A stretch of DNA of 64,000 bases from an uncultured delta proteobacterium (lineage in GTDB: Bacteria; Myxococcota_A; Polyangia; Polyangiales; Polyangiaceae), in contig CAVOKF010000005.1 of assembly GCA_963696385.1 (NCBI GenBank), forward strand, positions 320,001 to 384,000, given 5' to 3'. Shown here one piece after another: positions 1-64,000 of this stretch; the first letter of the stretch is position 1; every line of letters begins with the position of its first letter. Below the pieces are notes generated by a model that worked only from the letters and a program-made list of their open reading frames with translations, made no database searches and was not told the origin of the DNA. The position numbers and the translations under genes were made by a program.

Positions 1-574
1 CCTCGATGAGCACGTTGATCTCGCTCGCTGCGACCTTCTCCAGAAACGCGAACAGTCGGCGCATCGCGACGCTTGCGCCGATAAGGCAGCCGTAGGACTG
101 GATGTTCGGCAGGGTCACCTGGTCCGTGCTTTCCTGAGCTCGAACGTGCAGCACCGAGTCGCCGATCGAGATCGTTCCCTCGCCTGCGAGTTCGGCGTCG
201 CGGATGCGCACTCCGTCGAGCTGAGTGCCGTTAAGCGACCCGTTGTCCTGAAGCCGCCAGATCGCCCCATCACGAGTGAGCTTGCAATGGAAGCGCGAGA
301 CCGCCGGATCGCGCAGAACCAGGTCGTTCGAAGAATGCGTGCCGATCCGACACACTTCGCCCTGATGCGAGACCTGACGCGGGCCGTGCTCCGCTTCCCG
401 CTTCACGTCGATCGTGAGCTTGGGAATCAGGTCGATCATGTCACGGATCGCCCGGACTGCCGAGTCGCGCTTCAGTAGCGTGGGGCTCTCATCCGCCGTG
501 CCCGGCACTTCGGGCGAATCCGCCGACGCGCCGGTGCGGCAGGCGGTCGGCGGCAGGTACGGCGGTCGCAGCAT
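1..574 (-). CDS. FHA-domain sigma54-dependent activator (bEBP), N-terminal part; runs off the window edge
   Basis: Hand translation from ATG 574 gives an FHA motif ([31 protein letters not shown]), then the start of the AAA domain (LIGASVAMRRLFAFLEKVAASEINVLIE). Paralog of 14120-15742. Confidence 0.88.
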   Translation of the reverse strand, partial: MLRPPYLPPTACRTGASADSPEVPGTADESPTLLKRDSAVRAIRDMIDLIPKLTIDVKREAEHGPRQVSHQGEVCRIGTHSSNDLVLRDPAVSRFHCKLTRDGAIWRLQDNGSLNGTQLDGVRIRDAELAGEGTISIGDSVLHVRAQESTDQVTLPNIQSYGCLIGASVAMRRLFAFLEKVAASEINVLIE

Positions 575-774
575 CGGAAGAGATGATGCCACACGGAGAG
601 GACACGCTCTACCCGTCCATAGCGACTTCGTCGTGGCCGCCGTTCGCATAAAGGGGTTTCATGAGGGCGAAGACGCACAAGGACGTCGGGATCGTGGGCG
701 TTCCCGCAGCGTCGGCGTCCTGGGATTGTGTCGACGGCAAGCCTGGCTATTGCGAGCGGTCGAGGCCGTCTTGA

Positions 775-1716
775 TTACACGGTGAAGCGTTGGAACGCTT
801 CGAACGTGCGCTTGAGTCCGTCGCGCACATCGACGATTGGTTCATATCCGATCGCCTCACGTGCGGCGCGAATGTCGGCGAGCGAGTCCCGAACGTCACC
901 GGCGCGAGCCGGTCGGTATTCGGGATCCATCCGGACGCCTGCGATCTCGCCGATGTACCCGACGAGCTGGTTGAGCGACGTCCGCTCACCGCACGCCACG
1001 TTGACCACTTCGCCCCGCAGTCGGCGCGGTGAGCTCCCGGCCAGGAGATTGGCACGGACCGCATTATCAATGTAGCAGAAGTCCCGCGTCTGCTCCCCGT
1101 CTCCAAACACGATTGGGCGCTGCCGCTTGATCGATGCCGCAATGAATTTTGGAATGACCGCGGCGTACTCGCTTTTGGGATCCTGACGCGGGCCGAACAC
1201 GTTGAAGTACCGAAGACTTATCGTGTCCATCCCATAAAGACTCGCGAAGACCCGCATCAAAAGCTCGCCCGTGAGCTTGCTGACGGCGTAGGGCGACAGC
1301 GGTTTCGGGTCCATGGTCTCGACCTTCGGCAGCGTGGGTGTGTCTCCGTAGGCTGCGGAACTTGCGGCGAACACCACGCGTCGTACTCCTGACTGTCGGG
1401 CAGCCTCGAGAACGATGGTCGTGCCGTGAACGCCGACCAACATCGTCTCCGCGGGGCTTTCGACGGAGCGAACGACGCTTGGAATGGCCGCTTGGTGAAA
1501 GACGACTTCGACGTCTCGCATGGCGCGTGTGACCGTCTTCGGGTCGACGATCGTTCCCTCGACCAGATCGAAGCGGCTCGGCAAACTCTCGAGGTTCTCT
1601 CGCCGCCCGCTCGAGAAGTCGTCCAGGATGCGCACGGAGTCACCGCGGGCGAGCAGCGCCTCGGCGATCGAAGAACCGATGAACCCGGCACCGCCTGTGA
1701 TCAAGTGAAGCGCCAT
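775..1716 (-). CDS. NAD-dependent epimerase/dehydratase (UDP-hexose 4-epimerase-like extended SDR)
   Basis: TGGAGFIG Rossmann motif, YAVSK catalytic motif, RYFNVFGPRQDP. Confidence 0.93.
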   Translation of the reverse strand: MALHLITGGAGFIGSSIAEALLARGDSVRILDDFSSGRRENLESLPSRFDLVEGTIVDPKTVTRAMRDVEVVFHQAAIPSVVRSVESPAETMLVGVHGTTIVLEAARQSGVRRVVFAASSAAYGDTPTLPKVETMDPKPLSPYAVSKLTGELLMRVFASLYGMDTISLRYFNVFGPRQDPKSEYAAVIPKFIAASIKRQRPIVFGDGEQTRDFCYIDNAVRANLLAGSSPRRLRGEVVNVACGERTSLNQLVGYIGEIAGVRMDPEYRPARAGDVRDSLADIRAAREAIGYEPIVDVRDGLKRTFEAFQRFTV

Positions 1717-1806
1717 AGTGCCTCCGCGTTCGCGCCGTGACCGTATACATCACCGATCGAGCGCGAGCCCGCTTCGGTCGATGAAGGGTGGAAGACGCCG
1801 GGCACT

Positions 1807-2103
1807 CTATGGGCGGCGTCGCTCGACGGCTCGCCGCTCGCCCGCGAAGGCAGCGGTGAGTGCCGCCCCGAGCGCGTCGCCCTCGTCGCGGCGGTCCCGT
1901 CGGCCGCGGCGGTCGGCAAAGAGGGCTTGCAACTCGGATTCGGAGCAGGGCCGCGCATCGGTGCGGCGATGCATCAGCGCATGAGTGCCGCAAAGCGTCG
2001 CCCGTCCGCCGTCCGGCAGATCGACGACCGCGAGCGCGCGATCGTCCTTATTTTGGCACACGCAGCAGCACGCCCCACGCGTCGGTCTCATGAGCGTACC
2101 CAT
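1807..2103 (-). CDS. Small hypothetical protein with a CxxC...CxxH putative Zn-binding motif
   Basis: CCVC..LCGTH followed by a charged tail; alternative start at 2091. Confidence 0.6.
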   Translation of the reverse strand: MGTLMRPTRGACCCVCQNKDDRALAVVDLPDGGRATLCGTHALMHRRTDARPCSESELQALFADRRGRRDRRDEGDALGAALTAAFAGERRAVERRRP

Positions 2104-2159
2104 CGCGCGATCGGAGGCTCGAGGCCAAGTTTTCGGCTCCGGCGTGGTATGGCCGAATC

Positions 2160-2786
2160 ATGGCGGCTGGGTGGGCGGCGACCGGACGTGGCGTCAGCGT
2201 GCTCGGCCTTGCTTTGCTTGGGGCGGTCGTCGCCTGGAGGTTGAGCGAATCGACCTACCGGTCCGAGATCGAGGCGATCTGCCAGGGCGAAATGGCTTCG
2301 GGTCTCTCGATGCGATCGGACAGCGCGCGAGTCACCGAGCGGATCCGCGCCCGGCTGCGGACGCCGGAGGGCAACCTGTTCTTCTCCTCGCTCCGAGACA
2401 CACCTTTCGATCGAAGGGCGGATCGCCTTCGCGCAGCAGGGGGGGGTCTCGGGATCCAGGCGTGTCCGTTGGCCGACTCGTATGCCGAACTGGTGATGGA
2501 GGCGCGATACCGTTCGGACATGCAGCGCCTGTGCTCGGACGTTACATTTCCCGGCCTCGCGGAGCTGGACGGCGCCGCGCAGGTCGCGGTCCTCAAGGCC
2601 TGGATCGAGGAGAATGCTGGCAGTCCACGAACGCACGATCTGGCCATCGGTCTGCGGACGTCGGGGACACCTTCCGAGACCGCGAAGGTGCTTCGCGACG
2701 CGGCGAACGAAGTGGACGTGCTCACCTGCGACATCGCAAATGGGCTCGAGAACCATGCGGCGACCGGTTCGTGTTCGGCTCCGTAG
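2160..2786 (+). CDS. Hypothetical membrane-anchored protein
   Basis: N-terminal hydrophobic helix, five Cys residues, typical GC-rich codon usage; fills the gap between neighbouring genes. Confidence 0.65.
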   Translation: MAAGWAATGRGVSVLGLALLGAVVAWRLSESTYRSEIEAICQGEMASGLSMRSDSARVTERIRARLRTPEGNLFFSSLRDTPFDRRADRLRAAGGGLGIQACPLADSYAELVMEARYRSDMQRLCSDVTFPGLAELDGAAQVAVLKAWIEENAGSPRTHDLAIGLRTSGTPSETAKVLRDAANEVDVLTCDIANGLENHAATGSCSAP

Positions 2787-2804
2787 TCGGCGCTCGGCGC
2801 ACCT

Positions 2805-3749
2805 TTAGATTCGCTCTTCGGGTTTCAGGCGGCAAGGGACGGGCGGGTCCGGTGGCTCGATTTGGAGCGTCGAGTGTTCGATGCGGAAGCGATCGTGGAG
2901 TGTTTGTTCGATATTCGCGAGAAGTGTCGCGTCTCGCGATAGGTGTCCCTGCACCACCAAGTGGGCCGTGAGAATCGCCTCGGTAGTGCTCATCCCCCAG
3001 ATGTGCAGGTCATGCACTTCGACGACCCCCGGTATCGACAGGAGAAAAGCTCGAATCCCGCTCGGATCGATTCCGCGGGGGACGGCATCGAGCGCGAGAT
3101 CGAGGGAGTGCCTGAGGACAGAGTACGTCGCCACGAGCACCAGCACCGAGACGAGCAACGCAACGATGGGATCCAGGCGCATCCACCCGGTTGCTTGCAC
3201 CAGGACCCCGGATACGACGACCCCCAGGGCGATGACGGCGTCCCCGGCGAGATGGGTAAACGCGGCGCCGATGTTCAGATCACGCTTTCGACTGCCGGCG
3301 AACAGCAGAGCTGAAACGGCGTTGATGACGGCCGCTACGGCTGAGACCGTGATGACGACCGAAGCACGCACCGCGGGGGGCGATGCGAGCCGCCGCATCG
3401 CCTCCCACCCGACCCCGCCGGTGGCGACCAGCAAGAGGATCGCATTCCCCAGCGCCGCGATGATCGAGGCTCGTCGCATTCCATAGGTGCGGCGCGCCGT
3501 GGCCGGTCGGCGTGACAACAGCGCGGCACCCCAGGCCATCGCCAGCCCGAGCACGTCGCTCGCGTTGTGGGCGGCATCCGAAATCAGTGCCATCGAGTGG
3601 GAGGCGGCGCTTCCGGCGACCTCCAGAACGATGATCGCCATGTTGAGCAGAATCCCGATCGCAAACGCACGGCCATAGGTGGGTGCTTTCCCGCCTACGT
3701 GAACGTGGCTATGGTCAAGCCCGTGGGCGTGCGAGTGACCGTTTCCCAT
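2805..3749 (-). CDS. Cation diffusion facilitator (CzcD/ZitB-type Zn/Co/Cd transporter)
   Basis: His-rich N-terminus (HSHAHGLDHSHVH), SDAAHN, HLAGD, HDLHIW and HSTLQIE motifs; start at ATG 3749. Confidence 0.95.
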   Translation of the reverse strand: MGNGHSHAHGLDHSHVHVGGKAPTYGRAFAIGILLNMAIIVLEVAGSAASHSMALISDAAHNASDVLGLAMAWGAALLSRRPATARRTYGMRRASIIAALGNAILLLVATGGVGWEAMRRLASPPAVRASVVITVSAVAAVINAVSALLFAGSRKRDLNIGAAFTHLAGDAVIALGVVVSGVLVQATGWMRLDPIVALLVSVLVLVATYSVLRHSLDLALDAVPRGIDPSGIRAFLLSIPGVVEVHDLHIWGMSTTEAILTAHLVVQGHLSRDATLLANIEQTLHDRFRIEHSTLQIEPPDPPVPCRLKPEERI

Positions 3750-3972
3750 CAGCGGAGTCTCTAACTGAAGGAGCGGCGGCGGGCTACCCGGTGATGATCC
3801 TGAGCACCGCAGACGCCGGACCGTGCTACGGAGCCGTTTCGCGGGCCGGGCCACACGCCGCAATCCTCGGCAACGAGACGCGCAGGGGGGCTGGGCGGGG
3901 CCAAGACCGGGCGCGCCGGCCGGATTCGGATCCTGGAGGCTTGGCGGACCCGTCGGGGAGCCCGAGCCCGGG

Positions 3973-4959
3973 TCAACGTCCCGAGATCCGGGCGAAGCCG
4001 GCCGCTTGAAGAATCGCGCGGACGTAGGTCCGGGGTAAAGCCGCGTGGAGAGCGGGAACGCGCTTGAACACTACGGGACGGGATAGCATCGTTGGGTCTG
4101 GTTCCCGATCGGTCGTGTCGTCGACCGGCGTCGCGGTGACCCCGGAACGCCAAAGCACCTCCGCTGCGGTACGCGCGAGCGACTCCGAAGCGTCGGCCGT
4201 GCCGGTACAGCAGGTGTAAAAATCGATGAACCGCAGCGCCCGCTCGCCGGGCACGCCGAAGCGATCCGGGTCGTCGCGAATCCAGTCGGCGAACACGCGC
4301 TGAGCTCCATACAACGCGTCGAGCAGAACGACCTCCGTGATCTGCGGAACGTCGCCGAGTTCCAGCACACTCGCCGCCGCCTGATAACCTCCGGAATGGG
4401 CGATGACCACGACGCGGTCGAGCGCGTCGACTTCGATGGGGCAGCCGATGGCTTCGGCAAGCCGGTCGGAAAGGAGCTCTCGAAGCATGGCGTGGAAGCT
4501 TCCAGGCATGGCCAGATTGCCCGGTTCGCCGCTCGCCGTGTCGATGCGCAACTCGACCGCAAGGAGGAGGGCATTGACCTGGGCATCGTCGACCTGTGCC
4601 ATGAGCGCGGATGCGGGCCGCGGCTCTCCGCCCGGCTTGCAAGGCGTGTCGTCGCGGCTGAGAGCGGCCGTCGCGCATCCATGCCACCCGTGGAAGTAGA
4701 CAATGAGCCCCGGTCGCCTAGTCGCGTCGAAACCGACCGGCACATAGACGGAGGCGTCGGCGTGTAAGGAGTCCGGAAACGCGCCGTTGCGAAGACGAAC
4801 GGGCAGGGCATCTCTCAGCGGCGGTCGAAGTCCTTCACAAGCGCTTCGGGCGAGCGCTGGCGCAGCTCGTCGCGCGTTGCGCCACGGAGGCGTCGCGTCC
4901 GTCGACTGCAGGGACGAGGCGGTGACCACGGCCAGCCAGAGCAACTCGGTTCGCGTCAC
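3973..4959 (-). CDS. Secreted alpha/beta-hydrolase-fold protein
   Basis: Signal-like N-terminus, VYFHGW, AHSGG nucleophile elbow, LLDALYG. Confidence 0.75.
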   Translation of the reverse strand: MTRTELLWLAVVTASSLQSTDATPPWRNARRAAPALARSACEGLRPPLRDALPVRLRNGAFPDSLHADASVYVPVGFDATRRPGLIVYFHGWHGCATAALSRDDTPCKPGGEPRPASALMAQVDDAQVNALLLAVELRIDTASGEPGNLAMPGSFHAMLRELLSDRLAEAIGCPIEVDALDRVVVIAHSGGYQAAASVLELGDVPQITEVVLLDALYGAQRVFADWIRDDPDRFGVPGERALRFIDFYTCCTGTADASESLARTAAEVLWRSGVTATPVDDTTDREPDPTMLSRPVVFKRVPALHAALPRTYVRAILQAAGFARISGR

Positions 4960-5066
4960 GTGACCGCTTCCTACGGTCGGCCGTCTGATCGGCGGTGCTT
5001 TTCACGCAAACTCGAGGGCGCCGACGGCCTTGGGTCAGAAACGGTGGCCGTCGGTACCCCACGCCA

Positions 5067-6080
5067 TCATTTGAGCTCATACGCTTCGACCGTGTCTTCG
5101 GTGAAATGAGGGACCAGAACACGCCCCCGCTTCGTGTCGTAGCCGATGTCGGCGGGCGACTTCTGATCCGCGAGCGCCAGTTCGAACGTCCCGCCGAGTT
5201 TGCCACGAAAAACGGCGGATGCTTGCCAGCTTGAGACAAGCAGCGAGTCGCCGACCGACACGACTCCGTCAAGCCCTCCACCCGGCGGCTTCGAGACGTC
5301 CTTCTTCTTGCCTTTGTCATCGAGTCGGTACACTTCGCCCAATCCAAACGTCACGACCACGACCCCGGTTTCCGTCGAGACCAATCCGTTCGGGCCGCCC
5401 AGGTCGGTCCCCTTCGCGAGAGCCCTAACCTTGCGCTTGTCGATCACGTAGACTGCGTCCGTGCCGGTCGGCTCGACAGAGCCCGTCGCGCCGAATTTGA
5501 TTCCCGTATCCGACACGAACACTTTGCCGTCGGGGCTCGAAGCCAGGTCGTTGAGGAAAGTCGATCCGGGAACGGCGATATCCCCTTTGGGCGCCCCGGA
5601 TTTTGCATCGAAGGTGCGGACGACGGTGATGTCCGCGGCGTAGAGCACGCCGCCGACGAGCGCTAGACCCTTTGGCGCGTCGAGCTTGACCTTGTTCTTA
5701 CCTCCTTCGATCCATTTGAGGGTCGTCACTTGTCCGTCGGGGGAGAGGACCGAAATGAATCCGTTGTTGTCCTTGTCGTTCGGCTTTCCATTGACGTTTG
5801 AGACGAGATAGCGATCGTTTTCGGGGTCGTATAGAACGCTCTCCGGTGTCGAGAATCCCGTGTACTTCGCGGCTGGCATGGGCGGGAGCGGCTTCGGTGG
5901 TACGGCAGTCGGCGGGCTTGCCGAGGAAGATTCGGCTGGCGCAGCCACGCTCGCGCTCGCTACGGGGGTGGGCGCAGCAGACGTGACCGGTGGCGGGGGT
6001 TGGGGGGGGGGATTCTCGGCACCGCAAGATAGGCTCGCGGATGCCCATACGATTGAAACCAACGTCACCGAACGCATCAT
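5067..6080 (-). CDS. SMP-30/gluconolactonase-like beta-propeller lipoprotein
   Basis: Lipobox SLSC, Pro/Ala linker, then TPESVLYD, APKGL, FLND, GPNG, GLDG and SPADIG blades; start at ATG 6080. Confidence 0.88.
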   Translation of the reverse strand: MMRSVTLVSIVWASASLSCGAENPPPQPPPPVTSAAPTPVASASVAAPAESSSASPPTAVPPKPLPPMPAAKYTGFSTPESVLYDPENDRYLVSNVNGKPNDKDNNGFISVLSPDGQVTTLKWIEGGKNKVKLDAPKGLALVGGVLYAADITVVRTFDAKSGAPKGDIAVPGSTFLNDLASSPDGKVFVSDTGIKFGATGSVEPTGTDAVYVIDKRKVRALAKGTDLGGPNGLVSTETGVVVVTFGLGEVYRLDDKGKKKDVSKPPGGGLDGVVSVGDSLLVSSWQASAVFRGKLGGTFELALADQKSPADIGYDTKRGRVLVPHFTEDTVEAYELK

Positions 6081-6153
6081 GGGGTCGTCCTCCTCGCGCC
6101 CGTTTACCACACCCGGCGGTGCGCGGCCTGCCGTGAGAGGTTCGAGGGTCGAA

Positions 6154-6915
6154 CTAATCGCAATAGAGTTCGCTTCCGTCGACACGACAGTCCGTCCGTC
6201 GACACTCGCGCTTTTTTGCATACGTTTTTCCGACGCACATGAGCTCCGATCTTCCGTCGACACCGCACGCGATGCGATTGGGTTCGCTGCAAGGGTCTCC
6301 TTCGAGTGCGATTCCGTCGTCGCATTCCACTTTGTGGGGTCCAGCATCGACACGGCATCCGAGGGGGCCGCGGCAGGTCGACGCCGGGACGAAAGCGCGC
6401 CCGTTGCACTCGACCATGGTTTGATGGTCTACCGAGCAGGCGAACGAGCCCTCTCGCTCGCACGGGTCGTCTGGTTCGCTCAACGAAGTGTCACAATCGA
6501 GCCGTCCCGCGCCTGAGATGGAGCAACCTCCGGCACCACGACAACGCCGCCATAGCCGAAAGTGCCCATCCCGGCAGACGAGCGCGGCGGAGCAATCCGT
6601 CGCGCACGCGTAGTCGATGGACGGGTCAGCCGGGCAAGGGTCGCCTGCCTTGGCTATCGTGTCGTCGCAATCCTCGCTGCCGTCGCCGCCCCGCGTACAG
6701 CCGCGTGGGCCCTGGCAGGGAACTTCGCGCCATGTTGCGGAGTCGCAAATGAGCGCCCGATCGGTCGCGCGGCAGAAGAGCCGATGCGGCATCCGGCAAG
6801 CCTCTCCTGCCTCGGATCGAGCGTGGCAGGAGCTGAACGGCATCGCAGCGACCGCGAACCAGACGAGCAACGCGACGGAGCGCCCGGCGGTGGAGGACAG
6901 GTCGGTCGCCACCAC
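6154..6915 (-). CDS. Cys-rich repeat lipoprotein
   Basis: Lipobox-like FSSC; about four ~57-aa repeats of C..CRGxxGC..CD...GDPC..AC. Confidence 0.8.
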   Translation of the reverse strand: MVATDLSSTAGRSVALLVWFAVAAMPFSSCHARSEAGEACRMPHRLFCRATDRALICDSATWREVPCQGPRGCTRGGDGSEDCDDTIAKAGDPCPADPSIDYACATDCSAALVCRDGHFRLWRRCRGAGGCSISGAGRLDCDTSLSEPDDPCEREGSFACSVDHQTMVECNGRAFVPASTCRGPLGCRVDAGPHKVECDDGIALEGDPCSEPNRIACGVDGRSELMCVGKTYAKKRECRRTDCRVDGSELYCD

Positions 6916-7021
6916 GCGTCGTCCGCCTTCATCGAGATCAAACGCGACTTCGCGCGACGGGTAAAGGCGGTTTCCGGCATCATTTTCCAGGCACTCTGGC
7001 TAGAGCCGTGAGGGACGCGGT

Positions 7022-8632
7022 TCACCCGAGCGTGGTGAACAGCCAAAAAAACGACCCGGAAAGGACAATGGAGACGGGCAGCGTGAGCACCCAAGCCATT
7101 CCCAGATTGCGGACGGTTTCCCACTGCAATCCCGTTCGGTTGGCAGCCATCGTTCCTGCGACGCCTGAGGACAGCACGTGCGTGGTGCTGACGGGCAGTC
7201 CGAACCCGTCTGCGGCGCCGATCGTGAGCATGGCCGTGATCTCCGCGGCGGCTCCTTGAGCGTACGTCAGGTGGTCTTTTCCGATTTTCTCGCCGACCGT
7301 TACCACGATCCGCTTCCATCCCACCATCGTGCCGAGCCCGAGGGCGATCGCGACCGCAACCTTCACCCAACCTGGGATGAAGCGGGTGGCCTGGTCGATA
7401 TGGCCCTTGTAGTTCTTCAAGATGGCCATGTCTTCCGGCGATAGGACGGGCTGTCCGGACTTTTCGATCCGTCGGATGGCCTCGCCCACGAGGTAAAGGT
7501 CGTTTCGAAAGTTGCGGGTCTGCTCCGCCGGAACGTGACGCAGCTCCTTGAACCGGCCCATGTCCTTCGCGATTTCTCCGACCAAGCGTGCCAGGGCGGG
7601 GATGGTGGTCGGTGTGAGGGTACGATCCCGCACGTAGCCCGAGACCTCGGCGCGCGCATCGCCCTCGAACGCAGGCGAGGTCGTGTAGCGATCGAGCGCC
7701 TGGACCGATTGTGCCGAAACGGCCACGAAATCTTGCGTGTACGAAGAGGGCAGCGCGTGATTCAGCGCGTACGCCGTGGGGACGGTGCCGATGAGGATCA
7801 GCATGATGAGCCCCATCCCTTTCTGTCCGTCGTTCGACCCATGAGCGAAGCTGACGCCGGTGCAGGTGAGCAAGAGCAGGCACCGTATCCAGAAAGGCGG
7901 GGGGTCGGTCCCCTCGGGCGCCGCGTAAAGTCGCTTGTCCGGGATGACCTTTTTGCAGACAAGAAGAAGGATCGCAGCAAAAACGAAACCGACGAGCGGC
8001 GACAGAAGAAGGGACTTGGCGACGTTTCCGGCCTGCCCCCAATCCACCCCGCTGGTGGCCGATCCTTTAGCGGCCATGAGCTGGTTGGCGATGCCGACGC
8101 CGATGATCGATCCGATAAGGGTGTGCGAGCTTGACGATGGCAACCCAAACCACCAAGTCCCGAGATTCCACACGATGGCTGCAGCGAGCAGCGCAAACAC
8201 CATGGCGAATCCGGAGCCGCTTCCCACTTGCAGAATGAGCTCGACGGGCAGAAGCGACACGATGCCGAAGGCAACGGCCCCCGTGGACACGAGGACGCCG
8301 ATGAAGTTCCAAGCGCCCGACCACATGACCGCGAGGTTCGGTTCCAACGAATGGGTGTAAATCACCGTTGCGACGGCGTTCGCCGTGTCGTGAAAGCCGT
8401 TGACGAATTCGAACGCCAACGCGATGAAAAGTGCGATCCCGAGCAGGATGTACGGGAAAATCGACGCCGTGGGTGCACGTGCCAGGTCGCCGACCAGTGC
8501 GGAGCCGACGTAGCTGAATCCGACGACCAGAGCGCCCAGGAAGATTCCGACCCCAATTTTGCTCGGCTTCCGGTCGAGCTTCGGCCCCAGCTTCGACGCG
8601 AATACCCGTTCGGATGTTGCGGTTGTCGCCAT
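7022..8632 (-). CDS. pitA: Inorganic phosphate transporter (PiT family)
   Basis: NGFHDTANAVAT, GLPSSSSH, AHGSNDGQK and GLPVSTTH signatures. Confidence 0.96.
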   Translation of the reverse strand: MATTATSERVFASKLGPKLDRKPSKIGVGIFLGALVVGFSYVGSALVGDLARAPTASIFPYILLGIALFIALAFEFVNGFHDTANAVATVIYTHSLEPNLAVMWSGAWNFIGVLVSTGAVAFGIVSLLPVELILQVGSGSGFAMVFALLAAAIVWNLGTWWFGLPSSSSHTLIGSIIGVGIANQLMAAKGSATSGVDWGQAGNVAKSLLLSPLVGFVFAAILLLVCKKVIPDKRLYAAPEGTDPPPFWIRCLLLLTCTGVSFAHGSNDGQKGMGLIMLILIGTVPTAYALNHALPSSYTQDFVAVSAQSVQALDRYTTSPAFEGDARAEVSGYVRDRTLTPTTIPALARLVGEIAKDMGRFKELRHVPAEQTRNFRNDLYLVGEAIRRIEKSGQPVLSPEDMAILKNYKGHIDQATRFIPGWVKVAVAIALGLGTMVGWKRIVVTVGEKIGKDHLTYAQGAAAEITAMLTIGAADGFGLPVSTTHVLSSGVAGTMAANRTGLQWETVRNLGMAWVLTLPVSIVLSGSFFWLFTTLG

Positions 8633-8677
8633 CTCAATCCTCGGCCCTACTCGTACTTCGAAGGGCTCGGTTCGAAC

Positions 8678-8693
8678 GTTACAATGTTGTTAC
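8678..8693 (-). promoter_or_regulatory. Pho-box-like 11-bp-period direct repeat upstream of pit
   Basis: Minus strand GTAAC-AACATT-GTAAC, 46-61 bp upstream of the pit ATG, in an AT-rich patch. Confidence 0.5.
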
Positions 8694-8847
8694 GAAAACC
8701 AGCCGCGGGGAACGCGCTACCTCATCTTCAAGATGTTGAAGGGGACCGCGGGGGAGCGGGGCGCGTGGACCTGTCTCGGGACAGGGCCCGTTCGTCCCCG
8801 ACGTCGAGTGGGCGCGATCTTGCGGCACAATTTGCCCCTCGTCTCGC

Positions 8848-8863
8848 GGGCACGGTGTTCGCT
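8848..8863 (+). promoter_or_regulatory. Putative sigma54 -24/-12 promoter of comM
   Basis: GGGCACGGTGTTCGCT; GG(8849)-N10-GC(8861). Confidence 0.6.
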
Positions 8864-8877
8864 GAGACCCGCCTCGC

Positions 8878-10425
8878 ATGCTTTCCGTTGCGCACAGCGC
8901 TACGCTTGTTGGCCTTCACGCCCATCCGGTTCGGGTCGAAGTCCAGGCGACGCGCGGTCCGCCGTTTTTCGAACTCGTGGGTTTAGCCGAAGCTTCCGTG
9001 CGAGAGAGTCGCGTGCGTGTGAAGAGCGCTCTCGCGCAAGTGGGCGTCGAGATCTCCGAGTGTCGCGTCGTGGTCAATCTTGCGCCGGCGGACGTGCGGA
9101 AGACCGGAAGCGGTTTCGATCTTGCTATCGCCGCGGCGGCACTGGGTGCGTTGGGGGCGACCCCGCGCGACTCGCTGCGGCGCGTTCTGTTGGTCGGGGA
9201 GCTCTCGCTCGAGGGGACCGTCCAGCCCCTACGCGGAATTCTTGCCCATTTGCTCGGGGCTCGGGCGCGCGGGCTCCAGCGGGCCATCGTTCCTCGGGCC
9301 AACGCCGCTGAGGCCGCGCTCGTCGAAGGGATCGAGGTGCGAACCGTCGGCTCGCTGCGGGAACTCGTCGAGGCGCTGCGAGGGCGCCGGGAGCTTCCCG
9401 TCGCGGAGCGCGGCCCCGAGAGCCCCGAAGGCGAGCCAGATCCTCTGGTCGACGATCTCGCCGATGTACGCGGCCAATCGGCGGCGCGGCGAGCGGTGGA
9501 GGTTGCGGCGGCGGGAAACCACAACTTGTTGCTGATCGGCCCACCGGGGGCCGGCAAGACGATGCTGGCGCGTCGCCTGCCGGGGGTGCTTCCGCCCATG
9601 TCGGCCGACGAGGCAGTCGAAGTGACGGCTATCCATAGTGTCGCTGGCTTGCTCGGAAAGACCCCGGGGTTGTCGCGCGCGCGTCCCTTCCGATCGCCGC
9701 ACCACACGGTCTCCGAAGCCGGGCTGGTCGGTGGCGGAGAAGTCCCCCGACCGGGCGAAGCGAGCCTGGCCCACCATGGCGTGCTGTTTCTCGACGAGCT
9801 TGCCGAGTTCCGTCGAGCCGCGCTCGAGGCGCTTCGCCAGCCGCTCGAGGACGGCTTCATCACGATCTCGCGGGCCCATGCGAAGGCTACTTTTCCTGCG
9901 CGCATGCTGCTTGTCTGCGCGACCAATCCCTGCGCGTGCGGCCGTCTGGGGGATGGGACCTCGCGTTGCGCCTGCTCGCCTGAAAAGATCGCGCGATATC
10001 GAGCCAAGATGAGCGGACCGCTGCTCGACCGGATCGACGTTCACGTGGTTCTCCCGCCGGTGGAGGTCGCCGCATTGCACGCGATGAACGCAGGGGAGGC
10101 GAGTGCCGTGGTTCGTGCGCGCGTCGAACGAGCGCGCGCCATCCAGCATGAACGCAACGTGCGGCGCGAAGTCGCGGCGTCGACGAACGCGGCGCTCGGT
10201 CTACGCGATCTGGAGCGCGTCGCGAAGCCGTGCGCTGCGAGCTCCCGGATGCTGGCGGCGGCCGTCGATCGCCTCGGGCTCTCGGCGCGCGCATACGCGA
10301 AGGTCCTGCGCGTGGCGCGGACCATTGCGGATCTCGAGGGAGCCACGGGAATTCGACCCGAGCACGTTGCCGAGGGCATTGCGCTGCGCGTTCTCGATCG
10401 ACCCGCGACCGCGGCCGCAGCCTGA
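8878..10425 (+). CDS. comM: YifB/ComM family Mg-chelatase-like AAA+ helicase
   Basis: VNLAPADVRKTGSGFDLAIA, Walker A GPPGAGKT, PFRSPHH, GVLFLDE, NPCACG, SGPLLDRID. Confidence 0.95.
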   Translation: MLSVAHSATLVGLHAHPVRVEVQATRGPPFFELVGLAEASVRESRVRVKSALAQVGVEISECRVVVNLAPADVRKTGSGFDLAIAAAALGALGATPRDSLRRVLLVGELSLEGTVQPLRGILAHLLGARARGLQRAIVPRANAAEAALVEGIEVRTVGSLRELVEALRGRRELPVAERGPESPEGEPDPLVDDLADVRGQSAARRAVEVAAAGNHNLLLIGPPGAGKTMLARRLPGVLPPMSADEAVEVTAIHSVAGLLGKTPGLSRARPFRSPHHTVSEAGLVGGGEVPRPGEASLAHHGVLFLDELAEFRRAALEALRQPLEDGFITISRAHAKATFPARMLLVCATNPCACGRLGDGTSRCACSPEKIARYRAKMSGPLLDRIDVHVVLPPVEVAALHAMNAGEASAVVRARVERARAIQHERNVRREVAASTNAALGLRDLERVAKPCAASSRMLAAAVDRLGLSARAYAKVLRVARTIADLEGATGIRPEHVAEGIALRVLDRPATAAAA

Positions 10426-10533
10426 TCGAGGCCCCCATGGGGACGCTGCGGTGATCCGTCCCGCGGACGGGGGGTCGTTGGCTGGGACAGGCCCTGAAGT
10501 CACGCCGTTCGGCGAAAATCATGCAATCGGCTG

Positions 10534-10549
10534 CGGCACGCCGTTCGCT
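10534..10549 (+). promoter_or_regulatory. Putative sigma54 -24/-12 promoter of recA
   Basis: CGGCACGCCGTTCGCT; GG(10535)-N10-GC(10547); 13/15 identical to the comM motif. Confidence 0.6.
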
Positions 10550-10689
10550 CAGGCCTGGGTCATCGCCCCGATCGTCCGGTCCGTCGCCATGCCGGCCGGT
10601 CGGTCTCGACGACTCCCATGGGTGCGGGCCGGCCCGAACGCCTTGGGGAATCAACTCACCGGGCCGCCACTCGAGAAAGGACCCAGTCC

Positions 10690-11718
10690 ATGTTGGAACG
10701 AACCGCAGAAAAAATGCGCGCCCTCAAAAGCGTAATGGCCGTCGTGGAGAAGCAGTTCGGCAAGGGAGCGGTCATGACGCTCGGCGACGACGAGGATCCG
10801 GAGCCGGTCACCACGATCTCCACGGGGTCGCTCGCCCTCGACCTCGCTACGGGAATCGGGGGCTACCCGCGAGGCCGTGTCGTCGAGATTTATGGCCCCG
10901 AATCGAGCGGGAAGACGACGCTCGCTCTTCACGCAATTTCCGAAGCGCAGAAAAACGGCGGAGTCGCCGCCTTCATCGACGCCGAGCACGCACTGGACAT
11001 CGGCTACGCGCGCGCGGTGGGCGTGGCGACCGAGCAGCTTCTCATCTCCCAGCCGGATTCGGGCGAACAGGCGCTCGACATTACGGAACTGCTCGTGCGC
11101 TCACTCGCGATCGACCTGGTCGTCATCGATTCCGTTGCGGCGCTCACGCCGAAGGCCGAACTCGAAGGCGAAATGGGCGACGCGCACATGGGTCTGCAAG
11201 CTCGGCTGATGAGCCAGGCGCTGCGAAAGCTCACATCCGTGGCCTATCGCGCGGACACGACGCTGATGTTCTTGAATCAGCTTCGACACAAGATAGGCGT
11301 CACGTTCGGATCACCCGAGACGACGACCGGCGGCAACGCGTTGAAGTTCTTCGCCTCCATGCGCTTCGACGTGAGGCGTATCGGCCAAGTCAAAGTGGGT
11401 GAGGAATCCGTCGGCGGTCGCACGCGCGTAAAAATTGCAAAAAATAAATGCGCGTCGCCGTTTACGGAGGCCGAGTTCGAGATCCGCTGGGGGAACGGCA
11501 TCGATTCGGTCGGCGAGCTTCTCGACCTCGGCGTCGCACGCGGTCTCGTCGACAAGTCCGGCAATCACCTCTCCTTCGCCGGGACTGCGCTCGGCAACGG
11601 GCGGGAGCGTTCGCGCGAGGCTCTCGAGACGAGCCCCGATCTCCTCGGGACACTTCGTCAGGCGATCGTCGCGTCGGGACCGGCGCGATCCGGGCGGCGA
11701 TCGGACGCCGAGGCGTGA
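10690..11718 (+). CDS. recA: Recombinase RecA (divergent, RecA1-like paralog)
   Basis: [42 protein letters not shown]; start at ATG 10690. Confidence 0.97.
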
Positions 11719-11911
11719 CGGCGTCCGCCCAACGCGATGGGCGATGGGCATCGGCGCGCCTGGGCGGATTCATCGCCGTCTGGCCCGGGCGTTTCGCGTG
11801 ACGATTCGCGCGATCGCCGTGAAAGTATCGCGAGCTTCCGTTCCGTGGGCAACCCCCGGGGGGGCGCCTCGGCCCTCGACAGCGCCGGTTCGGACCGGCA
11901 ACCTCGACACG

Positions 11912-12676
11912 ATGCCTACCGTTCATGTCCTTCAACACGAGCCCATCGAAGGCCCGGCTTGCATTGCTGAAGTCGCGCAATGGCTGGGTATGCCCCTCAA
12001 CTTGGTTCGCTTGTTCGACGGGGCAGCTGTGCCCGAACACCTCCCCCCTGAGGATGCGCTCGTCCTGATGGGCGGACCGATGGGCGTCGGCGACATAGGA
12101 GATTCAAAGTGGCCCTTCTTGAAGGCGGAAGCCGAGTTGATCACGAGGGTTCTGCGCGCTGATGGCGCCGTTTTGGGCATCTGTCTGGGCGCACAGCTCA
12201 TGGCGCACGCTCTCGGGGCTCGCGTCTACCCGCTGCATGTGGGCGACCCTCCCGCTCGATTCCGTGAGGTGGGGTGGGGTGCGGTCACATTTGCGGTCGA
12301 CCCAGACACGGAACCGAGTCTCCGCGGGTTGAGCGAGTCGGAGGTTGTCCTTCATTGGCACGGCGACACGTTCGATCTGCCCGACGGTTCGAAGCTGCTC
12401 GCGAGTACGCTTCCATGTCAAAATCAAATGTTTCGCTGGGGCTCGCGGGCTTTCGGACTCCAGTTTCATGTCGAGGTTACCGCGATCGATGTGGCCACGA
12501 TGGTGCGAGAGGACGCGGCATTCGTACGCGCGGCGAATGGGCCTTGTGGCGCCGCTCGAATTTTGGCGGACACACGACGGTGGATTGGGCATTACCGACA
12601 GATGGGCAACCGCATGATTCGCAACATATTCGATTCGATGCTCGCCGACTCTCTCCCCCGAAAGAGCGCTCCGTGA
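11912..12676 (+). CDS. Class I glutamine amidotransferase (GMP-synthase GATase-like)
   Basis: LQH, MGGPMG, GICLGAQL, HWHGDTF, LQFHVE. Confidence 0.92.
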   Translation: MPTVHVLQHEPIEGPACIAEVAQWLGMPLNLVRLFDGAAVPEHLPPEDALVLMGGPMGVGDIGDSKWPFLKAEAELITRVLRADGAVLGICLGAQLMAHALGARVYPLHVGDPPARFREVGWGAVTFAVDPDTEPSLRGLSESEVVLHWHGDTFDLPDGSKLLASTLPCQNQMFRWGSRAFGLQFHVEVTAIDVATMVREDAAFVRAANGPCGAARILADTRRWIGHYRQMGNRMIRNIFDSMLADSLPRKSAP

Positions 12677-12705
12677 GGCTCACTCGAGGGAGCCGTCGAT
12701 GGGGC

Positions 12706-14112
12706 ATGGCCGCGTTCCAGGGTCCCGGCTCGATGCCCTCCCGGCCGTGCTCGTCGCCGGCCCCCGAACTGAGTCTTCTCGTCCTGCTCGCGTTGACCGT
12801 CGGGTGCTCGAGCGGCAGCAACCCGGGCGCGTTCTCCATCGGACCGCATCCTCCACTTCCTTATGTCGAAGACAACGGGGGTGGAATTCTCACGGCACCC
12901 GAGATCGTTACCGTGACGTTCGACCCCAGTCTCTACACGTACTTCGATGCGACGCAGAATACGTGGTTGGCCGTGCCTGCCGCGGCGACCCTGATCCCCG
13001 ATCTTGGCACGTTCGACGACGGGGTCACGACGACGTCTTGGTGGCAGACCGTTGTTGCGGACTACTGCGACCCAAAAGCGGGCTGTATCGGCCCAGGTCT
13101 AGCCGGTGCGCATGTATCGATCCCCGCTCTGCCGCCCGGAGATGGCACGCCATCATGCGGTCCCCAGCCTTGTTATACGGACACGGCGGTAGGTGGCGCT
13201 GCGACTTTGAAGACCTACATCTCGTCCTTGTTGAACGCCGGAACATTGCCGATGCCAAATCCGCAAACGCTTTACGTGATGTATTTCCCGAGCTCGGTCA
13301 CGATCGACGTGGATGGATCCGTGTCATGCCAGTCCATCGGCGGTTATCACGACAGCTTGTCGGTCGGCTCGCTCAACGTGCCCTATGCGATCGTGCCTGT
13401 CTGCTCCCCGGAGCCCACTGCCAATGGCGTGCCGGCTCTTAACTTCGAGCAAACCGCGACCATCGCGGCAAGCCACGAAATCGTCGAAGCCACTACCGAC
13501 CCACATGCCGGTGAGATACCTGCGGGTGCGACCCAGAGCACCCAATACCTCGGATACTATTTGACCGATCCGCAGAGTCAGGCGTGGGCCTACTTCGGTG
13601 GTGAGGTGGCCGACCTATGCGTCGACCTTCTGGGTATGGGCCAGGATCGCTGGACGGAAGGCAACTACGTGTATCAAAGGGTTTGGTCGAACACGAGCGC
13701 GATGGCGAGTCACGATCCGTGTGTGCCCATTCCGCCGGGCGAGGTTTACTTCAACGCTGCACCCTCGACGGTACAGGGCCAGCCGCTCTCGGTGGGGGTC
13801 GGCGCAACGGCCAACTTGCAGGTCGATGCCTTTTCGGACGCGCCCGCGCCAAGTTGGCAGGTGTTCGGGATCGACGTCGGGACGAGCTCGGCCGGGAACC
13901 CGCTCAACATCTTGTTGTTTGCGCCCGGTGAGAAGAGTCCCATGCTGGCGAACAACGACGAGTCCATCCCCTTCACGGTCGAGTTGACGGGGCAGCCTCC
14001 GCTTCCGGCGGGGGCCCCGACCGGAACCGCTGCGGTCGAGCCGTATTTCATCATTTCTTGGGCTCAGAGCGCAGCCCATCTGTGGCCTGCCTTCGTCGTC
14101 TCGGCGCAATGA
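12706..14112 (+). CDS. Lipoprotein with a Phi-1/EXORDIUM-like core
   Basis: Lipobox TVGC; GGYH, ASHEIVEATTDP, EVADLC and YQRVWSN motifs. Confidence 0.7.
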   Translation: MAAFQGPGSMPSRPCSSPAPELSLLVLLALTVGCSSGSNPGAFSIGPHPPLPYVEDNGGGILTAPEIVTVTFDPSLYTYFDATQNTWLAVPAAATLIPDLGTFDDGVTTTSWWQTVVADYCDPKAGCIGPGLAGAHVSIPALPPGDGTPSCGPQPCYTDTAVGGAATLKTYISSLLNAGTLPMPNPQTLYVMYFPSSVTIDVDGSVSCQSIGGYHDSLSVGSLNVPYAIVPVCSPEPTANGVPALNFEQTATIAASHEIVEATTDPHAGEIPAGATQSTQYLGYYLTDPQSQAWAYFGGEVADLCVDLLGMGQDRWTEGNYVYQRVWSNTSAMASHDPCVPIPPGEVYFNAAPSTVQGQPLSVGVGATANLQVDAFSDAPAPSWQVFGIDVGTSSAGNPLNILLFAPGEKSPMLANNDESIPFTVELTGQPPLPAGAPTGTAAVEPYFIISWAQSAAHLWPAFVVSAQ

Positions 14113-14119
14113 CCTTTGG

Positions 14120-15742
14120 GTGGCAGCACCGCCGGCCCGGCAAAGACCGTGTGCCGCAACGAACGACTCCTTGTCGCGGCACCTTTCGCGTCGCGCGAAG
14201 CGCTCTGAGAATGCGGTAGCCTCGCTCGTCGTGACGATTGGACGCCGAAGGACGCCGCCTCACCCACCGGCTCGCCCTCCGCCCCGGCAGGCCTACGTTT
14301 CGTCGTCGTCGTCGTCGCCGCCGTCGTCGCCTCTTGCGCCCGGCGCCACGCATGCGCCCAACGCTTTCCTTGCGACGGATTCGACGGACGCCAAGCCCGA
14401 CGAACAGACCGTCGCGACGGCCCGGCAATTCGTCCAGACGGTTGCGGTCCCGCGGCTTGCCATCACCATCGAGCGCGAAAATGGCCGAGTCGGTGCTCGC
14501 GCGCTTCTGTTCGACGGAGATCTTTGCCGGATAGGCACCCACTCGACGAACGACGTCGTGCTCCAGGACCCCGCGGTGTCGCGCTTTCATTGCCGACTGG
14601 TCCGTGACGAGGGCGGCTGGCGCGTTCACGACTGGGACTCTCTCAACGGGGTCGAAGTCGAGGGTTTGCGCGTACGCGACGCGGACTTGCCCTCCGAGGC
14701 GACGATCGTGCTGGGCGACTCGGTGGTTCGCGTTCACACGGTCGATCCTGCCGAACAGGCCGTGGTTCCCATGATTCCAGCGTTTGGACAGCTGGCGGGC
14801 ACGAGCGTTCGGATGCGCAAACTATTCGCAGTCCTTCAGAAGGTGGCTCCGAGCGACATCAATGTCCTCATTCAGGGCGAGAGTGGGACGGGCAAGGAGT
14901 TGGTCGCCAACGAAATCGTGCAGCGGAGCCCGCGCGGCGACAAGCCGTTCGTCGTAGTCGACTGCGGTGCCATCAGCCCTTACCTCGTCGAGAGCGAGCT
15001 TTTCGGGCACCTGCGCGGCAGCTTCACGGGTGCCGATCGGGACCGAGTCGGCGCATTCGAGGCGGCGGACGGGGGCACGGTGTTTCTCGACGAAGTCGCG
15101 GAGTTGCCTGTCGAACTCCAACCCAAGCTACTCCGTGCCATCGAAGCGCGCGAAGTTCGGCGGGTCGGTGAGACCCGGCCGCGAAAGGTGAACGTGCGCG
15201 TTCTCAGTGCGACGAATCGGCAGCTCGAGCGCGAAGTCAACCGAGGGCGCTTTCGTGAGGACCTTTATTTTCGTCTCGCCGTGATGACGGTGCGCGTCCC
15301 GCCCCTTCGCGAGCGGCTTGACGATCTGCTGATACTCGTTCGGGTCTTCTTGCAGAGTTGGGGCGTGCCCGATGAAGAACGCCTGTTTACGGCTGCCGTG
15401 CTCGCGGAGATGGCCCGGCACGATTGGCCAGGCAACGTTCGCGAGCTCAGAAATTATGTCGAGCGCAGTGTCGTGCTTCAGAAGGCGAGCCCGGCGCTCC
15501 GCAGTACGTCGCTCGCGCCCGGATCGGGCCTTCCACTCATCGACATCGGGACCCCGTTTCGGGTCGCGAAGGATGAAGCGGTGGACGCCTTCGAGCGCGC
15601 TTACTTGAGCGCGTTGCTCGAGGCTGCGGGCAACAACATGAGCAAGGCTGCGCGGCTGGGCGGCATGGATCGGATGTACCTGCACCGACTCGCGCAGAAG
15701 CATGGGCTCAGGGGCGGCGGCGCTGCGGGCGCGAGTTCGTAA
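14120..15742 (+). CDS. FHA-domain sigma54-dependent Fis-family activator (true start probably later, e.g. GTG 14231)
   Basis: FHA ([22 protein letters not shown]), [14 protein letters not shown] loop, [13 protein letters not shown]-terminal HTH. Confidence 0.95.
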
Positions 15743-15759
15743 GTCGGTTCCGGGGACTC

Positions 15760-17376
15760 TCACCGCCTCCGGGACGCCAACGCGCGCAGCCAACGGACGT
15801 CGGCGGCGCCCATCTCTCGGGTCACCAGGAGCACCGCGATGTACGCCCCGGCCACGAGCAGCGCCACGAGCGGCGCCGCGAGGCGACCCACTCGCGGCAT
15901 CCAGAGGCCCAAAGCAAAGCATCCTGCGAGTGCCGCGCCGACTCGGGAGACGGTTGCGACGGGAACGAAGGCGCCTGTTTGTCCTCGCACGAACGCACCG
16001 GCCACGAGGAGCGCGCCTGTGAGGGCGACGAGCGTCGCTTCCGCGGAGCGAACGAGCTGATCGTGTCCGAACCGGCCTCCGGGGACGAACCCCGTGCATG
16101 CCAGCGATACCGCTACGAGCGCGCCCAAAGTGATCCACGCCGACGTACGTTCACGGCCCACGCTCGTCAGGATCGTGGTGGCGATGCCGAGCATCGCGAA
16201 CGAGCCCTGCGCGAGCGCCATGATCCGCAAGACGTCGGCGCCTCGGTGCGCGTCCGCCGATCCATACGCGAAGGCAAGCAAAGACTCGGGCATGGCGATG
16301 ACCACGCCGACGAGCATGCCCCCGAAGATCGCCGCGAGCCTCGATCCCCGCGCGACGTACGTCCGGACGGCGGCCGCGTCCCTCGCGCTGGTCGCGCGTG
16401 CAAGCATGGGGAAAAGTACGAGGGTCACGCTGAAGAGGAGTTGATAAGGCAGAAACGCGAATGTCTGGCACTCCTTGTAGATAGCCACCCACGACTTGAC
16501 GAGATCGCGCTGAGACGGCCCCACGAACACGACGGCCGCGGAGCTCTCGCTGAGGAAGCGGCCGAGCAGCGCGATGTCGGCCTGCAGGAGCGCGTTCGTA
16601 CAGAGCTGCGCCCCCGCAATCGGAAGGAGCAACGCCACGTAAGCCCGTGGACTCGGAACGCCGTCGGGGAGACTCGTCGCCGTCGCCTTGCCGATGCCCG
16701 TCCAGCGCAACGCGAGTGGGACGATGCACGCCGCGGCCGCGACCCATCCGACCGTCGTTCCCAGAACCCCCGAGAGTCCGCGCGCGACGAACGCATAGCC
16801 GAACGCCACCAAGCCCAGCGTGCGCATCGTCGCGAACGCGACGTCGAGTGCAGCCTGGCGACCGAAGAGGTTTCTCCCGTTCAGATAGCCGATGAGAGGC
16901 GCGTACAATCCGTAGAGCAGCGCAACGATGGCCATGACGAGCAGCGGGCCGACGACATCGTCCGCGCGTTCGAACCGGGCATAGATCGGGGCCGTAGCGG
17001 CTACGGCCCCTGCCACGACGAACGCCATCGGCACGTGCACTCGTAGGGCCGCGCGGAGGGCCTCTTGCTCATGGCCCGGGGCGCTTGCGACCGTACGGCT
17101 CACCGCCTGCGTCCCGCTTGAAACGACGACGTTGTTTACCGTATTCGACACGACGAGCGCTTGGGCGAGGCCGCCAAAGTCGTTCAATCCGACCGCAAGC
17201 CTCAGCAACGGTTGCTGAATGAAGCCGGTTATCAGAAAGAACACCTTCGCCCCGAGCACCGCTACGCCGCCGCGTCCGGCGGTTCGCGCCGTCTCCACCG
17301 TCGGCGATGACGGCTCGCCAGAAGCCTTCGTCTCCTCGCGCGAATTGGGGTGCGCGGTCTTGAAAGGGTCGGCCAC
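15760..17376 (-). CDS. MOP-superfamily flippase (MurJ/Wzx/SpoVB-like)
   Basis: About 14 hydrophobic segments, TARTAGRGG start, FAFLPYQL..VLFPML; probable GTG start after an AGGGAG RBS. Confidence 0.8.
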   Translation of the reverse strand: MADPFKTAHPNSREETKASGEPSSPTVETARTAGRGGVAVLGAKVFFLITGFIQQPLLRLAVGLNDFGGLAQALVVSNTVNNVVVSSGTQAVSRTVASAPGHEQEALRAALRVHVPMAFVVAGAVAATAPIYARFERADDVVGPLLVMAIVALLYGLYAPLIGYLNGRNLFGRQAALDVAFATMRTLGLVAFGYAFVARGLSGVLGTTVGWVAAAACIVPLALRWTGIGKATATSLPDGVPSPRAYVALLLPIAGAQLCTNALLQADIALLGRFLSESSAAVVFVGPSQRDLVKSWVAIYKECQTFAFLPYQLLFSVTLVLFPMLARATSARDAAAVRTYVARGSRLAAIFGGMLVGVVIAMPESLLAFAYGSADAHRGADVLRIMALAQGSFAMLGIATTILTSVGRERTSAWITLGALVAVSLACTGFVPGGRFGHDQLVRSAEATLVALTGALLVAGAFVRGQTGAFVPVATVSRVGAALAGCFALGLWMPRVGRLAAPLVALLVAGAYIAVLLVTREMGAADVRWLRALASRRR

Positions 17377-17678
17377 CGACTCAAACTCCCTTCGCTCATC
17401 GCCGGAGTCCGGCCCGCGGGCGTGTCGGCGATGATACACCGACCGGGTGCCAACGACGCAAACGGCCGCGAGGCTCGCGCAGTTTGCACCCCGGTAGCTC
17501 GAGGCGACCGCGGCCCTTGTGGGCCGGGGTCTCTCGACGCGGTCGGTCGTCAACCTTCATCGAACGCGTTGCGTCGCTTCGCTCTGGCGACCACTGCGGT
17601 CGTGTCTTCGCGTGGCTGCTCGGGCGGTCCGGGTCTAGGCTACCTCCGTGGCGCCCTCCCCATCTGACGCCGGCCATT

Positions 17679-18203
17679 TCATTCGACGCGCTCGGTGTGC
17701 TGCGGGTCCACGAGGCGGCCGTCGGGAGTGAGCCCGACGCGCCCCCATCGAGCCTTCTCGTCCGGAAGCGGTGGCAGCGAAGGCGGGGTCTCGTCATGAA
17801 GCTCGACACGCACGCCCTCCGCCGCGGTGATGATGCGGATGCCCAGGTTTCGCCCCGGCTTGCGCGCGACCTGCGTGTGTTCGATGGTCGCGGAACTCTC
17901 CCCCTCCCGGATTTCGCCTCCGAGAAGGCGCGCTCTCAGATACTGCACCAGCGGATGAAGGGCCACGGATCCACTGGCGTACACGACATCGGCGAACGCG
18001 CCGTCGACGCGGAGTGGGCTTGGCAGCGTCAGATCGAATGCTTGAGCCGTTCCCTCGAGCAGCTCACCCTTGGCCAGGTGATCGACGGGCGCCGCAGCGC
18101 TTGGTGCGCTCTCCTGCGCGGGGGCGCGCCCCGGACCGGGAGAGCGACACCCCGCGATCGCCACGAAGGCGATCGCGGCTCGAATAAGGTCCTTGGCCGT
18201 CAC
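17679..18203 (-). CDS. Hypothetical lipoprotein translationally coupled to pilY1
   Basis: GTG start overlaps the pilY1 TGA (GTGA); lipobox IAGC; corresponds to the C-terminal 174 aa of the listed 724-aa ORF. Confidence 0.8.
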   Translation of the reverse strand: MTAKDLIRAAIAFVAIAGCRSPGPGRAPAQESAPSAAAPVDHLAKGELLEGTAQAFDLTLPSPLRVDGAFADVVYASGSVALHPLVQYLRARLLGGEIREGESSATIEHTQVARKPGRNLGIRIITAAEGVRVELHDETPPSLPPLPDEKARWGRVGLTPDGRLVDPQHTERVE

Positions 18204-21200
18204 TCGAGCACCGCCGCCCAGGAATTGATGAGCGTCGGCGCCACCGGCGTCGGGAGCGAAACGGAATACGGGTTCGCATTCAGCCCGCCGGCTCCCGGCA
18301 CGCCGCCGACCAGCGCGACGAGTGAGAATTGCCCCGCGGTGAAGCTCGTCGTGGCCTGGTGGGTGACGCCGGCCACGTACGAGTCCTGTACGGTAGAGAA
18401 CGTTCCGCACGCGGGAGTCGCTTGAACGGCCACCCCGGGGACCACTCGGCCGGGGAACGTCGCGCCGACGTCGATGTAGCCGTTGGTCGCGTTCAATACG
18501 AAGAGGCCTCCGTTCTCGCGGCAGGAGGCGGGGTTGGCGGTGCACGGCGTCGTCGTTCCCGAGGGCTCGTAGGGGGTGTTGAAATTGAGTCCCCAGAGCC
18601 GGGCATCGCCGCTCGTGCAGGAGAGATTGGCCGGGCTGCCCGCGTAGTAAGTCGAAAAGTAGAGCGTGTTGTTGAAAACCGTCATCGGACCCGACACGCG
18701 CTCGCCCTGCCGTAACGGCGAGGGAGACGACGACGCGCCAAGAAACCAGTTGACGTTTGCGCCGAGCGCCAGGGTGCCTGTGCCCTGGACCTGCTCGGTG
18801 ACCGAGTACACGAAGTAGGTGCCGTTGTTGTCGAATGTCTCCGTCGTCCCGGTCGCGGCGTTCATGACCACGTCTCCCAGCGGATCGACCGACAGGATGG
18901 GCGTGACCTCGAACGGTTGGCCATCTTGCCACGAGGTGCTGCTCAGATCGGCGGTCGCGTTGTAGAAGTCGAGATAGACGGTACCGACCCAATTGGCGGG
19001 AGTCGGGCTGGACACGTCGAACCTCCACATCGTTCCGTCCGCATCGCCGACGAAGAACTTGGTCGCGTCGGCCCCGACATCGCTCGGGTACACGACGGGA
19101 GTGCCGGTCATCGGCGAATCGAGCGGCGTCGGCGTGATCCGACTTCTCGCGACGAGCGTGTCGCCGGTGTAACTCGCGTAATCGACCGTCGGGGCGAAAA
19201 CCCGCAGGATTTCGCCGGTATCCAGTCGCACGATGGCCACGGAGCGTCCAAGGACGGGGTCGTTGGGCTTCAGGTTGGCCCCCCAACAGCGCACGGATCC
19301 ACGCGTCGCATATCCGCTCGTCGGGGTCGAGTAGTTGGCCGCGGTCTTCGCTTGCCGTGTGCAGGACGCGGTCGACGCGGGCGGCCCGTTCCAGCCTCCG
19401 GGCAGAATGGCGACTCCGATGTCTCGGGCGCCGTTTCCGTCCCCGGGGTCCATGAACAGCGTCGTGACGGCCGGGGTGCCTGAAAGATTGCCGAAGATCG
19501 GGTAGTTCCCGCTCGGCATCGTCGTGAGTTGCCAGCGGAACACCGGCCCCGATGCGGGAAGCTGCCCAGAGGTCGTCGTGCCCGCGGGCGGGGGACACGG
19601 GTCCGTCACGTCGACGGCGTAATACCCACGCTGGTAGGGGCCGTATCCCGCCGCGAGGGTCGTGTGCCAGGCGCTCCCGGTATTGCTCGTCGCGGACGAC
19701 GCCGTGCGGTCCCAAACCACGTCCTTCACGATCGGCGAACCGTCGAGCAGAAACTGATGACTCGACGGGTACGTCGACAGCAAATTCTGCATGGTGTCGG
19801 GCATGAGCATCGCCCACTGCTCGTTGTTCTCCTCGGTAACTTCGTCGGCCCAAAACGCATGCAAGAGGCCGTCATTGGTCGCGACGTAAACCGTGGTCGG
19901 CCGCGGCGAGATGGACGAGGTCGACGTTCCGCACTTCACGTTGTTGCTCCAGCGCGCCTGAAAGGCCTCGTACGAAGGGTCCTGCAAGAGCGACTCCGGT
20001 GGGCCCACGACGGCAGGTGAAGCGTGGTAGACGTCGGCGAAGGCGTTTCCGTACCGAGACGTGAACGTGAAATTCGACGGCCCGTTGAACGACGCCGCGG
20101 GCTGAGCAAATGTGAAGTCGAGCGTCATGTTCAGACATTGCGCCGGCGTCAGGTACTGCGTTCCGAGGGCGTTGTTCGGGGTGTATGGGCAGCCGAGCGG
20201 CGACCCGGTCGTGGCGATTCCGTTGACCGCGCCCGGCGTGATCTGCGAAACGACGTTCGACGCATTTCCGGCGTAGGTCGTAACGCCATAAGTCACCGCA
20301 CCGTCGGGGGGCGGCGAAGCGATGAACGGTCGGATGCTCGCCCAAGCCGTTCCGCCGCTCGCCAGGTTCGGCTCGAACGCGATGAACGTCCGCGACGGTC
20401 CGAGAGTCGAGTTGAGGTTGTCGGCGAAGTCGTCTCCGGCCTGTGGATTGAAAGTCGGAGAGCTGGATGCCGACGACGACGTCGACCCGGAAGGCAATGC
20501 AGACGACGACGACGAACCGCAATAAAAGCGCGAGCGCTGCACGTCGCCGGACCATGCCTGACCGGGTGAAGGGGAAAACGAAGCGTAGAAGATTTCCTGA
20601 TTCGGCGTGCTGGCGGTCGACAGAACGTTCGTGATGACGGGCGAATACGCCGGCACGGTGCGGGTGGTCGCTTGCTTCGCGATGTTCGCCAAGATCGATC
20701 CGAGCGCATTCTGCAGGTCGCCCGGGCTATCCGCGAAATACGCCTGACCGCTGCCTCCCGCCAGTGCGATCTCCTGAAGCTGACAGCACGGGTAGTACGA
20801 ATCGGTCGGCACCGCCGTGAGGCACATCGACGCGAGCTGGCCGCCACTGACCAGGCTCGAGCAAGCGCTTGTCGTACCCCCAGTGCCCTCGTACGTCGAT
20901 ACCGCGAATCCGATGACGTACGTCGTCACGAACTGATTCGCGCCCGAAGGCTTCCCGCCATTGTAGAGATTGCCGGCGATGGTTTGTGGTGTCGCAAACG
21001 GGCAAACCCCCGCGGGACTCCCGGCCGATGCGGCGGCCGCGCAATCTGGCCGCATGTCCTCGTTCGGCGCGCCGTCGGTGAGGATGATGATGTATTCCTG
21101 GCGGCAATTGCCGCTGACGAAAACGTCGGTCTGCTGAGGTCCCGCGGGATCCGTCCAGAAGTAGTATTGCGCGCCCGTCAGCATTCCCGCCATTGGCGTG

Positions 21201-22177
21201 CCGCCGTAGGGTCGCGACGACCGAATGACGTCTTCGATGTTGGAGTTATTCTGCTCTTGCGTTGCAATGTCGGTTGTCGCCGGGAATGCAACCATGCGCC
21301 CCTCCCAAGGGGGCGCGGCCGAATTGCGCGCGCCGACCGCCATCATCGTGGACGTGGAGCAGTTGGCCGGGTTGCCGGCATAGGGACACGTCGCGTTGGT
21401 GGTCCACCCCGGATAGTAGCTCCACATTCCGACGTACGGGGCCGGCGCGACGAGCAGATTCGACCCGCTGGGCACGACCCCGGTCGCCGGGCTCGGATCG
21501 TTGTCGAACATCATCAGACCGAACCGCATCAGGTTGGTCATCGTGTTGACGGCGCCGTTGGTCAGCTGCGAAAACTGGCACGTCGACGTGACCGTGTTGA
21601 GAGAACCGTAGGGGCGGGCGATGACGTCGCCGCTCACGAACGAGTTGGCGCTGACGGTCGTTCCGGTCGCATTCCGCGTCGGCCCGACTCCCTGACCGAT
21701 CGCAGCTCCTGCGAGCACGCCGGGCGCGATGTCACAAGCGACGCTCGGCGTCACGGTCGTGTCCTGCGCGATCATGCGATGAAACGGCAGGTAATAGTTG
21801 ACGTCGTAGGGCACGATGCCGTTGATGGAATACTCTTGGGCGAACACGCTGGATGGCGTTCGCGGCATGGCCGCGCAGTTGTAGCCGTTGGTGAGCTGCC
21901 CGGTCAGGGCCTGCAGCAAGACGCCCCACCGGTTCGGCGAGGCGGGCGCCTGACTCCAGACGCAAGTCCCGAGAACGGGATCGCAGTTGCACGTATTCGC
22001 CGGAGTCGCTTCCGGAAGCGAACTGTCGATCATGCGCTCCATGGATCCGGAATTGTCGATGAGCAGCAACACGTTTGGCACCGGTGGGTTGGTGTCGATC
22101 TGCTGTGCCCACGCGCTCGCCGGCCAAGCCAGCGCGGCTGCGGCCACGGCCCACCATCCAACCATTCGCATCCTCAT
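18200..22177 (-). CDS. pilY1: PilY1-like type IV pilus tip adhesin (vWA + PilC beta-propeller)
   Basis: Sec signal (AWA), MIDAS DNSGS and ILTDG, VYVATNDGLLHAF, LDGSP, FVGDADGTMWRFD; lies downstream of four prepilins. Confidence 0.9.
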   Translation of the reverse strand: MRMRMVGWWAVAAAALAWPASAWAQQIDTNPPVPNVLLLIDNSGSMERMIDSSLPEATPANTCNCDPVLGTCVWSQAPASPNRWGVLLQALTGQLTNGYNCAAMPRTPSSVFAQEYSINGIVPYDVNYYLPFHRMIAQDTTVTPSVACDIAPGVLAGAAIGQGVGPTRNATGTTVSANSFVSGDVIARPYGSLNTVTSTCQFSQLTNGAVNTMTNLMRFGLMMFDNDPSPATGVVPSGSNLLVAPAPYVGMWSYYPGWTTNATCPYAGNPANCSTSTMMAVGARNSAAPPWEGRMVAFPATTDIATQEQNNSNIEDVIRSSRPYGGTPMAGMLTGAQYYFWTDPAGPQQTDVFVSGNCRQEYIIILTDGAPNEDMRPDCAAAASAGSPAGVCPFATPQTIAGNLYNGGKPSGANQFVTTYVIGFAVSTYEGTGGTTSACSSLVSGGQLASMCLTAVPTDSYYPCCQLQEIALAGGSGQAYFADSPGDLQNALGSILANIAKQATTRTVPAYSPVITNVLSTASTPNQEIFYASFSPSPGQAWSGDVQRSRFYCGSSSSSALPSGSTSSSASSSPTFNPQAGDDFADNLNSTLGPSRTFIAFEPNLASGGTAWASIRPFIASPPPDGAVTYGVTTYAGNASNVVSQITPGAVNGIATTGSPLGCPYTPNNALGTQYLTPAQCLNMTLDFTFAQPAASFNGPSNFTFTSRYGNAFADVYHASPAVVGPPESLLQDPSYEAFQARWSNNVKCGTSTSSISPRPTTVYVATNDGLLHAFWADEVTEENNEQWAMLMPDTMQNLLSTYPSSHQFLLDGSPIVKDVVWDRTASSATSNTGSAWHTTLAAGYGPYQRGYYAVDVTDPCPPPAGTTTSGQLPASGPVFRWQLTTMPSGNYPIFGNLSGTPAVTTLFMDPGDGNGARDIGVAILPGGWNGPPASTASCTRQAKTAANYSTPTSGYATRGSVRCWGANLKPNDPVLGRSVAIVRLDTGEILRVFAPTVDYASYTGDTLVARSRITPTPLDSPMTGTPVVYPSDVGADATKFFVGDADGTMWRFDVSSPTPANWVGTVYLDFYNATADLSSTSWQDGQPFEVTPILSVDPLGDVVMNAATGTTETFDNNGTYFVYSVTEQVQGTGTLALGANVNWFLGASSSPSPLRQGERVSGPMTVFNNTLYFSTYYAGSPANLSCTSGDARLWGLNFNTPYEPSGTTTPCTANPASCRENGGLFVLNATNGYIDVGATFPGRVVPGVAVQATPACGTFSTVQDSYVAGVTHQATTSFTAGQFSLVALVGGVPGAGGLNANPYSVSLPTPVAPTLINSWAAVLE

Positions 22178-22190
22178 CGTCGCCCCTCTC

Positions 22191-22268
22191 TACCGCTTAC
22201 TTGGGAATACAGATCTTTGGACTACCGATCGCTCTGGACGACCACTTTGGACTACCGCTTACTTTGGG
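22191..22268. repeat. Cluster of short direct repeats between pilX and pilY1
   Basis: CTTTGGACTACCG at 22215 and 22245, a degenerate copy at 22232, and TACCGCTTAC(T)TTGGG at 22191 and 22253. Confidence 0.85.
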
Positions 22269-22936
22269 CATTGGATCGGGCCTGCGACGAGGCGAGCCCG
22301 CTGCATCTCGAGACCTTCGCCTCCGAACACGGCAGGGGCTCCTAGGGAAGCCGAATATTGGGGTTGCACGATCCCGACGGACGTCGCTGTCATCTGAATG
22401 AAGCAGAACTGCAAATTCAGCGCGTATCCTGACGGCGCGTTGGCGGTCGTCGGGGCCGTGAATTCCACGTAGAAGTCCGCCTTCAACGGCGTCGGGCCGA
22501 GGCTCCCGGGGGCACCGGCGTAGGGTGTCGCGAAGTTGTAGGAATCGGTCGGGTTCGATGCCCAGGCCGAGCCGGTCGAAAGCTCCGTAGCGCCCATCCG
22601 GCGGCAGGCTTCCGACTGGGGGCTCCCGCCGGCTGGAACACCCTGCAACGACACGCAATGGACGTCCGGCTGCGAAAGCATGAGGCCAAGGTAAAATTGG
22701 GCCTTCGTGGACGCCATTTCCTGGGCCGACGCGATGACGCCATACTCCGAGAGGTAGTGCGCTTGCGTATTCTGTCGCTCGTTGCCGCTCGTCTTGAGTT
22801 CGTTCGACGCTGTGGCGAGCGCATAGACGCCGACGGATGCGAGCACGGCGAGCGTCATGGCCACGATGAACATCGCCGCGCCGGCTTGGCGCCGCCGGTG
22901 AGACGATCGCGACTTGGCCAGGGTGAGGGCATGCAT
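22259..22936 (-). CDS. pilX: PilX-like minor pilin
   Basis: RQAG|AAMFIVAMTL prepilin lacking Glu5; SGNERQNTQAHYLSEYG matches the PilX N-terminal pattern; ATG overlaps the pilW stop. Confidence 0.85.
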   Translation of the reverse strand: MHALTLAKSRSSHRRRQAGAAMFIVAMTLAVLASVGVYALATASNELKTSGNERQNTQAHYLSEYGVIASAQEMASTKAQFYLGLMLSQPDVHCVSLQGVPAGGSPQSEACRRMGATELSTGSAWASNPTDSYNFATPYAGAPGSLGPTPLKADFYVEFTAPTTANAPSGYALNLQFCFIQMTATSVGIVQPQYSASLGAPAVFGGEGLEMQRARLVAGPIQCPK

Positions 22937-24333
22937 CAGTAGAAATTCGTCGCTTGGTTGGGCAGCGACACCTCTGTGGTGACCGTCCGGACGCGCGCCC
23001 ACGCGAGCGCATTCGCGGCCGGGGTGGGGCATTGCAAGACGCAGTAGCGGTACATGAAGTTTTCCGTAGGGTACGAAGGCACCGGGGCGATGGTGAGCGT
23101 CCGATCCGCTTGTGCGGTCCGCGTGGCGACGCGGGCATACACCGAGCGTATGCGTTGCGGGGTCGCAGTCGCGTTGTTGACCCGCGCTGCGACCGGATCG
23201 TTGCTCGTGCTGTCGAACGCATACGTGACGATCCGCGGCGTCGCGGCGATCACGCTGGTATCGACGGAGAAGGCGAACCCCAGGTCGACGGCGTACTCGG
23301 CCACGATCTCGCTCGTCGCCGGAACGATGTTGCCGAACGCGTCGAGATACGAGCGCATCAGATCGTATTTGGTAGGGTCGGTGCCCCCGTCCGATGTGGT
23401 TTCAAGGCCATTGACGAATTGAGCCGGCTCCGGGTCAACCGTCGAGCTGCTCGCGGTGATTTCCCACCGCACGATTTGCACGGGGTTGACCCACGCTCGA
23501 CCGGCCGCGTACCCGCTCAAGCCGCTCACCGTGCCCGTGGTTTGGGCGCTCCGGAGAGGCGTCATGCCGCCCGCTGCGGCATCGACGCTGACGTAGGGCT
23601 GGCCCGAGACGACGCCGGCAGCCGCTCCGTTCCGGCACGTTGCGAGGTATTGCGAGCGCCCCGAGTCGTCGACCAACCGGACGATGAACTGCGCGACGCC
23701 CGCCGGGTCAGGCTGGAAAATGTTTGCGAGCTCGGTGGTCCCCGCGTCTCCGTTGCCCATGACGCGGTACATGGCCGGAGAGGTAGGCGACAGGTAGATG
23801 TTCAGGCACGTTCCGGTCGCCGTTTGCGCGATGTAAGCGACGTCGAACGTGTCTGGCGACGTCATGTTGCCGGCGATGTCGATGAGATCCGGCGAGAGGG
23901 TACCGGGACCCACGGCCGACGCATTGGCGAGATTGCCCAGGGATCCTCCGTCGGATAAGTAGATCGACGCAAGAGTCTGGAGGCCGCCCATCCCGATCGG
24001 CTTGGTGCTGGCGGGTGCCGTCGATGCCACATGAGCCCCTCCGGGGGGGGCCGCGATCTGCGGGTCCGCCAAGATGTTGCCGGTGCTCATGAACCCGGCC
24101 CGCTGCAGATCGGCCCGCAACCGATCGACGGCCGCTCGCAGCGAAGCTTCGGCGACCGACACTCGAGCCTCTTCGTGGAACGTGTTGGTGGCCTCACGCG
24201 ATAGAGAGACGATACCCGCAGCGACCAGGAGTCCGGCCAAGAGCGCGACGGTGAGCTCGACCATCGTAAAGCCCGACTGGCGGTGCCTCAGGACGAGTCT
24301 CGACCGGCGACGGCCCCAACCCGGGTCGATCAT
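22936..24333 (-). CDS. pilW: PilW-like minor pilin
   Basis: QSG|FTMVELTVALL and DLQRAGF; ATGA overlap with the pilV stop. Confidence 0.88.
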   Translation of the reverse strand: MIDPGWGRRRSRLVLRHRQSGFTMVELTVALLAGLLVAAGIVSLSREATNTFHEEARVSVAEASLRAAVDRLRADLQRAGFMSTGNILADPQIAAPPGGAHVASTAPASTKPIGMGGLQTLASIYLSDGGSLGNLANASAVGPGTLSPDLIDIAGNMTSPDTFDVAYIAQTATGTCLNIYLSPTSPAMYRVMGNGDAGTTELANIFQPDPAGVAQFIVRLVDDSGRSQYLATCRNGAAAGVVSGQPYVSVDAAAGGMTPLRSAQTTGTVSGLSGYAAGRAWVNPVQIVRWEITASSSTVDPEPAQFVNGLETTSDGGTDPTKYDLMRSYLDAFGNIVPATSEIVAEYAVDLGFAFSVDTSVIAATPRIVTYAFDSTSNDPVAARVNNATATPQRIRSVYARVATRTAQADRTLTIAPVPSYPTENFMYRYCVLQCPTPAANALAWARVRTVTTEVSLPNQATNFY

Positions 24334-24950
24334 GGATTCTCCCGGATGGCGGTGCTCACGTAGATCGCGCGGTACGCCGGAGCCCCGTAGTTCGTCATGC
24401 TGTTCGAGTTGGGGTCCGCTGATGTCATGTCGGTATTCTGAGGGCTGCAGAACGGCGCGGGGTTCGCTCCGCTGGTGCCGAGCCCGCCCAGCCATAAGAC
24501 GCGCACGTCGGCGCGCAGCAACTGATTGGGCACCAGGGTGGACACGCGCACGTTCACGCAGAATATCGCAAAGGACGGGACGTCTCCTGCGGCCAGGTCT
24601 CGGCCTAGGATGTCGAATCCGTAGCTCTGCGGAGGGGTAAAACCGGCGTAAGCCGTCGGAACGTACCAGACCGCGCCGACGTTGTTGGCGAAGAGCAGTG
24701 CATTGCTCATGTTGCTTGGGGCGTTCGCAAGGGCGGGGCCCGGCAACGTCCATTGCATCGCGTCGCGCTCCAGCCGCTCCACCCACGTGCGCGCGATCGA
24801 ATTGGCGACGTCCATTTTCCGTGCATCGAGATCCCCCTGCATCGTCGCCTTTTGCATGCTCATCACGGCGGCCGCGCCGATCGCCGCGACGGTCATGGCG
24901 AGCAGCACCTCGATGGCCGTGTACCCGCGCGCTCCGGATCGGTTGGCCAC
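24330..24950 (-). CDS. pilV: PilV-like minor pilin
   Basis: ARG|YTAIEVLLAMTV..MSMQ; GTG start at 24950. Confidence 0.85.
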   Translation of the reverse strand: MANRSGARGYTAIEVLLAMTVAAIGAAAVMSMQKATMQGDLDARKMDVANSIARTWVERLERDAMQWTLPGPALANAPSNMSNALLFANNVGAVWYVPTAYAGFTPPQSYGFDILGRDLAAGDVPSFAIFCVNVRVSTLVPNQLLRADVRVLWLGGLGTSGANPAPFCSPQNTDMTSADPNSNSMTNYGAPAYRAIYVSTAIRENP

Positions 24951-24961
24951 CGGTCGTCCTC

Positions 24962-25726
24962 TCAGTGTCCCTGCGAAAAGAGCCGTGGCATCCCATTCGG
25001 AACCACGAGCACATGGCGGATTGTGGCGCCCGTCGGGCCGCGGCTCACCTGTGCGTCCACCAGGCTCGTGTTCGGCGATAGGCCGTTGAACACCGGCATT
25101 TGCCATGTGAAGCCGGACTGCCCCGGCATGAGCAAGTACGATCGCCCGAGAGGTGTGAAGCACACGAGCAACTGCGTGAATGCCGTGCCTGTCGAGCTTG
25201 CGAGATTGCCTTGGATCGCCGGGCCGAAGACGTCGAGCGTCGTCACGACGTTTGCGTCGGATTCGGGCGCTCCGTTGAGGTTGACCCCGTCGATGAGCAG
25301 CGTGACGTTTGCAACGCCGACGGTCGCAGCGACCGCCGTGTTCCACACCGTAGGCGATTTGCACGCTGGAGTGGGCGTTTGATACGTCGTCGTGCCGGTT
25401 CCCGCGTTCTGCGCGTCCGCCTCGTAGAGCATGAACGTTCCCCGATCCGCCGCGCCGTTCGCGGACATGCTCACGAGCGTGGCCCCCCCGCGTGCGACCG
25501 CGCGAAGCCTCGCCTCTCGGAAGAGCTGCATGATGGCCCCGGCATCCTGGTACGCGGTGCGATCGTAGGTTCCGATCCGCATCGAGGGGATGGCGAGAAC
25601 GGCGATGATGCCGATGATGATGACTACGACCATGAGCTCGATCAGCGTGAAGCCGCGTCGAGACGCACGCTCCGCCAACCGTCTTCGACGGGAGGATCCC
25701 GTGGTCGAATCGAGCCGTTTGCACAT
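24962..25726 (-). CDS. fimU: FimU/GspH-like minor pilin
   Basis: RRG|FTLIELMVVVIIIGIIAVLAIP, REARLRAV, C-terminal VVPNGMP. Confidence 0.85.
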   Translation of the reverse strand: MCKRLDSTTGSSRRRRLAERASRRGFTLIELMVVVIIIGIIAVLAIPSMRIGTYDRTAYQDAGAIMQLFREARLRAVARGGATLVSMSANGAADRGTFMLYEADAQNAGTGTTTYQTPTPACKSPTVWNTAVAATVGVANVTLLIDGVNLNGAPESDANVVTTLDVFGPAIQGNLASSTGTAFTQLLVCFTPLGRSYLLMPGQSGFTWQMPVFNGLSPNTSLVDAQVSRGPTGATIRHVLVVPNGMPRLFSQGH

Positions 25727-25750
25727 GGGTTTGCCGCGAGGACCCACAGC

Positions 25751-25766
25751 AGCAAGCCACGTGCCC
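25751..25766 (-). promoter_or_regulatory. Putative sigma54 promoter of the minor-pilin operon
   Basis: Minus strand GGGCACGTGGCTTGCT (GGCACG-N4-TTGC), 25 bp upstream of the fimU ATG. Confidence 0.72.
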
Positions 25767-25917
25767 CCGTTCAACTCGGTCCGGTTTGCGAAAAAAGCCC
25801 GCTTCGCGGCGTGCGTTCGCGCGCGCCGGTCCAGCAACGATTTCAACCCCCCGCAAAAGGTGCGGACCGGCGGTCGCGCGTGCTACCACGGGCGCGCCTT
25901 TCCTACCCCCGCTCCAT

Positions 25918-27032
25918 ATGCTGCCGAAATCCGCCCCGCTATTCGTTCTTCTCTTCCCGATCAGTCTGGCGCTCTCGTGCAGCAAGAGCGACGAGGGGCG
26001 AAACGGTCCTCCCCCGCCCCCCCCCCAGCCGCCACGTCGCACGGCGACGTGTGCGCGGGCGGCGGGGGTCAAGACACCGACTCGATTAGCGCTCCATTCC
26101 TCCCTCGCGTCGTCGGCGGTTACTGCCTCGACCCGCAGAGTGAGCCGAAGACCTACGGAGACAAGGGCAAGCTCTCGATGGACGAGGTGTGCACGACGGC
26201 ATTTGACGGCGAATGCGAAGTCTACAAGCGGTTTGGGCTCGATCGGGTCGTTGTCCTTCGATACGTGGATACGAGCGGGGCGCCGAACAGCGTTGAAGTG
26301 AATCTGTCGCGCTTCGCCACCCCCGAGGGGGCGTACGCCATGTTCACGAAACGCGTGGTCGCCGACGGCGATCCGGCGCGCGCGTCGGTCAAGTCGTTCG
26401 ACGCGGGGGCCTTGGCGGCTGAGAGCAGCAGCAACGCGTACGTCTGGCGAGGACCTTACATGGTTGAGCTCACGTTCGTGACGGAAGACACGAAGATGAC
26501 GCCGGAGGGCATGGCGAAGGCCAATGAACAATCGACCGGAGCGATAGCCCGCGACATCGGCGGCCGTTTGCCCGGTCCCCTGAACCCACCGGTCGCGGCA
26601 GCGACCTTGCCGACGGCATCTCGCATCCCGCTCGGCGTCGCATACCACCCGAAAGACGCACTCGGTTTGACGTCGATCGGTCCTCTGGCGATCGGCTACT
26701 ACGCCGACGGCGACAAGCGCTGGCGCGACGTCGCGATTGTGCGCAGCGACGTGGACGGTGCGAAAGAAGCATTCCGCGCATTCAAGCTGAGGCCCGGAAG
26801 TGTCCCGGTGAAGGCGTTGGCCGACGAAGCCGTACAGGTCGTGCTTCAGGAGGCTCCGGATCGCGCAAAGGCCGAATACATCGTGGCACGCAAAGGCACG
26901 TGGGTCGCTGCGGTGGGCGATGAAGAGCTGGTCCTCGATCCCGCTATGCCGGCGGACAAGATCGCTTCCCTCAAGCTGACGCGAGACGAAAAGCTGCACA
27001 AGCTCGTCGCATGGCTTTCTGAGCCGCGGTGA
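25918..27032 (+). CDS. Lipoprotein (DUF6599-like), frameshifted at a C10 tract (26017-26026)
   Basis: Signal peptide and lipobox ALSC are in one frame; the body (FDGECEVYKRFG..GAYAMF) is in another; C11 or C8 joins them. Confidence 0.78.
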
Positions 27033-27133
27033 AGGGCGGGGGCCGTCGCGTGGGACCGGGCCGGGGCGCGGGGAGCGACACAGCGAACCAAATCTTTGAA
27101 GCGCCGCCGACGTGACCTACTTCGGTCGTTCTC

Positions 27134-28306
27134 CTACGCGCGGATCGCCTTGAGCGGTGATGTTCGAGCCGCCCGAATCGCCGGCAGAAAGCCTCCCAAG
27201 AGCCCCATGCCGCAGGCGAAGACCAACGCTGTGGCGATCACGCGCGGCGTCGGATCGAACGAGAATACGATCTCCGACCAGCTCGAGAAGTTGACCATGG
27301 AGAAGCGCACGAATCCCATCCCCAGCGACGCGATCGTTCCGACCGCGCCGCCCGCCGCCGCAAGCAGTACCGACTCGAGGAGAAACGAGGTCAGAATGCT
27401 CGTGCGGGAGAAGCCGAGCGCCCTAAGGGTTCCGATCTCTCGCTGTCGGTTTGCGACGGCTGCGTACATGGTGATCGTGGCGCCGATCATCGCTCCGATG
27501 GCGAAAAATATCGCGACGGCATCGCCCAGCGCGCCGACGAAGGTGGCGGTTCCTTCCGACAGCTTCTCGTAGAACGCGGTTTCGCGCACGGCTTGCAGTC
27601 CCAACCGCTTGTCGTTTTCGACCTCGGCGCGGAACGCGTCGAATTCCGCCGGCGACTCGAGTTGGACACGAACGCTGGAAACGACCCCTTCGCGGTGGTA
27701 CGCCTGTCGCAAGACTTCGCGGTCGACCCACACTTCGGACTCGTACGACGAGCCGTCCGCTTCGAAGACCCCGACCACCCTCACGGGGCGGTTTTTTCGC
27801 AGCTCGAACGTTCGGTCGAGTTCGAGGCTGCGGATGCGACCTCGAATGCGGGCACCGATGAGCGCTTCGTCGCTGCCCGGACGAGGCGGGCGGCCCGCGA
27901 CGATGTGAACCTCGGGTCGTAGCCGCATGGCCGCATCGTCGACGCCTCGGATCGCTACGTTGGTCACGCCGGTCGTTCCGAGCTTGTCCATCGCCGCCAC
28001 CACGACAATCTCGCCGGCGCCAATCGGCTGTCCCCGATCGTCCTTGCGAACGCCCGGAGCCGCGAGGATGAGCGGCACGGTCGATTCATCGATGACGCTT
28101 CCGAGTTCGGCGTCCGTGCCCAGGCGAAGCACGATCGCGTTGTCGGCCCGGCCGGAGCTTCCAAGCGTTTTCTTGATCCCGGCCGAAAGCATCAGCGACG
28201 ACGCGAGCACGAAGACGACGAGCGCGATGCCGAACGCCGTGGCGAACGTGGTCGCCCGACGCACGACGAGGCTGCGGACGTTGTAGCGAAGCGGAATCAT
28301 CGCCAT
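27134..28306 (-). CDS. ABC transporter permease (MacB/FtsX family)
   Basis: RQREIGTLRALGF and GGFLPAIRAAR. Confidence 0.93.
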   Translation of the reverse strand: MAMIPLRYNVRSLVVRRATTFATAFGIALVVFVLASSLMLSAGIKKTLGSSGRADNAIVLRLGTDAELGSVIDESTVPLILAAPGVRKDDRGQPIGAGEIVVVAAMDKLGTTGVTNVAIRGVDDAAMRLRPEVHIVAGRPPRPGSDEALIGARIRGRIRSLELDRTFELRKNRPVRVVGVFEADGSSYESEVWVDREVLRQAYHREGVVSSVRVQLESPAEFDAFRAEVENDKRLGLQAVRETAFYEKLSEGTATFVGALGDAVAIFFAIGAMIGATITMYAAVANRQREIGTLRALGFSRTSILTSFLLESVLLAAAGGAVGTIASLGMGFVRFSMVNFSSWSEIVFSFDPTPRVIATALVFACGMGLLGGFLPAIRAARTSPLKAIRA

Positions 28307-28307
28307 C

Positions 28308-29474
28308 TCAAGCCACCCTTCGGACGGCATCGATCACTCGCTGCTGCGATACGCGCCACGCTGGAATGGCGCCGGCGAGTCCGCCGAGGGTCGCCGCGAG
28401 CGAGATGGCGAGCAGTGCGTTTGCCGTCTCCAGCCGGAAGTACGGGAACAGCGATCCCATGTTCTCCTCGATGAACCGGCCCGCGCCGAAGTTGATGAAA
28501 GGCCAGGCGAACGCGATCCCCAGGATGCCCCCGAAGAGACCCATGACGAGCGACTCGCCGACGATCCAGAAGGCGATGTGCCGGGGCAAAAAGCCGACGG
28601 CCCGCAGCACGCCGTACTCGCCCGTTCGCTCGCGGACCCCCATGGCGATCGTGTTCCCGAGGATGAGCGTCATGATGATCAGAATGACCGCTGAAACGAT
28701 GTCCATCGCCTGGAGCACAGCGGAAAACATGGCGAGGAAGGACGAATTGAAGCTGTGCTCATCTTGCGACAGAGTGGGCGTGTCACGGTCCTCGAAACGC
28801 TTGTCCAATGCCGCGCCGATGTCGGCAACGTGCGCGGGATCGTCGACGCGGCTGACGATCCAGCCCACCGTATCGCGCCGGTCCGGCGGCAGCGCGTCGT
28901 TCAGGTAGTCCCAGTGAAAAATAAGCGTTGAGCGGTCGACCGACTTGGCAGCGGCGGCATAAATGCCGTCGATGGTGAACTGCCAATCGCCGGAGAAGAT
29001 GCCGCTCTCGAGCGCAATTCGATCGCCGACCTTCCACCCCAATTTCGTGGCCAACACGTCGCCCACGATCGCTCCCTGCCGATCGTGCTTCCACGTCTCC
29101 ATCGCTTGAGGAGCGACCCTCATCTCGTCGTAGACGTCGAAGTACGTCGTCGCATCGACCGCTAGCGTGCTGAAAAACTCGCGGTCGTGCTGCGGATCCT
29201 TGCCGCCGAACCAGTTCGCCCAGGTGACGGCCCGGACATGAGGAGTCTCTCGAACGAACTCGACGTAGCGCTTGGGCAGCGTCATGACGAACGTAACTTT
29301 GTGTCGAGTGACGATCCGGTCCTTGGCGGCCCATTCCGCGCTGCTGTGCCACGACCAGATCACCGTGCGAAGAAGCAGGAAGGCGACGATGGCGATCGCC
29401 ACGCCGGCGACGGTCAGCGTCAGCCGGAATTTGTTCCGTGCGAGATTGCGGACCGCGAGCGACGCAAACGTCAT
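28308..29474 (-). CDS. ABC transporter permease (MacB/FtsX family)
   Basis: RNLARNKFR, WFGG, VRERTGEYGVLRAVGF. Confidence 0.93.
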   Translation of the reverse strand: MTFASLAVRNLARNKFRLTLTVAGVAIAIVAFLLLRTVIWSWHSSAEWAAKDRIVTRHKVTFVMTLPKRYVEFVRETPHVRAVTWANWFGGKDPQHDREFFSTLAVDATTYFDVYDEMRVAPQAMETWKHDRQGAIVGDVLATKLGWKVGDRIALESGIFSGDWQFTIDGIYAAAAKSVDRSTLIFHWDYLNDALPPDRRDTVGWIVSRVDDPAHVADIGAALDKRFEDRDTPTLSQDEHSFNSSFLAMFSAVLQAMDIVSAVILIIMTLILGNTIAMGVRERTGEYGVLRAVGFLPRHIAFWIVGESLVMGLFGGILGIAFAWPFINFGAGRFIEENMGSLFPYFRLETANALLAISLAATLGGLAGAIPAWRVSQQRVIDAVRRVA

Positions 29475-30172
29475 GAGACGAGCTTCCCCTTGTCGAGGCG
29501 TCGTATGATCCGGGCGCGTTCCGCGGCCGCGGGGTCGTGCGTGACCATGAGGATCGTTTTGGACAGTTGCGTGTTGAGCTTCTCGATCAAGGTCAGAATC
29601 TCGTCGGCGCTCTTCCGGTCGAGATCGCCGGTCGGCTCGTCCGCGACGATGATCGTCGGGTCGTTCACGATGGCGCGCGCGATGGCTACCCGTTGCTCCT
29701 GCCCGCCGGAGAGCTGTCGCGGATAGTGCTCCACGCGGTCTTCCAAACCCACTACCCGAAGCGCCGTCTGGGCCCGCTTCCGGCGTTCGGTTCGGCCAAG
29801 GTGCGTGAGCAAAAGCGGCAGCTCGACGTTTTCGAGCGCCGTCAAGACCGGGAGCAAGTTGTACGACTGGAATACGAACCCAATCGTATTGGATCGCCAC
29901 TTGGCGAGCGCTCCCTCGCTCATCCCGTCCAGACGTCTGCCTGCGACTTCGACACCCCCCGACGAAGGGCGATCGAGGCCGGCGATCAAGTTGAGAAGCG
30001 TCGTCTTGCCCGAACCCGACGGGCCCATCAACGCCTCGTACGAACCGGCGGGTACGTCCAGGTCCAGCTCTTCGAGCACCTGCACCCTTTCGCTGCCGCG
30101 CTCATAGATCTTGGAAACGCCGCGAAGCCGAACGATCGGAGCCTGCGTCTCCCGCTTCTCTGAGTCCGTCAT
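29471..30172 (-). CDS. ABC transporter ATP-binding protein (LolD/MacB type)
   Basis: GPSGSGKT, LSGGQEQR, ADEPTG, VTHD. Confidence 0.96.
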   Translation of the reverse strand: MTDSEKRETQAPIVRLRGVSKIYERGSERVQVLEELDLDVPAGSYEALMGPSGSGKTTLLNLIAGLDRPSSGGVEVAGRRLDGMSEGALAKWRSNTIGFVFQSYNLLPVLTALENVELPLLLTHLGRTERRKRAQTALRVVGLEDRVEHYPRQLSGGQEQRVAIARAIVNDPTIIVADEPTGDLDRKSADEILTLIEKLNTQLSKTILMVTHDPAAAERARIIRRLDKGKLVS

Positions 30173-31407
30173 CCGGCGTTCCTCTCTTTGACGGCTTGAC
30201 CGTCGCGCAGTGTCGCGGGAGGGTCGCGGATGATTTTGGTCCCGGGCTCGGGACCGTCGAGGAGTTCGAAGCCGCCGGCGAACGGCGGACCGAGCCTGAC
30301 GGCGACCATGCGTACGCGGCCGGCGTCGAAAACATAGACCACCTTCGCGCCGTCGCGATTGGCGACGGCGGGACCCGGCACGATCTTCTTCGGGGGCTCG
30401 CTCAGGTGCTTGGGATCGAGCGCGGAGTTCAAAAAAGATACTCGAGCGGCCATTTCGGGCAAGACCGTATCGTCTCGGTCGAGAAATCGCACCTTGACTG
30501 TCGCCGACGCCTTGGCGCGGTTCAATTGCGGACTGATCTCGACGACTTCGCCTCGCCACCGCTTGTCGGGATACGCGTCGAGGATGATCTCGCACGGTCC
30601 GAGGTTGCGCACCAGATGAAGCCTTCCCTCGGGAACGTCGGTCTCGACCACAATCGATGCGAAGTCGGCGATCTTGGCCATGGAAGTCCCTGGCGTGACG
30701 ACGTCGCCTGGTTGCAGGGGCTTGGTGACGACCGTGCCGTCGATGGGTGCGCGGATCGTCGTGTTGGCGAGGTTCGTGGAGAGTGCGACGACCTCGGCTT
30801 CGGATGCGGTCACGTCGGCATCCGCGGCGTGCACCTGTTCCTCGAGCGATTGGGCGCGGGCGGCAAGATCGTCCGCGGTCGCGGGCGCGATCGCACCCGT
30901 ATTCGCTAGTCTGCGCTCCCGATCGCGCTGCAAGACGATCTCGGCGAGCTGAGCTCGGGCCGTCGTCGCGCGGGCACGGGCCGCGGCGACGCGGGCGCGC
31001 GAGCTGGCTACGGCCACCCGCTGATCGCTCGGGTCCAACTCGAAGATGATCTGGCCGGCCTTGACCCGCTTTCCTTCGGCCACGTTCACTCGGTCGACGC
31101 GACCGACCAGCTTCGAAGAGACATCGACCTCGACTTGCGGAACGACGTAACCGGTTGAGGTGAGCTCGATTTGCGTTTGAGCGGGCGATAGCAGAGTCAC
31201 CTCGGTGACAGTCACTTCAGTCTGGAAGACCGCAGCTTCCAATAGGGGGCCGCCGATGCGGACGATCAGCGCAACGGCAATGCCGAGCAAGATCGCCGCG
31301 AAGACCCAACGCCACGCCCGCGTCGACGCGGGTCGCGACGGCGGGGGTCGATGCGCGCCGCGATCGATACGGAGGGACGCGAGATCGGATGCGAGTCGGT
31401 CGTCCAT
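30169..31407 (-). CDS. Efflux periplasmic adaptor (MacA-like membrane fusion protein)
   Basis: Single TM, TGYVV, coiled hairpin, IRAPIDGTV, LPEMAARV. Confidence 0.93.
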   Translation of the reverse strand: MDDRLASDLASLRIDRGAHRPPPSRPASTRAWRWVFAAILLGIAVALIVRIGGPLLEAAVFQTEVTVTEVTLLSPAQTQIELTSTGYVVPQVEVDVSSKLVGRVDRVNVAEGKRVKAGQIIFELDPSDQRVAVASSRARVAAARARATTARAQLAEIVLQRDRERRLANTGAIAPATADDLAARAQSLEEQVHAADADVTASEAEVVALSTNLANTTIRAPIDGTVVTKPLQPGDVVTPGTSMAKIADFASIVVETDVPEGRLHLVRNLGPCEIILDAYPDKRWRGEVVEISPQLNRAKASATVKVRFLDRDDTVLPEMAARVSFLNSALDPKHLSEPPKKIVPGPAVANRDGAKVVYVFDAGRVRMVAVRLGPPFAGGFELLDGPEPGTKIIRDPPATLRDGQAVKERNAG

Positions 31408-31424
31408 GGCCCTGACATCGGCTC

Positions 31425-32385
31425 TTAGGGCCGCGGGTCTCGCCAGGGCCTGCGTTCGAAACAGTCCTCGGGCAGCCGGCGGCGCGTGCGCGCCAGCCGC
31501 GTCTCGGCGATGAAGCGAGCAGTCACCGGATCGTGATAGCCGCTCGCGTCGGGAAGATCCCCACCTCCGCTTGGTGGTACCGGACGATCCGCGCCATGAG
31601 TAGGTCGCGCACCCACTTTCCGACGAGCGAAGCCATACTTACGAGCAGGTGATTGTCGTCGGCATCCCGAACGAAGGCGATGCGCCCGAGTCCCGGCAAA
31701 CAATATTCGCTTCGTGCGCGCCCTTGCTCCGCCACCGCGTGCAGCCGTCCATTCATAGGACCGAACGCGGCCGCGTACTGGTCGAAGCCACCCACCTTGC
31801 CACACGTCGCGACGACGTCGCGTTTGGCGCGCGCCCGTCCGTCGAGGAAAAGCCGCTCCATGGCGTGAAGGTCGACGTGAAACCGGTTGCGCCCGCGCCC
31901 GATTTCGTCGTTCAGCCGTCGGGTGCACGTGACGACGCATGCCACGTAAAGGACATCGATTCCCTGAGCGGCGAGTTTTGCGAGGTCCCGCTCGACGTCG
32001 GCGACGAGCGCGTCATCCGCCCTGAACGACTCGCCCGCACGATTCCAGCATTGCTCCGTGTGATCGGTCGGGCAACGCGCCCGCAGAACCGCCGGTCCGT
32101 CCAGGGAGAGGGCATGGACGAGGGCGTCCGGCCCCTCGAGGTTGGCGACGCCCATTCGTCGCGCGATGGCCCGCGCCCACGCTTCTCCGAGCGCCGTATT
32201 CCCGTGCCCGAGCAGCTTCTCTGGAGTCTCCGAGGCGTGCTCGCATCGCACCGCGCGCCCTCCGCTCGGCCCTTTCATGGCCTCCCCCCGTTGTGCGAGC
32301 CGCGATGGCCGTGACGATCAAAAGGGCCGAGCCGGGGTCCGAGCCCGTTTTCATCGATACCCAATCGAATGGCGTCGTCGTTCAC
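31425..32385 (-). CDS. RNase HII-like protein, split by three single-base indels (probably sequencing errors)
   Basis: Reconstructed GIDENGLGPRLGPL..GDSKK..DADDNHLLVSMASLVGK..RD..SGYHD; indels near 32320, 32221 and 31560. Confidence 0.75.
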
Positions 32386-32635
32386 GGGGCGTCGCAGGCC
32401 ATACAACCCCAGGTCACCGACTTGCTCAAGGACGGCGATGGGGCCGATGTCGGTCCTCTCGCAAGGACGTACGGAGGGCCCGCGACGGTTCGGGTCCGTT
32501 CACGGCTGAGCCGCCACCCGTGATCAGCGCGAATGTTCATTCTCACCGGACGAGGCGAGGGGTCCATTGCCGCAATGTTACGCCCGGCGCGTCTCGACCG
32601 ATGCCCCCATTCCGCCGCGCCGACGAAGGCATCGA

Positions 32636-32664
32636 TTGACGGCGGACATCGGGCTGCTTAACGT
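32636..32664 (+). promoter_or_regulatory. Putative sigma70 promoter of dksA
   Basis: TTGACG-N17-TAACGT, 68 bp upstream of the start codon. Confidence 0.55.
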
Positions 32665-32731
32665 GCTCGGCCCTCAGCGGCGACGGGAATCGCGAGCGTA
32701 TCGTGTTCAGGCGTACGGAGGCGCTCACCAC

Positions 32732-33094
32732 GTGAACAAGGCGACCCTCAAGAAGTTCAGGACGCTCCTCACCGACAAACGGGACGAGATCCTCAAGAAG
32801 GCGAAGCAGACTCTCGAGCAAGACATGACACTCGACACGGACGATTTGCCCGACGAGATGGATTTTGCGTCGAGCGAGTATCTTCAATCGTTCACCTTCC
32901 GATTGCGCGGACGGGAGAAGAGCTTTCTGGATAAAATCGAGAAGGCTCTTCGGAAAATCGACGAAGGGACGTTCGGTATCTGTGAAGAGTGCGGCGAAGA
33001 GATCCAGGTCAAGCGGCTGGAAGCGCGGCCCGAGACCACGCTTTGCATCCGCTGCAAGGAGGACCAGGAGCGAATGGAAAAGGACTACAGCTGA
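32732..33094 (+). CDS. dksA: DksA/TraR C4 zinc-finger transcription factor
   Basis: DEMDFAS coiled-coil tip, CEECGEEI..RLEARP..LCIRC; GTG start. Confidence 0.93.
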   Translation: MNKATLKKFRTLLTDKRDEILKKAKQTLEQDMTLDTDDLPDEMDFASSEYLQSFTFRLRGREKSFLDKIEKALRKIDEGTFGICEECGEEIQVKRLEARPETTLCIRCKEDQERMEKDYS

Positions 33095-33224
33095 GCGCAG
33101 GCTCGGCCCCAAAGACCGCTCTGCACGCCCGGCGGATGGGGACGGGCGGCGGCCGAGCGACCTGGTTTGATCGCGCTGCAATGACCCGCGCCTTCGTCCG
33201 CCTCGACCGCTCGCCAGGGCGCGG

Positions 33225-36178
33225 TCAGGCGCGTGCGGCAATCGCAGCCGGTGTGCTTCGCCGCAACACCTCGCGCAGGTAGCGTCCGGTGTGCGAACGC
33301 TCCACCTCCACCAGATGCTCCGGCGTGCCGGCCGCGACGATCTCCCCGCCGCCTTCGCCCCCTTCCGGCCCGACATCGACGACCCAGTCGGCGCACGCCA
33401 CCACGTCAAGATTGTGTTCGATGACGATGATTGTGTTGCCCTGATCTCGCAGATCCGTCAGCGCCGTGAGCAACACCTCGATGTCGGCGAAGTGCAGACC
33501 GGTCGTCGGCTCGTCGAGCACGTAGAGGGTCCGTCCGGTCGCTCGTCGAGACAGCTCTCGCGCGAGCTTCACGCGCTGCGCCTCACCCCCCGACAAAGTC
33601 GTCGCCGGTTGTCCGAGCGACACGTATCCGAGGCCGACCTTTCGAAGTGCCTCGAGCTTGTCGGCGATTCTCGGAACCGCTCCGAATAGCTCGGACGACT
33701 GTTCTACGGTCACGTCGAGCGCGTCGGCGATCGACAGTCCGCGGTACTTGACCTCGAGCGTCTCGCGGTTGTATCGGCGGCCGCCGCAGGCGTCGCAGGT
33801 CACGAAAACGTCCGGAAGAAAATGCATCTCCACGCGAAGCACGCCATCGCCTTGGCACGCTTCGCAGCGCCCGCCTTTGACGTTGAACGAGAAGCGCCCG
33901 GCCTTGTAGCCGCGCGCTCGGGCGTCGGGCAACCCGGCATAAAGTTCGCGGAGCAAGGCGAAGATGCCCGTGTAGGTCGCCGGATTGGATCGGGCGTGCG
34001 GCCGATGGGCGCTTGATCGATCGAAACGACCTTGTCGATGTGATCCAAACCATCCACGCGATCGCATTCGCCGACCGGTGCCGTAGCGTTGTAGAGCTTA
34101 GCCCGCGCCGCCGGTAGTAAGGTATCGACGATGAGGCTCGATTTACCGCTGCCGCTCACACCCGTTACGCACGTGAACAATCCAATGGGAATCTCGGCCG
34201 TGACATTTCGCAGGTTATGCGCTCGAGCGCCGACGACCCGCACGCACGCCTTGGTACGAGGTCGCCTCTTTTTCGGCACGGGCAACTGGCGGGCCCCCGT
34301 TAACCAGGGGCCGGTGATCGAATCCGGCGAGGCCATGAGCTCTGCAGGCGTGCCCTGGGCGACGATCTGACCTCCGTGCACGCCGGCGCCCGGGCCCATG
34401 TCGATCACGTGATCGGCCGAGAGGATCGCCTCGCGATCATGCTCCACGACGATCACCGTATTGCCGAGATCCCTGAGCCGGGCCTGCGCCTCGATGAGGC
34501 GTGCATTGTCCCGAGCGTGCAAGCCCACGCTCGGCTCGTCGAGTACGTAGAGAACGCCGACGAGCGCCGCTCCGATTTGGGTCGCCAGCCGAATGCGTTG
34601 TCCTTCGCCCGATGAGAGCGTTTGCGCACTTCGATCGAGGGTCAAATAGTCGAGTCCCACCTCGATCAAGAACCCGAGTCTCGCCGCAACGGCCTTGAGG
34701 AGCGGCTGAGCGATGGCCCGTTCGCGCGGGCCAAAAGCGTGCCCGTCGGCCTCGACCCCGTTGCTTCGTTCCTTGCCGAGACTCTCCACGAAGGTCCGTA
34801 CGTGCCGAAGCGGCAATGCACCGACTTGAGCGACATCCTTTCCTCCGAGCTTGACCGCGAGCGCCTCCGGGCGAAGCCGCTTACCCTTGCAGGCATCGCA
34901 CGTACGAGTCACGAGAAAGCGTCCGATCTCGTCGTCCGCGATGCCGCCCTCGCCGAGATCGGGGTCCTCATCCTCGCCGGGGTCCAACCGCGCCTCCGCG
35001 AGCATGGCAAGCCGTTGCTGCAGACGTGGGACGACCCCCTCGTAGCCTTTTTGACGTCCGATGTCCTTCCGTCGCGTTGCCGTTTTCGGCGAACGCCGCG
35101 CCGGCCGATCTTTCGGAGAGGTCTCCGGCGCGGTTCCGAACAGGATGGCCTTCCGCTTCTCCTCCGGCATCTTCGACCACGAGATGTCCGCGCTGATTCC
35201 AAGGGTCTCTACTGCGCGGACGACCTCGCTTGCGAGGGCCACGCTTCCCCGACGCCCCCAGGCCATGACGACCCCCTCGCGCAGGCTGTGCCGCGGGTCG
35301 CCGATGCAGCGCTCCGGGTCGATGACGTCGCGTGCCCCCAACCCGTCACAGGCCGGGCAAGCGCCGTGCGGGCCGTTGAAGGAGAACATGCGCGGTTCGA
35401 TTGGTGGAAGCGAGATGCCGCAATCGACGCACGCGAACCGTTCGCTCATCCAGAGCGGCTCGTCGTCGCCCGGCTGCACGAGCAGGCGTCCCTCGCCGAG
35501 CTTCAGCGCGAGCTCCACGCTGTCGGTCAAGCGGCCCTTGATCCCCTCCTTGAGAACGAGGCGATCGACGACGACGTCGAGGTCGTGCACGCGGGACCGA
35601 TCGAGTTCGATTTCATCACCGAGGTCGACGACCGATTCGTCGATGCGCGCGCGGACGAACCCCTCACGACGCAAGCGCTCCAGTTCGAGCTTGAGCTCCC
35701 CCTTTCGAGCGCGCGCGATCGGGGCTAGGACGCTGAGCTTGGTCCCATCGGGCATTGCGAGCACGCGATCGACGATCTGCTGCACCGTTTGCGCTTCGAT
35801 GCGTTTTCCGCAGCTCGGACAGTGAGGAATGCCTACTCGGGCGTAGAGAAGACGAAGGTAATCGGCTACTTCCGTGACGGTTCCGACGGTGGACCGCGGC
35901 GATTTGGAAAGCGGACGCTGTTCGATGGCGATCGCCGGGCTCAGGCCGTCGATTCGCTCCACGTCGGGTTTGGCTAGTTGTTCGAGGAATTGGCGCGCGT
36001 AAGCGCTCAACGATTCGACGTACCGTCGCTGGCCCTCGGCATAGATCGTGTCGAACGCGAGCGACGACTTGCCCGAGCCGCTTGGCCCGGTAAATACGAC
36101 GATCTTGCCACGCGGCAGACTGAGACTGACATTCTTCAGATTGTGCTGCCGCGCGCCGACGACGATCAGCCGATCCAA
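33225..36178 (-). CDS. uvrA: Excinuclease ABC subunit A; one-base frameshift at 33992-33994
   Basis: GARQHNLKN, two Walker A motifs (GSGKSS), LSSGEGQR and LSGGEAQR, zinc fingers; adding one G restores [15 protein letters not shown]. Confidence 0.96.
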
Positions 36179-36196
36179 GGGGAGTAGAAGCGGTTA

Positions 36197-36217
36197 GCAC
36201 GACGGTCGTTGTCGTGC
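36197..36217. promoter_or_regulatory. Inverted repeat immediately upstream of uvrA
   Basis: GCACGAC-N7-GTCGTGC, 19 bp from the TTG start; function unknown. Confidence 0.45.
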
Positions 36218-36472
36218 CCCGTGTGGTAGCTTTTGGGTGATGCCCGCCGAGCCGGCCGCCTCGGGGCGCCCTTCCGCGAACGAAACCGTCCGACGACGAT
36301 TGGCCACGATGCGTCATGCACGGGGATCGGGCAACGTGTGGGAATCGTGTCGTCACGCGAGAAGGCCAACCCGGCTTGTGATACGGGTAGATGACCCTTG
36401 GTCAGAGCGAGCACGTCATCGCTCTCGTCTACCGCGTCGAAACGCGGGGCTTTCGGGACGGCTCGTGTAGAC

Positions 36473-39400
36473 ATGTTCAAGGTCGAGTGCGAGTCGTGCA
36501 AGGCTCCCTACCAAATCGACGAACGCCGTGTTCCGCCCGGCGGTCTCAAGATGCGGTGCCCCAAATGCGGTCACTCGTTTGTCGTCACGGCGCCCGGTGC
36601 GGCGCCCGCTAAGGCCGCTGCGCCTGTGGCCCCACCGCCGGCCGGCTTGCCCCTTCGGCCGCCGGCGATCGCACCTCCAATCCCAGCCGAAGCACCCGCT
36701 CCGCCGGTGGCGGCCGCTCGACCGGCGCCCGCTCCGCCGGTGGCGGCCGCTCGACCGCCGCCCGTCCCGCCGGTAGCGGCCCCTCGACCGGCGCCCGCTC
36801 CGTCGGTGGCGGCCGCTCGACCGCCGCCTGTCCCGCCGGTAGCGGCCGGCCGGCCGCGGCCCGCGCCACCGGTAGCAGCCCTTCGACCGCCACCGGTCGC
36901 TGTGCCGGCCAAAGCCGCTCCCGCGCACATGGACAAGGCGGCCGCGCCCCACAAGATCATCGCCGGCGGCGCGCCACCCGCGTCCCCAGAGCGGAGCCTG
37001 CCTGAGGCTCGGGGCGAACTGCCTTCGGATTTCCCTGCCGCTCTTGGAGCGCTCGACGAGTCCGACCTTCCCATCGTCTCGGCGCACGCGCGGTCCGACC
37101 TTCCCACCGTCTCGGCGCACACGCGGTCCGACCTTCCCATCGTCTCGACGCAACGGCCGCTGCCTCGGGCGGTATCGGCGGCGACGCCGCAAACGTCATT
37201 TTCGCCCGGCTCTCACCATGGCGTTGCCGACGACTTCGGACTCGACTTGCCGGAGCCCGCCCCGCTTGAGTCGCCGACCGCGACCCGGAGCCGATCGATG
37301 TCTTGGCGCGATTCGGACTCGGATCTGCCGGCCGCTCTGTCCGACTTGCCAGCCCTCACGGCAAGCCTTCCCTCCCGGTCAAGTGTCGATCCCTCGGAGA
37401 GCGCCGGGCTCCCGGTACCCGCCGCAGCGCTGCCCGCGAAAGGACACTCCAAGGCAGCATCGGGCCATGACCTTCCCGTCCCGGTCACGCCTTCCCGGGG
37501 CTTCGGCGAGATCGAGCTCCCCAGTGTCGCCGAGGTGTTACCGGCGCGCACCGGGAGCGAGCCGACGGGATCGCCCCGCTTGGTTCCTGAGTCGGAGATG
37601 GCTCACGGCTTCGGCGAGATCGATCTCCCTCGGGAGGCGCCGACGATCCCAAAGCCTTCGTCGGATCCTCCGCTGCACCGCACCTCGGAGTCCTCCGAGT
37701 TCGGTGATTTCGAGCTCGAAGAGCCGCCGCCCCCGCGAAGGTCGTCAGGAGCTATGAACGCGGTCACTCGCCCCGAGTCGGGCGGCACTCCGGGCGGAAT
37801 GAACTTTGGTGAAGTCGATCTCGGAGGAGCCGACGGGTCGAATCCGTCCGATCGGTCCGGCGCCCTGCCCACGGTCGAAGGTGGTTCGTCGGCGGACTCC
37901 GACACCGATGCTCCCCCGGAGGCGACGTCGTGGAGACCTCCTGCCCCGGCCGTGGCGGCTTCACAGCCGATTGGTCGCGCAGCCTCCCCCGAGTCGACGA
38001 AACGGCGCGCTTCCCCTGGCAGGCTCGTCGCCTTGGTTGCGCTCATGCTTCTCCTGACCGGTGGCGCGGCGCTGCAACTGACGCCCTACGGTGCCTACGG
38101 GTATCTCGTTGTCACGGATGTGATCCGGTCCGGCGACTACGCCAGGGCCACTGCGACGGCCATGCGCGAGGCCGAGGCCACACTCGGTCCGGACACGTAC
38201 GAAGGGGCCAAGGCGGCCATGGCCTTGGCGTACGTGGCACACTCGCGTACGCCGCGAGCCAAACCGCTCACGGCATACGGTGCGCTCGTCGACTCGGCAG
38301 CCAGCCTGCGGTTCGGCGCGGACACGACGCGCGCGTCGCGCGCCAAGCAGCTCCTTCTGGAGCTCCCGCTGGATCAGGTCGTGAAGTATCGCGACGTCGC
38401 CATGGCCGCGCAGTTCGCCGAAGCAGGCGATTTCGTAAAGGCTCGCAGCAATCTCGACGTCGCGGGCAAGTACGATTCGACGGATCCCGTGCAGGTCGAG
38501 ATCGCGCTGCTGCGTGGCGACGTGGATCTCGCAATCGGCGACGGACTGGCGGCGCTGAGCGACTTCAAGCGTGCGCTGGCGTTGTCCGACGACGCACGCG
38601 CGCACTTTGGGCTCGCGCGCGCATTCGATTCGCTCGGCGAGGCTGCGAGCGCCAGGATGGAGATCGGTGCGACGCTCGCCAGATCGCCGAAACACATTGG
38701 GGCGCTCACGCTGCGCGCCCGGCGTCAGAGCGAAGCTGTGGACCCCGCCAGTGCAATCGCGGATCTGTCGACTATTTTGGACACCCCCGTACAGGCGGCG
38801 GCTTCTCCGGCCGAGCTGTCCGATGCGTACGCCGCGAGGGCGTGGGTGCGCTTGGAGCTCGGCGAAGCGACCGCTGCTCGGGAAGCCTTTGCGCGCGCGG
38901 TCAGCCTCAACCCGTCGAACATCGAGGCGCTGAACGGTGAAGGGCGGCTGTTGCTCAACGAGGGGCGCTACGCCGAAGCTCTCGCGCGGCTCGACAAAGC
39001 TCTCGAGCTCGCTCCCAATTCGCCTCAGACGATTGCAAGTGATGCCGAAGCCAAATTCGAACTCGAACGACTATCGGATGCCAAACAGCAGCTTGTTGCG
39101 GCGAGAGAGCGATTCCCGAAGAACATGGCCATTCTTCTGTTGCTCGCGCGGGTCGAAGAGCGGTCGGGTGAGGTCGATGCCGCGCAAGGCCACCTGCGCA
39201 TCGCGATCTCGACCGTCGACCCCTTGCGGCCCGAGGCGGTGCTGCCGTACATCGCACTCTGCGAGCTGGACTCTGCACGTGGCCGTCTGGACGACGCGAA
39301 AGCCGTCCTCGAGGACGCGAGGAAGGCGCTTCCGCCCTCGTCGGCGCTTGAGCGCGCGTTCGGCGAGTTCGACGAGCGTCAGGGCGACTTTGAAGGGGCG

Positions 39401-40484
39401 ATCGCACACTACCGGTCGGCCATAGCGAAGGGGCCGAAGGACGTTGCCGCTCACTTCCGGCTTGCGGTGGCTCTGCGCCGAGTTCGCCGGTTCGCCGACG
39501 CGTCGGTCGAGCTCGATCGGGTCGCCACGGTGGACCGCGATTATCCAGGAATCTTCCTTGAGCGAGGCCTTCTCTTCGAGGATTCAGGCGACGTTGAGCG
39601 TGCCATCGAGCAGTTCAAGAAGGCCCTCTCGAAGGCGCCCGAGGATCCAGACCTGCAGTTGCGCGTCGGATTCTGCCTACGTCGCAATTGGGCGGCCGGA
39701 CGATGCGCTACCGATGTTGCACAAAGTTCTCGACAAACGTCCGGCGAGCGCCGAGGCCAACCATTACATCGGTCGCGCTCTGTTGCTTCAGGGCGGGTCG
39801 GCACAGCCCGAGGCTCTCCGATATCTCAAACGCGCGGTCGAACTCGATCCGAATTCCGCTGAGTTCCACGTTTATCTGGCGTGGGCCGCCAACGACGTGA
39901 CCCCGGCGCAGCTAGAGCTTGCTCGGGACGAAATCGACCGCGCCCTGGCGCTCGACCAGATGAACGCCGAGGCTTACTGGCAGCGAGGCGTGCTCGAGCG
40001 CATGGAGGGGGCGATCGATGACGCCGTAGCGGACGAAAAGCGCGCACTCGAGCTGCGTCCCGCGAGGAGCGAAGCGCATGCGACATTGGCGGAATGTTAC
40101 GAAGACAAAAACGACGACGCTGCGGCGCTCGTCGAGTGGCCTCGTGCCCTCGCGGGCGATGGCGTCGGGTCTTCGGCGGATGCAACGATTGCACATCCCT
40201 ATTGGCACTATCGGTACGGCAAGCTTCTGTTCGAGAAAGGCAACGTTGCCGCGGCGGCCGCCCAGTTGGTCCCAGCGTCGGCCGCGGCGGAGAAGCTCGA
40301 GAGTCGGCCCGGCTGGGCTGCCCCGCTCGAGTTTCTGGTCGCCGAAGCGCTGCGAGGCGCGGGCCGCCGGGCCGACGCGGTCGACCACTATCGACGGTTT
40401 CTCGACATCGCGCCCGTCAATTCGCCGGACCGCTACGATGCGGAAAAGGCGCTTTCGCAACTCGCGGGCAAGCCCGACCGTTGA
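36473..40484 (+). CDS. MJ0042 zinc-ribbon / disordered linker / TM / TPR protein; one-base frameshift near 39671
   Basis: MFKVECESC..RCPKCGH, Pro-rich region, one TM, many TPRs; removing one base restores RVGSAYV and joins the two listed ORFs. Confidence 0.88.
36695..36892 (+). repeat. Coding tandem repeat, 6 x 33 bp (PAPPVAAARPx)
   Basis: Units alternate PAPPV and PVPPV, giving a 66-bp higher-order period. Confidence 0.9.
37061..37150 (+). repeat. Coding tandem repeat, ~2.7 x 33 bp (SDLPxVSAHxR)
   Basis: TCCGACCTTCCCA.CGTCTCG occurs three times. Confidence 0.9.
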
Positions 40485-40536
40485 CCTGCCCCGCGATACG
40501 GGTGTGCCGCGATCGTTCGGATGGTACGGTCTCGTC

Positions 40537-41403
40537 GTGTCCACAGCCGATCGGGATCTCGCGGGGCGTCTCATCGTGGTTACGGGAGCGAACACCGGCA
40601 TCGGTCGTGCGACTGCGGAGTGCCTTGCCACCCGCGGGGCGACGGTGGTGCTGGCTTGCCGCTCCGAGGAACGAACCAGGCCCGTGCTCGACCGCATCGT
40701 CGCGCGCGGCGGCGATGCTCTCTTCGTTCCCCTCGATCTCGGCGCGCTCGCATCGGTGCGCGCGGGCGCCGCACGCATCGATGCGCTCGGCCGGCCGATC
40801 GACGTCCTCATCAACAATGGGGGTGTAGCCGGTCAGCGAGGCCTGACGGCCGATGGTTTCGAGCTCGCCTTTGGCACCAACCATCTGGGTCATTTCCTGT
40901 TGACCGTGCTTCTGTCCTCTCGACTCCGCGCAGCCGATCGCGGCCGCATCGTCAATGTCTCGAGTCACGCTCATTACAAGGCGCGTGGGATCGACTTCGA
41001 TGCGGTACGGCGACAGACACGATCCATCACCGGTCTGCCGGAATACGCGGTATCGAAGCTCGCGAACGTATTGTTCACGCGTGGGCTTGCGCGGCGCATC
41101 GGGCCGAGCGGGGTGAAAAGCTATGCCCTTCACCCGGGCACTGTTGCATCGGATGCATGGCGCCGCATGCCCTGGCCGATCCGGCCGCTCATCAAGCTAG
41201 GCATGATTTCGAACGAAGACGGCGCGAAAACGTCGATCTATTGTGCGACCTCGCCGGATGTTGCGGGCGAAGACGGCAATTATTACGACAAGTGCCGGCC
41301 GACGGCGCCCAGTCGAGTCGCGCAGGACGCCGCGCTCGCCGACGATCTTTGGAATCGGAGCATGGAGTTTACCGGGGCACCCCCTTCGATCGCCGCCGGG
41401 TAG
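40537..41403 (+). CDS. SDR oxidoreductase (retinol dehydrogenase-like)
   Basis: TGANTGIG, TNHLGHF, YAVSKLAN, HPG. Confidence 0.93.
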   Translation: MSTADRDLAGRLIVVTGANTGIGRATAECLATRGATVVLACRSEERTRPVLDRIVARGGDALFVPLDLGALASVRAGAARIDALGRPIDVLINNGGVAGQRGLTADGFELAFGTNHLGHFLLTVLLSSRLRAADRGRIVNVSSHAHYKARGIDFDAVRRQTRSITGLPEYAVSKLANVLFTRGLARRIGPSGVKSYALHPGTVASDAWRRMPWPIRPLIKLGMISNEDGAKTSIYCATSPDVAGEDGNYYDKCRPTAPSRVAQDAALADDLWNRSMEFTGAPPSIAAG

Positions 41404-41418
41404 CGACGCGAGCGGCGT

Positions 41419-42264
41419 TCACACGTCGGCGTCGAGTGCGGCGGCCATGCGGGCGAAGGAGCCGACGCCCAACGTCTCGCCACGGTCCGTGAGCGCGACT
41501 CCGGCGGCATTCGCGGCCCGCTCCAGGGCGCATGGGTCGCGGGCGACGCCTGCCCACGCGTTGCGCAGGGTCTTTCTCCGCGCTTGAAACGCAGCGCGCA
41601 CGAGCGCTCGGAACGATGCCGTTTCGCGCGCGCGGGGAGGGTGTACCGGGACGAACTCGACCACCGCGCTCGTGACTTCGGGCGCCGGATGAAACGCGCC
41701 CGCGGGTGCGCGAATGACGCGGCGGATGTCGAACACGGCCTGCGCGAACACGCTGAGGGCGCCGAACGATTTGGTATCCGGCTCCGCCGTGAGGCGACGT
41801 GCGACTTCGTCTTGCACCATGAACACCACCCGGTCGACGGACGCAACCCGGTCGATCGTCAGCCGAAGCAGCGGACCCACGATCGAATAAGGCAAATTCC
41901 CGCAAAGAATCCGGGGGGAGCCGTCGATCGCATCACCTAGGAGCGCTCCCCAGTCGATCGATAGCGCGTCGCCCTCCAGGATGCGTACGGGGGTTCCCTG
42001 AAGCTCGCGCGCGAGCACGGGTACCAGGTCGCGATCGCGTTCGATCGCGATCAGCTCGTGCGTCCGCTCCGCGAGCCGTCGCGTGAGGCTCCCGGTCCCT
42101 GCGCCGATCTCCACGACCCGCGCGTGCCCGATCTCGTCGTCTCGGACGCACGAGCCGGCGATGGCCCTCGCAATGGCGTCCGCGACGAGGAAATTTTGGC
42201 CGAGGCTCTTTTTCGGGCGCAGCCCCGCATGTCGCAGCACGACTCGCGGATCGTGCGCCGTCAT
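41419..42264 (-). CDS. rsmA: 16S rRNA m6,2A dimethyltransferase
   Basis: PKKSLGQNFL, EIGAGTG, GNLPY, FHPAPEVTS, RRKTLRN. Confidence 0.96.
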   Translation of the reverse strand: MTAHDPRVVLRHAGLRPKKSLGQNFLVADAIARAIAGSCVRDDEIGHARVVEIGAGTGSLTRRLAERTHELIAIERDRDLVPVLARELQGTPVRILEGDALSIDWGALLGDAIDGSPRILCGNLPYSIVGPLLRLTIDRVASVDRVVFMVQDEVARRLTAEPDTKSFGALSVFAQAVFDIRRVIRAPAGAFHPAPEVTSAVVEFVPVHPPRARETASFRALVRAAFQARRKTLRNAWAGVARDPCALERAANAAGVALTDRGETLGVGSFARMAAALDADV

Positions 42265-43892
42265 CGCGACTCTCCACGGAATGGATCGTCGTGCAGATCG
42301 CGGCGGTTCGCCTCGCTGGCGCGTCGGCCAGGGCGGGCGAGGACGATGCGAATCCCGAGGCGACGCAAGGCGCGCTCGCCGCGTTCGCGAGCGGCGTGCG
42401 CTCGCACGCACACCGCTTCGTTCACGACGGCGGAAATCTCGACGGCGCCCGGGCGAACCCGATCGACGTGAGGCCTGCCTAATCCCGCTTCGAACGGTGG
42501 GAGGCTCCAGCGCACCTCGATGCCGTGCGCTCGCAGTGCTCCAACCTGGGATGCAAGCAGATCGGGTCGAGACGGGGGCGGCGCCCATACCTGCACGAAG
42601 TCCGGGCGGGGTCTCAGAGCCGACAGGCGTCCCAAAGACGTCGCCAAAGCACGCTCCGCTTCGGGCCGTTCCCCGTCGACGCGCGGTGGCGATTCGATTC
42701 CGAACGAGGCCAGGTAGTGTCTGAGGCGACGTTCCCGCAACGTCGCTCCAAACGGCAGCGGAGGGGAGAATGGGGCTCGCGAGCGAAGGTCATCGATCCG
42801 TGTCGCGAGCGCGTCGAGATCCGCTCTCGGCAGGTCGGCTAGGCCTCTCGGGTCGAGCGGCCTGGCATGTTCGACAACCCGTCGCGCGACCTCCGCTTCG
42901 TCAATCTCCGAGCGGTCCGCATCGACGGTTTCCGCCGCGCCCGCGAGCGCGCGGGCCAGAATCGACACGTGTGTCGCGCTGGCTTGGGGCTCGATCCATG
43001 CCTGTATGCGGGAAGCCACAACGACGAGGCCGACGCGGTCCCCGTGGCGCAAGCAGGCACCCGCAAACGACGCGACGTCGTCGACGACCCGGTCCAGCGG
43101 TGCGTTGCCGACGGGTCCCGCCCACAGCTCGACCGACGCGTCGACGACCAGCCAGATCAGGGCGCGATCCCCGCGGTCCATTTCTCGAACGAGCAGGCGT
43201 CCGCGGCGCGCGCTCGCCTTCCACGCGATTCGCTTGAACGGATCCCCGGGCGCGTAATCCCGCAGCTCACGCAGATCATGGCCTTCCAAGGGCCGGCCCG
43301 AACGCTCGGCTGCGGCCGTCGTCCTCGTTCGACCGCCGCGCGGCGATCCGACGAACGCCGAAAGCGCCGCCGGAAGAACCTCGATTCCAAGCGGGTTTGC
43401 GAAGAGGAGCGGCACTTCGAAAGCGCCCGTGGCACCGAAGGGCGTTGCGCTCACCTCGAGCCCCAAGCCGTGAATGCCCCATTGTCCAACCCGAGGCGCT
43501 TGCACCTTCAATTCGACGGTCGCGCTGGCATGGGGCGGCAGATCGAGCAGGTCGGGCTCGAGCGTGACCGATAGGAGGCTCGACGCGATGGGTTGGAGCC
43601 CGCTGACCCGGATGCGCTCATCTCCGCCGTTTCGTAGCTCGCTACGGATGACGACGCTGCCGCCGCGCGGCACGACGTGAACCCGTCGGGCGTCCGCCCA
43701 TGTCATCTCGAATCCGGCCGACCGTAACCGCGCGACGCCGACGCGGGCAATCGCTTGCCCAAACGCGATAGCAAGCAGCATCGCGCCGCCGAACCCGACA
43801 ACGGGCGGGAGCCGTGCGGCCGCCCCGAGGGTCACCATGGCGATACCCGCGACAGCCACATGAAACGTTGCTCGCGTAGGATACAGATGCAC
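42261..43892 (-). CDS. DUF58 domain protein
   Basis: LRELRDYAPGDPFKRIAWKASAR..LVRE and VVDAS. Confidence 0.92.
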   Translation of the reverse strand: MHLYPTRATFHVAVAGIAMVTLGAAARLPPVVGFGGAMLLAIAFGQAIARVGVARLRSAGFEMTWADARRVHVVPRGGSVVIRSELRNGGDERIRVSGLQPIASSLLSVTLEPDLLDLPPHASATVELKVQAPRVGQWGIHGLGLEVSATPFGATGAFEVPLLFANPLGIEVLPAALSAFVGSPRGGRTRTTAAAERSGRPLEGHDLRELRDYAPGDPFKRIAWKASARRGRLLVREMDRGDRALIWLVVDASVELWAGPVGNAPLDRVVDDVASFAGACLRHGDRVGLVVVASRIQAWIEPQASATHVSILARALAGAAETVDADRSEIDEAEVARRVVEHARPLDPRGLADLPRADLDALATRIDDLRSRAPFSPPLPFGATLRERRLRHYLASFGIESPPRVDGERPEAERALATSLGRLSALRPRPDFVQVWAPPPSRPDLLASQVGALRAHGIEVRWSLPPFEAGLGRPHVDRVRPGAVEISAVVNEAVCVRAHAARERGERALRRLGIRIVLARPGRRASEANRRDLHDDPFRGESR

Positions 43893-43916
43893 GATGGGCT
43901 CGCGGTCGGGTCTAGC

Positions 43917-44888
43917 TCACACGGCCCGCATTCCGCGTCGATAGCCCACTCGAGCGAGCGCGTCCTCGACCACGCGCTCCCGCGCGCCCGGTTCGGCTTC
44001 GGCTTCGGCAATCATCACGATCCGGTGGGCGAGTACGCTCGAAGCGACCGCGCGGATGTCGTCCGGAGCGACGAAAGGCCGACCGCTCATCAACGCGAAG
44101 GCCTTTGCAGCTTGAATGAGCCCCAAAGTCGCTCGCGGGCTTGTGCCGAGGGCCACACGGACGTGCACCCGGGTGAACTGGGAGATCGCGACGGCGTAGG
44201 CGAGCAGATCATCCTCGACGTAGACGCTGGACGCGAGCGCCTGAAGCTGCACGACAGCGCGCGGGTCGAGCACGGCCCGAGAGCTGGGCGACGCTACGCC
44301 ATGCGTCTTCAGCATTTGCGCTTCCTCGCGCGGCGACGGGTAGGTGACCGCGACGCGCACGAGAAAGCGATCGATTTGAGCCTCCGGAAGCGGGTAAGTG
44401 CCCTCGAGGTCGATAGGGTTCTGCGTGGCGAGCACGAGAAAGGGCGACGGAAGCTCGTAGCGGTCACCCTCGATCGTCACCTGTCGCTCTTGCATCGCTT
44501 CGAGCAGCGCACTCTGCGTCTTGGCGGGCGCGCGGTTGATCTCGTCGGCGAGCAGCACGTTGGCGAAGACGGGTCCGGCGCGCAGAGCGAACGTTCCTTC
44601 TCGCGGGGACAGGACGTAGGTCCCCGTAATGTCAGCCGGCAGCAGATCCGGTGTGAATTGGATCCGTCGAATGGTGCAACCGAGCGCCGCGGCAAAAGCT
44701 TTGACCAGCGTCGTTTTGGCCACGCCGGGAACCCCTTCGAGCAGCGCGTGGCCACGAGCCAACATCGCCATGATCAGCGCGTCGATGGGTCGGACGGATC
44801 CGACGTAGACTTGCGCCACCTCCTGCCGCACCTGGTCGAGACGGTCTCGGGCGGCGGCGATCTCGCTCGCATCCACTGCCGCGCTCAC
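43917..44888 (-). CDS. moxR: MoxR-family AAA ATPase
   Basis: GVPGVAKT, RIQFTPDLLPAD, DEINRA, ATQNP, PLPEAQIDRF. Confidence 0.96.
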   Translation of the reverse strand: MSAAVDASEIAAARDRLDQVRQEVAQVYVGSVRPIDALIMAMLARGHALLEGVPGVAKTTLVKAFAAALGCTIRRIQFTPDLLPADITGTYVLSPREGTFALRAGPVFANVLLADEINRAPAKTQSALLEAMQERQVTIEGDRYELPSPFLVLATQNPIDLEGTYPLPEAQIDRFLVRVAVTYPSPREEAQMLKTHGVASPSSRAVLDPRAVVQLQALASSVYVEDDLLAYAVAISQFTRVHVRVALGTSPRATLGLIQAAKAFALMSGRPFVAPDDIRAVASSVLAHRIVMIAEAEAEPGARERVVEDALARVGYRRGMRAV

Positions 44889-46279
44889 GATCTCCCACCA
44901 AGTATACCATGGCGTTGCGCGTCCACGGCGGCGAGTACGCTTCGCACCCGATGGACGGCCTCGCGGAGCTCGGCATCGCTCGGGCGGCTCAGCCTGGAAT
45001 GGCGCCCGCCGGGCATGGGCACCTGGAAACGAGCCAATTGCTTGAGCAGGGCACCGAGTGCCTTCGCACGCTCGGCGTCCAAGAGCCCGGCCTCCAACGC
45101 TCGCGCGATGAGCCGGTCGTGCGCGACGATTCGATCAAGGCCGAGCCGCGTGGCGAGCTGCTCCTCGAGGGCGTTCCTGAGCTCGACCAGCGCGAGCAAC
45201 CTTGACGTGCCCGCTGAAGCTGCACTCAGAGCCGCCGCATGCCCGGCGATGCCACCCTGTGCCAGAATCGAGACCGGGCGTGTGAACCGAGGCGTCGACC
45301 GCTTGTAAGTGCGACCGGCTCGCGTTCCCGCCCAGAACACGACGCCTAGGCCTAAGGCGACCGCTAGGACATACGTGACGTTCGGCGGCAGGCCTCCTCG
45401 CAAGGCGTTGATCGCCCCCGCGGCGATGCGATCGACCGCACCGGCCGGGTCTGCCCGAAAGGATCCACGGTACCGTCCGTGAACCGTAAAGTCCCCCGCC
45501 AGAAAGTACAGCTTTCCGGTACGTGCAGTCGTGCCAATCTCGTGCCCAAGCCCATCGGGCGGTGCCGCGGCCTCGGCTGCGAAGCGAATGAGACCGCGCG
45601 CGAACTCGAGGTTGCCTGGGTAGCGTAGCATCGCATTCATGGCGACGGATGCGTCGCCCACCGCCACGAGGCGGCCCTTCCCGACGACGCCGGCAACGGC
45701 GAGCACGACATCCTCGCCCCGACCTCGCACCACCAACAGGGGTGTGAGCCGATCCTCGGAAAGCCCGGTGGCGTGGTTCGTGACGACTCGCTCCACGTTC
45801 CGTACGAGCGGATGCACTCCGACCGCATCGGCGACGGCGAAAACCGGATTGGACCGCAACATCGCGTTCGGTCGCTCCGGCAGCGGTACGCGACGGATTC
45901 CAAAGTGCTCGAGCAAGACGTCGCCCGTGCCGTAATCGTCCATCAGAATCACTCGGCCGCCGGAGCGCATGAAGGCCGACAGATCGTCGGGGTCGATCTC
46001 CCGCTCCGGATGAACGAGCACGAGTGCGTCGGTCACCTCCAGTCGATCGAGGTCCAACCTTTGCGCCACGACGACGAGGTGGCCATCGGGGATCTCGCTT
46101 CGCGCCAGGGCGACGAGCTGCGAGAGCCCGTCCCAACCGTCGTCCGTCGGGTCGAGCGGTTTGGCCAGGGCGGGCAGAGCAAGAAGAGCCACCGCGAAAG
46201 CGACCCGCGCGGCCGGGAGCCAGGCCTGGCGTCGGGGCCGAGCTAGTTTGCCCGCTTCAGCCGATCTTGACCCTGGCAC
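44885..46279 (-). CDS. DUF4350-like membrane protein (start uncertain, probably downstream of 46279)
   Basis: Signal, WDGLSQL, GGRVILMDD, DAS..NAML..PGN, TM; operonic with moxR. Confidence 0.8.
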   Translation of the reverse strand: MPGSRSAEAGKLARPRRQAWLPAARVAFAVALLALPALAKPLDPTDDGWDGLSQLVALARSEIPDGHLVVVAQRLDLDRLEVTDALVLVHPEREIDPDDLSAFMRSGGRVILMDDYGTGDVLLEHFGIRRVPLPERPNAMLRSNPVFAVADAVGVHPLVRNVERVVTNHATGLSEDRLTPLLVVRGRGEDVVLAVAGVVGKGRLVAVGDASVAMNAMLRYPGNLEFARGLIRFAAEAAAPPDGLGHEIGTTARTGKLYFLAGDFTVHGRYRGSFRADPAGAVDRIAAGAINALRGGLPPNVTYVLAVALGLGVVFWAGTRAGRTYKRSTPRFTRPVSILAQGGIAGHAAALSAASAGTSRLLALVELRNALEEQLATRLGLDRIVAHDRLIARALEAGLLDAERAKALGALLKQLARFQVPMPGGRHSRLSRPSDAELREAVHRVRSVLAAVDAQRHGILGGRS

Positions 46280-46323
46280 TCTCGTTGCTATCCTTTTTCA
46301 AGGGCGATGGCACCTGCTTCGCT
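46274..46323 (+). promoter_or_regulatory. Two tandem putative sigma54 promoters
   Basis: TGGCACTCTCGTTGCT (46274) and TGGCACCTGCTTCGCT (46308), both GG-N10-GC. Confidence 0.72.
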
Positions 46324-46373
46324 CGTCGACGAAGTCATCCTCACACGAGTCTGGAAAGAAAGAGGAGGTCTCG

Positions 46374-46556
46374 ATGTTGCCTCCGTTCATTATCGAGCAA
46401 ATTCGTCAGCGAGAAGAGCAAGAGCGTGCTCGTTACGAGCAGCCACGTCTGGAGTTGCCGGTGGATCGACCCGCTCCGCACGCTCCCCGCGCCCCGGAAG
46501 ACAAAGCCGAGCGCGGCGTCGTCATCATCGACTTGTTGAGCGACTCCGCCGTCTGA
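46374..46556 (+). CDS. Small hypothetical protein (60 aa)
   Basis: Strong RBS GAGGAGG; MLPPFIIEQIRQREEQ..QPRLELP..RGVVIIDL. Confidence 0.8.
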   Translation: MLPPFIIEQIRQREEQERARYEQPRLELPVDRPAPHAPRAPEDKAERGVVIIDLLSDSAV

Positions 46557-46743
46557 AAGTTGCGCCCCGGCCTCTCGGCTAAGCTGGCTCGTGTGCGACG
46601 GCAGTCGGCCTGAGCCCGCACGTGCGGCGACAGCGGACTCTCGAGCGGTGCTCGACACCCACGCTTGTGGTGACTAGGCTCGCGGGCCATGACGGCGAGC
46701 CGCCTCGCCGAAAATCGCTTTCGCTGCGGGGCCCTACCCATTG

Positions 46744-48831
46744 ATGGTTCTTCGCTTCCTGTTCGGTCTTGCTGTCGCCGTCTGCCTAGTCCCCGCTTGC
46801 TATTCGGGGGGCGGCGGGACCGCGCCGCCTCCAAACACGTTCTATTATCCCACCGGCCTGGCCGTTTCGCAGGGCGGTAACGCGCTGTACGCCGTCAATT
46901 CCGACTTCGACCTACAATGGAACGGCGGCACGTTGCAGGTCTACGACTTGTTTCTGCTGCGGCGTGACGCCGATCTTCTGATCAACGCGAACCTCAGCGT
47001 GCCGGGCGCGCCCTCGCCCACAGCGTGTTCGGGCAATTCGGCGGCGACCGCCGACTGCATCCCGTTTCTCAGCCCCTGGGAGATGCCCGGCCAACCGGGA
47101 AGTTGCGTCGACACCACTCCCACCCCAAGCGTGACGGAGGCCAACGGCACCCGCGTGCCATTGGGCGAGGATTGCGCCCCGGCGGTCGACTCGACACGCT
47201 ACATACAAGACTCTTTCACGATCGGCGCGTTTGCGACGCAGTTGCAGCTGTCGCCGGACGGATCGCGCCTGTTCACACCCGTCACCGGCAATGCGTCGCT
47301 CACGTGGGCCAACGTGGTGCCCGACGACCCGAACACCGTTCCTCCCCGGGATATGGCCGTTGCGGCCGCAGCTTGCGAGCCGGATGCCGGCTCTTCAACG
47401 TGCCACAAGTGGACCCCGTCGCAGCCTACGCCGTACGACACCTCGACCAGCCCTTTCGTCATCGACTGCGCTCCAGACGCCAACGGACAGTGTACGAGGA
47501 CCGCGGGCGGCGTCCTTGATCCGGGCGACAGCCGGGGAGTAACGATGCCCGGCGAGCCTTTCGGAATGGCGTTGACCCCCGATGGAACGGCCGTGGCAAT
47601 CACGCACCAAACGACGACCCAAACGTCGCTGCTCACGACCGGGTGCGGGGCGTATGCGATCGCCGGCGGCAGCGCGATCGACGCGGGCGTACCCGACGAC
47701 GGGGGCGCTGCTGCCGCGATCGACGACGCTGCGCCCGACGAAGGTGCTCCGACCGGGATGGGCGGCGCCGCACCCGACGGCGGCGCCGCCCCGGCAGAGG
47801 AGACGATGAGCCTCGTAGCGAGCTGCGAGACGAGTACTCCACCGTCGATGCAATACGTCCTTGGTGGGTCCGCAACGCCGTCCAATCCGGCAGCGACGGC
47901 CCCCCCGGTGGGCGGGCTTCCCAATGGCGGCAGCGGCATCGCGGCCATTCCCCACGACAACAGCCTCAACTCGCCTGCCCGTGGGTGCGAGTACACGAAC
48001 GACACGCCGCCGTGCGTGCGGCCTTCGTTCCTCGAAACGAGCGATAGCAACGCGCAGATCGACCTGCTCCGTTATTACGACGACCTCGGCTCTTCGCTCG
48101 ATCGTCCATTCCTCGTCCTCGAGACGGCGTTTCCGCTGACCGCCAATGCGACTGGAACCAACCAGAGGGGCATCGCCATTGACCCGACGCCTCGCATGGC
48201 ATGCAGGGCCCGCGCCGCGCAGAACAATGGCGGGGTGCTCTCGGCGGCCGACGACGCGGCCTGCGGAACCGTTCCCTCGCGCGTATTCATAGCGAGCCGA
48301 ACCCCCGCGTCGCTCATCGTCGGCCAAGTGGGCGGCATATCCGCAGACGGGACCACGTTCGACCCCGATCTGCTGGTGATTACCGGCAACAAGCCGCTGT
48401 CCAACGGCCCGTCCAACGTCTACCTGGCGCCGATCGTGAACCCGCTGGGTCAGTACGAGCTGCGCGTCTTCATCGTTTGCTTCGACTCGAGCCAGATCTT
48501 CGTCTACGACCCCGACTACGATTTGGTGGAGACCGTGATCAATGTGGGCCCGGGACCGTTCGCCATGGCGTTCGACCCTTTCGACCTCGACGACGTCGCG
48601 AAGAATGCCGACGTACCCCTCGACCCCCGACAAGTCGACGGGCAATCAGCCGACGTGGCTCCGGGCACGCCGCACACCTTGAAGAGGTATCGCTTCGCGT
48701 ACGTGGCGAGCTTCACGCAGTCGTTCGTGCAGATGATCGACCTCGATGACTCGTTGCCGGCCATCAGCCCTCAGACGTACGAGAATGTCGTGTTCACGCT
48801 CGGCTTGCCGACGCCGCCGAAAGGGTCGTGA
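46744..48831 (+). CDS. Large Cys-containing lipoprotein, probable beta-propeller
   Basis: Lipobox VPAC; YYPTGLAV..YAVNSDFDL, GEPFGM, GPFAM and YVASF blade-like strands. Confidence 0.85.
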   Translation: MVLRFLFGLAVAVCLVPACYSGGGGTAPPPNTFYYPTGLAVSQGGNALYAVNSDFDLQWNGGTLQVYDLFLLRRDADLLINANLSVPGAPSPTACSGNSAATADCIPFLSPWEMPGQPGSCVDTTPTPSVTEANGTRVPLGEDCAPAVDSTRYIQDSFTIGAFATQLQLSPDGSRLFTPVTGNASLTWANVVPDDPNTVPPRDMAVAAAACEPDAGSSTCHKWTPSQPTPYDTSTSPFVIDCAPDANGQCTRTAGGVLDPGDSRGVTMPGEPFGMALTPDGTAVAITHQTTTQTSLLTTGCGAYAIAGGSAIDAGVPDDGGAAAAIDDAAPDEGAPTGMGGAAPDGGAAPAEETMSLVASCETSTPPSMQYVLGGSATPSNPAATAPPVGGLPNGGSGIAAIPHDNSLNSPARGCEYTNDTPPCVRPSFLETSDSNAQIDLLRYYDDLGSSLDRPFLVLETAFPLTANATGTNQRGIAIDPTPRMACRARAAQNNGGVLSAADDAACGTVPSRVFIASRTPASLIVGQVGGISADGTTFDPDLLVITGNKPLSNGPSNVYLAPIVNPLGQYELRVFIVCFDSSQIFVYDPDYDLVETVINVGPGPFAMAFDPFDLDDVAKNADVPLDPRQVDGQSADVAPGTPHTLKRYRFAYVASFTQSFVQMIDLDDSLPAISPQTYENVVFTLGLPTPPKGS

Positions 48832-48834
48832 CCC

Positions 48835-51800
48835 ATGCGGCCGGCGAGAGTCTTCGGCTTCGCGGGACTGACGGCGCTGTTGCTCGCCACGGGCGTCGTC
48901 GTCGTCACGGGCGTCAGTTGCTCGTCGACACCGAGTCCGGTGCCGATTCGCACCTTCGAACGACCCCAGAAAATGGCCGTCGTATGCCTCGGCGTGAACA
49001 GTGCGGACGGGGCTCCCGCGCCCGTGGTCACCCCGCTCCCGCTCGCGGATTGCCCCCCCGTACCGCCTACGGTCATTGGGTCACCCTTCCAGAATCACGT
49101 CATGGTGCTCGTCACGCAGCGGACACGCGGTCAGCTTGCGGTCGTGGATCTGACCGGAGGCCAAGTCGTCGACGAGGACCGGTCGACGCCCGGCATCAAC
49201 TTGATTCCGGTCGGGGCCGATCCAACCGACGTCGTCGTCACACCGGATTTGTTTTTGGTGGAGGGGGACACGGCGGTTCCTCCCCTCGTGTTCGTGGCGA
49301 GCGCCCCGACGAACCAACCGGCTATCTACAGCATTCCGAGCTCGAAGCTCTTGGGCGATTCGATGGGGCTCGACGCACAGCCACCGGAGCTTACGAGCTT
49401 CGCGGCATGTTCGCTCCCGCAACCTCCCCAAGCGCTAGGCGTGGCGATCACGACGTCGGGCGGGGATGCCGGCGGTCCGGCGTACGTCGTCGTCGTGCTT
49501 CTGCGCGCGTTTCTGGGAGCTCCGGCCCAGATCGTGGCGGTGGATCCGAGGCCGTTCTCCACGACAATCGAGCCGGGCACGTTGCCCCCGTGCACGATCT
49601 TGGGCCAGGCTGCTTTTTCTGGCGCGGTGCCGGCCACCGGGCCGGCGTCGGCATGGCCCGACGGCGTCGTATACGCGGACGCTGGCGATCTGCAGGCGAA
49701 TGAGCCGCCGCTCGGGCCAAGTTGCTCGTCCCCGCCGGTTTCGGTCGGGGACGCAATGGCCACTACGGCTGCGGGCGGCGATTCCGGTGCGCTTGAAGCG
49801 GGGGTCACGGACGCGGGTCCGATGGCCGAGGAGGCCGCGAGCAACGACTCCGGGGCCCCAGACGCGGCGGGCGCGACGCCCGGTGGTGGCGATGCCGGTC
49901 CCGCAGTGGGCGCCGGGCAGGCCGCAGTGGGCGCGGGGCTCGTGCTCCCGCCGGTCGGTCCTCCGCAGCCGACCGCCATGGTCCTTCGGGACGACGCGCC
50001 CATCGCGTATGTCGCGGATGAGTCCGTTCCCCTCATCCATATCATCGACCTGAGCGATCCGGCGTCACCGCGCGAAATCGGCCAATTCGTCGCAACGAGC
50101 GTCGCGAACCCTTCCCGTCAGGTCCAGGTCGGCGGTCTCGCACTCAGTCCCACGACGAGCGATCTTCGTCGCTACCTCTACGCCATCGACATGAACGAGG
50201 GCACTCTGATGGTCTTCGACGCCACGAGCCCTGCGCCCCAGACCCCTGCGCAAGCGCCGCTCCTTCGGCCCCACGCGGAGCTCAATCCGTTCGTGCCTCC
50301 CGACCGCCTTTCGTTCTCGGCGCCTGTAGCGGCGATGACGTTCGTTCTGCACGATTGGCCGCTCGTTCCGCCGTCGCCCAATACGGATGAAGTCCATGCC
50401 TACACGGGCCTGCTCTGCAACCCGAACCCGAACGCGGCGGGGTCCGTCGCCGGAACGTTCGTGGACGGAGGCCTCGGCGGGTTCTACCGGACCGATGAGG
50501 TGGCCATCATTCAGCCTCAAGGCAGCGGCGTGGAGGGCTGGCCCGCGCGGCTACGAGGCGTCTTCGGGTTCGTGACGCTGTCGAACGGCAGCATCGTGGT
50601 CGTGGACGTCGACGACTGGGACGCTCCGTGCCGCCGGCCCGACCCGATGAATACCGTCGATGGCGGTCCCGCCTTTCAGCTGGGCGTGCTCGACTTGCCG
50701 GAGCCCGCCCCGCTCTCGGCCGACGATCTCGACCCGTATCACGCGCCGAGCACGGTCCTGACCAACGACAGCAATACCGGCGTCACGCAGGAAGTGTTTT
50801 TCCCCGTATCCGCTCCGAACCGCATGCGCTCCCAGTTCCTGTTGCGCAACGATCCGACCTCGGGCGTGCATGAACCTTACGTTTCCGTCGTTCCTCAACT
50901 GTACGACTCGACGGGCGCAGTCGTGTCGTACGCGAGCGGCGGAACGGCGGCGTTGATCCTGCCGACCGCCCTGTCGCCTGGATTTGCGGATCCGGCGTAC
51001 ATCGAGAACCCTACGGTAGTCGACTTGGATTACACGTATATTTCGCCGGCGCTGGCTACCGCGAGCGGTCAGGCGGGCGCGGGTGCCGCGGTGCTGTTTC
51101 CTGGTGCAGCCGCAACGGTTCCCGGCGTGCGTGTCTCGCTCGATGACCCCACCGCTCATATCGACCAGGACTGGTCGGTCACGTACGAAGGCGTGCTGCC
51201 CACGGCCAATGGCATTTTCGCCGATATCGCCTCGGCGGATAGCAGTTATGAGACGCTGACCTTCGCTCCCGCGCCGGCGTCGGAGGATGCGGGCGGGTCG
51301 AACGGCGCGGATTTCTGCGAGCGTGGGATCGAAGACTGGAATACCGGTCGGATCCGCGCAAGCGCAGCCCTCGACGCGATGGCGGCTGCCGGGCTCTCTC
51401 CTCCTCCTTACGTCCAAAACCTCGGCCAATGGAGTGCGGACTACATCGAGATCACCGACGATCTTCTCGCCCCGGGCGACCCATACTGGTCCCTGCCTGT
51501 GAAGTCGACATCCGGAGGTCTCGAGAACCCGTGCTGGCAGGGGCTCACCGTCATCGACGGGACGGCGCTCGACGACGATGCTGCCGCGTCGATCGCGAAC
51601 GAGCGCTACAACGCCTGCTTCCAAACGTACAATTCGGCCTCCAACGACGACTTCAACTACACGCGCGATTTCCCGATCCTGCAGGCGACCGACAATGCCC
51701 TGGTCGTCGGGCGCTTCGCCTGGCCCACGAGCACGGACGAGCTGCCGACCAACCGCACCATCGTGGGTCCCGATCCGAGCAACGTTCCCTACCTGAGGCT

Positions 51801-52395
51801 GGCCACGTGCTGTTTCCACCACCAGGCGGGATTCAAAGTGAGGGCCGGTGGCGAATGGGTGACCACGGGCCAAATCGGCCAGAATCCAGGAGTCGGACTC
51901 CTGAACCACGTCGTCGCGCAACCGGGGACCGGGGCGTGCGTGATCGATTGCGACGATCCCACGCGAACGCTCCTCAATGCCCGTGCGTTCGAGGTGCCTC
52001 CGCCCCCGAGTGCCTGCAATCCGGCGATGTCCAATGGCTCGTTGCCCGCGCCGATCGACCGAAATAGCGTGCTCGCGATGCGCAACCCGATGCTCTCGTT
52101 CGTGATGTGGGGGGGCTGCCCGCCGCTGAACGCAGCCGACGGCGGCGCGGTCGACGCGCAAGGGGATCACACTTTTTCGGCTCGCGATCAGCATTGGCAG
52201 TTCTCGCTGCGCGGCGGATTCAGTCCGGAATCGGTCGCGCTGCAGGGGACGTCGGGCACTCCGGTTTCGCCGCAGTCGATGCTCTACATCGCTCCATTCG
52301 AGCAACTCGCCGTCGTCGATGGCGCTCAGAACGGTCAGGGGCTCGTCGTCATCGACGTGAACACACTGGGTTTCGCTCACGCGCCGTACTTCTGA
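48835..52395 (+). CDS. Very large Cys-containing lipoprotein, probable beta-propeller
   Basis: Lipobox GVSC; LAVVDL, PTDVVV, YLYAID and GLVVIDV strands; 1186 aa. Confidence 0.85.
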   Translation: MRPARVFGFAGLTALLLATGVVVVTGVSCSSTPSPVPIRTFERPQKMAVVCLGVNSADGAPAPVVTPLPLADCPPVPPTVIGSPFQNHVMVLVTQRTRGQLAVVDLTGGQVVDEDRSTPGINLIPVGADPTDVVVTPDLFLVEGDTAVPPLVFVASAPTNQPAIYSIPSSKLLGDSMGLDAQPPELTSFAACSLPQPPQALGVAITTSGGDAGGPAYVVVVLLRAFLGAPAQIVAVDPRPFSTTIEPGTLPPCTILGQAAFSGAVPATGPASAWPDGVVYADAGDLQANEPPLGPSCSSPPVSVGDAMATTAAGGDSGALEAGVTDAGPMAEEAASNDSGAPDAAGATPGGGDAGPAVGAGQAAVGAGLVLPPVGPPQPTAMVLRDDAPIAYVADESVPLIHIIDLSDPASPREIGQFVATSVANPSRQVQVGGLALSPTTSDLRRYLYAIDMNEGTLMVFDATSPAPQTPAQAPLLRPHAELNPFVPPDRLSFSAPVAAMTFVLHDWPLVPPSPNTDEVHAYTGLLCNPNPNAAGSVAGTFVDGGLGGFYRTDEVAIIQPQGSGVEGWPARLRGVFGFVTLSNGSIVVVDVDDWDAPCRRPDPMNTVDGGPAFQLGVLDLPEPAPLSADDLDPYHAPSTVLTNDSNTGVTQEVFFPVSAPNRMRSQFLLRNDPTSGVHEPYVSVVPQLYDSTGAVVSYASGGTAALILPTALSPGFADPAYIENPTVVDLDYTYISPALATASGQAGAGAAVLFPGAAATVPGVRVSLDDPTAHIDQDWSVTYEGVLPTANGIFADIASADSSYETLTFAPAPASEDAGGSNGADFCERGIEDWNTGRIRASAALDAMAAAGLSPPPYVQNLGQWSADYIEITDDLLAPGDPYWSLPVKSTSGGLENPCWQGLTVIDGTALDDDAAASIANERYNACFQTYNSASNDDFNYTRDFPILQATDNALVVGRFAWPTSTDELPTNRTIVGPDPSNVPYLRLATCCFHHQAGFKVRAGGEWVTTGQIGQNPGVGLLNHVVAQPGTGACVIDCDDPTRTLLNARAFEVPPPPSACNPAMSNGSLPAPIDRNSVLAMRNPMLSFVMWGGCPPLNAADGGAVDAQGDHTFSARDQHWQFSLRGGFSPESVALQGTSGTPVSPQSMLYIAPFEQLAVVDGAQNGQGLVVIDVNTLGFAHAPYF

Positions 52396-52478
52396 TTCCA
52401 GTCTGCACGGCTCATCCGTGCCGGTGGCACCGCGGTGGACCTGCGACCTCACCCTTGGTACTCCGAATCGAGTCGCTG

Positions 52479-55127
52479 ATGTCCAAGGCTCGCGATCCGT
52501 TGACGCCTGTCATGCGTCAGTATCAGTCGGCGAAAGCGGTCCATCCGGATGCCCTTCTTTTTTTCCGCATGGGCGACTTCTACGAGTTGTTCTTCGAAGA
52601 TGCGGTGGTCGCCGCGCGCGCTCTCGATCTCACGCTCACCGCGCGCAACAAAGGCGCGTCCGACGAGATCCCGATGGCGGGCGTGCCTCACCACGCGGCG
52701 AGCGGGTACGTAAGGCGACTGCTCGATCAGGGGTTCAAAGTCGCGATATGCGAGCAGATGGCGGACCCCGCCAAGGTCAAAGGCCTCGTCCCGCGCGAAG
52801 TCGTGCGTGTCGCGACGCCTGGAATTGCGTACGACGACACCGGAATCGAGTCTCGCGAGAATCACTATCTGGTGGCGGTCGAGGGGGGGCAGCTTGCAAC
52901 GTTCGGTATCGCTGCGCTCGACGTGTCGACGGGCGAGCTCGTCGCTTGCGAGTCGGAGGACAGCCCCAGCGCTCTCTCTGAGCTCGTGCGTCTCGATCCG
53001 CGCGAAGTCCTTCTGGGGCCCGGCTCCGCGGACCTTGGGGCATCTCTGTCCGCGGCGCTTCCCCGTGCGGTCGTCCGAGTCGAACCCGGGGTTATGACCG
53101 AAGGTCATGCCGACGAGATCCTCGATGATCAGCTGGGCGCCGGCGCGGCCCGGGCATCGAGCGCGGGGGTCTGCGCACGGCGAGCTGCGGCCCGTTGTGT
53201 GGCGACGGCGCGAGCCTGCGAGGCGGGTCGGCGACTGCCCGTCGCGCGACTCGAGTCGTACGTCATCGGAGAAACTCTGCTCATCGACGAAGCGACGCAG
53301 CGCCACCTGGAGCTTGCCCACTCCGTCGAGGGGTCGTCGCGCGGTTCGCTCTTGGCGCACATCGACACCACGGTGACGGCGCCGGGAGCTCGCTTGCTCC
53401 GCCGGCGTCTGCTCGCGCCTCTCGCACGGCTCGCTGCCATCCGGCGCCGTCACGACGCCGTGGAACTGTTCGTGATGCATCCGGGCCTGCGCCAAGAATT
53501 GCGGACCCATCTCGCCGACGTCTCCGACATCGAACGTTTGGCCGTCAAGCTCGCGCTCGACCGAGTGTTGCCGCGCGATCTGGTTGCACTTCGCCGTTCG
53601 CTGGGTGCGCTCCCGAGAATCGCCGACGCGCTCGCTCGCTGCCCCGATGCGTCCGCCCGGGAAGCGTTGGGCGTCGAAGCCGGCGGGGCCTGGATCGACC
53701 TGTGCGCAGAGGCTCTGGCGCTCCTCGACCGTGGCGTTTCGGCCGACCCGCCCGCGCGGGCGAGCGACGGCGGTGTGGTTCGCGATGGCTTCGATGCATC
53801 GCTCGACGAGGCGCGCCAGTTGATGCGTGGGGGGCAACGAATGATTGTCGAGCTCGAGGCGCGCCTTCGCGAGACGTCGGGCATTTCGAGCTTGAAGCTG
53901 CGAACCACTCGAGTGTTCGGGTGGTACGTTGAGGTCACCCGCTCGCAAGTGAACAAGGCGCCCCCGACCTGGCGACGCAAGCAAACGATCGCGGCCGGCG
54001 AGCGCTTCACCTGCGATGACCTGGACGTGCTCGCGGATCAACTCGCCCACGCCGAGGAACGCGCTTCTGCGCGTGAGTCCGAGCTCTTTACGGCCATCGT
54101 TCGCGATCTCGCGGCGTATCGCGAGCGGCTCCGAACCGTCGCGGGTCGACTCGCAGAGTGGGACGTGGCAAGTGCCCTTGCCGAAGTCGCCCATCGCGAC
54201 GATTGGGTTCGCCCCGAGATCGACGACTCGCTCGATCTGTGCCTGGAGGACGCTCGGCACCCGGTCGTGGAGAGCCTAGCCGCCTCGGGATGCTTCGTGC
54301 CGAACGACGTGACGTTGAGTGCGGCCGAAGGGCGGCCGCGGCTCTGGCTGGTCACCGGTCCGAACATGGCCGGCAAGTCGACGCTGATGCGTCAGACGGC
54401 TTTCTGCGTCATTCTGGCCCAGATGGGGGCGTTCGCTCCGGCGCGCCGCGCTCGCATCGGGATCGTCGACCGGGTGCTCACGCGCGTCGGCGCGAGCGAC
54501 AACCTGTCGCGTGGGGAGAGCACGTTCATGGTGGAGATGAAGGAAACGGCGAACGTGTTGCGGCGCGCCACGAGACGCTCGTTCGTCGTGCTCGACGAGA
54601 TTGGTCGAGGCACGAGCACGTACGACGGTCTGGCGATCGCGTGGGCTGTTGCCGAGCACATGCATGACGTCGTCGCGTGCCGCGCCTTGTTCGCGACGCA
54701 CTACCACGAGCTGACCGGTTTGGCCGATCTGCGTCCCGGCACCTGCGAAAATTGGAGCGTGAGCGCCCGCGAGCACGCCGGTGACGTCGTTTTCTTGCAC
54801 AAGCTGCAGCGGGGGCCAGCTTCCCGAAGCTATGGCGTTGAGTGTGCGCGTCTCGCCGGGCTGCCCGAAGGGGTACTTGCGCGAGCGAAAACCGTATTGG
54901 CCGAGCTCGAGACGGGCGGGGCACTTCCGAGCGGTGCGCCGGCATCCTTGCGTGCGCGGTCTCGCGACGGTAGACCGCAACTCGACCTCTTCGACGGATC
55001 GGTGCCTCAGCCTACGCCGCCACACCCCGCGCTCGAAACCCTGCGCAACGTGGACGTCGATCGGTTGACCCCTCTCGACGCGCTGCAGCTGGTCGCAAGC
55101 CTCAAGCGCATGACCATCGCGTCGTGA
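52479..55127 (+). CDS. mutS: DNA mismatch repair protein MutS
   Basis: TPVMRQY, FRMGDFYELF, TGPNMAGKST, STFMVEM, DEIGRGT, SYG. Confidence 0.97.
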   Translation: MSKARDPLTPVMRQYQSAKAVHPDALLFFRMGDFYELFFEDAVVAARALDLTLTARNKGASDEIPMAGVPHHAASGYVRRLLDQGFKVAICEQMADPAKVKGLVPREVVRVATPGIAYDDTGIESRENHYLVAVEGGQLATFGIAALDVSTGELVACESEDSPSALSELVRLDPREVLLGPGSADLGASLSAALPRAVVRVEPGVMTEGHADEILDDQLGAGAARASSAGVCARRAAARCVATARACEAGRRLPVARLESYVIGETLLIDEATQRHLELAHSVEGSSRGSLLAHIDTTVTAPGARLLRRRLLAPLARLAAIRRRHDAVELFVMHPGLRQELRTHLADVSDIERLAVKLALDRVLPRDLVALRRSLGALPRIADALARCPDASAREALGVEAGGAWIDLCAEALALLDRGVSADPPARASDGGVVRDGFDASLDEARQLMRGGQRMIVELEARLRETSGISSLKLRTTRVFGWYVEVTRSQVNKAPPTWRRKQTIAAGERFTCDDLDVLADQLAHAEERASARESELFTAIVRDLAAYRERLRTVAGRLAEWDVASALAEVAHRDDWVRPEIDDSLDLCLEDARHPVVESLAASGCFVPNDVTLSAAEGRPRLWLVTGPNMAGKSTLMRQTAFCVILAQMGAFAPARRARIGIVDRVLTRVGASDNLSRGESTFMVEMKETANVLRRATRRSFVVLDEIGRGTSTYDGLAIAWAVAEHMHDVVACRALFATHYHELTGLADLRPGTCENWSVSAREHAGDVVFLHKLQRGPASRSYGVECARLAGLPEGVLARAKTVLAELETGGALPSGAPASLRARSRDGRPQLDLFDGSVPQPTPPHPALETLRNVDVDRLTPLDALQLVASLKRMTIAS

Positions 55128-56053
55128 GTCCAACCCGCACGGGTCTGCTGCCGTACGCCGCCGTCGCGTTTGCCGCAGGCTCGTGGGGTACCTGGGCGGT
55201 CTGGTTACGGCGAGCCGAAGCCATCGGTGCGATGCCTGCCGCATTGGAAGCCACCATCGTCATGGCCGTCATCACGGCGGGGTCGGCTCTTTCGATGCTC
55301 GGCGATCGCAAGACAAGGCCCGCGTCGAAGAGCGCCCGTGCCTGGGTGGCATGGCTCGGCGTCAGCGACGCGTTCAACGTCCTGCTCTTCTTCGCGGCGT
55401 ACAAGATCACCATTACCGTTTCGGTTCTCACGCACTACCTGACCCCCGTTCTGGTCGCCATCGCGTCGCCGCTCTTGCTCCGAGAGCGGATCACCCGCCG
55501 AACGGCCTGTGCCGTCGCGGCATCGCTGGTGGGCCTCGCCGTCATGCTCGGCCGCCCGGACGGGGACGTCGCACCGGCCGCTTTGTGGACGAGCGCGGCG
55601 CTCGGAGCGACGAGCGCGATGTTCTATGCGTCCAACGTCATCGTGAACAAGTTCGTCGTCGATGATTTCTCGACCAGCGAGACCATGTTTTGGCACGGCA
55701 TCGTCGCGACCCCACTTCTGGCCGCGTTCGTACCCTCGGCCGCTTGGAGCGCGATGAACCCGTCGGCCGCTTGGTTTCTATCCTGCATCGCAGTCTGGCC
55801 AGGCCTGCTCTCCGCGTTGGTGTTCCTCTGGGCGCTTCGGCGCATGCCCGCGACTCACGCTTCGACGCTGACCCTCCTCGAGCCGCTCGTGGCCGTGCTC
55901 TTGGGAGGTTTTGTGTTCGGTGAGAAGCTGGGAGTCCGTGCCTTGGTGGGCGCCGCGCTCATCCTGGGAGGGTCGCTTGCCGTGATGACGCAGGGCGCCA
56001 CCGGATTCGCGCGGAAAGGGCTGCAAGGAGCCCACGTAGGTCTGGAACCGTGA
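55124..56053 (+). CDS. DMT/EamA family transporter
   Basis: Ten TM segments, HYLTPV..LLRER, LLEPLVA..FGE; GTGA overlap with the mutS stop. Confidence 0.92.
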   Translation: MSPTRTGLLPYAAVAFAAGSWGTWAVWLRRAEAIGAMPAALEATIVMAVITAGSALSMLGDRKTRPASKSARAWVAWLGVSDAFNVLLFFAAYKITITVSVLTHYLTPVLVAIASPLLLRERITRRTACAVAASLVGLAVMLGRPDGDVAPAALWTSAALGATSAMFYASNVIVNKFVVDDFSTSETMFWHGIVATPLLAAFVPSAAWSAMNPSAAWFLSCIAVWPGLLSALVFLWALRRMPATHASTLTLLEPLVAVLLGGFVFGEKLGVRALVGAALILGGSLAVMTQGATGFARKGLQGAHVGLEP

Positions 56054-56133
56054 TCGAGGCGAGCGGAGAAATATCTGCGTCGGTAGCCGCGGCTTCCGCA
56101 TACTCCAAAGCTCCCAACCAGGCATCACGGCAA

Positions 56134-56853
56134 TTACTCCTCCACGGTGAACGGATTGAAATTCGTCCCTCGATCGAAATAGTCCTCGTGCTCCGAACGC
56201 TTGAGACGGTTTACGACCCAGTAGGTCACGGGTGTGAGCGCGATTTCGACGAACACCTTGAATAGCCAGTTGTGAATGACGATTTGAACGATCGTGGTGC
56301 TCTTCCAGATGCCGAAGAACGAGAGCGGGTAGAATATCGCCGAGTCGACGAGCTGTCCCGCGACCGTCGATCCGATCGTCCGCGTCCAGAGATAGCGGCC
56401 TCCGGTCATCAGCTTCATCTCGGCCAGGACGAAGGAGTTCACGAAGTCGCCGGCCCAGTACGCAGCGAGCGATGCTACGGTGATCCGCCACGTGTTGCCG
56501 AAGACTACTTCGATTGCCGGTTGCAACACGCGATTGAATGGCTCGTTCGGGTCAACCGGCAGATGAATGACGACGGCGCTCATCGAGGCAGCGAAAGTCA
56601 TCGTGCCGAAGCCGACCCAGATGGCCTTTCGGGCTCGCGCGTACCCGTAGACCTCCGTGAAGACGTCGCCGAAAATATACGAGATAGGAAAGAATATGTT
56701 GCCGGCGCCGAAGCTGATGCCGCCGATGCCTGGCGCGTGAAGCACCACGGTCTTGCCCGGGCCGATCAGGTTCGAGCAAAGCAGAACCGCGACCGAGGCG
56801 CTCAGAAGGACGTCGTAAAACTTGTAGCTGCGCGCGGCTCGGTGAACGGTCAT
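56134..56853 (-). CDS. Queuosine precursor transporter (VUT/YhhQ family)
   Basis: SNLIG.GK, FPISYIFGDVFTEVYGY..AR, LWTRTIGST..GQLVDS. Confidence 0.93.
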   Translation of the reverse strand: MTVHRAARSYKFYDVLLSASVAVLLCSNLIGPGKTVVLHAPGIGGISFGAGNIFFPISYIFGDVFTEVYGYARARKAIWVGFGTMTFAASMSAVVIHLPVDPNEPFNRVLQPAIEVVFGNTWRITVASLAAYWAGDFVNSFVLAEMKLMTGGRYLWTRTIGSTVAGQLVDSAIFYPLSFFGIWKSTTIVQIVIHNWLFKVFVEIALTPVTYWVVNRLKRSEHEDYFDRGTNFNPFTVEE

Positions 56854-57370
56854 CGGCGGGATGCGGAAAAAGTAGACAGATCGAGCTTGCCATGGGCGGC
56901 GTCCGAGCGGCACCCTAAAGGAGACGCGCCGTTGCGCGTCTGCGAAGCGAAGCGAGGACGGGGCGCCCGTCCACGGCTTGCGTAGCCTTCTCGCCGATCT
57001 CGCCCCGATCACTCGAAGCATGCTTGCGCCCGAAAAGCGGGCACCTTAGTCAGGTCGAGAACCGGCAGCGCGCTTGCCGGTTCAGCCGACGCCCCCTCGT
57101 TTGGCGAACGCTTCTCGATGCGGTCGCCGACCTCGGCCTCAAGCTCTGGCGCTCGCGATACCTTCGGTTGGAGGCGCGCCCTTCGCGCTACGGTGGCTCG
57201 ATGCGTCTGACGGACTCGATCGGCTATGGTATGCACGTTGGGGTCCATGGGCGAAGACCGAGCAAGGGACCGCTTCGCGCTTCACCAGGGGTGCTTCGCC
57301 GACGCCTCGCGAGCGCTCGCGTTAGCCTGATTCGACGTCGATGCGACGGCCGCGACTTCCGCGCACTCTG

Positions 57371-59266
57371 ATGGGTTGGGTCGACCTCTCGTCGACGTTC
57401 GTCGCGTGGGCGGCGATGCTGGCGATGACGGTCTACGTCGTTTTGCCGACATGGGCCAACCGACAGCTGCTCGGCATTCACGATTGGGATCCGCAAGAGG
57501 CCATGCGGTTCCTGACCACGAAGACGATCCTGCATTTCCATCAATTTCCATTTTGGAATCCCTACACGTGCGGCGGGCATCCAGCGTGGGCCGTTGTCGA
57601 GGGCGACACGACGCTCGTATCTCCGTTTCTGCCCGCTTACCTGCTTTTTCCACTGGGGGTTGCGCTGCGGATCGAGCTCGTCGGAAACTCCTTGTTGTCC
57701 GTCGTCGGCACTTGGCTTTTCGCAGGTCGATGGACGCGGAGCCCTGCAGCCCGGGCCTTCGTCGTAGTTGTCTTTGCCATCAATGGGCGCTGGACGCTCC
57801 AAGCGACGGCCGGACATCCTTGGCATTATGCGTATGCGCTCATGCCATGGACTCTTTATTTCTTCGACAGGGCGATCGAGCAAACACTGGATTCGAAGCG
57901 CGCTTTGCCGGACACCATATTCGCCGGCGCGTGCCTGAGCCTGATGGTCTACATGGGCGGGATCTATCCGCTGCCGCAGACCGTCTTCGTCCTCGCTCTT
58001 TATGGAGCACTCTACGGCGTCACGCGACGCGACCTGCGCCCGCTCCTCTGCGTCGTCGCCACGGGAATGGCGGCTTTCGTTCTCTCGGCCCCCAAGCTCG
58101 TGCCCATGATCGAGCTCTTCGCCCGATTCCCACGCCTGACGGACTCGCCAGAGTGGATGGACCTCACGGTCTTCCTCGCCATTTTGACGTCGCGCGATCA
58201 GGACTTTATTTCGCGGCCCGTGGCCACGACGCATTGGGGTTGGCACGAATGGGGCATGTACGTCGGATACGTCCCCGTCGCCCTCATGGCCGTGAGCCTG
58301 CTTTGGGGCCGGGGGCAGCGCCTCGGCGCGCTTCGGTGGACAGCCATCATTTTGATCGTCCTTGGGTTTGGGAGTTTCAACCCGTATGCACCTTGGTCGC
58401 TATTGCACAAAGTGACCGTTTTCCGTTCGCAGCACGTCCCGTCGCGTTGGCTCTACCCCGCACTGCTCGCATCGCTGGCGGTGGCCGCGCTCGTGATCGA
58501 GCGCGCGATGGTCCTTGCTCGTGGATACCGACCTCTTGTCGAATTAGCGGCCATTGTCGCAGTTTTACCTATCGCACGCGATGTCGCGGACGTGGCGCGC
58601 ATTCCGCTCGCGCACATTTTCAGCAAGCCTCCCCCGACGGCTCTCGACTCCATGCAGCCGTTTCATCAGGGATTTCACCTGCCGCCCGCAATCGGATATC
58701 CGACCGGTGGCGAATGGGCCCCGAGCTCGCTTCCCGCGGTCATCGCCAATGTCGGGACGACGGATTGCAGCACGTTTGCCGGATTTCACAATTGGTACAG
58801 AGACCAAAACAATCATGTCGTGGGGCTCGGCGCTCGTGGCCCGGGCGAGCCGGGATATCGAGGCGACGCGTTCATCGTCGAGGGGGTCGGGCATGCCGAG
58901 TTTGCTCGTTGGTCGCCAAACGAAGTGGTCGTTCGGGTTACCGGCGCCCGAAAGGGAGATCACGTGGCACTCGACCAAAACTACGATCCGGGGTGGCTGG
59001 TGAACGGAAGGCCTGCGCTGGCGGTGAGCGACGTCCCGGCTGCCACTCTACAGTCCTCCGACGAGACGGTCGTCTTCCGGTACCGGCCCAAAACGCTCTG
59101 GCTGGGGCTGGCGATCTTCGTCCTCGGCCTTCCGCTCCTGGTCGGAGCAGCCCGGCCCGACGCGGCGCGTTGGGTCGTCAGGCGAACACTTCGCGCGCGA
59201 TTCCCAGAACGGCCTGCTCGACGGCTGCGTCCGACGTCAGGCGCACCGAAAAGCCCAGAGCGCTGA
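57371..59266 (+). CDS. YfhO-like multi-TM membrane protein (probable GT-C glycosyltransferase)
   Basis: HDWD, PFWNPYTCGG, YVG, PSRW, and the C-terminal SPN..QNYDPGW..FRYRP pattern. Confidence 0.8.
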   Translation: MGWVDLSSTFVAWAAMLAMTVYVVLPTWANRQLLGIHDWDPQEAMRFLTTKTILHFHQFPFWNPYTCGGHPAWAVVEGDTTLVSPFLPAYLLFPLGVALRIELVGNSLLSVVGTWLFAGRWTRSPAARAFVVVVFAINGRWTLQATAGHPWHYAYALMPWTLYFFDRAIEQTLDSKRALPDTIFAGACLSLMVYMGGIYPLPQTVFVLALYGALYGVTRRDLRPLLCVVATGMAAFVLSAPKLVPMIELFARFPRLTDSPEWMDLTVFLAILTSRDQDFISRPVATTHWGWHEWGMYVGYVPVALMAVSLLWGRGQRLGALRWTAIILIVLGFGSFNPYAPWSLLHKVTVFRSQHVPSRWLYPALLASLAVAALVIERAMVLARGYRPLVELAAIVAVLPIARDVADVARIPLAHIFSKPPPTALDSMQPFHQGFHLPPAIGYPTGGEWAPSSLPAVIANVGTTDCSTFAGFHNWYRDQNNHVVGLGARGPGEPGYRGDAFIVEGVGHAEFARWSPNEVVVRVTGARKGDHVALDQNYDPGWLVNGRPALAVSDVPAATLQSSDETVVFRYRPKTLWLGLAIFVLGLPLLVGAARPDAARWVVRRTLRARFPERPARRLRPTSGAPKSPER

Positions 59267-59320
59267 GCTTGTCCGGCGTGATTCGCGAATGCGGAAACGT
59301 CACCCGGCCATCCCTGCGCA
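59082..59320 (+). repeat. Direct repeat copy 1 (239 bp)
   Basis: Matches 60437-60674 with 5 substitutions and 1 indel. Confidence 0.97.
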
Positions 59321-59546
59321 GCTCGGCCTGTACGCGTGGGCTGCCATAGCGCCCCTTACTGGCGGCGTGGGCGGCTCGAACCTTTGCGCCAAGACCGAGA
59401 CGCGCTCCCGCTTCACGAGCTGCGTCAGCGCCGCCCGCTCGTCCACCGTCAGATTCACCACGTAGCGTTTTCATGGCCCACCATGGAGCCCGCCCTCGTC
59501 GCCATGGAAAGCAAAACCCGTCGCCTCAATGGATTCGAGGTACTAG
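59308..59546 (-). mobile_element. Chimeric IS remnant: IS630-like left end and N-terminus fused to an IS3-family OrfB fragment
   Basis: End CTAGTACCTCG at 59546; frameshifted MKRYVVNLTVDERAALTQLVKRERVS; then KVRAAHAASKGRYGSPRVQAELRRDG. Confidence 0.78.
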
Positions 59547-59644
59547 AGCCGGTCGCCTAGGCTCCGCTGCAGCTCGGAGCGCGTGAACCAGTCGGTCGCT
59601 CAGGCGCTCTACCTGGAGGACTCGGGCCGCGCTACACGTCATCG

Positions 59645-60436
59645 ATGGTCAGTGCACTCGACGTTCTTCTTCGCGTTCCAGCGGTTCAGTACGCTGCGCG
59701 AGGCACCGTCGACTGGGTCGATCTCCAATGGTCAAGTCTTATTCAACAGCTCAAGTCGATCGCTCCCCGCGCCCGGGGGCGACTCCTCGACGTGGGCTGC
59801 GGTGAGAAGCCGTATGAGCCCATTTTTCGACCCTATGTGAAGGAATATATCGGCGTCGAACATCAAGAGACGTTCAGCGCTACCCACGCTTCCACCAGGT
59901 CGTCGAAGCCGGACGTCTATTACGACGGCAAGGTCCTGCCGTTCGAATCGCAGACGTTCGATACCGTCATCAGCGTTCAAGTCCTAGAGCACACGCCCTA
60001 CCCGCAAAATCTCGTCAACGAAATGACGAGAGTTGTCAAGAGCGGGGGGCTCGTCATCGTGTCGGCGCCCTTCTCCTTCCGGCTTCACGAGGAGCCGCAC
60101 GATTACTTCCGATATACTCCTCACGGCTTGCGCACGATGTTCGAATTGGCTGGCCTCGTCGTCGAGGACATTTGGAGCGAACGTGACTTGTGGAGCGTCA
60201 TCGGCCACAAAATCAATTCGTTTCTCGCGTTTCGTGTGGCGCGAATCGAGTCGGTCGCTCAGTCGATCGGCAAACACGGACACGAGCAGGCTCCTTCGTC
60301 GCCACCGCGACTTTGGACGCTCCCCTTCGTTCTCCCGACGATGGGTGCCATCAGTGCGGCATCGCGCGTTCTCGATCGGATCGCACCGGACGGGAGCGAA
60401 GCACTGAGTTATTTGATCTTCGGCCATTCGCCGTAG
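59645..60436 (+). CDS. Class I SAM-dependent methyltransferase
   Basis: LLDVGCG, LPF..FD..QVLEH, LHEEPHDYFRYT. Confidence 0.93.
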   Translation: MVSALDVLLRVPAVQYAARGTVDWVDLQWSSLIQQLKSIAPRARGRLLDVGCGEKPYEPIFRPYVKEYIGVEHQETFSATHASTRSSKPDVYYDGKVLPFESQTFDTVISVQVLEHTPYPQNLVNEMTRVVKSGGLVIVSAPFSFRLHEEPHDYFRYTPHGLRTMFELAGLVVEDIWSERDLWSVIGHKINSFLAFRVARIESVAQSIGKHGHEQAPSSPPRLWTLPFVLPTMGAISAASRVLDRIAPDGSEALSYLIFGHSP

Positions 60437-60674
60437 ACCGGCCCAAAACGCTCTGGCTGGGGCTGGCGATCTTCGTCCTCGGCCTTCCGCTCCTGGTCGG
60501 AGCAGCCCGGCCCGACGCGGCGCGTTGGGTCGTCAGGCGAACACTTCGCGCGCGATTTCCAAAACCGCCTGCTCGACGGCCGCGTCCGAGGTCAGGCGCA
60601 CCGAAAAGCCCAGAGCGCTGAGCTTGTCCGGCGTGATTCGCGAATGCGGAACGTCACCCGGCCATCCCTGCGCA
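60437..60674 (+). repeat. Direct repeat copy 2 (238 bp)
   Basis: Starts on the base after the methyltransferase TAG. Confidence 0.97.
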
Positions 60675-61474
60675 CCGTCGCCGTACTGGATTCGAGCCGT
60701 CTTGAACGGAGACGCCGCGACACAAAGTTCGGCGATGCGCTTGACGCTCGTCACGTCGGCTGGCCCGAGGTTGTAGACGTTCAACCGATCGGGAGCATGA
60801 TCGAGTACGTGGATGAGACCGGTAGCGCAGTCGGTGACGTGCAGATACGGCTTGGCCTGCCGTCCATCGCCGAGAACGTCGAGGTATTCCGGGTGCGCAA
60901 GGAGCTTCTTGCAGAAATCGAGGATGGCTCCGTGCGTTCCGCGCGCACCCACGACGTTTCCAAAGCGGCAGATGTAGCCGGTCATTCCGAAGCACTCGAC
61001 GTACGCAGAGACCAGCGCCTCGCCCGCGAATTTGCTTGCGCCGTACAAGGAAATGGGCAAACGCCCCAAGTCCTCTTCGGCGCAGGCGTCGGGGCGATTG
61101 CCGTACACGGTGCCGCTCGAAGAAAACACAAACCGGCGAATCCCCGAAAGGCGCGCGGCTTCGAGAGCATTGTACGTCGCGATCGTGCCCTGATCCAGAT
61201 CCAACCGCGTCCGCTCGAGGCCCCAGCGTGCTTCGGGATTGGCGGCGAGGTGAAAAACGACGTCGTGCGAGCGCATGGCGCTCGTGAGCGCGTCCAGGCT
61301 GAGCGCGTCTCCCTGGACGAGCGTGGCCCGTCCGCTCGCCAAGGGCTCCGCGATGAATTCTCGTTTGCCGACGCTCAGGTTGTCGAACACGGTGACAGGA
61401 CCGCGCAGCACGAGACCTTCCACTAGGTGGCTGCCGATGAAGCCTGCCCCGCCGACCACGAACGAACGCATCAC
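60533..61474 (-). CDS. NAD-dependent epimerase/dehydratase
   Basis: GGAGFIG, HLAANP, YGASK, RFGNVVG, GWPGDV. Confidence 0.94.
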   Translation of the reverse strand: MMRSFVVGGAGFIGSHLVEGLVLRGPVTVFDNLSVGKREFIAEPLASGRATLVQGDALSLDALTSAMRSHDVVFHLAANPEARWGLERTRLDLDQGTIATYNALEAARLSGIRRFVFSSSGTVYGNRPDACAEEDLGRLPISLYGASKFAGEALVSAYVECFGMTGYICRFGNVVGARGTHGAILDFCKKLLAHPEYLDVLGDGRQAKPYLHVTDCATGLIHVLDHAPDRLNVYNLGPADVTSVKRIAELCVAASPFKTARIQYGDGAQGWPGDVPHSRITPDKLSALGFSVRLTSDAAVEQAVLEIAREVFA

Positions 61475-61618
61475 TTCGCCTCCTGCCTATCGCAAAAACT
61501 TCCAATTCGCTGAGCTCCAAGGAGCGTTTGGACGCGAACTGCGCTCGCGCACGAAACGGGCCCGCTCGTGATTGTAGCCGACGCGAATGTCCCTGAAAGA
61601 CAGGGCATCACTCTCCGG

Positions 61619-62140
61619 CCATGAAACGACCTGTCAAGTTCCCTTTGACGTTTCGGTGCATATTCTCCTTCTGGCTCCCTTGGGTAGTCCAGACCAAGCA
61701 GCGATCCGGGTGAACGTTGCGTCGACGGTCGGTCATCCTGCGGTTCGGGGATCGAGCGTTGCCGTCCGCCAACATGGTCGGTGATTGGTCGGGTGCCCCT
61801 CGCACGGGTGCGGTTCATGGTGACGGGGGCCTCGTGGGCCATGGCTTCGGTTGGTGCCGAGGGCGCATAGCCTCCGTCTGGGGCCTGCTCCTTGCGAGTG
61901 GCCAGGCTGGCGATGATTGCTGTCCCTCGAGACTGCGGCGCGACCCTATGCACGGGCGGGCTCTCGGCAGGGCCCGGTCTTGTACCCCCCCCGGGCCACT
62001 GCGACTGCGGAGTGCGTTTCGCTTTGCTCGGCTCGCAATCCTCCTCGTGACGGTGCCTGCCGTTCTCTCGATCGGGTCTTTCTCAAACGCCGGCCGGGCT
62101 CTCCTTCGCCTTTCCTTCGGGCGTCCAATCTGTCACCATG
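61619..62140 (-). mobile_element. Candidate transposase-free IS110/IS1111-derived element carrying a structured (bridge-RNA-like) ncRNA
   Basis: Three stem-loops at ~61698-61930, an outward TTGACA at 61637-61632, CCATG repeats at both ends, and an internal 14-mer matching the joined ends at 13/14. Confidence 0.5.
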
Positions 62141-62151
62141 GCCGCGGGCAG

Positions 62152-63408
62152 ATGCTCTCGGATGCGGCACGCGGCGGAGTTCAGGCTCCTTGGAGCGGTG
62201 CGCTTCTGAAGCCGGATGCCGAGCTGCAGCTCATCCTGCCAGAGCGCGACGTCGACGATCCCGAGATCTCGATCGTCGTGCCCGCTCTCAACGAAGAACT
62301 CACCATCGGTGACTTCGTCGATTGGTGTCTGCAGGGCCTGCGCAGTGCGGGCGCTCGCGGCGAAATCCTCATTATCGATAGCTCGACCGATGCCACGGCC
62401 GAGATTGCCCGTGCCCGCGGCGCGCGGGTCCTCAAAGCCCCCAAGCGCGGCCTCGGTCGCGCGTACATCGACGCGCTACCGTACATTCGCGGCCGATACG
62501 TGATCATGGGCGATTGCGATTGTACATACGACTTTCGCGAGCTCAGGCCCTTCGTAGAGAATTTCAGGAGCGGCGTCGCATTCGTAATGGGCTCTCGCTT
62601 CCGAGGGTATATCGAGCCGGGCGCGATGCCGCTCCTTCACCGGTACCTCGGAACGCCGGTGACAACTTGGATCCTCAACGTCATCTTCGCAAGCCACTTC
62701 TCCGATATCCACTGCGGGATGCGGGGCATTACGCGCGAGGCGCTGCAGGGGATGGGCTTGCAATCCCAGTCTTGGGAATATGCGTCCGAGATGGTGCTCA
62801 AGTCGGTCCATATGAAGCTTCGAACCGACGAGGTCCCTATCCGTTTTTTGAGAGATCGGGAGGGGAGAGTCAGCCACCACAAGCGCGCTGGGTGGTTTTC
62901 CCCGTGGCAGGCCGCCTGGATCAATCTGCGCGCGATGTTCGTCTACGGGGCTGCATTTTTCCTCTATCGGCCCGGGTTCTTTCTTTTTTTTCTTGGGGCG
63001 CTGCTTCTTTTGCCTCTGTCGTTCGGCCCGCTCACCCTCGGGCCGATCACGTTCTCATTGCATTGGATGTTGCTCGGTCTGACGCTGGCGACCCTCGGGC
63101 TGCAGTGCGTGTATTTGGGCATCCTCGTTCAGGTTTTCTTTGACTACTCGGGCGAGGCAACGAAGCGATGGTTCGCTCGCTTTCCCTACAATCGAACCGT
63201 GGCGCTGTCGGGGCTGGCGTTTATGGCGGGCCTGGCCATTAACCTGTGGCTCCTTGCGCACTACCTCCGGAATAACTTTCGGCTCGCCTCGGGGCTGACG
63301 CTGAACCATTTGGGCGTGACGGGTCTCTTTCTCATGATTGCCGGATTCATCACATTCGCCTTCGTTCTCTTGCTCCAATCGACAACCGTCATCGTGTCGC
63401 GACGCTGA
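62152..63408 (+). CDS. Glycosyltransferase family 2 with C-terminal TMs (polyprenyl-phosphate glycosyltransferase-like)
   Basis: VVPALNEE, DSSTD, RGLGRAY, MGDCD, DIHCGMR, ASEM; start at ATG 62152. Confidence 0.92.
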   Translation: MLSDAARGGVQAPWSGALLKPDAELQLILPERDVDDPEISIVVPALNEELTIGDFVDWCLQGLRSAGARGEILIIDSSTDATAEIARARGARVLKAPKRGLGRAYIDALPYIRGRYVIMGDCDCTYDFRELRPFVENFRSGVAFVMGSRFRGYIEPGAMPLLHRYLGTPVTTWILNVIFASHFSDIHCGMRGITREALQGMGLQSQSWEYASEMVLKSVHMKLRTDEVPIRFLRDREGRVSHHKRAGWFSPWQAAWINLRAMFVYGAAFFLYRPGFFLFFLGALLLLPLSFGPLTLGPITFSLHWMLLGLTLATLGLQCVYLGILVQVFFDYSGEATKRWFARFPYNRTVALSGLAFMAGLAINLWLLAHYLRNNFRLASGLTLNHLGVTGLFLMIAGFITFAFVLLLQSTTVIVSRR

Positions 63409-63465
63409 GATGAGGGCTCGGAGGGGCCTCTCCGAGGGGTCAGGTGTGCTACGGTTGGACGCCCG

Positions 63466-64000
63466 ATGATGCCCAGATACGACACCGCGGCGAGCGCCAA
63501 AAGCACGACAGAGGTCACCCAAGACTGGAACGAGCACTGGAACGCGTTCGCCCTGATGACCGCGCGCAACCCGGCGCAAGCGTATCGAAGGAAGCTCGTA
63601 TTCGAGCACCTCGCCCTCGAACGGTTCCAAGGACCGGTTCGCCTGCTCGACTTGGGGAGCGGCACCGGAGAATTGGCCAAGGACGTTCTTCGATGCCGCG
63701 CGGAGGCGTCTGTCCTCGGTCTGGACTGCAGCCCGAGTGGGGTCGATTCTCGCGAGGAGAACGGTACCGAACGCTCGTTTCATCCAACAAGATTTCACGC
63801 AGCCACTGTCGCTCGCAGCCGAATATGACGGGTGGGCCACGCACGCGGTATGTGCCGAAGTTCTCGAGCACATCGAGGACCCCGTGCAAGTCTTGCGCAA
63901 CGTCAGGCCGTTGCTGGCTGACGGCTGTCGCCTGGTCGTCACGGTTCCGGCGGGGCCGATGAGCGCTTTCGACAAGCACATCGGTCACGTTCGCCACTTC
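63466..64000 (+). CDS. Class I SAM-dependent methyltransferase, partial; one-base frameshift near 63747
   Basis: LLDLGSGTG; after correction LARRTVPNARFIQQD..AEVLEHIEDP..VTVPAGPMSAFDKHIGH. Confidence 0.88.

Follow-up and report, generated by a model that had tools for sequence, protein, structure and literature searches.

Between an NAD-dependent epimerase gene, which ends at 61474 on the minus strand, and a family-2 glycosyltransferase gene (PF00535) on the plus strand, the window (the whole stretch of 64,000 nucleotides that was analysed) carries features of an RNA-guided insertion sequence, which raises the question whether one mobile element or something else is found at this locus. The first-pass annotation had proposed a single 522-bp RNA-only element between CCATG repeats at 61619 and 62136, in which an RNA loop reads the element's own circle junction. 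Its description of the region as IS110/IS1111-derived, bridge-RNA-like and transposase-free, with a -35 box at the right end, was borne out by the relatives, which revealed two nested elements (A and B) in place of the single one. Based on sequence comparison, we consider it likely that two RNA-guided insertion sequences of the IS1111 type left a nested, inactive relic here. The region is single-copy in the 6.94-Mb genome G000 according to blastn, a motif scan and nhmmer.

The decayed right end of element A

A BLAST search of 61580-62170 against 60 relatives gave strong matches at three loci in two genomes. At all three close loci, the equivalent of 62049-61826 (70-79%) is followed by 4 nt and then by the equivalent of 61616-61587. 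As the relatives carry only these 4 nt in place of 61825-61617, this segment is an insert. The interrupted outer sequence, named A, and the adjoining host DNA comprise the following features:

62049-61826 and 61616 to about 61575, minus strand: decayed right end of A with the last 17 transposase codons and the bridge RNA
61996-62049, minus strand: last 17 codons of the A transposase, HEEDCEPSKAKRTPQSQ, with the stop now TGG; aligns to the end HQEDYDPSKQRRAP in L003, L002 and L011
61855-61934, minus strand: target-binding loop of the A bridge RNA, outer stem 61929-24/61863-58, guides at about 61915-61905 and 61879-61872
61826-61854, minus strand: 5' part of the A donor-binding loop, placed by alignments to relatives; the insert cuts the 3' guide strand
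61575-61616, minus strand: remainder of the A donor loop and the next hairpin, 27/30 identical to L002 and L011 and 35/44 to L003
62108-62160, plus strand: host DNA upstream of the glycosyltransferase gene, outside the element, in an unbroken 81% alignment with G025 (L005)

In L003 the match begins within the final codons of a gene for a 351-aa protein that carries the domains DEDD_Tnp_IS110 (PF01548) and Transposase_20 (PF02371), and this full transposase, which scores 124 bits against NF033542 and hence stays under the cut-off of 140, lies directly upstream of the A RNA. In L003, L023 and most complete loci, the stop codon is followed by homologous RNA, and a protein search revealed relatives in 19 of 300 family genomes. 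An nhmmer profile of A, built with the window excluded, matched 61934-61827 (E 8e-17). The alignment of 12 A right ends yields two hairpins with large internal loops, in which 96.9% of cells pair and compensatory changes occur in 6 of 24 pairs; none of 500 shuffles reached this, with the reservation that this alignment also served to derive the structure.

The guides of A can be read in 10 loci with a full set of extractable parts. Between the first loop and the right flank, 7.3 of 8 positions match in cognate versus 3.5 in non-cognate pairs (0/20000 permutations), and the second loop, the donor guide, matches the end of its own element (7.2 versus 5.7, 3/20000 permutations); as the loci are related, these permutation counts and those given below for B are not true p-values. 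Past the equivalent of 61826 the relatives continue with CACCAGGAG, which is the donor guide and covaries with their own right end. Judged from these alignments, the A RNA is a bridge RNA in the sense of the available part of PMC11208160.

The window lacks the last ~200 nt of A and its terminus, as A ends about 200 nt further on in the relatives, where a short GGGGGTG / CA..CCCC repeat is visible by eye at the termini. At 61574, where a duplicated host segment comprising the epimerase upstream region has its edge, the sequence returns to host DNA. On the other side, homology to A beyond 62049, into 62050-62119, did not rise above shuffles (p 0.11-0.41). A scan for the predicted target of the A loop gave no sites at 0-1 mismatches and nine at two. 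The annotation had left open two options, and one of them, a right-end relic, fits the right end of A.

An inner unit derived from element B

The first match of the insert was to the right end of a different IS110-family element, located in G286. A scan for the exact 19-mer of this end gave 3 genome and 10 metagenome loci: six with both ends 1.5-1.7 kb apart, three right-end fragments, three chance matches and L098, which is the window's own sequence (1673/1674). L095, L102 and L106 contain the 19-mer without other B features and were discarded. The parts of the inner element, named B, are:

61826-61616, minus strand: B-derived transposase-free unit with both ends, about 208 bp
61807-61826, minus strand: B left end with core, TCA-NN and the subterminal repeat ATGAA(C)CG(C)ACC, in register with 11 distinct B left ends
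61694-61806, minus strand: remnant of the B bridge RNA, in which the 3' strand of the stem of the target loop is followed by the donor loop (61791-61723) with its guide at 61745-61738
61616-61637, minus strand: B right end with the outward -35 box TTGACA (61637-32), the subterminal repeat GGTCGTTTCAT (61631-21), GG and core; six B elements of transposase length share this right end at 19/19 positions

The 11 distinct left ends of the relatives read (C/T)AG-TCA-NN-ATG(A/G)AACGACC. The left end in the window scores 10.3 bits, a value that 200 of 13.9 million genome positions attain, and its location coincides exactly with the boundary of the insert. Subterminal inverted repeats of 7-17 bp are a trait of the IS1111 group; those of the B relatives are ATGAAACGACC / GGTCGTTTCAT, and in the window the right copy is perfect, while the left copy shows one substitution and one extra base. 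An nhmmer profile of 17 B relatives matched 61805-61694 at model positions 85-190 only (E 2e-11), and the RNA remnant is 82% identical to L104 over 85 columns and 86% to G447 over 78. The left end is joined directly to the 3' strand of the stem of the target loop. The donor loop of B is retained, and its transposase and the larger part of its target loop are missing. L082 (G010, flagged as unpublished) contributed one row each to the alignment of 17 B relatives and to the guide comparison of 12 B loci, and one negative check used G027, which is flagged as well.

B relatives insert at (C/T)AGGA, and CAGGA directly follows the right end in all nine B loci. Their target guides covary with both flanks in 12 loci, the right guide with 6.75 of 8 matches for cognate versus 4.02 for non-cognate pairs (0/20000 permutations). 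In the window this right target guide is deleted, the B donor guide matches its own end at 4/7 positions and the A donor guide is interrupted. Taken together, the alignments to relatives show that A and B are distinct IS110-family elements with a bridge RNA downstream of the transposase, that the right end of A is interrupted by a B-derived insert of ~208 bp with both B ends, and that this insert sits inside the A donor guide at (C/T)AGGA, the motif used by the B relatives. The transposases of A and B share 27% identity and the RNA scaffolds differ.

The outward-facing TTGACA at 61637-61632 on the minus strand is present as annotated. In the predicted B circle it is followed after 17 nt by CACCAT, which agrees with the consensus at 3/6 positions; the relatives have CAAAAT, CAGAAT or CATCAT. 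A scan of 61400-62300 revealed neither promoters nor terminators, which argues against a hybrid promoter for the epimerase gene.

A recombinase with PF01548 and PF02371 is absent from the window, which holds only the 17 C-terminal codons of the A transposase and none of B, and no transposase cognate to A or B was found in the G000 assembly. As this assembly is 96% complete and consists of 8 contigs, a cognate transposase could be located in an unassembled part. The best tblastn matches in G000 were two fragments and an unrelated IS110 element with six copies, which matches A at 29% over 132 aa and B at 43% over 67 aa; six of the eight Tnp20 matches are copies of this element with other ends. 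These near-identical copies (C2:22439, C4:1018524, C4:1163851, C6:23174, C6:106606 and C6:115250; L014-L019) represent a third element of the IS110 family, which encodes an intact transposase (218 bits against NF033542), has ends of its own and is not cognate to A or B. The protein of one complete B element, L094 (SCSV01000407.1), scores 253 bits against NF033542. This element fills a 1.7-kb contig from a bin titled Salinibacterium, far from the other hosts, which reflects either misbinning or transfer.

The junction match and the proposed outer bounds

One argument for the 522-bp element was that its joined ends are identical to 61824-61811 at 13 of 14 positions. This match is real, but the loop is not a guide: it is the B left end, and the match results from the fact that the left and right ends of B are inverted repeats. 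Ten of the 14 letters are the right subterminal repeat of B read backwards, whereas the other four come from host DNA. More generally, the left end of an IS1111 element can mimic a donor guide, as it is the mirror of the right end. The real donor guides are located at other positions, namely in the strand interrupted by B in the case of A and at 61745-61738 in the case of B. The supposed flank TGATGCCCTGTC, which the first loop was thought to complement in part, turned out to be RNA of A itself, namely the second half of its donor loop, and is not what the target guide reads. What speaks for the model apart from the match is a nearby GTCACCATG, which occurs 44 times in 6.94 Mb and therefore had a prior chance of ~0.6% to lie within ~1 kb; this value is low but post hoc, and no rearrangement that could account for it was found.

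The proposed bounds fared less well. CCATG is found at both 61619 and 62136, and there are 2.2 copies of it per kb in the genome. Positions 62108-62800 align with the glycosyltransferase region of G025 (81%, 562/693) with no break at 62132-62140, so that the left boundary at 62140 falls in host DNA and the palindromic empty site CGGCCATGGCCG is refuted. G025 shares CAATCTGTCAC and has GTCAC but not CCATG, and 62130-62145 scores -6.6 bits as a B left end. Given this continuous host homology, we regard a single element of 522 bp as hardly credible.

In the three annotated stem-loops, the strands 61858-63/61924-29, 61883-87/61903-07 and 61702-07/61749-54 pair at 6/6, 5/5 and 6/6 positions, respectively, but 61768-79/61837-45 form only 5 ungapped pairs. 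The first stem is a helix of the A family, whereas the other two are not family structures: the second pairs one strand of A with one strand of B, and the partner of the third stem's strand in B relatives falls in the deleted part. The 251-nt RNA as a whole folds worse than shuffled sequences (z +0.99; 169/200 shuffles as good). A search of Rfam gave two matches, both chance microRNA hits, and a plasmid BLAST gave no match.

Origin of the locus and alternative explanations

We assume that the RNA of a B element directed the integration of this element into the donor guide of A, which would have disabled this guide. The segment between the left subterminal repeat and the target-loop stem of B, with the transposase and the larger part of the target loop, would have been lost before or after integration, further deletions would have removed the left part and the terminus of A, and the remaining parts of both elements would subsequently have drifted in sequence. 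The insertion is not textbook-clean, since 3 nt of A are gone at the left junction and the core is C instead of A at both junctions and also where the target-guide remnant ends. Decay is also indicated by invariant columns, of which 6/35 are altered in the B part (relatives 0-2) and 4/44 in the A part (relatives 0-3) in an audit that excluded L104, and by the A target loop, which folds with a z-score of -0.4 in the window versus -2.3 and -4.2 in relatives. On the other hand, the last 19 nt of B are perfectly kept. If a cognate B recombinase and RNA arrived, they could in principle circularise the ends and create the TTGACA-17-CACCAT promoter, but A-to-C changes are present in the B left end and in both cores.

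Both families belong to a known type of element and are probably dead at this locus. As in IS1111-group elements with a 3' seekRNA or bridge RNA such as ISEc11 and its relatives, in the available parts of the reports (Siddiquee et al., 2024, PMC11187229; Durrant et al., 2024, PMC11208160), the relatives carry a long non-coding end with the RNA downstream of a DEDD transposase, subterminal inverted repeats, a right-end -35 box predicted to form a junction promoter, and loops that match target and donor DNA, here supported by covariation in relatives of both A and B. The window differs in that there is no transposase, two families are nested, invariant bases are changed, A lacks both termini and B lacks most of its target loop. 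According to the accessible part of PMC13626964, excision of IS621 requires bridge RNA and recombinase, and in the accessible part of a survey (bioRxiv 10.64898/2026.08.14.744561) elements with truncated recombinases showed no activity. The same part describes partial IS110 circles and repeated local insertion, which resembles our case insofar as fragments reintegrate and insertion into occupied regions recurs; there, however, sub-fragments or cargo of a resident element are concerned, and here another family in the donor guide of A. A literature search, mostly without subscription papers, found no report of an IS1111 element inside the guide of another. Although the relic as such is of little importance, it is a clear case of one RNA-guided insertion sequence inside the guide of another, and two IS1111-type families with readable, covarying guides were obtained as a by-product.

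The 208-bp B unit could also be a MITE-like non-autonomous element that was born elsewhere and reached the A guide through the trans action of a recombinase and bridge RNA of B. This would be comparable to what is proposed for MITEPpu9/ssr9 of ISPpu9 in Pseudomonas putida, which in the available part of PMC12288879 is likewise a transposase-free unit with IS110-family ends beside a truncated transposase end. A transposase-free mini-element, as proposed in the first-pass annotation, does exist at 61826-61616, but neither at the bounds given there nor with any sign of movement. It has the ends of its parent element, both present and in register and the right one perfect, the target motif fits B and the predicted circle promoter keeps the 17-nt spacing. 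In assays described in the accessible text of PMC11187229, IS ends suffice for cargo movement in trans, and ssr9-only circles form when the transposase is present (PMC12288879, as far as available). However, ssr9 is there described as multicopy, expressed, circle-forming, accompanied by a transposase in the genome and proposed to be a regulatory RNA, whereas the B unit carries half a bridge RNA, occurs once in G000 with no convincing copy in 382 family genomes, has no cognate B transposase in the 96% complete assembly, and is mutated in the left end and core. The fused left-end/stem pattern was detected in only one of 382 other family genomes (G336), without further similarity. We consider movement as a MITE-like unit unlikely.

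A further explanation takes the composite as a working, or recently working, chimeric RNA and element end that combines the A target loop with the donor loop and terminus of B and is expressed in some lineage. It draws on the RNA-library run X20, in which one 248-nt contig (depth 3.4) covers just this intergenic part, spans 61709-61896 across the A-B join and differs from the window by 7 other letters and 2 gap letters, with its first 55 nt unaligned. As this contig agrees with the family at 61864 and still contains the 2 nt lost by the window at 61856-57, a less decayed copy of the composite exists elsewhere, with the caveat that this is a single low-depth contig and that contigs are mute on transcription, strand and ends. 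Moreover, the A and B recombinases are 27% identical with unlike RNA scaffolds, the composite RNA has the unfavourable z-score given above, and the composite was not found by BLAST in 60 relatives, 300 family genomes and 250 order genomes, with 0 pattern matches in viral contigs. We therefore judge a functional chimera very improbable. Read evidence was taken from the contigs of four of 22 listed runs, leaving coverage gaps in X12 and X20 out of account: the complete region is contained in one DNA contig that shows no joint over the insert, and neither such a joint nor a circle junction was seen in any of the four, although contigs drop rare forms.

In its boldest form, B would target the CAGGA that A must carry in its donor guide and so disable a competitor, and the composite of A target loop and B donor loop would be kept in more than one lineage, transcribed, and move as a mini-element or act as a recombined bridge RNA. 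We give this scenario little chance. If the composite were truly expressed or mobile, it would represent natural bridge-RNA loop shuffling or targeting of one insertion sequence by another and bear on the evolution of programmable recombinases. As candidates for further insertions of B into A, 29 pattern matches were obtained outside G000 in 382 genomes, compared with 11 in a reversed control; 18 of the 29 were analysed by BLAST and none had A or B sequence beyond the motif. Matches over the join in G120, G086 and G096 are short and have no transposase nearby, the one in G120 lies in apparent coding DNA, and all were taken as chance.

Transposase-poor relics of this kind seem to be common in this order. 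In L002 (G017:C179), the A right end is accompanied by no more than 17 matching codons, and in G447 (L128 and L131) a B bridge RNA follows a broken transposase and a B-like left end and a whole B bridge RNA are 340 nt apart, without a transposase in between.

The surroundings of the relic contain several repeats. The start of the epimerase gene and its upstream region (61408-61574) are duplicated at C5:385141-385301 of G000 (86%), 3.7 kb apart, and the locus has undergone more than one rearrangement. A direct duplication of 239 bp (59082-59320 and 60437-60674, 97.5%) links the 3' ends of a membrane-protein gene and the epimerase gene. In addition, a 152-bp repeat fragment at 59395-59546, which has seven more copies in the genome (94-96%), is probably an IS end.
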